Assembly (NCBI GenBank): GCA_044376025.1
Contig: JBILLP010000001.1
Span: forward strand, 1 to 31,204
Source of the DNA: Bradymonadia bacterium
Lineage (GTDB): Bacteria > Myxococcota_A > Bradymonadia > REDH01
DNA length: 31,204 bases
Reading direction: 5' to 3'
The position numbers and the translations under genes were made by a program. The notes under the pieces were generated by a model. It searched no databases. It saw nothing but the letters and a program-made list of their open reading frames with translations, and was not told the DNA's origin. The stretch's first letter is position 1; the number at the start of each line of letters is the position of its first letter. Below, in pieces: positions 1 through 31,204 of the stretch.

Positions 1-687
1 GTGCGCCAGCCAGCCGGAGCCGACGTGCATGTGCACCCCCTCGACGATCAGCCCGTAGGACTGGGCGACCGACAGGGCCTCCTCGAAGCGGTCGGCGTAG
101 ATGCCGAACTTCGACGGGCGCGACCCGGCGTAGGTGAGCTGGGCGGACAGCCCAACCCCGATCTGCGGGTTGACGCGGATGCCGACGCGACGCCCCGGGA
201 AGAGACGCCCGACCTTGTGCATCATCGAGATCGAGTCGACGTTGAGACGGATCGGCAGGTGCCCGATCATCTGCACGTCCTCCTCGGAGATCGACGAGCC
301 GGTGAAGGAGATCTCCTCGGGCTTGAAGCCCGCGTTGATCGCCACCATCACCTCGCCGGGCGAGCAGCAGTCGATGCCGCAGACGCCGGTCGACCGGATC
401 GCACCGAGGACCGGTCCGAAGCGGTTCGACTTCACGGCGAAGTAGAGCCGGTTCGGCTGACCACTCCGGACGAGCGCGCCCTTGAGCCGGTTGACGTTGG
501 CGATGATCCGAGACCGGTCGTAGGCCACGAGCGGGGCTCCGTGGCGAGCGACGAGGTCGGTCACACGCTGACCGGCGATGGTCAGGTGCTCCCCCACGAA
601 GCGGAGCGTGTCACGCTCCCACCAGGGGGTCTCAACCTCGAAAACAGGGGCAATGCGTCCCTGAGGGACCTCTGCAAAAAGATCCAT
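1..687 (-). CDS. lysA: PLP-dependent diaminopimelate decarboxylase family protein (Orn/DAP/Arg decarboxylase class), N-terminal part; runs off the window edge
   Basis: Not in the ORF track; translated by hand from ATG 687 with AGGAG at 698-694: MDLFAEVPQGRIAPVFEVETPWW...LYFAVKSNRF (PLP lysine)...GIDCCSPGEV...SFTGS...LNVDS...GIRVNP...SKFG...HMHVGSG. Substrate (DAP versus another basic amino acid) cannot be fixed without the C-terminal domain. Confidence 0.8.
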   Translation of the reverse strand, partial: MDLFAEVPQGRIAPVFEVETPWWERDTLRFVGEHLTIAGQRVTDLVARHGAPLVAYDRSRIIANVNRLKGALVRSGQPNRLYFAVKSNRFGPVLGAIRSTGVCGIDCCSPGEVMVAINAGFKPEEISFTGSSISEEDVQMIGHLPIRLNVDSISMMHKVGRLFPGRRVGIRVNPQIGVGLSAQLTYAGSRPSKFGIYADRFEEALSVAQSYGLIVEGVHMHVGSGWLAH

Positions 688-719
688 CTGCGTCTCCTGG
701 CCCTCGGCTCGGGCCCAGC

Positions 720-805
720 ATTCGCCGGGGCTCGACCCCCCATGTCGCCAGGGGGCGCTGTTCCGGAACAGTCAGTCTATGAAACCAACCGGAACCCTTG
801 GCAGG
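720..805 (-). ncRNA. Candidate ykkC-family (guanidine-I/ppGpp/PRPP-like scaffold) riboswitch variant in the leader of the decarboxylase
   Basis: Minus strand reads AGGGUUCCG (798-790), a 16-nt hairpin insert, GACUGUUCCG (773-764), hairpin CGCC-CCCU-GGCG (757-746), then ACAU-GG-GGGG-UCGAG-CCCC-GGCG (745-723). This order matches the ykkC consensus as I recall it (UAGGGUUCCG..GACUGGUCCGAG..P2..ACACGG-GGG-loop-GCCC-GGGAG), with several substitutions. No covariance search was run. Confidence 0.45.
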
Positions 806-859
806 GTTCCTTCGGACGGAACGGGGCCGGCCAGGAACGGCACGACCTACGAGAGGCGG

Positions 860-888
860 CCTATAACGACCGCCCGGGGAGGGATCAA
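860..888 (-). promoter_or_regulatory. Putative sigma70-type promoter for the lysA-like leader
   Basis: Minus strand TTGATC (888-883), 17-nt spacer, TATAGG (865-860); implies a start near 853 and a leader of about 165 nt. Confidence 0.5.
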
Positions 889-905
889 GTGGAAATCGCG
901 ATCCG

Positions 906-973
906 CCCCCACACCCCCCCGGGGGTCTCTACCGGGCTCGCACCCTCCCCCCACCCCCCGGCAAAAACCCCCC
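906..973 (-). other. G-run cluster with G-quadruplex potential
   Basis: Plus-strand C runs at 906-910, 914-920, 943-945, 947-952, 954-959 and 968-973; minus strand includes G6-N8-G6-T-G6-A-G3. Confidence 0.4.
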
Positions 974-1204
974 TTGGCGGGACGTATAACCGAAACGGCG
1001 GGGTCAACATCAGGCCACAGACGCCCTCGTGAGCCCAATTCTGCCGCCAACAGGCCTTGCGCCCCGAACCCGCACGCTGCAGGCGCAGCGACCCCTCAGG
1101 ACCGCCTTGCGGCCGGACGAAGCCCGACGCGCTCCCTCTTCGGCAATACGACGCCCGGCCGCCCCTGACGCAACGCGCGCCGCCGCCCGCGCCAACTCCC
1201 GCCC

Positions 1205-1885
1205 TCAGGGCAAGGCGGCCTTCGAGCCCGGGTAGGTCTGCGCGTGGCGGTTCCGCAGGCCGTTCATGATGCCCGGCAGCGCCGAGCCTGAGGCCCAGCG
1301 GATCACGAAGTCGGGCAGTGAGATCCCCGGGTCGCCGTACAGGACATACTTTGCGTAGGTCCACTCAGGGTCGTCTGGCAGCGGTGCGAGCACCCAGTAG
1401 CCCGCGCTCTCGTTGATGTTCCCGGTGCCTGGGACATACTGGAACTCGTTCGTCCAGGCTGACCGTCCGGCGACTGTCTTCGGGCCGATCACGGCTCGCA
1501 TGCGCCACGTGCGGTCGGGGATCGGCCAGGGCAGATCGGTGACGCCCTCGAGCACATCGATGTTCCCCGCTCGGCTCACCAGCCTCATCTCCGCCATCGA
1601 CGGCGCCCACTTGGTGGCGTTCGGGTAGTCGAGCAGGATCTCGGCAAGCTGGTTGACGGGCGCTTGGATGAGCGCGACCGCCTGCCCCCGGAACGGCATG
1701 GTGTCGGTCATCGTGCGCAGCACCCTGCCCGACTTGAGCGCCGTGATCTGCGCCGCGGAGAGCGTCCCGATCGTGGGTGCCTCGACGTCGATCGCGTAGC
1801 CACGCGCCACGAGCAGCAGCGCGACCGCCGCAGAGAGGAGCGCCGCCAGCCTGCGGCGGGACCCGTTCGGGATGGGTGGGTTCAT
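1205..1885 (-). CDS. Exported SRPBCC/START-domain (polyketide cyclase-like) lipid-binding protein
   Basis: Signal-like N-terminus (RRRLAALLSAAVALLLVARGYA); START-type segments IQAPVNQLAEILLDYPNATKWAP, LPWPIPDRTW, GYWVLAP, DPGISLPDFVIRW. Confidence 0.75.
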   Translation of the reverse strand: MNPPIPNGSRRRLAALLSAAVALLLVARGYAIDVEAPTIGTLSAAQITALKSGRVLRTMTDTMPFRGQAVALIQAPVNQLAEILLDYPNATKWAPSMAEMRLVSRAGNIDVLEGVTDLPWPIPDRTWRMRAVIGPKTVAGRSAWTNEFQYVPGTGNINESAGYWVLAPLPDDPEWTYAKYVLYGDPGISLPDFVIRWASGSALPGIMNGLRNRHAQTYPGSKAALP

Positions 1886-1926
1886 GTGCGTCCCTGCGGG
1901 CGATGGCCCGGGTGAGTCTCCGCCGA

Positions 1927-3084
1927 CTAGCCGGTCGGGACCGGGGTCTCTGCGTTGGGGTCGGTGTGGGCCTCGGTATCGCGGAGGCCGCCGGGCTGGG
2001 TGGTCTCACCCCAGTGCGGGTCGACGACCTCCACGGTCGAGGTGTCGTTCGCGCGCGATGACGAACCCGGCGCGTCGGGCCGCGCCTCCTGCACCTCGAC
2101 GACGAGCACGGTGACGTTGTCCCGACCCCCGGCGAAGAGAGCGCGATCCACGAGGCGTTCGCAGGCGAGGTCGAGCGAGATCAGCGGATCCAGCAGGATC
2201 TGCTCGATCTGGTGGTCGGACACGAGGTCGCTCAGCCCATCGCTGCAGAGCAGGAAGCGGTCCCCCGTGCGGACGACAAGCTCCTTGCACTCGATGGAGA
2301 CGTCAGGCTCAAGGCCGAGCGCCCGCATGATGACGTTCGACATCGTGGCGGCGGCGAGCCGCGCCTCGGTCTCGCGGCCGAGCGCGAACAAGAAGTTCGA
2401 CAGGCTGTGGTCGTCGGTAACCTGCGCGAGGCTTCCATCGCGGAGCAGGTAGCACCTGCTGTCGCCGGCGTGGCAGAGGCTGACGATGTCGCCGTGCAGC
2501 CGGATGCCCACGGCGGTCGTGCCCATGCCGCCCCACTCCGGCTTCTGGTGGGAGGCGGTGAAGATCGCCCGGTTGGCGGTGCGGAGCGATGCCTCGAGCT
2601 CGCGGGTCTGTAGCGACCAGGTCGGATCGTCGCCCGGGGCGATGTGTTCGAGGCTCCGCTCAGGCGCAAACGCGTCCGCGATGGCCCGGACACAGATCTC
2701 GGACGCAATCTTGCCGGCGGCGTGGCCTCCCATGCCGTCGGCGACCACGAACAGACCGCGGTCGGGCACGATGATGAAGTCATCCTCGTTGTGGTCGCGC
2801 ACGAGCCCGGTGTGGGTGCGAACCGCATAGCGGACCTCAAGCGTGCGGCTGGCCTCGTCACCGGCAATCACGAGCCGCAGCTCAGGATGCGGGGTCGGTG
2901 GGGCGAAATCCCTGAGGTAGGGGCCCCGCGACGAAGACGATACGCTGTGGTTACGCAGTGCGTCATACACATCCGTCTCGCCCGTGATCTCGGTTCCTCG
3001 AACCCCAGTGCGTCGTGGCTGAGGCGGGCGGCCCCTCGGGCTCGCCTTGCGTCGGATCGGTCGGGTCACGCTCAGCCTCGACAT
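1927..3084 (-). CDS. PP2C-family Ser/Thr protein phosphatase (Stp1/PrpC-like); start uncertain
   Basis: THTGLVRDHNED, VADGMGGHAAG, GMGTT, HAGDSRCY, TDDHS, RALG, LLCSDGL, GGRDNVT. Alternative GTG start at 2970. Confidence 0.92.
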   Translation of the reverse strand: MSRLSVTRPIRRKASPRGRPPQPRRTGVRGTEITGETDVYDALRNHSVSSSSRGPYLRDFAPPTPHPELRLVIAGDEASRTLEVRYAVRTHTGLVRDHNEDDFIIVPDRGLFVVADGMGGHAAGKIASEICVRAIADAFAPERSLEHIAPGDDPTWSLQTRELEASLRTANRAIFTASHQKPEWGGMGTTAVGIRLHGDIVSLCHAGDSRCYLLRDGSLAQVTDDHSLSNFLFALGRETEARLAAATMSNVIMRALGLEPDVSIECKELVVRTGDRFLLCSDGLSDLVSDHQIEQILLDPLISLDLACERLVDRALFAGGRDNVTVLVVEVQEARPDAPGSSSRANDTSTVEVVDPHWGETTQPGGLRDTEAHTDPNAETPVPTG

Positions 3085-3145
3085 TCCGCGACGCGTCGCG
3101 GGGTGCGAAAGAGGAGACGGCCCATATCACAGCGTCGCGCTTTCG

Positions 3146-4111
3146 TCACGAGTGATGCTCGACCGCGAACATCGCTGCCCCGAGCAGCCCCGCATCATCG
3201 CCAAGCTCTCCGTGGCGGATCTCCAGCCGCGTGCGGGCCACCGCCAGCGTGAGGTCCCGGGTCCGGGCCTCGAAGCGCAGCCTGAGCCTCGGCGCCCTGT
3301 CAAAGACCCCTCCCCCGACCAGCAGCACCGAGGGATTCAAGAAGGTGCACATGCCCGACGCCACGTGGGCCAGCGCTTCGGACGCCTCGTGCCAGAGCGC
3401 CTCCGCCGCGGGGTCGCCGGCCTCGACAGCGCGCTCCGCGCGGGCGAGGTCGGCGGCGGGCTCCGCGTCCTGGTCGGTCCCGAACCGCATGGCCGCGACG
3501 CGTCGTGCGAGCGCCGCGCCGCCGGCGACCGCCTCGAGGCAGCCCCGTTCTCCGCAGCCGCACAGCGCGTCACAGCCGGGCAGCTTGACGTGGCCGATCT
3601 CGCCTGCCGTTCCGCCCGCGCCGCGGACGATGCGCCCGTCGGTGACCACCGCACCGCCGACGCCGGTGCCCACGTACATGGCGACCAGGTCGCGCGCCCC
3701 GCGGGCACCGCCGTCGGCGAGCTCGCCCCGTACGATCGCCGTCAGGTCGTTGACCATCCGGATGCTGCCGGGCGGGCGGCCGAGCTCGGCCTCGAGCAGC
3801 TCCACCAGCCCAAGGTCGCGCCAGCCGATGTTGGGCGCGTTCACAACCGTGCGGCCATCGGGCGAGAGCTGCCCCGCCAACCCGACCCCGAGCGGCGTCG
3901 CAGCCGGTTCGAGGCCGTGTCGCGATGACAGCGCGGCGAGCTCGTCACGCAGCGCGGCCGACAGGGCTCCAGCGGCATCGTGGTCGCCCGAGCGCCACGC
4001 CCGCTTGGTCGAGCCCGCCAAGGCAGGACGCCGGCCCCCCGAGAGGCTGAACAGGCCGACGCGCAGATAGGTGCCCCCGACGTCGACGCCGAAAGCCCAC
4101 GCCTCGGTCAT
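3146..4111 (-). CDS. ROK-family sugar kinase (glucokinase/mannokinase-like)
   Basis: GVDVGGT, APNIGW, VNDLTA, GTGVGG, GEIGH and Zn motif CGCGERGCLE; start overlaps the upstream stop (ATGA). Confidence 0.92.
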   Translation of the reverse strand: MTEAWAFGVDVGGTYLRVGLFSLSGGRRPALAGSTKRAWRSGDHDAAGALSAALRDELAALSSRHGLEPAATPLGVGLAGQLSPDGRTVVNAPNIGWRDLGLVELLEAELGRPPGSIRMVNDLTAIVRGELADGGARGARDLVAMYVGTGVGGAVVTDGRIVRGAGGTAGEIGHVKLPGCDALCGCGERGCLEAVAGGAALARRVAAMRFGTDQDAEPAADLARAERAVEAGDPAAEALWHEASEALAHVASGMCTFLNPSVLLVGGGVFDRAPRLRLRFEARTRDLTLAVARTRLEIRHGELGDDAGLLGAAMFAVEHHS

Positions 4112-5463
4112 CGAGGCGTCTCCTCGGCGATCACGCGGTCAAGGAACGCGCGGATCTCGTCGCGCCGCGCCTCCGAGATCGCCTCGGTGCGCATCACGAG
4201 CACCGGCTGGGTGTTCGAGGCCCTGATGAGACCCCAACCATCGGCAAAGGTCACGCGGGCGCCGTCGATGTCGTTGACCGAGAGTCCGTCCCGCTTGAGA
4301 CGCGCCACGACCCGCTCCACGATCTCGAACTTGAGCGAGTCCGGGCAGTCGACGCGCAGCTCAGGTGTCACGAAGGTGCGCGGCACATCAGCCAGCATCT
4401 CCGAGATCGACCGTGTGTCGTTCGACACGATCTCGAGCAGGCGGGCCATGGCATACAGCGCGTCATCAAAGCCGAAGTAGCGGTGCTTGAAGAAGATGTG
4501 CCCCGACATCTCTCCCGCGAGCAGCGCACCCGACTCCTTCATCTTCGACTTGATCAGGCTGTGGCCGGTCTTCCACATGATCGGCTTGCCGCCGTGGGCC
4601 GCGATGTCATCGTAGAGCGTCTTGCTGCACTTGACCTCGCCGACGATCGTCGCGCCCGGGGCGTCCGCGAGCACGGCACGGGCGAAGAGCGTCAGCAGCC
4701 GGTCGCCCCACTGCACCTCTCCGTTGCCATCGACGACACCGACCCGATCGGCGTCTCCGTCGAGGCCGACCGCGAAGTCGGCACCGGTCGCCTTCACGTT
4801 CCGCGAGAGGATCTCGACCGTGTCCACCGTGGTCGGGTCGGGGTGGTGGTTCGGGAAGGTCCCGTCGGGCTCGATGTAGAAGCCGTGCGCGGTGACGCCG
4901 AGCCGCCGTGCCAGGTCGAGCGCGAGGGGTCCGCCGATGCCGTTGCCGCCGTCGATGACGATCGACAGCTTGCGCGGGCCCATATGGATGTTCGCGGTGA
5001 TCCAGTCGAGGTACTCCGACTCGATCGCATCGCTGACCAGCCGGCCCTGCCCCGAGGCGAAGTCCCGGGACTCCATGCGGCGACGGAGCCCCTGCACCGC
5101 GTCACCGTGCAGCGCCTCGCGTCCGAGGAGCATCTTGAACCCGTTGAACTCGGGCGGGTTGTGCGAGCCCGTGATCTGGACTCCGCCGCCATACCCGCGG
5201 TGAAAGACCGCGAAGTAGAGGACCGGCGTGGGGATGGCGCCGAAGTCATGCACCTCGAGCCCACACTCGGTCAGGCCCCGGACGACAGCAGCGTGCAGGC
5301 GTGGCCCCGAGAGGCGGCAGTCACGACCGACCGCGAACGTCGTGGCGCCGAGCAGGCGAGCCTCGGTGCCAAGGGCGCGGCCAAGCAGGTAGGCCACGTC
5401 GTCGGTCAGGTCTCGCTCGGCGATGCCGCGGATGTCATAGGCTCGAAAGATCTCGGGATTCAT
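4108..5463 (-). CDS. Phosphomannomutase/phosphoglucomutase (AlgC/ManB type)
   Basis: Start taken at MNPEIFRAYDIRG (ATG 5463); catalytic TGSHNP, metal loop DGDADR, sugar loop GEMSGH, RASNTQP. Confidence 0.95.
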   Translation of the reverse strand: MNPEIFRAYDIRGIAERDLTDDVAYLLGRALGTEARLLGATTFAVGRDCRLSGPRLHAAVVRGLTECGLEVHDFGAIPTPVLYFAVFHRGYGGGVQITGSHNPPEFNGFKMLLGREALHGDAVQGLRRRMESRDFASGQGRLVSDAIESEYLDWITANIHMGPRKLSIVIDGGNGIGGPLALDLARRLGVTAHGFYIEPDGTFPNHHPDPTTVDTVEILSRNVKATGADFAVGLDGDADRVGVVDGNGEVQWGDRLLTLFARAVLADAPGATIVGEVKCSKTLYDDIAAHGGKPIMWKTGHSLIKSKMKESGALLAGEMSGHIFFKHRYFGFDDALYAMARLLEIVSNDTRSISEMLADVPRTFVTPELRVDCPDSLKFEIVERVVARLKRDGLSVNDIDGARVTFADGWGLIRASNTQPVLVMRTEAISEARRDEIRAFLDRVIAEETPR

Positions 5464-5494
5464 GGTTCTGCACGCCAGGTTCTGACAGCGGGGC

Positions 5495-6556
5495 TCAGGT
5501 GAGCCGGCCGTCGCGGTTTCGGAGCGACTCGACGATGGCACGGACCTCCTGCACGCGCTCCCGCGGAGCCACAAGCAGCGCGTCCTCGCTGTCGACAACG
5601 ACGATGCGGTCGAGACCCACAGCGGCCAGCACGCGCTTGTCGTGTCCCATCAGGATCGAGTCGCGGCAGTCGAAGGCGACCACGTCACCCATGGTGACAT
5701 TGCCGGAGGGGTCGGTCTCTGCAACCTCGGGCAGCGCGTCCCAGGCGCCCACGTCGCTCCAGCCGAAGCTCGCGGGGATGACACGCACCTGCTCGGCGCC
5801 CTCCATCACCCCGTAGTCGATCGAGATTGACTCGATCTCGTCGAAGATCTCCGCGATCCGGGCTCCATCGCCCCCCTCGCGGAACACCGTGGCGAGCTGC
5901 TCGAGCTGGGCACTGAGGCGGGGGAGCTGCCGCTGGATCTCGCGGAGGATGGTGTCGATGCGAAAGAAGAAGATGCCGGCGTTCCAGAGGTAGTCGCCGT
6001 CGGCGAGGTATCGCATCGCGGTCTCGCGGTTGGGCTTCTCGACGAAGCGCTGGACATCGGCGACGCCCTGCCCGGAGACCGGACCGCGCCGGATGTAGCC
6101 GTAGCCTGTCTCAGGCTTGGTCGGCTCGATGCCGAGCGTGACGATCGCGCCCGACTCCGCCTCGAGGGCCGCCAGCCGCACGACGTCGCGAAAGCGCTCG
6201 ACATCGCGGATGAAGTGGTCAGCGGGGAAGACCGCCATCACCTCGTCGGTGCGGCCGAGCTTCTCTCGCAGCCAGACCGCGGCGAGCCCGATGCAGGGTG
6301 CGGTGTTGCGACCGATCGGCTCCCGGAGGATGTTGTCGGCCGGCAGCCCGGGAATCGCGTCGGCGATGGCGTCGGCCAGCGACTCCGAGGTCACGACCGC
6401 GACCTGTTCGAGCGGGATGAGCCCGCCAAAGCGATCGACGGTCTCGGTGACCATCGGGCGGTCTCCGAAGAGACGGAGCAGCTGCTTCGGTCGATGCCGA
6501 CGCGAGAGGGGCCAGAAGCGAGTGCCGGCGCCACCGGCCATGATTACCGCGTGCAT
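5495..6556 (-). CDS. manC: Mannose-1-phosphate guanylyltransferase, monofunctional (no cupin PMI domain)
   Basis: MHAVIMAGGAGTRFWPLSR..PKQ, EPIGRNTAP, PADH, PETGYGYI, FVEKP, WNAGIF, SIDYGVME, WSDVGAW; ends after a short beta-helix tail. Confidence 0.93.
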   Translation of the reverse strand: MHAVIMAGGAGTRFWPLSRRHRPKQLLRLFGDRPMVTETVDRFGGLIPLEQVAVVTSESLADAIADAIPGLPADNILREPIGRNTAPCIGLAAVWLREKLGRTDEVMAVFPADHFIRDVERFRDVVRLAALEAESGAIVTLGIEPTKPETGYGYIRRGPVSGQGVADVQRFVEKPNRETAMRYLADGDYLWNAGIFFFRIDTILREIQRQLPRLSAQLEQLATVFREGGDGARIAEIFDEIESISIDYGVMEGAEQVRVIPASFGWSDVGAWDALPEVAETDPSGNVTMGDVVAFDCRDSILMGHDKRVLAAVGLDRIVVVDSEDALLVAPRERVQEVRAIVESLRNRDGRLT

Positions 6557-6689
6557 GGATTCACTGCCGCGAGGACCGCGGTTCGAGGGTTCAGCCACGT
6601 CACGCGCGCGCGCCGTGGAGGGCCGCCATCGCTAGACGACCGACGCGCCGCCGCCAAGGGTCACCCCGACCGTTGCGCCCCCGCCGCCG

Positions 6690-7211
6690 TCACCCCTCGC
6701 CGGCGATCGGCTCGGCGATCCAGTCGCGCATCCGGGCGTGGACCGCGGGCCAGGCGTCCCCGATCCGGTCCTCGAGAAAGGCCCGGTAGATGGCGTTCCA
6801 AGCGCCATCGAGCTCCTCGATCAGGTACATCCGCTCCGACAGGCGCGAGTCCTCGTCCTTCTTGACGAGCCCGGGCAGTTTGACGCCCGACTTGCGAAAC
6901 GTCTGTGCGTCGAAGACGAAGACCCACTCCTTCTCGCCCTTGAGCAGGCGCAGCTTGGCCTTGCTGACGCGCTTGCCGAACTGCAGCGCCTTGTAGGCCT
7001 CGGGGGATTGCGCCGGAGCCCCGCCCTTGAGCCGGCTCTGTTCGGTCTCTGCCAGCGAGGCGACCAGCACCAGCGAGTCGTCGAACGAGACCTCAACGAC
7101 ATCCTCGTCGACGCGGAACCGCGCCTCGTCGACGTCGGTGCGATACCAGAGCCACAACAGCAGCTCCTCCCCGAGGAACTCCTTTCCGATCACGACGTCA
7201 TCGACATCCAT
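6690..7211 (-). CDS. RdgC-like protein, C-terminal half of a split pair
   Basis: FLGEELLLWLWY...GKRVSKAKLRL...ERMYLIEEL pattern, as seen in deltaproteobacterial genes paired with RdgC-like ORFs; own ATG with CAGGA upstream. Confidence 0.55.
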   Translation of the reverse strand: MDVDDVVIGKEFLGEELLLWLWYRTDVDEARFRVDEDVVEVSFDDSLVLVASLAETEQSRLKGGAPAQSPEAYKALQFGKRVSKAKLRLLKGEKEWVFVFDAQTFRKSGVKLPGLVKKDEDSRLSERMYLIEELDGAWNAIYRAFLEDRIGDAWPAVHARMRDWIAEPIAGEG

Positions 7212-7240
7212 GTCTGCATCCTGGTGAGTCGCGACGGGCG

Positions 7241-7861
7241 CTACGCGTCGGGGGTGAAGCGGGCAGGCTCGACGTCGCCGAGAAGCCCGACCTGGTGCTC
7301 ATCGAGCCCGGCCTGCAGCGCCGCCACCCAGCTGGTGTCGGGGATCAGCCGGATCTCGAAGGTGCGGTGAAACAGCTCGACGAAGCGCTCGTTCGCCCGG
7401 CCCGACTGGGACCAGAAGCGGACCTTGCCGTCATCGAGGTTCCAGACGACGTCAACGACCGAGGCCGAGGCGAGGCTCTGCCGACGCATCTCGCGGGTGA
7501 CCTGCTCGCGGAGCGAGTCCTTCTCGCCGCGGGTGAGCCGTGGCCGCTTCGTCTGCTCGACGTACTCGCGCTCGGCCCGCTTGACCCGCGCCTTGAGCAG
7601 CGTCGCCGGCAGCGCCCACTTGTCGACGCGCAGCCCCAGGCAGAGGTAGACATCCCTGAAGATCGTTGCCGGTCGGGCCTCGTCGAGCAGGATGTCGTCG
7701 AGGTCGCACCAGCCGGTGCTAGTGTCCTCCTCCATGTCGGGATGCAACGGCCTGAACCAGAACCGTGCGATCCGCTCGAAGGCCTCGTCGCGGAACGCCG
7801 CGTCGATGTCCCCGGGAACGTGGTAGAGCGTGTACGAAACACTGCCTGCGATCGCGCCCAC
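7241..7861 (-). CDS. rdgC: Recombination-associated RdgC-like protein, N-terminal half
   Basis: GTG 7861 with GGAGG upstream; GSVSYTLYHV..F.P...GW...LGLRVDKWALPATLLK...EK.SLRE.V..E...DVVWN.....F.S.S..A.E.F..LF..TF matches the RdgC N-terminal pattern. Confidence 0.65.
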   Translation of the reverse strand: MGAIAGSVSYTLYHVPGDIDAAFRDEAFERIARFWFRPLHPDMEEDTSTGWCDLDDILLDEARPATIFRDVYLCLGLRVDKWALPATLLKARVKRAEREYVEQTKRPRLTRGEKDSLREQVTREMRRQSLASASVVDVVWNLDDGKVRFWSQSGRANERFVELFHRTFEIRLIPDTSWVAALQAGLDEHQVGLLGDVEPARFTPDA

Positions 7862-7958
7862 GGATCCTCCAGAGCTGCGGTCCGCGCCAGGGCTGGCGAC
7901 GGACGGGCGGGGGCTCCTAGCACCGACGCCCGATCCCGGCCAGTGCGACCGGCAGGCG

Positions 7959-9065
7959 CTATCGGTCCAGCGAGCTCCAGCCCCTGACCGTCGCGCCCGC
8001 AAGTTCTGCGCAGGGGAGCTTGGGCAGCCAGATGCCCGACGGCCCGAACGGCATCATCGTCTCGTGCGACATCGAGTACGAGGCCCAGTCCCCACAGCTC
8101 AGCGCGTACGGTGCCTCGGCGGCCCGGGTCCAACGCCAGCGCGGCGTCGCGTCACAGATGCGCTCGGGGACCGCCAGCACGGCGTCGAAGCGAAGCCCGC
8201 GCATCGTGGGATCGTCGAGCACGGTCCCAGGCTGGCGGTAGTCCTGGTCACACGGACGGCACTGCGTCGGGTCCGCCAGGCAGAAGCGCTCCGTGGCGAG
8301 GTGATCGTCTGCCGTCAGCAGAGAATCCTGCTTCCAGTCGCCCGACGCGAGATCGAGCACGTAGACCGTCAGCATCGTGTACGGGTGCACCGCCCCGAGG
8401 TTGTTCTGGTAGGTGAGGTCGACGATCGTCGCCCTGCCGCCCCAGATGGAGCGGAGGGTCACCTTGGGCTCGTACTCCAGGGTGCAGAAGAAGTCGTTGT
8501 CCGCGGGGACCGGCGTCACGACCATCGCCTTGCCCGTCCGCAGGTTGAGCAGCTCGGCGCCGCGCACCTCGCGCATGGCCCGGCACCCGGGCTTCGGCTG
8601 CCCGGCATCCTCGCAGGCCTCGAGCAGTTCGACGAGGCTCGCGTCGCACTTCTCCGCGATCATCTGGTAGCTGCGGCGGGTGACCTGCCAGCGCCACAGG
8701 TCGCCGGCAGAGATCAGCAGCGCCTCCCCGGCGTAGCGCACCCAGGGGCTGTCGGCAGAGGTCCGCAGCCAGGTGACATCGCCACCGTCATCGGTCGCGA
8801 CGACCGCCATGGCTCCGGCCTTCAGCGCCACACTGCGGAGCGGTGCCAGCGCGGCGGGCAGCTCGGCCGGCGCGGGCCCGACCGAGGGTGCCGGCTCCCC
8901 CGCGGGCGCCGGCATCCCAGGCCCTGGCACCGGATCGGTCGAAGGCGCCGACGCCTCAGGCCCGAGCACCGGATCGGTCGAAGGCGCCGAACGCATGCAC
9001 GACACCGTCGCAAGGCTCACCGCCAGAGCGGCCCACCCGCAACACACCAACCTGCTGAGCGGCAT
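7959..9065 (-). CDS. Cys-rich hypothetical lipoprotein
   Basis: ATG 9065 with GGGAGG 6 nt upstream; hydrophobic signal ending in LATVSC; Pro/Ala linker, then a globular region with 10 Cys. Confidence 0.65.
   Translation of the reverse strand: MPLSRLVCCGWAALAVSLATVSCMRSAPSTDPVLGPEASAPSTDPVPGPGMPAPAGEPAPSVGPAPAELPAALAPLRSVALKAGAMAVVATDDGGDVTWLRTSADSPWVRYAGEALLISAGDLWRWQVTRRSYQMIAEKCDASLVELLEACEDAGQPKPGCRAMREVRGAELLNLRTGKAMVVTPVPADNDFFCTLEYEPKVTLRSIWGGRATIVDLTYQNNLGAVHPYTMLTVYVLDLASGDWKQDSLLTADDHLATERFCLADPTQCRPCDQDYRQPGTVLDDPTMRGLRFDAVLAVPERICDATPRWRWTRAAEAPYALSCGDWASYSMSHETMMPFGPSGIWLPKLPCAELAGATVRGWSSLDR
8927..8990. repeat. Intragenic 25-bp direct repeat, two copies, 39-bp period (SAPSTDPV twice)
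   Basis: gcaccggatcggtcgaaggcgccga at 8927-8951 and 8966-8990. Confidence 0.9.
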
Positions 9066-9182
9066 CCCGAACCTCCCGACACACTGTCCCACATGCACCT
9101 ACCTGTTTGCCCATCGTTGCCAGACGACGGGGCAGCGTGCGAACTTTGCGCGACGATGACGTTGAGACCTGGAGGGAGCCCG

Positions 9183-9251
9183 ATGTCGACGACGAATCCC
9201 CTGCGCGACCGCGCCTCCGCGCCGCCGCCGGACGCGTGTCGCCCATGTTGA
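9183..9251 (+). CDS. Possible 22-aa leader ORF (MSTTNPLRDRASAPPPDACRPC) coupled to sctR
   Basis: GGAGG at 9171-9175, ATG 9183; stop TGA 9249-9251 lies just inside the sctR start (ATGTTGA). Confidence 0.3.
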   Translation: MSTTNPLRDRASAPPPDACRPC

Positions 9252-9865
9252 CGGGGCTCGACCCGGCCTGGCTGGCAACGGTGGTCGTCGCGACCGCACT
9301 GCCCCTGCTGCTGGCGATCGGGACCTCGTTCGCGAAGTCGCAGATCGTGCTCGCATCGCTTCGACACGCGCTGGGCGCCGGCAGCGTGCCCTCAGACCTT
9401 GTGATCACCGCCGTCGCAGCGGCCTGGACGGCTGCCGTGATGACACCGCTCCTCGAGCAGCTTCCCTCGGCGACGACCTGGTTGAGCGGCGGGGTCGCCG
9501 ATGGCTGGCAGGCACCGTGGCGGGCCTTCTTGCTCGCGAACGCCGGGCAACCTGAGCTCGAGGCTGCACTCCGCATCTCGGGACAGTCCGCGGCGCACGC
9601 CGACGTCGGGGTTGCGACAGCCTTGATGGCCTTCTCGCTGACCGAGCTCCGGGAGGCCTTCGTGCTCTCGTTCGCGGTGGTTGTCCCCTTCTTCGTGATC
9701 GACCTCGCGCTCGGTGCAACGCTGACCGTGGCCGGACTGCAGTCGGTGCCCCCGTCGTCGGTGGCGGTCCCGCTGAAGCTGCTGCTGTTCGGGTCGGCCG
9801 GCGGCTGGCTGCTGGTCAGCCAGAACCTGCTGACGGGCTACGTCTTCCCGGCGGCGGGACCATGA
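9245..9865 (+). CDS. sctR: Divergent SctR/FliP-family type III export gate protein
   Basis: TSFAKSQIVLASLRHALG, VMTP, PWRAFL, AFSLTELREAF, PFFVIDL, PLKLLLF..GGW..V.QNL..GY; no FliP-type signal peptide; 206 aa. Confidence 0.85.
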   Translation: MLTGLDPAWLATVVVATALPLLLAIGTSFAKSQIVLASLRHALGAGSVPSDLVITAVAAAWTAAVMTPLLEQLPSATTWLSGGVADGWQAPWRAFLLANAGQPELEAALRISGQSAAHADVGVATALMAFSLTELREAFVLSFAVVVPFFVIDLALGATLTVAGLQSVPPSSVAVPLKLLLFGSAGGWLLVSQNLLTGYVFPAAGP

Positions 9866-10119
9866 TGGAGCCCTACGAGATCCTCGACGCCTCCGCGCGG
9901 GTGGTCGTCGCCTGCTGCGCCGCGCCGGTCGCGGCCGCACTCGTCGCCGGCGCGCTGGCGGGCTGGCTGCAATCGGCGCTCCACATCTCGGAGCCGGTGC
10001 TGTCGAGCGCCGCTCGGCTGATCGCGGGCGCGATGGCGCTCTGGGCGGCGCGTCCGCTCTACATCGGGCCGCTCGTCGACCTTGCTACGGCGGTCTGGTC
10101 CGGGGGTGGCGGCCCATGA
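9862..10119 (+). CDS. sctS: Divergent SctS/FliQ-family export gate protein
   Basis: 85 aa, two hydrophobic halves, WLQSALHISEPVLSSAAR aligns with LQAATQINEMTLSFIPK; position between sctR- and sctT-like genes; ATGA overlap. Confidence 0.75.
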   Translation: MMEPYEILDASARVVVACCAAPVAAALVAGALAGWLQSALHISEPVLSSAARLIAGAMALWAARPLYIGPLVDLATAVWSGGGGP

Positions 10120-10763
10120 GCGTCGCGGCCGATGACCTGCTGGCCCGGGGGCTGCTGTTGCACCTTCTCGCGGTTGGCCCCGCGGTGCACGTCGGTGTCG
10201 GCATGGGGCTTGGCGCGGTGCCGTGGCAGGCAAGGCTTGGCATGGCGCTGCTCGTGGCGGTCGCCCGGCTCGAGCGCCACGGGACGCCCGGCTCGACCCC
10301 GCTGGCGGCATGTGCGGCGGGTCTGCTCGCGGCGGCGATGGTCGCGGTGCTGCTGTCGACCGGTCGGTGGGCGGCGCAGCTGGCCGGGTATGGCTCCGAG
10401 GCGCAGCCAACCGCCGCCTGGCAGCTCGCGATCGCGGCCGGAGCGGCCGCTTCGGGCTGGCTCCCCGCCCTCGTCGAGTCGCTCACCATCCCGGTCAACG
10501 TGGCCTACCCCGGTCCCGCGCAACACCTCGAGGCGGCCGCGCACCTCGCCCTCGTGATCGCCGCCCCGTCGATCCTTGTCAGGCTGCTCGGGGCAATCGT
10601 GGGGGCGATCTCCGACCGCTGGTTCGCGCGCACCGCCCCAGGCGCCCTGCTGCAGGCCGTCGCTGCGATCGTGGCTGCCTGGCTGCTGCTCGCCTCCGCG
10701 CTCGACGAAGGCGGCTCCGTGGCGCTTCGCCCGACGCCGCTGCCAGCCGAGTCCTCGCCATGA
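10116..10763 (+). CDS. sctT: Highly divergent, shortened SctT/FliR-family export gate protein
   Basis: Multi-TM; VPWQARLGMALLV near the N-terminus and LALVIAAPSIL..LLG...RTAPG near the C-terminus; 215 aa; synteny with R, S and U. Confidence 0.6.
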   Translation: MSVAADDLLARGLLLHLLAVGPAVHVGVGMGLGAVPWQARLGMALLVAVARLERHGTPGSTPLAACAAGLLAAAMVAVLLSTGRWAAQLAGYGSEAQPTAAWQLAIAAGAAASGWLPALVESLTIPVNVAYPGPAQHLEAAAHLALVIAAPSILVRLLGAIVGAISDRWFARTAPGALLQAVAAIVAAWLLLASALDEGGSVALRPTPLPAESSP

Positions 10764-11407
10764 GCAGGCGCGTGTACCCACCCACGGCCGCGCGCAGGGC
10801 GCGCTTCGGCGCTGCAGGCGCGGCGCCATCGTCTCGCTCGCTGCAGCACCTCGCCGCGCTGCTGGCGGGCGGTGCCTGCCTCGTGCACCGATCCGGGGAG
10901 TTCCGTCGGGGGTGCGAAGGGCTGTGGACGTCGCCATCGGGGTCGCTCGAACCCGCCCTTGCGCTGCTGGCCTCGGGGGTCGCACCCGTGCTGCTCTGCA
11001 TGGTGCTCGGAGCCGCGGTCGTGGCGGCCCTCGAGTCCCGCGGGCTCTTCAGCCCGGCGAGGTCGCTCGCCGACACCGGGGAGTCAGCACTGACGCCGGC
11101 AGATGGTCTCCTGCCGGCCCTGGCGCTGGCAGGGGCCTCGGCCCTTGCGCTTGCCGCTGGATTCGCGGCCTTCGATGCGCGCCGCGACGGGGGGGCGGCG
11201 CGGCTGCTCGGGACGATTGCGGCCGGGTCGCTGCCGGTCGTGGGTTTGCTGCTGCTCGGCGCGCTCTGGCGCGGCTGGCGGGTGCATGCGGCCCACGATC
11301 GACGCATGCGCATGACACGCGAGGAGTGCCTCGATGAGTACCGGGAGGCCTCCGTGGACCCCGAGGTTCGTCGTCGCGTCGAGGCGGGCTTCGCCGAGCG
11401 CGGCTAG
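10760..11407 (+). CDS. sctU: SctU/FlhB-like protein, membrane domain only (no NPTH autocleavage or C-terminal domain)
   Basis: ATG 10760 overlaps the sctT stop; N-terminus YPPTAARRARFGAAGAAPSSRSL resembles EEPT.KKL..AR..G.V.KS.EL; C-terminus RRMRMTREECLDEYREASVDPEVRRR resembles KMTKQEVKDE.K..EGDP.IK.R; stops at 215 aa. Confidence 0.75.
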   Translation: MSRRVYPPTAARRARFGAAGAAPSSRSLQHLAALLAGGACLVHRSGEFRRGCEGLWTSPSGSLEPALALLASGVAPVLLCMVLGAAVVAALESRGLFSPARSLADTGESALTPADGLLPALALAGASALALAAGFAAFDARRDGGAARLLGTIAAGSLPVVGLLLLGALWRGWRVHAAHDRRMRMTREECLDEYREASVDPEVRRRVEAGFAERG

Positions 11408-12981
11408 TCGACCTCTGCGATGTTCCTCAGCTTGGACTGGGTGCGCTCCTGGGCGCGCCGGATCTCGTCCTCTGTGAGCCCGCCGTGGTCGGTGATCACG
11501 ATGCTCTGGGACTGGCGCGTCTCGATGTCGAGCGCGTGCACGTGCACGATGCCGTCGGAGTCGACGTCGAAGGTGACCTCGACGCGCGGCTGTCCGGCGC
11601 CGCGGGGCGGGATGTCGGCGAGGTTGAAGGTGCCGAGAAGCCGGTTGTCCGAGGCGATCGGGCTCTCGCCCTGCAGGACTGCGATCGAGACGATGTCCTG
11701 GTTCTCCTCGGTCGTGGTGAAGACCTTCTTGCGCTGCGTCGGGATCGCGGAGTTGCGCGGGATGATGGTGGACATCTTGTTGCCGATGACCCGGATCCCG
11801 AGCGACAGCGGCATGACGTCGAGCAGGATGAGCTCGCGCACCTCGCCGCCAAGGATTCCGCTCTGGATCGCCGCGCCGATCGCGACGACCTCGTCGGGAT
11901 TGACGCCCCGGTGGGGCCGTCGCGCGAAGATCTGCTCGACGCGCTCCTGGACGAGCGGCATGCGCGTCATGCCACCGACCAGGATGACCTCGTCAATCTG
12001 GTCGGTCGAGATGCCGGCATCGGCGAGGGCGGTGCGGCAGGGGGCCTCGAGCCTGTCGACGAGCCCGGCGGTCAGTTCGTTGAGCTCAGACCGGCTCATC
12101 AGGTAGCTGAGGTGCTTGGGGCCCGAGTCATCGACGGCGAGGAAAGGCAGGTTGATGTTGGTCTCGCTCAGCGTCGATAGCTCGCACTTGGCGGCCTCTG
12201 ACGCCTCACGGAGGCGCTGCAGCGCCATCTTGTCCTCGGAGACGTCGAGCCCGGTGCGCTCCTCGAAGTGTTCCAGCAGGCGGCCCAGCACGGCACGGTC
12301 GAAGTCATCGCCACCGAGCGAGTTGTCACCGCAGGTTGCGATGACCTCGAAGACGCCGGCACGCAGTCGCAGGATCGAGATGTCGAAGGTGCCGCCACCG
12401 AGGTCGAAGACCGCGACGACGGAGTTCTCGCGCTTGCCGACCCCGTAGGCCAGCGCAGCGGCAGTGGGCTCGTTCAGGATGCGCTTGACGTCGAGGCCGG
12501 CGATCCGGCCAGCGTCCTTGGTCGCCTGCCGCTGTGCGTCGTCGAAGTAGGCCGGCACGGTGATGACCGCCTCGGTGATCTCCTCTCCGAAGTAGTCTTC
12601 GGCCGTCGCCTTCATCTTCTGCAGGATGAAGGCGGAGATCTCCTGCGGCGAGTAGCTCTGGCCGCTGATGCTGACGACGCAGTCGCCGTTGGCGGCCTCC
12701 GCGAGCTTGAAGGGCAGAGTCCGGCGCTGGTCCGAGATCTCAGGTGAGCGGTACTTTCGCCCCATCAGCCGCTTGACGCCGTAAATGGTGCGCTCGGGGT
12801 TGATGATCGCCTGTCGCTTGGCCTGCTGCCCGACCAGCCGCTCACGAGCGTCCGTGAGCGCGACCACAGAGGGCGTCGTGCGCGCACCTTCGGCGTTCGG
12901 CAACACAATCGTCTCCCCGCCCTCCATGACGGCGACGCAGGAGTTGGTGGTGCCGAGATCGATGCCGATGATTCTTCCCAT
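11404..12981 (-). CDS. DnaK/Hsp70-family paralogue lacking most of the helical lid
   Basis: GIDLGTTNS, TVPAYF, NEPTAAALAYG, DLGGGTFDIS, LGGDDFD, LVGGMTRMP, NPDEVVAIGAA, linker ELILLDV, full SBD-beta; ends at 525 aa just after GGLTEDEIRR. Confidence 0.93.
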   Translation of the reverse strand: MGRIIGIDLGTTNSCVAVMEGGETIVLPNAEGARTTPSVVALTDARERLVGQQAKRQAIINPERTIYGVKRLMGRKYRSPEISDQRRTLPFKLAEAANGDCVVSISGQSYSPQEISAFILQKMKATAEDYFGEEITEAVITVPAYFDDAQRQATKDAGRIAGLDVKRILNEPTAAALAYGVGKRENSVVAVFDLGGGTFDISILRLRAGVFEVIATCGDNSLGGDDFDRAVLGRLLEHFEERTGLDVSEDKMALQRLREASEAAKCELSTLSETNINLPFLAVDDSGPKHLSYLMSRSELNELTAGLVDRLEAPCRTALADAGISTDQIDEVILVGGMTRMPLVQERVEQIFARRPHRGVNPDEVVAIGAAIQSGILGGEVRELILLDVMPLSLGIRVIGNKMSTIIPRNSAIPTQRKKVFTTTEENQDIVSIAVLQGESPIASDNRLLGTFNLADIPPRGAGQPRVEVTFDVDSDGIVHVHALDIETRQSQSIVITDHGGLTEDEIRRAQERTQSKLRNIAEVD

Positions 12982-13038
12982 AGTGCGATGGCCTGTTGTT
13001 CAACGAAGGATTGGATTGCGGTTGGATGGGAGCGGGAT

Positions 13039-16000
13039 TCAGCTGGACTTTCGCCCGAGGAGCAGCCGGTCGAGGAAGCTCTCGGGCTTCTTCGACTTGT
13101 CGGCCTTGCCCTTGAGGTACCTGAACCACCGGTTCGCGTCCTGGTTCGAGGGGTCGAAGTCGGTCGCCTGCTTGTAGTAGCTCATTGCGTCGGCGTCGTT
13201 CTCCTCCGCGCGGGCGAGGTGTCCGAGCAGCGTGGCGACGGCGGCGCGGTTGTAGGCCTCCTTCACATCGTCGAGGTTCTTCTCGATCGACTTTCGCGCC
13301 GAACGGCTGTCGAGCTTGCGCCGCGTGACGAGGAGGTAGGTCTCGTGGGCGTCGATGACGGCCCCGGAGGCGCCCTTCTGCTTCGAGAGGACGAGCAGGT
13401 CCCACGCCTTTTCGACGGAGCCCTGCTCGATGGCACGTTGGGCGTTCCTGAAGATCTGGTCGGGGCTCAGCCGCCCCACCGCGCTCCGTGAGATGGTGGT
13501 GGTCGCCGACGGCGGCATCGACGGCGGCGGCGAGGCCGGTGGTGAGCCAGCGCCCTGCGCAAGCGGCTGGGATGCGGTGACCGAGGCGGGGCCTGCACCC
13601 TGCCGGCGGAGGCGCTCGAGCGCCTCAGAGACACTCGCCCCTCGAGGGGTCGCGCCCGGGGTGCCCGTGCTCCCGACGGCAGGGAGCACCTGCGTCGGCG
13701 TGGCATTGCGCGGCGTGCCCGGGTTCGTCGGCGGAGGCACATTCGGGCGCATGCCGGTCGCGGGTGCCGGAGGCCGCGATGCCGGCGCAGCCGGGCGCGC
13801 CGCATCGGCGAGTCGGGCCTTCTCGAGGCCGGTGAGCACGCCCTGTACCTCGCGGAGCTTGAGGAATGCCTTGTCGGCGGTCGCCTTCGCGCCACCGTCT
13901 GCAAGTCGGGCGTAGCGATCCGGGTGATGCTCCCGCACCAGTTCATAGTATCGCCGCTCGACGCCCTCGACACCGCAGCCCGGGCTCACCCCGAAGACCT
14001 TGTAGGGGTCGGGGTTCGAGACCCTGGTGACCAGCTCCTCGAGGCTTGCAAGGGCTGCGCGACGAGCGGCCTCGGTGTCGTCCTGAGTCGGGCCACGACG
14101 CGGGTCCTGCGATACCGGCGACGGCTGCGGGATCGGGTCGGAGGCACGGCGCGGGTCGCTCGGCACGCCTGGGTTGCTCGGGGCGCGCGTCTCGAATCCG
14201 GCGCTGCCGGGAGGATCGCTCCGAAGGCGGGGGTCGTTCGCCAATCGCTGCCCCATCGGCGGCAGCGTGACACTCCGGCGCCCGGTACTCTGGACAACGA
14301 CCTGCGCGCGGAACTTGACCCGGACGGTGCGCGCCTCGGGCTCGGGCAAGAAGACGATCCCCCCGACCAGCCACAAGAAGTGGATGAACTGCATCGTCTC
14401 GTTGATCGCAGCCCCCGCGCGACCGATGATCACCTCGAGCGGCGTCTGGCCATCAAGCGCGGCGAGCACGCTGCCGAGCGCGGGCACGTCCTTCGCCAGC
14501 GGCCGAAGGTTCTCGGCGTGTGTCGTCACGACCGGGTAGGCCCTGAAGTGACGGCCCAGCGCGCTCGCGAGGTCATTGGTCGGCATGTGGCGCTGGATGC
14601 CGCGCAGGATCAGCGCGTACACGTCGGCGAGTGGGAAGAAGCGCGCCCGCGAGACCTCGCACTCATAGACATCGTAGCCGCCGGTGGTCCACGTGAAGCA
14701 GGACAGCAACCGTGTCTCGTCGGCTCCGGAGGGCGCAGCGTCGAGCTTGCCGAGCTGACCGTCGAGCATCCACACGCGCCGCTCGAGTCCTCCCTGCTTG
14801 AAGATCACCTCGCCACTGCGCTGGCTCATGGCCACGGCGAGAAGCACGCGGCCGAGCACCTGGGCGCCCATCTCGCCCCGCTCGAGCGAGGCAAGCTCGA
14901 GCACGACCTCAGGAGCCGCACCCGCTGCGGTCTCGACACCGCCCGGTGGCGTGTGGGGGCGCGCGGCACGCTCCGAGCCCGGCACCGGGACGGGCACTGG
15001 CTCCGTCACCAGGGCTGAACGGGGCATCGGTCCGTCAGACAGGCCTGGCACCGCCTCGACGCGCGGCACGAAGGGAGTCCCGATCGCACGCGTCGTCAAC
15101 TGCTCAGCCCCGGGGTCGACCCCGGCCGCGATCGGACTGGACCCGGAGTTCGAGACGGGTCGGCCAGGTGCCGAGGAGGCAGGATCGGGGCTGGACGTCA
15201 GCTCCCTGGCGTCTCCGGTGTGATGCTCAGGTCGTGCCGGGGGTGCCTCGACGCCGGAGTCCTCAGGTCCTTCGAACCCATCGGGCGAGGTCAGCCCGCC
15301 GGTCTGGTCGTCGGGATCATCAGCGTGAGCCGACAGGGCGTGTTGGCCGAAGATGCGCTCGATCTCATCGTGCAGGCCGGAGTCGTTCCCCTCGAACTCG
15401 GCCTGCTCCTCGAGCACGGCCAGGTCGACTTCGTCGATGAGGGCGGAGTATCGGGGCGCGGTTGAGGTCCCTGAGAAGGACTCCGCGCTCTCGTGGAAGG
15501 GGGTTACCTCGTTCGGATCCGGCTGCGCGGCCGCCTCGGCAACCGGCGGCGGCAGCGGCTCGAAGCGAGGCTTCTCTCGGGACTCAAGTGCCGGGTCGAA
15601 GCTCGCGGGCACCACGGTGATCTGCTGGCTCTCCCGCTTCGAGTCCGAGGTCACCCGCCCTGGCTGCGTATCGCGGACCCCGCTCCAGGCCGTATCGCCG
15701 GTTGCCCGGGTGATCGCCCGGGCCAGTCGCCGTTCGTCGATGGGTGCGGCGACGAAGTGCTCGAAGTCCGTCTCGATTGCGATCTGGTGGCGGTCTTCCT
15801 CGTCGCGATCCTCGAAGACGATCACGATCGGCAGCCTGAGCGCCCGCAGTGCCCACTCCGCCGCCCTCAGCCCCTCGGGTCCCCCTTCGCGGATGGCTGC
15901 GTAGTGAAGCACGCCCACGTCGGGTCGCTCCGAGGCCACCTGATCGATGAACTCGTCCCACGAGTGGACCCATCGGGTCAGCGTGTCCTCGAGCCGAGTG

Positions 16001-16083
16001 ATCGCGGCCATCAGCGGCACGCGTTCGGACTCTCCACCGACGAGGCAAAGCAGCTTCAAGTTGGGAGCTCCTTCGGGCTTCAC
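13039..16083 (-). CDS. Multidomain J protein: pseudo-receiver, acidic/Pro linker, DUF4388-like, J domain, TPR
   Basis: GTG 16083, four nt after the upstream stop; receiver-like ERPDVGVLHY...FVAAPID; DUF4388-like LGRVLL....RSGEVIF....RRVWMLDGQL..CFTWTTG; J domain DPYKVFGV...YYELVREHHPDR; C-terminal TPR-like helices. Confidence 0.8.
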   Translation of the reverse strand: MKPEGAPNLKLLCLVGGESERVPLMAAITRLEDTLTRWVHSWDEFIDQVASERPDVGVLHYAAIREGGPEGLRAAEWALRALRLPIVIVFEDRDEEDRHQIAIETDFEHFVAAPIDERRLARAITRATGDTAWSGVRDTQPGRVTSDSKRESQQITVVPASFDPALESREKPRFEPLPPPVAEAAAQPDPNEVTPFHESAESFSGTSTAPRYSALIDEVDLAVLEEQAEFEGNDSGLHDEIERIFGQHALSAHADDPDDQTGGLTSPDGFEGPEDSGVEAPPARPEHHTGDARELTSSPDPASSAPGRPVSNSGSSPIAAGVDPGAEQLTTRAIGTPFVPRVEAVPGLSDGPMPRSALVTEPVPVPVPGSERAARPHTPPGGVETAAGAAPEVVLELASLERGEMGAQVLGRVLLAVAMSQRSGEVIFKQGGLERRVWMLDGQLGKLDAAPSGADETRLLSCFTWTTGGYDVYECEVSRARFFPLADVYALILRGIQRHMPTNDLASALGRHFRAYPVVTTHAENLRPLAKDVPALGSVLAALDGQTPLEVIIGRAGAAINETMQFIHFLWLVGGIVFLPEPEARTVRVKFRAQVVVQSTGRRSVTLPPMGQRLANDPRLRSDPPGSAGFETRAPSNPGVPSDPRRASDPIPQPSPVSQDPRRGPTQDDTEAARRAALASLEELVTRVSNPDPYKVFGVSPGCGVEGVERRYYELVREHHPDRYARLADGGAKATADKAFLKLREVQGVLTGLEKARLADAARPAAPASRPPAPATGMRPNVPPPTNPGTPRNATPTQVLPAVGSTGTPGATPRGASVSEALERLRRQGAGPASVTASQPLAQGAGSPPASPPPSMPPSATTTISRSAVGRLSPDQIFRNAQRAIEQGSVEKAWDLLVLSKQKGASGAVIDAHETYLLVTRRKLDSRSARKSIEKNLDDVKEAYNRAAVATLLGHLARAEENDADAMSYYKQATDFDPSNQDANRWFRYLKGKADKSKKPESFLDRLLLGRKSS

Positions 16084-16087
16084 GGCG

Positions 16088-19000
16088 TCAGCGACGTCCC
16101 CCGAGATTCTGGATCTCGTTCTCCATCTCGCGACGCTCGTCCGCGGGTAGTTCAGCACGATCGACGAACTCTTTCAATGCCGATGCCGCTTCTGCCCTCC
16201 GACCGAGGTCGCGGAGCGTGTAGGCGAGCTTCTGGAGCACCTCCGGGCGCGTTGCCTCGAGGCCTCCCTCGCGCGCCTTCTGGAAGTAGGGCAGCGCCTC
16301 TGCATTCCGTGGCGGGTTGTACCCCAGGTAGGACAAGCCGACGAAGTAGTTCGTCTCCGGCTGCTTCGGATCGATCGACAGGCTGTGGGACATGCGCACG
16401 ATCGCCTCGTCGAAGTCGCGCCTGTCAAACGCGACCTTGCCCAGGGTCCATGCCGCCTGCGCGTGGTTGGGCTGAAGGGTCAGCACCACCTTGAGGTCGC
16501 GTTGCGCGGCCGCGCCCTGCCCGCGGAGGGCCATGAGGCGCCCCCGGCGATAGAAGACCTCGGGGTTCTCGAGCGACCAGCCGATGTCCTTCTCGATCGT
16601 CGCCGTGTACTCCTGCATCGACTGCGTGAGCTGCTCCGCGCGCTCGAGCGCGTACCCAAGCCAGTAATGGAACTCGCCCGACGGGTCGCGCTGCGACACG
16701 CGGGTGAGGGCCGAGATCGCCTCATTGAAGTGACCGAGCTCGAGGTCGCACCGACCAACGTAGTAGAGCGCCTTGTCCATCGAAGGCTCGGTGGCGTACG
16801 CCGCCGCGAAGTTCTCGCGGGCGGGCGCGAACGCTCGGGTCTCAAAGTGGGCCCGGCCCATCATGAACCGGTAGTCCGCATTCTTGGGGTCTGACTCGAG
16901 GAGCTTCAGCAGCCCCTCGATGGCCTGGTCGACCTTGCCGATGCCGATCAGTGCACGGGCGTGCATGTACTTGACCTTGGGGCTGTCGACGCCGCTCGCC
17001 ATCATCTCCTCGATCTCGTCGAGACCGCGCTGGAACTGGTTCGTGTTCATGAAGAAGTCGGCGAGGTTCAACCGTGCGTCCGGGTACGAGCGGTCGATCG
17101 CCAGGGACCGCCTGAACGAGGTCACCGCGCGGTTCGTCTCGCCGATCAGCAGGAAGACCTCCCCGATCTCATTGGCCACCGACGCGGTTCGCGTCTCGAC
17201 CGCCAGCGCGTCGTCGAGGCGCTTGCGGGCTCCGCTCGGGTCATTGGCGCGGTAGGAGAGCTGTGCGAGGCGGATGTAGGGGCGCAGGTAGTTGGGGTCT
17301 GTCTGCACCGCCTGGTCGTAGAGCTGCCGAGCCTCGGAGAACTCCGCGGCCTCCTCATGGACCCGGCCGAGCCAGTAGGCGAAGCGGCCATCGCGCGAGA
17401 ACTTCGTGATCGCGGGTTCGAGGAGCTTGCGGAGGTCCTCCCACGCCGCGAGCCCGAACTTGGCCTTGATCAGGCCCAGCGTCGATTCGGGGTCGTTCTT
17501 GGCCAGCCCGGCGTTCTGCTGAAAGTACTCGATCGCCCGCTGGAACTGCCCGGCGCGGTAGAACTGCTCGCCGAGCTCGTTCAGGGCGATCTTGTTCTGC
17601 GGATCGGCCTGGAGCGAGGACAGCAGGTTCTCGATCGCGAGCTCAGGCTGGATCCGGGCGATCGCGATGTCTGCCGCGACCAGGTAGGTCTGGCTGCGCT
17701 CCGCCTGCGTCATGACGTCGGCGAGGTCCTCGATGGCGCGGGTGATGCGCGTCTCCGCCTCGATCAACTGCCCCTCCTTGAGCAGTGTCTCCGCGAGGCC
17801 AACCAGGGAGCGGACGTGCTGCGGGTTGAGCTCGAGCGCCTTGGTGAACTCCTGCTCCGCCTCGGGGAGCCGGCGCTGGTCGAGCGCAATCCAGCCAAGC
17901 CAGAAGCGGGGTGAGACAAACTTGGGGTCGAGCTGCGTCGCGCGGTTGAACGCGGCGGCCACCGAGTCAGGGAGCGTCCGCTGCAGCTCAGCCTCAGGCT
18001 GCACGGGAGCCGCGGCTGCGGGCGCAGCAGCCTTCGCCTCGCCGCTACCCTCCGCGCTCGGCGCCTTCGCTGCGGCGGCACCGCTGCCTTCGCCAGCCTT
18101 GCCGCTCCCGTCCTTCGCAGCGCCGGAGCCCTCTGCCGCTGCGCCACTGCCCTCCTTGGGGGCCGCGCGCGACGGCGCAACCGGCTCCGAGTAGTCGATA
18201 CCGCGATAGGCTTGGAGCCCGGCGATTCCCTCGAACAGGGCCGCAAAGCTCCGGAGCGCAGGATCATCGACCGCCTTGAGTGCCTCCGCGGCGCCCGCAT
18301 CGCCGGATGCCGCGAGCGCGGCGCCCGCCGCAAGCTTCGAGATCGCCTCCTCGCGGCTCCTGATGCCCGAGTTCCACCGCGTGATCTCCGAGTAGAGCCC
18401 CTTCTGGCCCGGCTGCTCCGCAAGCAGCATCGTGGCCGCGATCACGGTCTTGGCGCGATCGAGGTCGGTCCCTCCGCCACGGAGCAGACGGCGACCGTTG
18501 TCCACGAAGGTGGAGAGCGTCTTCGACGAGCCCGTCTGCAGCTCGGAGATCTCACCGAGCTTGACCATCGAGGCGCGCTCCAGCTCCGCCCTGCGGCGAG
18601 CCTCCTCGTCGCGAACACGCTGCTCCTCCTCTGCCTTGCGCGTCTGCCAGACATGGTAGGCGCCGAAGGCTCCCGCACCGACGAACACGGCCACCATCCC
18701 CGCGACGAGCGCCCGGGTCGGCAGCTTGCGGCGCGCCTTCGTGGCGGATCCGGCGGCAGGCGTGGCATCCGCCGGCGGGAAGAAGTCTGCGAAGTCAGAC
18801 GGCGGCGGCTGGCCGAGGTCTGGGAGCTCCTCGTTGCGGGTTCCCCACCCGCCCGCAGGCCCCGGTGTTGCGAACGGGTCCTGCGGCGCCTCTTCGGCTG
18901 CCGCGGTCGAGATGCCCGTCGTGCGGGGCGGGACCGAGCGACCACCGAATCCGTGGATCGCCCCGCTCCCGTCGCCCGCGGAGAGTCCGATCGAGGGCCG

Positions 19001-20299
19001 CGACTGCCCGACCCAGAGGTTCTCTGCCTCGCCGAGCTGTTCGAGCATCTGCGTGCCGACCGCCCGCGATGAAGCCGGGAGGTTGTCCTCGGGAGAGCCC
19101 TCGCCGATGCCTCCGCTCATCGGCTCGCCGAAGTCACCGAAGTTGGCCTCGAGGGTGCGGGGGCTGCCGACCGGCGCCCCACGGCTCGCAGGAAGGTTCT
19201 CCTCGTCGTAGCCTGACCCGGTGACGTTGAAGGCCGCCGTTGCCGGGACGCCGCTCGCGCCCTGCGAGGCCGGGGCGCGCCGATCGTAGGGATCGACGCC
19301 GCCTCCGGTCATGCTGGCCGGCGCGTAGGAGTCAGGGAGCCCGGCGGGCAGTTCGGTGCCACCCAGGGATCGAGGCAGCTCGGTTCCGCCCATGGATCGC
19401 GGCAGCTCAGGACGCTGCGCCGAGGTCGGCAGCTCGCTGCGGCCACCGGCCGGGCGCGGCAGCTCGGCTCGACCACCGGCGGGGCGCGGTAGATCGGTCA
19501 CGCCACCGAGGCCGGGGATCGACTCCGGATTGAAGGCGACCGGGTAGTTCGTGAAGCCCTTGGGCAGCGGGAGCTGGCCCGTCATGCCGGTGCCAGGCTG
19601 CATGCCCTCCGGGGAGACGCGGCGCAGACCTGACACAGCCCCGAGCGCATCGGCGTTCGTCTGGATCGAGGCCACGGAGGCCTCGCTCATCGCCGGCGCG
19701 GCGGGGTCATCGGGGTTGCTGCTCCACGACCCCGTCGCGAGGCGAGAAGCCCGCTCCGAGACCGAGCCGAGGCCGGTCGCGCCGATGGGCGACAGCGTCC
19801 CGCCGGCCCTTGGCAGCTCGCCGAACTGGGCCGCCCTGCGGGCCTGCTCCGCGATGTCGCGCACCACGCTGAAGTCCGCCGTGTTGAGCGCCTGCTCCTC
19901 GGGAGTTCCCGGCGCCACGGGAGCCATCGGGGCCTGCGCCCCCACGACCGTGCCGCCACGCCCCGTCGCGTCGCGGAACGCCGCACCGAACTCGGGGATC
20001 GCCATGATCGGGATCCAGAACTTCCGGTCCTTCGAGACCGTCTCGTCGCCGCCGAGCGCGCCGGCAAGGATCGCCCCGACCACACCCTCACTCGGCGTCG
20101 GGCCTTCGATCGCACCGCTCGCCCGCTTGACAAAGTAGGCATCGGCAGCGGTCGGGACGACCGCGGGCTTACCCATGATCGTACGGCTGCCGACCGGTGC
20201 ACCGAGCGAGGTCGGACCCTCCGTGAACGCCGATGCCGGCTGCGGCTCCTCTTCGAAGCGCGGAGGCCGAGGGTTCGAACCACCTTCTCTGGTCGCCAT
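16088..20299 (-). CDS. Large bitopic membrane protein: GYF_2-like domain, long disordered linker, TM helix, extensive TPR array
   Basis: YFVKRASGAIEGP...GALGGDETVS...WIPIMAIPEF (GYF_2-like); TM LVAGMVAVFVGAGAFGAYHVW; many TPR-type helices (A...LG......G....A...F..AL...P). Start at ATG 20299 is chosen, not proven. Confidence 0.8.
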   Translation of the reverse strand: MATREGGSNPRPPRFEEEPQPASAFTEGPTSLGAPVGSRTIMGKPAVVPTAADAYFVKRASGAIEGPTPSEGVVGAILAGALGGDETVSKDRKFWIPIMAIPEFGAAFRDATGRGGTVVGAQAPMAPVAPGTPEEQALNTADFSVVRDIAEQARRAAQFGELPRAGGTLSPIGATGLGSVSERASRLATGSWSSNPDDPAAPAMSEASVASIQTNADALGAVSGLRRVSPEGMQPGTGMTGQLPLPKGFTNYPVAFNPESIPGLGGVTDLPRPAGGRAELPRPAGGRSELPTSAQRPELPRSMGGTELPRSLGGTELPAGLPDSYAPASMTGGGVDPYDRRAPASQGASGVPATAAFNVTGSGYDEENLPASRGAPVGSPRTLEANFGDFGEPMSGGIGEGSPEDNLPASSRAVGTQMLEQLGEAENLWVGQSRPSIGLSAGDGSGAIHGFGGRSVPPRTTGISTAAAEEAPQDPFATPGPAGGWGTRNEELPDLGQPPPSDFADFFPPADATPAAGSATKARRKLPTRALVAGMVAVFVGAGAFGAYHVWQTRKAEEEQRVRDEEARRRAELERASMVKLGEISELQTGSSKTLSTFVDNGRRLLRGGGTDLDRAKTVIAATMLLAEQPGQKGLYSEITRWNSGIRSREEAISKLAAGAALAASGDAGAAEALKAVDDPALRSFAALFEGIAGLQAYRGIDYSEPVAPSRAAPKEGSGAAAEGSGAAKDGSGKAGEGSGAAAAKAPSAEGSGEAKAAAPAAAAPVQPEAELQRTLPDSVAAAFNRATQLDPKFVSPRFWLGWIALDQRRLPEAEQEFTKALELNPQHVRSLVGLAETLLKEGQLIEAETRITRAIEDLADVMTQAERSQTYLVAADIAIARIQPELAIENLLSSLQADPQNKIALNELGEQFYRAGQFQRAIEYFQQNAGLAKNDPESTLGLIKAKFGLAAWEDLRKLLEPAITKFSRDGRFAYWLGRVHEEAAEFSEARQLYDQAVQTDPNYLRPYIRLAQLSYRANDPSGARKRLDDALAVETRTASVANEIGEVFLLIGETNRAVTSFRRSLAIDRSYPDARLNLADFFMNTNQFQRGLDEIEEMMASGVDSPKVKYMHARALIGIGKVDQAIEGLLKLLESDPKNADYRFMMGRAHFETRAFAPARENFAAAYATEPSMDKALYYVGRCDLELGHFNEAISALTRVSQRDPSGEFHYWLGYALERAEQLTQSMQEYTATIEKDIGWSLENPEVFYRRGRLMALRGQGAAAQRDLKVVLTLQPNHAQAAWTLGKVAFDRRDFDEAIVRMSHSLSIDPKQPETNYFVGLSYLGYNPPRNAEALPYFQKAREGGLEATRPEVLQKLAYTLRDLGRRAEAASALKEFVDRAELPADERREMENEIQNLGGRR
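18041..18154 (-). repeat. Five [E/D]GSG units in an Ala-rich extracytoplasmic insert
   Basis: EGSGAAAEGSGAAKDGSGKAGEGSGAAAAKAPSAEGSG. Confidence 0.8.
19347..19495 (-). repeat. Six tandem [D/E]LP repeats of 9-10 aa (27/30-bp period)
   Basis: DLPRPAGGRA-ELPRPAGGRS-ELPTSAQRP-ELPRSMGGT-ELPRSLGGT-ELP; ggcag(c/t)tc at 19347, 19374, 19401, 19428, 19458 and ggtagatc at 19488. Confidence 0.85.
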
Positions 20300-20451
20300 C
20301 GTTGGACTCTCGTAACGGTCTTTCGTCTGCCGGACCGAGCCATGCTCGATAGGTTGGACCGGGGCATCGCCCCCGGCCCCCTGACGTCCAAAACGCCCGA
20401 CCCGGCACCCTATGGTGTAGCCTCCTGCGGGGTCACTTTTCAACGATCTGC

Positions 20452-21600
20452 ATGTCCGCCCCCGAAATTGCCTCTCCAAGCGACCCGCAGCCCGCTCCCC
20501 GGGCGCGTCCAGACCCCGTCGAGGGTGATCCTCCGGTGTCGCGGCGCGAGCTGCTGCTTGCGGCGGTCGGCGTGCCCGCGCTGCTTGCGATCCTCGCCGC
20601 GACGGGAAGCATGGTCCCGCTGCTCGGCTCGAACCTGCTGCTCATCGTGGCGAGTGCGTTCGTCATCCTGTCTGACCGGCTCCTGCCCGCAGACGCGCCA
20701 CGCCTGGCGTCGAGCGACCATCGCCGCGAGGGCCTCACCCGGGGCCTGGCGACCGGCGTGGGCTGGAGCCTGATCGTGCTCGTGCTCTTCGTGCCTGGCT
20801 ACCATGTGTGGTCGACCGTCCTGAACGACCGGACCCTGGCTCCCGGCGCCGGCGCGCTCGCCCGGGTCGATGGCGAGATCGAGCGCACCTCGCGGCATCG
20901 CCCTGCCGATGCGCCGCCCGACACCGCGTGGATCGGCGCCGACGGCCGAGACCTGACGCTCTACTGGCACCCCACGCGGCAGCAGGTGCTGATCGAGGCC
21001 GCCACCGACGGCCGGTTCGCGGCGGTCGACGCCGTACCCCCGCCGACCGAGCGGACGCCGGGCACGCTGCGGCTCAACGCCTCGGGAGGCAGACCGATCG
21101 CCTGGCGCATCACGCCGCGCGACGCGACCTGGGTCGACGTGCGGGTCACCTACGCCGGCCGTGAGGCCCGGCTGCCCGGGATCCGGGTCGGCGACCGGGC
21201 TCCGCTTGCCTCCGAACAGCGCGGCACGGCGGTCCGGCTCCAGCTCGACCGGAGCTGGATCTGGATGTCGATCGCCGTGCAGCTGCTGCTGGTCGCGCTC
21301 CCCGAGGAGCTGTTCTTTCGAGGGTACCTGCAGCGGCGCTTCGCGCGCGCCCTGGGCGAGTCGCCGGGCAGCGGAGGCTGGCTGCGCCTGACGCGGTCAA
21401 ACCTCGCGGCCTCTGCGGTCTTTGCGCTGTCGCACCTCGTCATCGGCTGGAACCCCATGCGGCTCGCCGTCTTCGTACCCTCGCTGCTGTTCGGGCGGCT
21501 CGCGGAGCGGACCGGCGGCATCGCGGGATCGGTGTTGTTGCACGCCGCCTGCAACCTCATGGTGCAGATCGCTGCCACCCAGTACCTGACGCTTCGATGA
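20452..21600 (+). CDS. CPBP-family glutamic intramembrane protease, myxosortase-like, with an inserted soluble domain
   Basis: ALPEELFFRGYLQ, FALSHL, RLAVFVPSLLFG.L.ERTGGI...VLLHAACN; about 150-aa hydrophilic insert between the N-terminal TMs and the catalytic core. Confidence 0.85.
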   Translation: MSAPEIASPSDPQPAPRARPDPVEGDPPVSRRELLLAAVGVPALLAILAATGSMVPLLGSNLLLIVASAFVILSDRLLPADAPRLASSDHRREGLTRGLATGVGWSLIVLVLFVPGYHVWSTVLNDRTLAPGAGALARVDGEIERTSRHRPADAPPDTAWIGADGRDLTLYWHPTRQQVLIEAATDGRFAAVDAVPPPTERTPGTLRLNASGGRPIAWRITPRDATWVDVRVTYAGREARLPGIRVGDRAPLASEQRGTAVRLQLDRSWIWMSIAVQLLLVALPEELFFRGYLQRRFARALGESPGSGGWLRLTRSNLAASAVFALSHLVIGWNPMRLAVFVPSLLFGRLAERTGGIAGSVLLHAACNLMVQIAATQYLTLR

Positions 21601-22211
21601 GACGACGTGCACGTGCCCCGTTCGTGGCTGTCTGCCTGGCGGCGCTGGTCGGCTGCCTTCGACGCGACGACCCGCCGCCGGCCCCGGCGCATGGCGACCT
21701 CCTGCCATGGCCGATCTCGGCGCAGGTCCAGCGCGGGGTCAGGACCGCCGTGGTGGACGGCCGCTCGGTCGAGCGCGACGTCACCACAGACGTTGCGTGG
21801 AGGATCGTGGCCGACCGCGACGGCGGCACGCTGCTCGAGCGCGCGGAGGGCATGCGGGTGGAGCGCTGGTACCGGGCGCCTGGCCAGCTGGCGGTGGCCA
21901 CCGCGGGAGGCTGGTTCGCGGTCCAGGGTCCCGCGCCCGGGCTGCCGGTCGAGCTGCCCGGTGGCCCGGTGGCCTCGTGGAGCACCGGCTCCGGTGAAGG
22001 CACCGCAGCGCCCCCCGATCCGCCCGGGTGCGTCACGGTGCGTCGCATCGAGGCGACGCCCGAGGGGTCGGCCGACCCGCTGGCAGCCGGCTCGATCGAG
22101 GAGTCCCGGACGCTCTGCCCCGGTCGCGGCGAGGTCAGGCGAACCCGGACCGTCCGCGGCGCCGTTGGGACGCTGCGCGAGACCTGGCGCTCGTCGGAGA
22201 CCGGCCCTTAG
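21597..22211 (+). CDS. Hypothetical lipoprotein
   Basis: Arg-rich N-terminus, hydrophobic stretch, lipobox LVGC; ATGA overlap with the protease stop; beta-strand-rich body. Confidence 0.6.
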   Translation: MRRRARAPFVAVCLAALVGCLRRDDPPPAPAHGDLLPWPISAQVQRGVRTAVVDGRSVERDVTTDVAWRIVADRDGGTLLERAEGMRVERWYRAPGQLAVATAGGWFAVQGPAPGLPVELPGGPVASWSTGSGEGTAAPPDPPGCVTVRRIEATPEGSADPLAAGSIEESRTLCPGRGEVRRTRTVRGAVGTLRETWRSSETGP

Positions 22212-23287
22212 CGTGAGATCCGGCGCCAGCCCGACGGTGGCAGGCCCGGACCGCTCGGCGGCGGCCCGACCGACAGGATGCACTGGGCCCTTCGATTCTC
22301 GGGCTCGTCAACGTCGTCGCCCGTCTCCTTGATCGGCGCCGACTCGCCGAAGCCGTGGACGTGGATCGGGATGTCGAGGCCCTTTGCCGCGAAGTACCGC
22401 GCGAGCGACTCCGCCCGCTCGTCGGAGAGGCGCCGGTTGTCCTCTGCGTTGCCGACCGTGTCGGTGTGCCCCGCGATGTACAGCTCGACACCGACCCAGC
22501 GGCGCACCCGCGCAACCGTGCCGGCGATGCGATCGTAGAAGCCGTTGAGCAGCTCGAAGTCCTCAGCCGGGATCTCGGCGCTGCCCGTCGCGAAGTGGAT
22601 GCCCGCGACGGTGTAGTCGACCTTCCACGGGATGAACTGCGCCGCCGACCAGGCACCGTCGGCCGAGAAGGCCTTGACATCGAGGGTCAGCACCCTGCCA
22701 GGTCCCTGGACCCAGGAGACATTGAGCGGGGTGCCTGCCGGTTCGCCGGCGAAGGCGATCGAACGTTGTGCGAGCACGCTCCCCTCGTCGTCGCGGACGA
22801 GGATCTCGACGTGGCCGGCGGGCTGGTTCATCGTCATGCGGAACCGCCCGGCCTCGACCTCGTACGTCCCGGGGATCATGCGGAACTCGAGGTCGGCGGC
22901 GACCGCGACCTCGAACGCCATCTCGAGGCTCCCCCGGTCACCGGCATGCGTGCCCGTGATGGTCGCCACGTACCGTGTGGTCGACGACGGGGCCGGGAGC
23001 GTAACCCGCGCCGTGCCCATCGAGGCGACGGTGCCGGCGCGCTGCCTGAACACGCGGCCGTCGCTCACGCGTCGAACGCTGATCTCGAGCTCATCGATCC
23101 GGTCATTGGCGAGCACCTCGACCGTGAGGCTGCCTCCGTCGATGCCCCACTGCGCCTCGACCGGGAGGCTTCCGGCTGGCTCCGCAACGCTGGCGGCCGG
23201 CCACGACAGCCACACGGGCGCCGCGAGCAGCGAGGTGGCGAGGAGCGCGCCTCCGAGCCGACGCGTCGCCGCGCTGCGACGCCTCAT
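22208..23287 (-). CDS. Exported OmpA_C-domain (peptidoglycan-binding) protein
   Basis: Signal peptide; IHFATGSAEI, IAGHTDTVG..EDN..LS..RA, GFGESAP, NRRA. Confidence 0.9.
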   Translation of the reverse strand: MRRRSAATRRLGGALLATSLLAAPVWLSWPAASVAEPAGSLPVEAQWGIDGGSLTVEVLANDRIDELEISVRRVSDGRVFRQRAGTVASMGTARVTLPAPSSTTRYVATITGTHAGDRGSLEMAFEVAVAADLEFRMIPGTYEVEAGRFRMTMNQPAGHVEILVRDDEGSVLAQRSIAFAGEPAGTPLNVSWVQGPGRVLTLDVKAFSADGAWSAAQFIPWKVDYTVAGIHFATGSAEIPAEDFELLNGFYDRIAGTVARVRRWVGVELYIAGHTDTVGNAEDNRRLSDERAESLARYFAAKGLDIPIHVHGFGESAPIKETGDDVDEPENRRAQCILSVGPPPSGPGLPPSGWRRISR

Positions 23288-23676
23288 GGCGCGACGTCGG
23301 CGGCCGTCGGGGGCGCCGGTGCCGTGACGCGGCGCGCCCAGATCACCACCGCGTCGTGGACCGGATCGCCGTTGTCGGCAGGGAGCTGCGCCGACGCGAG
23401 GGTCGGGAAGCGGTAGTCACCCTCGAGCGTGGCGAGGTCCCGCACCGTCAGTTCGGTCTGCAGCGCGAAGGCGGAGTCCTGCCATCGATAGCAGCGCACG
23501 TCCCAGTCGGGGCTGTCGACGCGGGGGTCGAGGTTGCGGTCCCACGCCTCGACGCGGCGCAGCCAGACCCTCAGGAGGCCGTCGCCCTCCCTGGCCTCCG
23601 CGGTGAGCTTGAATCCGAGTTCGCCGGGTGAACCACCCGGTCGCGAGAGCAGCTGGAGCGAACGTTTCGAGGACAT
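23284..23676 (-). CDS. Hypothetical protein
   Basis: 130-aa ORF whose stop overlaps the OmpA-gene ATG (ATGA); fills the gap; no recognised motif. Confidence 0.5.
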   Translation of the reverse strand: MSSKRSLQLLSRPGGSPGELGFKLTAEAREGDGLLRVWLRRVEAWDRNLDPRVDSPDWDVRCYRWQDSAFALQTELTVRDLATLEGDYRFPTLASAQLPADNGDPVHDAVVIWARRVTAPAPPTAADVAP

Positions 23677-23787
23677 GGGTGACCGGATGGGTTCGGGCCG
23701 GCCTTCGCCGACCCGGCAACTGTGGTTGGCACCGGCAGCAGGGTCAAGGCCCGCGCCCCCGGGCGGCGTCGGGCACCGGCGCCGGGG

Positions 23788-24282
23788 TCAGTGACGGCGG
23801 TGAAAGCCCAGCGCGTCGTCGGGCAGATCGGAGCCGACGAGGAACAGCAGCGTGAAGAGCCGGCGGGCGTCGTCGACCGAGACCGTGACCCAGGGCCGAA
23901 GCGCCTTGCGCAGGTAGTCGCCGGCCTCGTCGTGGACGACGCGCTTGGCGTAGTCGACGGCCTCGATGCCGCGGACGGGCGCCTCGAGGTCGAGCCGGCG
24001 CAGGTGCCGGATCGTTTCGGCATACTCCCTGAAGTGGGCCTCGACGGTTGGCGGCTCGAGCGGCACCGTGGCGACAAGCTCGTTCGGATCCCCGTAGATC
24101 CTGACGTGGAAGAAGCCTCCCGGCGGCCGTACGAGCTCGATCGCGGCCCCCGGCGCCGGAGCGATCGAGTCGGAGGCCACGGCATTGTCGGCGTTGAACT
24201 CGGCGATGGCGTGCCGCCACTCTGCGGCCCTGGCGGGCGAGGCGGCGCCCCACAGCGATCCATGTACTCGAACCTCGAACAT
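23788..24282 (-). CDS. UPF0262-family protein
   Basis: ATG 24282 with GAGGG upstream; C-terminal HDEAG..L...L....DDARRLFTLLFLV resembles the family motif HNE....L...L.....TARRLFTL. Confidence 0.7.
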   Translation of the reverse strand: MFEVRVHGSLWGAASPARAAEWRHAIAEFNADNAVASDSIAPAPGAAIELVRPPGGFFHVRIYGDPNELVATVPLEPPTVEAHFREYAETIRHLRRLDLEAPVRGIEAVDYAKRVVHDEAGDYLRKALRPWVTVSVDDARRLFTLLFLVGSDLPDDALGFHRRH

Positions 24283-24332
24283 GTCGACGCCCTCGTCTAG
24301 GGTTGACTCACCGACCCTGCAGGAGTCCCTAC

Positions 24333-25355
24333 ATGAACCGATGCAACAACCGCCAGCGTAGGCGGGCCCCGCGGTGGGCCGCGGCGCTGGGAGCCTCGCT
24401 CGCGCTGCTGGCAGCCGGTTGCCGCACGACACCCGGGGAGCAGGAGCAGCGTCGCAGGGCGCTCAACGCGCCATTGCCGACCGAGGAGGCGCCGCTGCTC
24501 GAGCTGGTTCCGCCCGGCGCGACCGCGGTCGTCTGGCTCGACCTTGCGACGCTTCGGGGCGATCCGCGGTTGGCGACCGTCTGGAGGTCGGTGGCGGAAG
24601 TCGCCGCAGAGGGCTCCTCGGACGACCGGGCCCGGCTTGTCGAGCAGGCAGGGACCTTCGTGGCTGCCTGGTACGGGGTCGACCTGTCGCGGAGCGTGCG
24701 GCTGGCGCGCGGCAGGTTCGAGCCGCCGCTGCAGGCAGCGCCTCCCGCGCCTGCGGGTGAGGCGAAGGGCTGGGTCGTCACCCCGGTGGGCCCGACGACG
24801 CTGGCTGCGGCCGATGCGCCGCTGGCGGCGCAGGTCGCGGCGCGGGCCCGCGCAGAGTCCGGGACGCGCGTCCTCGACCGCATCCGCCCGGTGTCCGATG
24901 CGTCCGGTGCCGCGGCACGCGCGGCGTTCGTGCTCGACCCGGCCCACACGGCCTGGGTGGCCATGGAGACGAACCGGCCGGAGATCTCCAGCAGGGTGGC
25001 CGATGTTGCCCGTCTCACCGCGGAGGCACGGCTCGGCCTCGGGCTCGAGCTCGACGTCGAGGTGATCCCGGTTCGGGCGAGCGCCGCCACCTCGGTGCGC
25101 GAGCTGGTCTCCGCCGTGCTGATCGCCCTGCGCGCCGCGGCGGCTCCGCCGCGGCAGGTCGCCGGCGAGGGCTCGGGAGGCGCGGCCGAGGGGTCGGCCG
25201 CCCCTGGCACACCGGGGAGCCTCGTGGCCTCGCTGCTTGATCGGATCGAGGTGGCCGCTGCGGGCGACGAGCGGGGAGCGACCCGCCTGTCGCTCTCGCT
25301 CAGCGGCGCGGAGCTCGACACGCTGCTGCGGCGTGTGACGCTCCCGGGCCGGTAG
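24333..25355 (+). CDS. Hypothetical lipoprotein
   Basis: AGGAG at 24321-24325, ATG 24333; lipobox LAAGC. Confidence 0.6.
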   Translation: MNRCNNRQRRRAPRWAAALGASLALLAAGCRTTPGEQEQRRRALNAPLPTEEAPLLELVPPGATAVVWLDLATLRGDPRLATVWRSVAEVAAEGSSDDRARLVEQAGTFVAAWYGVDLSRSVRLARGRFEPPLQAAPPAPAGEAKGWVVTPVGPTTLAAADAPLAAQVAARARAESGTRVLDRIRPVSDASGAAARAAFVLDPAHTAWVAMETNRPEISSRVADVARLTAEARLGLGLELDVEVIPVRASAATSVRELVSAVLIALRAAAAPPRQVAGEGSGGAAEGSAAPGTPGSLVASLLDRIEVAAAGDERGATRLSLSLSGAELDTLLRRVTLPGR

Positions 25356-25452
25356 CCGGCCGGCTGCGTCGACCACGGCCGGGTGCCACCGGGGTTTGGC
25401 GGCGTCGCGGCGGCCTGCTAGCGCGTCGCGGCCTGCTCACCGTGGGATCCGC

Positions 25453-26211
25453 ATGCCCGTCCAGCCGATCGACCTCGCCCGACACCTGCACGAGCACCTC
25501 GCCGTCGCGAGGTTCCCGGACTTCTGCCCCAACGGGCTGCAGGTCGAGGGACGCCGCCCGATCCGCAGGCTCGCGGTCGGCGTCACGTCGAACCTCGCGC
25601 TGATCGAGACCGCCATCGAGGCAGACTGCGACGCGATCATCGCCCACCACGGGCTCTTCTGGAACAACGACCCGCGGTCGCTCACGGGCTGGCGGGCGGA
25701 GCGGCTCCGCCGCCTCTTCGCGCAGGATCTCTCGCTCTTTGCCTATCACCTGCCGCTCGATGCGCATGCCGAGCTTGGCAACAACGCGGGCATGCTGCGC
25801 TCGATGGCCATCGAGCCGACCCGGCCCTTCGTGGTCGATGGCATGCCGCTCGGCTGGAGCGCGCAGATCGAGGCGGGTCTGGCACGCGAGGACTTCATCG
25901 ACAGGGTGATCGCGGTGACCGGCCGCGAGCCGCTGGTCTTTGGCGAGTCGCCCGAGATCGTGCACCACCTGACGGTGCTGAGCGGAGGCGGGGCGAAGTA
26001 CTTCGAGCAGGCGGTGGCAGAGGGCGCCGACCTCTATGTGACCGGCGAGCCCGCAGAGTCGTCGCAGGCGCTCGCAGAGGAGCTGGGGCGCAGCTTCGTG
26101 GCAGCCGGACACCACGCAACCGAGCGGTTCGGGCCGCAGCTCCTCGGCAAGCACATCGCGGAGCGGTACGGGATCGAGCTCGTGGTCGTGGACATCGACA
26201 ACCCGGTGTGA
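25453..26211 (+). CDS. Nif3/YbgI-like dinuclear metal-centre hexameric protein
   Basis: DFCPNGLQVEG, AHHGLFW, YHLPLDAH.ELGNN, SGGG, YVTGE, AGHHATERFG. Confidence 0.93.
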   Translation: MPVQPIDLARHLHEHLAVARFPDFCPNGLQVEGRRPIRRLAVGVTSNLALIETAIEADCDAIIAHHGLFWNNDPRSLTGWRAERLRRLFAQDLSLFAYHLPLDAHAELGNNAGMLRSMAIEPTRPFVVDGMPLGWSAQIEAGLAREDFIDRVIAVTGREPLVFGESPEIVHHLTVLSGGGAKYFEQAVAEGADLYVTGEPAESSQALAEELGRSFVAAGHHATERFGPQLLGKHIAERYGIELVVVDIDNPV

Positions 26212-26291
26212 CGCACCCGGCTTCGGCACGACGCCGTCGCCGCCGGAATGAGCGTCCGCGACGACCGGTTCGGGCCGGTGGGGGGTCTGCG

Positions 26292-26321
26292 TTGCCGCAA
26301 GGGCGCGGCTTCGTATAGAAC
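26292..26321 (+). promoter_or_regulatory. Possible sigma70-type promoter for the S41/M16 operon
   Basis: TTGCCG at 26292-26297 with TATAGA at 16 nt or TAGAAC at 18 nt; followed by hairpin CATCCC-ATGAC-GGGATG (26330-26346) and GGGAGA RBS. Confidence 0.35.
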
Positions 26322-26360
26322 GCCTCCATCATCCCATGACGGGATGCGGGAGAAGAACGC

Positions 26361-29300
26361 ATGCGCCGATACCTGGGCCTGGTTCGATACGGGGTCGCCA
26401 TCGTGGCGCTCCTCGTGGGGTTTGCATTCAGCATCCGGTTCGGGGAGCGGGGCTTCGTGCTCGACCACGGGGGCGGCGGCACGCTCGCCACCGCCAACGC
26501 CGCTCCCGGCGAGTACGACCTCGCCGCGCTGCGGCTGCTCGGGACCGTGACCCTCAACGTCACGAGCAGCTACGTCGAGCCCGATCGCGTCGATCCCAAG
26601 AAGATGCTCGTCGCAGCGATCGACAAGGTTCAGAACACAGCGCCCGAGGTGGTGGCGATCTTCTCACCCGACATGGACGACGACCCGCAGTCGGTCGAGA
26701 TCCGGGTCGGCACCGAGTCCAAGTCTTTTGACATCTCGAAGGTCTCCTCGCTGTGGGAGGTCCCGCTCCGGCTGCGGCCGATCTTCCAGTTCCTCCAGAC
26801 GCGGGTCGACACGCAGGAGACGAAGCTCCAGAACCTCGAGTACGCCGCGATCAATGGCATGCTCGACACCCTCGACCCGCACACGACGCTGCTCGATCCG
26901 GACATCTACGAGGAGATGAAGAACGGCAACCGGGGCAACTTCGGCGGACTCGGCATCACCATCGGCATCCGCGACGGCGAGCTGACCGTCATCTCGCCCA
27001 TCGAGAACACGCCGGCCTCGCGTGCCGGGTTCAAGTCAGGCGACCGCATCGTGAAGATCAACGATGAGTCGACGGTCAACATGCCGCTCGATGAGGCTGT
27101 CAGCAAGCTGCGGGGGCCGCCCCAGACCCAGGTCTCGGTCGAGGTCACCCGCCACGGCTGGTCTGAGCCGCACAAGTTCACGCTGACCCGCGAGATCATC
27201 GAGGTGGTCTCGGTGTCGTCGAAGGCGCTGGGCGACGGGCTCGCGTACGTCGAGATCCGGCAGTTCCTTGGCAACACGGCCGATGAGGTGGGCGACGCGC
27301 TCGGCTCGATGTCGCGTGAGATGGGCGGCATCAAGGGGCTGATCCTCGACCTCCGGAACAACCCCGGCGGGCTGCTGCGCGAGGCGGTCGGCGTCTCGGA
27401 CCTCTTCTTGCAGTCCGGCACGATCGTCGCGACCGTCGCGCAGGGCGACAAGGTGCGTGATGAACAGCGAGCCCGGCAGCAGGACACACAGCCGAACTAC
27501 CCGATCGTCGTGCTCGTCAACCCCGGCTCCGCCTCGGCCAGCGAGATCGTGGCGGGGGCGCTCAAGAACAACCGCCGCGCGATCGTCATCGGCGACCGGA
27601 CCTTCGGCAAGGGTAGCGTACAGAACATCATCGAGCTCGATGACGGCTCGGCGCTCAAGATCACGGTCGCCCAGTACCTGACGCCCGGGGACATCTCGAT
27701 CCAGGGCGTCGGCGTGATCCCCGACGTTCAGCTCGTGCCGGTGCTGATCGACGACAAGGGCGTCGATCTCTACCCGAGCGACGAGATCGTTCGAGAGGGC
27801 GACCTCGAGACGCACCTCCTCTCGACGCACACCGCCGCGGAGTCTGAGCGGCCGAGTTCGCTGATCAAGTTCTACCAGCCCGCCGAGGAGGAGCCCGACG
27901 AGGGCACGGTCGTCGACCCCACGGAGTTCAAGATGGACATGGAGATCGGCATCGCGCGGGACATCCTGCGGGCGGCCGGCACGACGTGGGAGCGCACGGA
28001 GCTGTTGGCCAAGGCGCAGCCGGCGATCGAGAAGGCATCGCAGACCCAGTTCGAAGACATCAAGCAGCGGCTCGAGACCGCCGGTGTCGACTGGACCCCC
28101 GCGGAGAACGTCATCCAGCCGGTCAAGCTCGAGATCACGTCCGACAAGCGGAACAACGAGGCCTCGGTGGGCGAGACGATGAAGCTGACGGTGACCGCGA
28201 CGAACCAGGGGACGCGCGCGCTGCACCAGGTCAGGGCGGTCACCGAGAGCACCTACGACCTCTTCTCCGATCGCGAATTCGTCTTCGGCCGCCTCGACGC
28301 CGGGCAGTCCCGCTCCTGGACCGTCGAGGTCGAGGTCCCCAAGGAGGACGTCGCCCGGATCGACCAGGTCAAGGTCAAGGCGTTCGCCGACCAGATCGAC
28401 CTGCAGAGCAGCGCGGCGCTCTTTGTCCAGGTCAACGGGCAGGCGCGGCCCCACTTCGCCTTCTCGTACTGGATTGACGACAGCGAGGGCGGCAACGGCG
28501 ACGGCCTTCTCCAGGTCGGCGAGTCGGTGAAGTTCTTGATGACGGTGCACAACACCGGCGAGGGTGCCGCCGACCGGACACAGGTCGCGATCCGCAACAA
28601 GTCCGAATCGGCGGTGTTCATCACGACCGGGCGGTCCGAGACACCGGCGATCGCGGCGCGCGGCACCTTCTCGCCGGTGTTCGAGTTCACCGTGAGGGCG
28701 CAGCCGCCCGAGCGCTCGATCAAGCTCGACGCCGAGGTGTATGACACGGTCTACCGCGAGTTCCTGCGGGAGTCGCTGCTGCTGCCGGTCGGCACCTCGG
28801 AGCAGGCGACGCCCGGGCGCGAGGCGACCGGCTCACTGCTCGTGTCGGCGCACAAGGCCCCGATCTATGCCGGAGCGAGCGACGCGACCTCGCTGCTGGC
28901 AGAGGCGGACAAGGACGCCGTGTTGACCGTGCGGCGCGCCCGGGACGGCTGGTACTTCGTGACGTGGGACGGCGGCTCGGGCTGGGTGCCCGAGGCCGCG
29001 GCCCAGTTCAGGCCGGAGCCGGCGCCGTCGAAGGGGACCGTCACGCCGCGGATCCAGTTCCAGGCACCCTTCATCGACATCAACGCGGCGGCGCTGCGCA
29101 CCTCGACGCCGAGCTACACGCTCAATGGCGTGGTCAGCGATGACAACCAGGTCCGCGACCTGTCGGTGCTCGTCTACAACCAGACCGGGCCGATGCAGTT
29201 CAGGGCGACCAAGCGCGCCTACCAGGCCTTCTCGGTCCCCTCGACGCCCTTTCGCGCGACCGTCCCGCTGCGCGAGGGGTTCAACCGGATCATGGTCGTG

Positions 29301-29375
29301 GCGCGCGACAACGACAAGGCGACCACCACCGAGGTGATCTACGTCTACCGGAGCCCTGCTGAACATGCCCGCTGA
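26361..29375 (+). CDS. Large carboxyl-terminal processing protease (S41A) with PDZ and C-terminal Ig-like and SH3b-like extension
   Basis: LDPHT, PDZ GGLGITIG, LILDLRNNPGGLL, catalytic SASASEIV and TFGKGSVQ; about 500 extra C-terminal residues. Confidence 0.93.
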   Translation: MRRYLGLVRYGVAIVALLVGFAFSIRFGERGFVLDHGGGGTLATANAAPGEYDLAALRLLGTVTLNVTSSYVEPDRVDPKKMLVAAIDKVQNTAPEVVAIFSPDMDDDPQSVEIRVGTESKSFDISKVSSLWEVPLRLRPIFQFLQTRVDTQETKLQNLEYAAINGMLDTLDPHTTLLDPDIYEEMKNGNRGNFGGLGITIGIRDGELTVISPIENTPASRAGFKSGDRIVKINDESTVNMPLDEAVSKLRGPPQTQVSVEVTRHGWSEPHKFTLTREIIEVVSVSSKALGDGLAYVEIRQFLGNTADEVGDALGSMSREMGGIKGLILDLRNNPGGLLREAVGVSDLFLQSGTIVATVAQGDKVRDEQRARQQDTQPNYPIVVLVNPGSASASEIVAGALKNNRRAIVIGDRTFGKGSVQNIIELDDGSALKITVAQYLTPGDISIQGVGVIPDVQLVPVLIDDKGVDLYPSDEIVREGDLETHLLSTHTAAESERPSSLIKFYQPAEEEPDEGTVVDPTEFKMDMEIGIARDILRAAGTTWERTELLAKAQPAIEKASQTQFEDIKQRLETAGVDWTPAENVIQPVKLEITSDKRNNEASVGETMKLTVTATNQGTRALHQVRAVTESTYDLFSDREFVFGRLDAGQSRSWTVEVEVPKEDVARIDQVKVKAFADQIDLQSSAALFVQVNGQARPHFAFSYWIDDSEGGNGDGLLQVGESVKFLMTVHNTGEGAADRTQVAIRNKSESAVFITTGRSETPAIAARGTFSPVFEFTVRAQPPERSIKLDAEVYDTVYREFLRESLLLPVGTSEQATPGREATGSLLVSAHKAPIYAGASDATSLLAEADKDAVLTVRRARDGWYFVTWDGGSGWVPEAAAQFRPEPAPSKGTVTPRIQFQAPFIDINAAALRTSTPSYTLNGVVSDDNQVRDLSVLVYNQTGPMQFRATKRAYQAFSVPSTPFRATVPLREGFNRIMVVARDNDKATTTEVIYVYRSPAEHAR

Positions 29376-30636
29376 CCTCCTTGACCCATCGGCGATCCAG
29401 ACGGGTCGCCTCGCCAATGGGACCTCCTGGGCCATCTGGCCCGACCGCCGCGATGCGGTCGCAACGCTCCAGATCTGGGTGTCGGTCGGCTCTCGCGATG
29501 AGGTCCCGGGCAAGACGGGCCTGGCGCACATGCTCGAGCACCTGATGTTTCGGGGCAGCCGGAGCGTCCCCGACGGGGAGTTCGACCAGCGCATGGAGTC
29601 GCTCGGCGCCCAGATCAACGCCGCGACGTGGCTCGACTTCACCTACTACACCGCCACCGCCCATGCCGGCGCGCTGCCCGAGGTGCTCCGGCTCGAGGCC
29701 GACCGCTTCGAGCACCTGCTCGTGACCGAGCCTGTGTTCAAGACCGAGCGCGATGTCGTCGCCAACGAGCGCCGCCACGTGGTGGAGTCCGATCCCGAGG
29801 CGCTGCTCGCAGAGCGCTTCTACCAGCGCATCTTCGGCGAGTCCTGCTACGGGTGGCCCACCATCGGCTGGGCCAATGATATCGCGAACTACCGCGGCGA
29901 CGACGCGATGCGCTTCTACGCGGAGGGGTACGCGCCCTCGCGCCTGCTCGTGGCCGTCGCCGGCGCGGTCGAGGTCGATGAGCTTGTCCCGCTGCTCGAG
30001 GCTACGTTCGGGTGTATCCCCGGCAGGGAGACAGTGCGGCCGGAGCGGACAACCCGGCTCGCTGCGTCGTTCTCGGACTCGATGAAGCTCGCCTTCGCTG
30101 CGCCCCGCATGCTGATCGGCTGGCCGACCGGAGGCCGGGCCTCAGGAGACTTCGCAACCTGGTGCCTGCTGCAGGAGCTGCTCGACGGTGGGGAGTCGGC
30201 GCTGCTGCCCGCGGAGCTGATGATCCGCGACAAGCTCGCGCTCGATGTCAGCGCCTCGCTCTACGAGCACGCGCTCCCCGCCGTCTTCGAGCTCGCGGTG
30301 ACCCTGCGAACCGGGGTGACTGCCGCGCAGGCGCGCGACGCGATCGGCAGGGTCCTCCGCAGGCTCGCAGACCAGGGCCCCGACCGTGACGAGCTCGACG
30401 CTGCACGAACTCGCCTGCGGACGCGCGACGCCGTCTCTCTGTCGGGGACCTACGCACGCGCAGAACAGCTCGGCGAGAGCTGGATCGTCTTTGGCGATGC
30501 GAAGACGGGACTCGACTTGCCGCGCCGGATCGCCGCCGTGGATGCCGCGATGGTGCGCGACCTCGCACGGCGGATCGTCGAGGAGAGTCCCCGCTACGAG
30601 TTGATTGGCCTGCCACTCGACGAGGCGGCGGAGTGA
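29365..30636 (+). CDS. M16-family zinc peptidase, catalytic subunit
   Basis: VGSRDE..GKTGLAHMLEHLMFRGS (HXXEH), INAAT..DFTYY, ERDVVANERR, GWPTIGW. Confidence 0.92.
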   Translation: MPADLLDPSAIQTGRLANGTSWAIWPDRRDAVATLQIWVSVGSRDEVPGKTGLAHMLEHLMFRGSRSVPDGEFDQRMESLGAQINAATWLDFTYYTATAHAGALPEVLRLEADRFEHLLVTEPVFKTERDVVANERRHVVESDPEALLAERFYQRIFGESCYGWPTIGWANDIANYRGDDAMRFYAEGYAPSRLLVAVAGAVEVDELVPLLEATFGCIPGRETVRPERTTRLAASFSDSMKLAFAAPRMLIGWPTGGRASGDFATWCLLQELLDGGESALLPAELMIRDKLALDVSASLYEHALPAVFELAVTLRTGVTAAQARDAIGRVLRRLADQGPDRDELDAARTRLRTRDAVSLSGTYARAEQLGESWIVFGDAKTGLDLPRRIAAVDAAMVRDLARRIVEESPRYELIGLPLDEAAE

Positions 30637-31204
30637 GCTTGCGCGTTCCCAGGTTCGACATCTCTGAGGCGTCGCTCACGTCGGGTGACGGGCTCGTGCT
30701 CGCCGCGGGGCCGGCCTTCGGGCTCGCCAGCCTCCGTATCGCGGTGGACCATGGCTCGGTGAGCGATGCCGCGGCCTTCGCCGGCTCGCTCGACATGGTC
30801 GCATCGATGTTCGACCGCGGCACGCGCCGGCGAGGGCGGCTCGAGCTGCACCGCGCCTTCGAGCGCATCGGCGCTTCGGCGGAGTCGCGCGTCTTCAGGA
30901 CCTCGTCGCTGTTCGACCTGACGGTGCTCGAGGAGCACCTCGACGCGGCGCTCGACCTGCTGGCGGAGTACCTGCTCGAACCGGCGTTCGACCCGGCCGA
31001 GCTCGACGACCTGGTGCAGGAGAGCACCGAGGAGGTCGAGATGCAGCTCGAGGAGCCGCAGGGGCTGCTGACCCGCATGACCGGCCGGGCCATCTGGGCC
31101 CAGCCCGCATGGTCGCGCACGGTCGACGGCTCCCGCGTGACCCGCGCCGCCCTGACGCCCGACCATCTGCGGGCGCGTCACGCTCAGGTGCTCGCTGCGC
31201 GGAT
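30633..31204 (+). CDS. M16-family partner subunit (no HXXEH seen), truncated by the window edge
   Basis: Hand translation from GTG 30633 overlapping the previous stop: ...GSVSD......LDMVASMFDRGTRRR....LHRAFERIGAS....LDAALDLLAEYLLEPAFDPAEL...; open to 31204. Confidence 0.8.
   Translation, partial: MSLRVPRFDISEASLTSGDGLVLAAGPAFGLASLRIAVDHGSVSDAAAFAGSLDMVASMFDRGTRRRGRLELHRAFERIGASAESRVFRTSSLFDLTVLEEHLDAALDLLAEYLLEPAFDPAELDDLVQESTEEVEMQLEEPQGLLTRMTGRAIWAQPAWSRTVDGSRVTRAALTPDHLRARHAQVLAAR

Follow-up and report, generated by a model that had tools for sequence, protein, structure and literature searches.

A diverged SctR-S-T-U operon in a Bradymonadia genome, probably the core of a scattered, needle-less type III export apparatus

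Introduction

The M. xanthus type III secretion system without a needle (T3SS*) is encoded by mxan_2434-2464 and works together with a Kil/Tad pilus (PMC12075869, PMC10849154). Bradymonas sediminis and other Bradymonabacteria carry dispersed YscRSTUV genes (PMC7460792, PMC11509652), and these dispersed export-apparatus genes are reported to be up-regulated during predation (PMC7460792). A methionine gasket and a plug have been presented as universal to type III secretion (PMC8239009); following that study, we define the gating elements as the SctR Met-loop, or M-gasket, and the SctT plug. Loss of the M-gasket in Salmonella impairs function and membrane sealing, and export is still intact after deletion of the R-plug (PMC8239009).

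Here we analyze an sctRSTU operon within a 31,204-nucleotide stretch of DNA (the window) from the assembly of an uncultured Bradymonadia bacterium of the Myxococcota. The locus keeps the canonical gene order and departs from the described systems in its gating and switch elements.

Results

The operon spans positions 9245-11407 of the window on the + strand, with an ATGA overlap at all three gene junctions (3/3):

9245..9865, + strand: sctR, main pore subunit, 206 aa; Pfam FliP match
9862..10119, + strand: sctS, 85 aa; Pfam Bac_export_3 match
10116..10763, + strand: putative sctT, highly diverged, 215 aa; position and weak collinear profile match
10760..11407, + strand: sctU, membrane domain only, 215 aa; Pfam Bac_export_2 match

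For sctR, a TTG at 9107 is a possible upstream alternative to the start at 9245, which gene callers choose in other assemblies. The GC3 of the four open reading frames (0.85-0.91) is that expected of coding DNA in the host genome. None of the neighbors is related: upstream lie an RdgC-like gene and a lipoprotein gene, and downstream are genes for a convergent lidless Hsp70, a J-protein and a TPR protein. The arrangement RdgC-like / RSTU / Hsp70 is kept within the host's family, which argues for vertical inheritance, and the same operon architecture is found in two genera and six assemblies. An initial annotation of this DNA had described four intact, ATGA-coupled R-S-T-U genes amid unrelated genes, as the open reading frames, junctions and Pfam matches bear out. 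It had also reported no SctV/FlhA, ATPase, ring, secretin or flagellin gene nearby; consistent with this, genome-wide family searches placed no further T3SS or flagellar gene on the operon's contig.

SctR matches Pfam FliP at 116.2 bits (cut-off 26.9) and the FliP and SpaP structures in the PDB with an E value of 1e-23. Its score lies below the NCBIfam equivalog cut-offs, and the FliP and YscR models score about equally. It is the only FliP-family gene in the host genome. The assembly motifs TSFxK, ELxEAF, PFxxIDL and PxKLLLF are conserved, and the protein differs by about 50% between the window's genus and its sister genus. In the methionine loop, GMMM has become GLQS, with GLQSV aligning to the GMMML/GMMMM of the PDB FliP/SpaP sequences. 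SctS scores 30.8 bits against Bac_export_3, above the cut-off of 25.

The third open reading frame falls below every curated threshold, with no Pfam or NCBIfam match, and a word-indexed search of 5.8 billion proteins returned only the query itself. A profile built from this protein and g4 sequences found no PDB match; it aligned with the canonical SctT of the family over 180 collinear columns (hhalign E 2e-4, probability 48%), and a mixed family profile matched PDB FliR/SpaR with an E value of 1e-16. The AF2 model is of low confidence (pLDDT 68; input alignment of 43 sequences), and its three top Foldseek matches are all FliR at non-significant E values (0.16-0.7), from an input alignment that itself included FliR homologues. 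From its place between sctS and sctU and the weak profile match, we call this gene a putative sctT. Its product is about 40 aa shorter than the SctT of relatives, and the plug-loop region (FliR 106-122) is shortened and without the G..S/F..DP motif.

SctU scores 37.2 bits against Bac_export_2 (cut-off 24.4), with only model positions 173-232 of 335 matched. In a search of 1.84 billion proteins its whole length aligned with the first 240 residues of FlhB/SctU proteins of full length, and it keeps the N-terminal PPT..R motif and the linker helix. Alignment with the full-length SctU of the family places its end just past the linker helix, so that the NPTH autocleavage/switch domain is absent. A C-domain profile that recovered 6/6 canonical family SctU proteins found nothing in the six-frame translation of the genome (best E 0.75); both results bear out the earlier view that this SctU is a membrane domain only. 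The identical short protein occurs in six independent assemblies, and the window's genus and sister genus are both without the domain. Model systems require the FlhB/SctU C-domain for export, and it is commonly understood as universal in type III secretion. The family matches of SctR, SctS and SctU, together with the placement of the putative sctT, indicate that the operon encodes the membrane channel core (SctR-S-T-U) of type III secretion machinery.

Among five species of the sister genus, which has the same architecture, dN/dS is 0.05-0.11 for SctR, 0.09-0.17 for SctS, 0.13-0.23 for SctT and 0.2-0.3 for SctU; polymorphism within the window's own species is too low for pN/pS. Where it is measurable, in the sister genus, selection on the four genes is purifying, and the operon is not decaying. 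Values of 0.05-0.3, together with the shared architecture in two genera and six assemblies, uphold the view of the initial annotation that genes so diverged, still intact and coupled, are not products of random decay.

The host assembly is an 86%-complete metagenome-assembled genome, and absences are to be read at that completeness. Its contig C382 encodes an SctV that is equally diverged, recognized by FHIPEP in its membrane half only (284-292 bits) and closest in the PDB to SsaV and YscV. The SctV cytoplasmic domain is unrecognizable by sequence, and a word-indexed search with it returned only the query; the comparison of this domain relied on crude ORF extraction. An SctL-SctN pair, with a T3SS_ATPase_C domain, lies on contig C81, and the operon, SctV and SctL-SctN loci all occur in one metagenome sample (ERZ27272066). 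The initial annotation had proposed a stand-alone minimal gate, to be given up if a complete, equally diverged T3SS or flagellar set were found elsewhere in the genome. The stand-alone claim is not supported in view of these loci, and a T3SS set of that kind is largely present: SctV, SctL and SctN in the host, with SctJ added in the sister genus, where a 232-aa lipoprotein upstream of sctL is identified as SctJ by hhalign (98%), although it is invisible to Pfam.

SctJ and SctI were not found in the host assembly; at the family's usual site for them, every assembly breaks off at a contig end. In relatives this site, which in the host would lie upstream of the operon of a 133-aa gene, sctL and sctN, has sctJ and a sigma-factor gene. 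A 133-aa open reading frame (P0010) upstream of the host's sctL was considered as SctJ and set aside, having no recognizable SctJ likeness. With a relative's SctI as query, no needle/rod homologue was detected in the host assembly, and no SctQ was found in 13 genomes of the host's family. Component loss in this family includes SctQ family-wide, and SctI and a 218-aa gene in g4. The host assembly has a single secretin, which is PilQ-type and adjoins aroB, and a secretin-linked reading of the system was rejected on these grounds. At 86% completeness, the assembly gave no Tad/Kil marker (RcpC or a second secretin) and no flagellin, rod/hook protein, FliF or FliM/N (no match to YscJ_FliF, Flg_bbr_C, Flagellin_N or FliMN_C). 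With an export apparatus and ATPase present, and no needle, translocon or dedicated secretin found in this 86%-complete genome, the gene content is that of a needle-less T3SS*.

In 40 relatives, SctR, SctV and SctN are present or absent together: almost every genome of families f1, f2, f4, f5 and f6 has all three, and all three are absent from the f3 genomes (8/8). In g1 and g4, SctR, SctN, SctV and SctJ score far lower and form long branches, a joint acceleration that a single co-evolving machine would be expected to show. Relatives with a fuller T3SS usually have their RSTU operon isolated, and in one complete genome (G020) the RSTU, V, J-L-N and Q loci lie 0.4-1.9 Mb apart. Judged from these gene positions, scattering of T3SS genes is ancestral and normal in this class of Myxococcota. 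The statement in the initial annotation that T3SS remnants of Myxococcota predators retain SctV, SctN and ring proteins within the cluster does not apply to this class, since its members scatter these genes even in a complete genome (PMC7460792).

Discussion

We think it probable, at somewhat better than even odds, that the four genes provide the SctR-S-T-U core of an injectisome-type export apparatus, scattered and needle-less, whose partner genes lie at other sites of the genome and which was remodelled in a two-genus clade. R5S4T1 and the SctU membrane domain would nucleate an inner-membrane pore, to which an SctV ring and an SctL/SctN ATPase complex would feed substrates, and, with no needle, proteins would be exported across the inner membrane to the envelope. 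The window's genus and sister genus have lost the SctU cytoplasmic autocleavage domain, and in the same clade the SctR methionine gasket and SctT plug loop have been lost or changed. A system without needle or rod substrates would have no substrate-class switch to make, which fits loss of the SctU domain. All components evolve fast, yet selection on the four operon genes is purifying where it was measured.

Some observations weigh against this export scheme. The outer-membrane route is missing, as neither RcpC nor a second secretin was found in the 86%-complete assembly. SctQ and the host's SctJ and SctI were likewise not found, and the SctV cytoplasmic domain is unrecognizable. In Salmonella, M-gasket loss harms both sealing and function (PMC8239009). 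Export in model systems also depends on the FlhB/SctU C-domain, which is absent here.

That three gating and switch elements are gone together while selection persists could instead mean that the core is no longer a gated protein exporter; it might act as a conduit that is constitutive or gated in another way, or as a scaffold for envelope assembly, still using SctV and SctN. The recurrence of short SctU with a degenerate methionine loop in distant lineages, the failure to find SctQ in the family and the unrecognizable SctV C-domain point the same way. We nevertheless regard such a change of function as unlikely: the ATPase complex and SctV are retained, the SctR assembly residues are conserved and the neighboring genes hint at no alternative substrate. 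Moreover, Salmonella keeps export after R-plug deletion, so loss of a seal need not abolish it (PMC8239009). A version in which SctRST and the SctU membrane domain act independently of other T3SS genes draws on the operon's physical isolation and translational coupling and on the known self-assembly of SctR5S4T1 (6F2D-type PDB structures). It is very improbable given that SctV, SctL and SctN are in the genome, co-occur with SctR and show equally accelerated divergence, and that relatives with a fuller T3SS normally have an isolated RSTU operon.

Extreme divergence, the loss of a domain and motifs held to be essential or universal (PMC8239009) and the stepwise loss of components in the family noted above might also be expected of a slowly decaying, non-functional relic of an ancestral myxobacterial T3SS. 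We consider this improbable, as dN/dS is well below 1 for 4/4 genes in five sister-genus species, frames and ATGA coupling have stayed intact in two genera about 50% apart in SctR, and the partner genes are intact too. Nor does a flagellar origin account well for the operon. SctR scores about equally with FliP and YscR models, and some relatives in the class (f2) have full flagellar clusters; however, SctV is closest to SsaV and YscV, and instead of FliF the relatives carry a gene for a short SctJ lipoprotein and one that is SctI-like. The 86%-complete assembly gave neither flagellin nor rod/hook protein, FliF or FliM/N, and in the SctR tree the clade falls among non-flagellar genes of the family, apart from the clade of flagellar FliP. 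A remnant of a flagellar export apparatus is therefore highly improbable.

If the needle-less export apparatus is the right reading, machines maintained by selection without gasket, plug or C-domain offer natural tests of which parts are needed for export and sealing, and they may show the minimum needs of needle-less T3SS in predatory Myxococcota. For annotation, an 'orphan' RSTU operon in this phylum would be one piece of a scattered system, and curated HMMs miss diverged partners such as the host's SctT and the sister genus's SctJ.

The operon resembles the canonical SctRSTU/FliPQR-FlhB gate (PDB 6F2D, 6R69, 6PEM, 6S3L) in gene order, in its SctR and SctS families, in the SctR assembly motifs and in the SctU PPT..R motif and linker helix. 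It differs in having no SctU NPTH domain, LQS in place of MMM, a shortened plug loop and a sub-threshold SctT. At least two to three distant lineages have short SctU proteins too, and in each the methionine loop is degenerate. As here, SctU ends a few residues past the linker helix in three loci from uncultured bacteria (L150, L152 and L111), whose SctR M-loops are degenerate too (MLS, LIS and LTM). Unlike the operon, these loci are compact clusters beside SctV, SctQ and ATPase genes, and they fall in other SctR clades, L150 grouping with flagellar FliP; since the short-SctU loci belong to different SctR clades, the losses look independent. Tentatively, switch-less, differently gated type III exporters, which would have shed the SctU switch domain along with the methionine gasket and stayed under purifying selection, could form a distinct functional class with several independent origins in uncultured lineages, of which this clade, its SctT plug shed as well, would be the most reduced and scattered, although we hold this to be less likely than not.

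Among Myxococcota, the system is like M. xanthus T3SS* in combining an injectisome-type export apparatus and ATPase without needle, translocon or dedicated secretin. T3SS* occupies a single large cluster, which includes a full sorting platform, and partners a Kil/Tad pilus, whereas the genes described here are scattered, no SctQ was found and the 86%-complete assembly gave no Tad marker. The Myxococcaceae loci examined have full-length SctU, in contrast to the SctU without C-domain described here. As in the Bradymonabacteria, its class-level relatives, the RSTU operon stands apart from sctV, sctJ-L-N and sctQ. In Bradymonas-type genomes, however, SctU is full-length (354 bits, model 2-335), whereas the window's lineage has lost the C-domain. 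Those genomes also keep a GMHM loop, a Pfam-detectable SctJ and SctQ, all lost or changed in the window's lineage. What is new, as read from these genes, is a needle-less myxobacterial T3SS of the known kind that is predicted to lack the switch domain and the usual channel seals.

The sctRSTU operon and its surroundings

The initial annotation described an operon of four ORFs, and this is confirmed by the ORFs themselves, by an ATGA stop/start overlap at every junction, and by the family matches:

9245-9865, + strand: sctR (ORF 1), FliP family, 116 bits
9862-10119, + strand: sctS (ORF 2), Bac_export_3, 30.8 bits
10116-10763, + strand: sctT (ORF 3), by position and weak homology; no curated-family match
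10760-11407, + strand: sctU (ORF 4), Bac_export_2, 37.2 bits, model positions 173-232 of 335 only

GC content at third positions is 0.85-0.91, as usual for genes here (genome ca. 70% GC). A profile of the window's SctT together with those of the sister genus, g4, aligned with canonical family SctT in hhalign (E 2e-4, probability 48%, 180 collinear columns). A mixed family SctT profile matched FliR and SpaR in the PDB (E 1e-16); the narrower profile alone found nothing there. Three FliR chains, none significant, ranked top in Foldseek for the AF2 model (pLDDT 68). ORF 3 is accepted as a putative SctT on position and weak homology.

Neither flank is related to T3SS: sugar-nucleotide genes, an RdgC-like gene and a lipoprotein lie 5', and a convergent lidless Hsp70, a J-domain protein and a TPR protein lie 3'. 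The latter three (525, 1039 and 1463 aa) occupy 11404-20479 on the minus strand, and the Hsp70 and sctU stop codons overlap by four bases, sharing CTAG. In g4 and in g1, the genus of the window, Hsp70 adjoins the operon; in g7, another genus of the family, about 4 kb at most separates the two. An identical 215-aa SctU, with Hsp70 beside it each time, occurs in six independent assemblies; the short sctU is thus no assembly artefact. The RdgC-like gene/operon/Hsp70 neighborhood is conserved in the family, which argues for vertical descent.

Scattered T3SS loci in relatives

The nearest named SctR matches come from MAGs of Myxococcota that carry the labels Deltaproteobacteria, Myxococcales or Polyangiales. 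Among 40 relatives surveyed, families f1, f2, f4, f5 and f6 have SctR, SctV and SctN jointly in nearly every genome, and all three are absent from 8/8 f3 genomes. In the single-contig class relative G020, distances of 0.4-1.9 Mb separate the sctRSTU operon, sctV, an sctJ-L-N locus and sctQ, showing that scattering is the normal layout for the class; an isolated sctRSTU operon is therefore ordinary. The positions of these genes in G020 agree with the DN745 locus tags listed for Bradymonas sediminis FA350 (PMC7460792), which makes Bradymonadia the probable class. The dispersed "YscRSTUV" genes are reported to be up-regulated during predation (PMC7460792), and the system has been named needle-less T3SS* (PMC11509652).

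Five further genera of the family (g2, g3, g5, g7, g8) have full-length SctV and SctU (model 2-335, 212-363 bits), and an operon of a sigma factor, an SctI-like gene, SctJ, a 218-aa gene, SctL and SctN. The g4 operon comprises the sigma factor, SctJ, SctL and SctN; the SctI-like and 218-aa genes are missing. The sigma-70-family gene heads this operon family-wide (L116:4110-4841, genome G007; L115:30-743, G009) and may be a regulator dedicated to the scattered loci. SctJ of g4 is a 232-aa lipoprotein with a C-terminal TM helix (L115:748-1446, G009; L114:7226-7921, G003), missed by Pfam YscJ_FliF and recognized by hhalign (98%, E 3e-13, 207 columns). Curated HMMs thus under-call T3SS parts of the g1 + g4 clade.

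SctQ was undetected in 13 family genomes, using Pfam and the G020 protein as query, save for a FliM/FliN pair in G012. This sister-genus MAG (5% contamination) carries FliM/FliN, a 572-aa FliF and an FlhA C-terminal fragment on small contigs (C276, C631, C487), which are probably binning contamination rather than a flagellum of the sister genus. Large-genome f2 relatives have a complete flagellar-type cluster (FliF, FliI, FliM/N, FliP, FlhB, FlhA; e.g., G017:C229:48899-68055) and a second, separate T3SS gene set. Genus g21 (G027/G033) has SctR, SctV matches split over two frames, and no Bac_export_2 or YscJ_FliF match; it may be a second reduced lineage.

Partner genes elsewhere in the genome

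The MAG to which the window belongs as contig C380 (3.63 Mb, 606 contigs, 86% complete) encodes a 623-aa SctV on contig C382. FHIPEP matches the membrane half of this protein at 284-292 bits, its best PDB matches are SsaV and YscV, and its C-terminal ~290 residues are unrecognizable. On contig C81, an SctL-like gene (weak FliH match) overlaps sctN, which encodes 445 aa including a T3SS_ATPase_C domain and scores 322 bits on fliI_yscN, versus about 176-180 for the ATP-synthase subunits on contig C300. Exact copies of these two loci and the sctRSTU locus occur together in one metagenome sample.

At 86% completeness, we found no second FliP or FlhB, Bac_export_1, YscJ_FliF, FliMN_C, flagellin, rod/hook protein or Tad/Kil marker in this assembly, nor a clear orthologue of the family's sigma factor. 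The sole secretin is PilQ-type and adjoins aroB. A 133-aa coding ORF of no recognizable family (C81:2-241; L131:170-571 in another assembly of the same organism) stops 1 nt 5' of sctL. All four assemblies with this locus break inside the ORF or just upstream, pointing to a repeat or to strain variation there; each break cuts off the site at which the family carries sctJ.

Altered gate components in two genera

In g1 and the five species of g4, SctU ends directly after the conserved linker helix (...MTREECLDEYREASVDPEVRRR... in the window), beyond which relatives run on into the NP(T/V)(H/R) domain. A profile of 50 SctU/FlhB C-domains, which finds 6/6 canonical family SctU, detected none in a six-frame translation of the MAG (best E 0.75). 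SctR retains its assembly motifs; its Met loop reads GLQS in the window and GLDS in g4, where other members of the family have GMHM and the solved FliP and SpaP sequences GMMM. SctT falls short of the length in relatives by about 40 residues and lacks the G-R-G-S-F-G-x-x-D-P loop that, in relatives, aligns with the FliR plug (SFATFVDPGSHL, residues 106-122 as defined in PMC8239009). SctR of g1 and g4 forms one clade (support 100/99) on very long branches adjoining the canonical family clade; SctN and SctV likewise have long branches (SctN 1.2-1.6, versus about 0.3-0.4) and far lower scores than in other genera.

A profile of the window's SctU and one from g4, run against 1.84 billion representative proteins, gave six close clusters, four of 215-228 aa and two of 163-164 aa. 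Full-length FlhB/SctU (340-380 aa) aligned across the entire query, and many proteins of 234-265 aa stop a few residues past the linker. Two of these, each an SctU of membrane domain only, lie on metagenome contigs in T3SS clusters unrelated to the window's:

L150, 5133-9752: FliH, ATPase, FliJ, FliM/N, FliO, P, Q, R, U (236 aa), FHIPEP; Met loop MLS
L152, 2813-5414: SctQ, R, S, T, U (250 aa), then two small ORFs; Met loop LIS

L150 groups with flagellar FliP in the SctR tree, indicating that the C-domain was lost more than once; the position of L152 is not settled. In an 82-locus survey, the Met loop was degenerate at every short-SctU locus (LES, MLS, LIS, LTM; window LQS) and nearly always MxM at ~48 full-length loci, the exceptions being MQT (Myxococcaceae), one LTQ and one MFR. 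That short SctU goes with a degenerate Met loop is a lead, not a result, as the sample is small and the lineages may not be independent.

A proposed further reduced needle-less apparatus

Our preferred reading, of moderate confidence, is that sctRSTU encodes the core of the pore in a single needle-less export apparatus whose genes are scattered and which continues to rely on SctV and the SctL/SctN ATPase. A machine that builds neither needle nor rod would have no early substrates, hence no switch of substrate class, and could dispense with the SctU C-domain. Altered gating would follow from the changes in Met loop and plug. Deleting the plug leaves export intact and the membrane leaky, and substitutions in the Met loop alter sealing as well as function (PMC8239009), which makes a remodelled gate plausible but unusual.

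Other readings, all less likely, were weighed against this one. An independent gate, as the initial annotation proposed, would suit the unrelated flanks, but SctV and SctL-SctN in the same genome do not support a stand-alone system. A flagellar remnant would fit SctR, which scores about the same on FliP and YscR models; the SsaV and YscV matches of SctV point to an injectisome-type system. A relic would account for the extreme divergence, but the annotation's view that this is not decay is borne out by pairwise dN/dS among the five g4 species (NG86 and YN00; dS 0.1 to 1.0): 0.05-0.11 for SctR, 0.09-0.17 for SctS, 0.13-0.23 for SctT and 0.2-0.3 for the SctU membrane domain. Frames and overlaps are intact in both genera although SctR identity is merely 46-49%; the window's own species, with one or two SNPs per 2.2 kb, has too little diversity for a selection test. 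A conduit of changed function would accommodate the altered gate, and the retained SctV and ATPase fit the scattered export apparatus that we prefer.

The point of interest is that switch domain, M-gasket and plug have all been lost naturally under purifying selection. We regard it as a new form of the known needle-less myxobacterial T3SS, one reduced still further.
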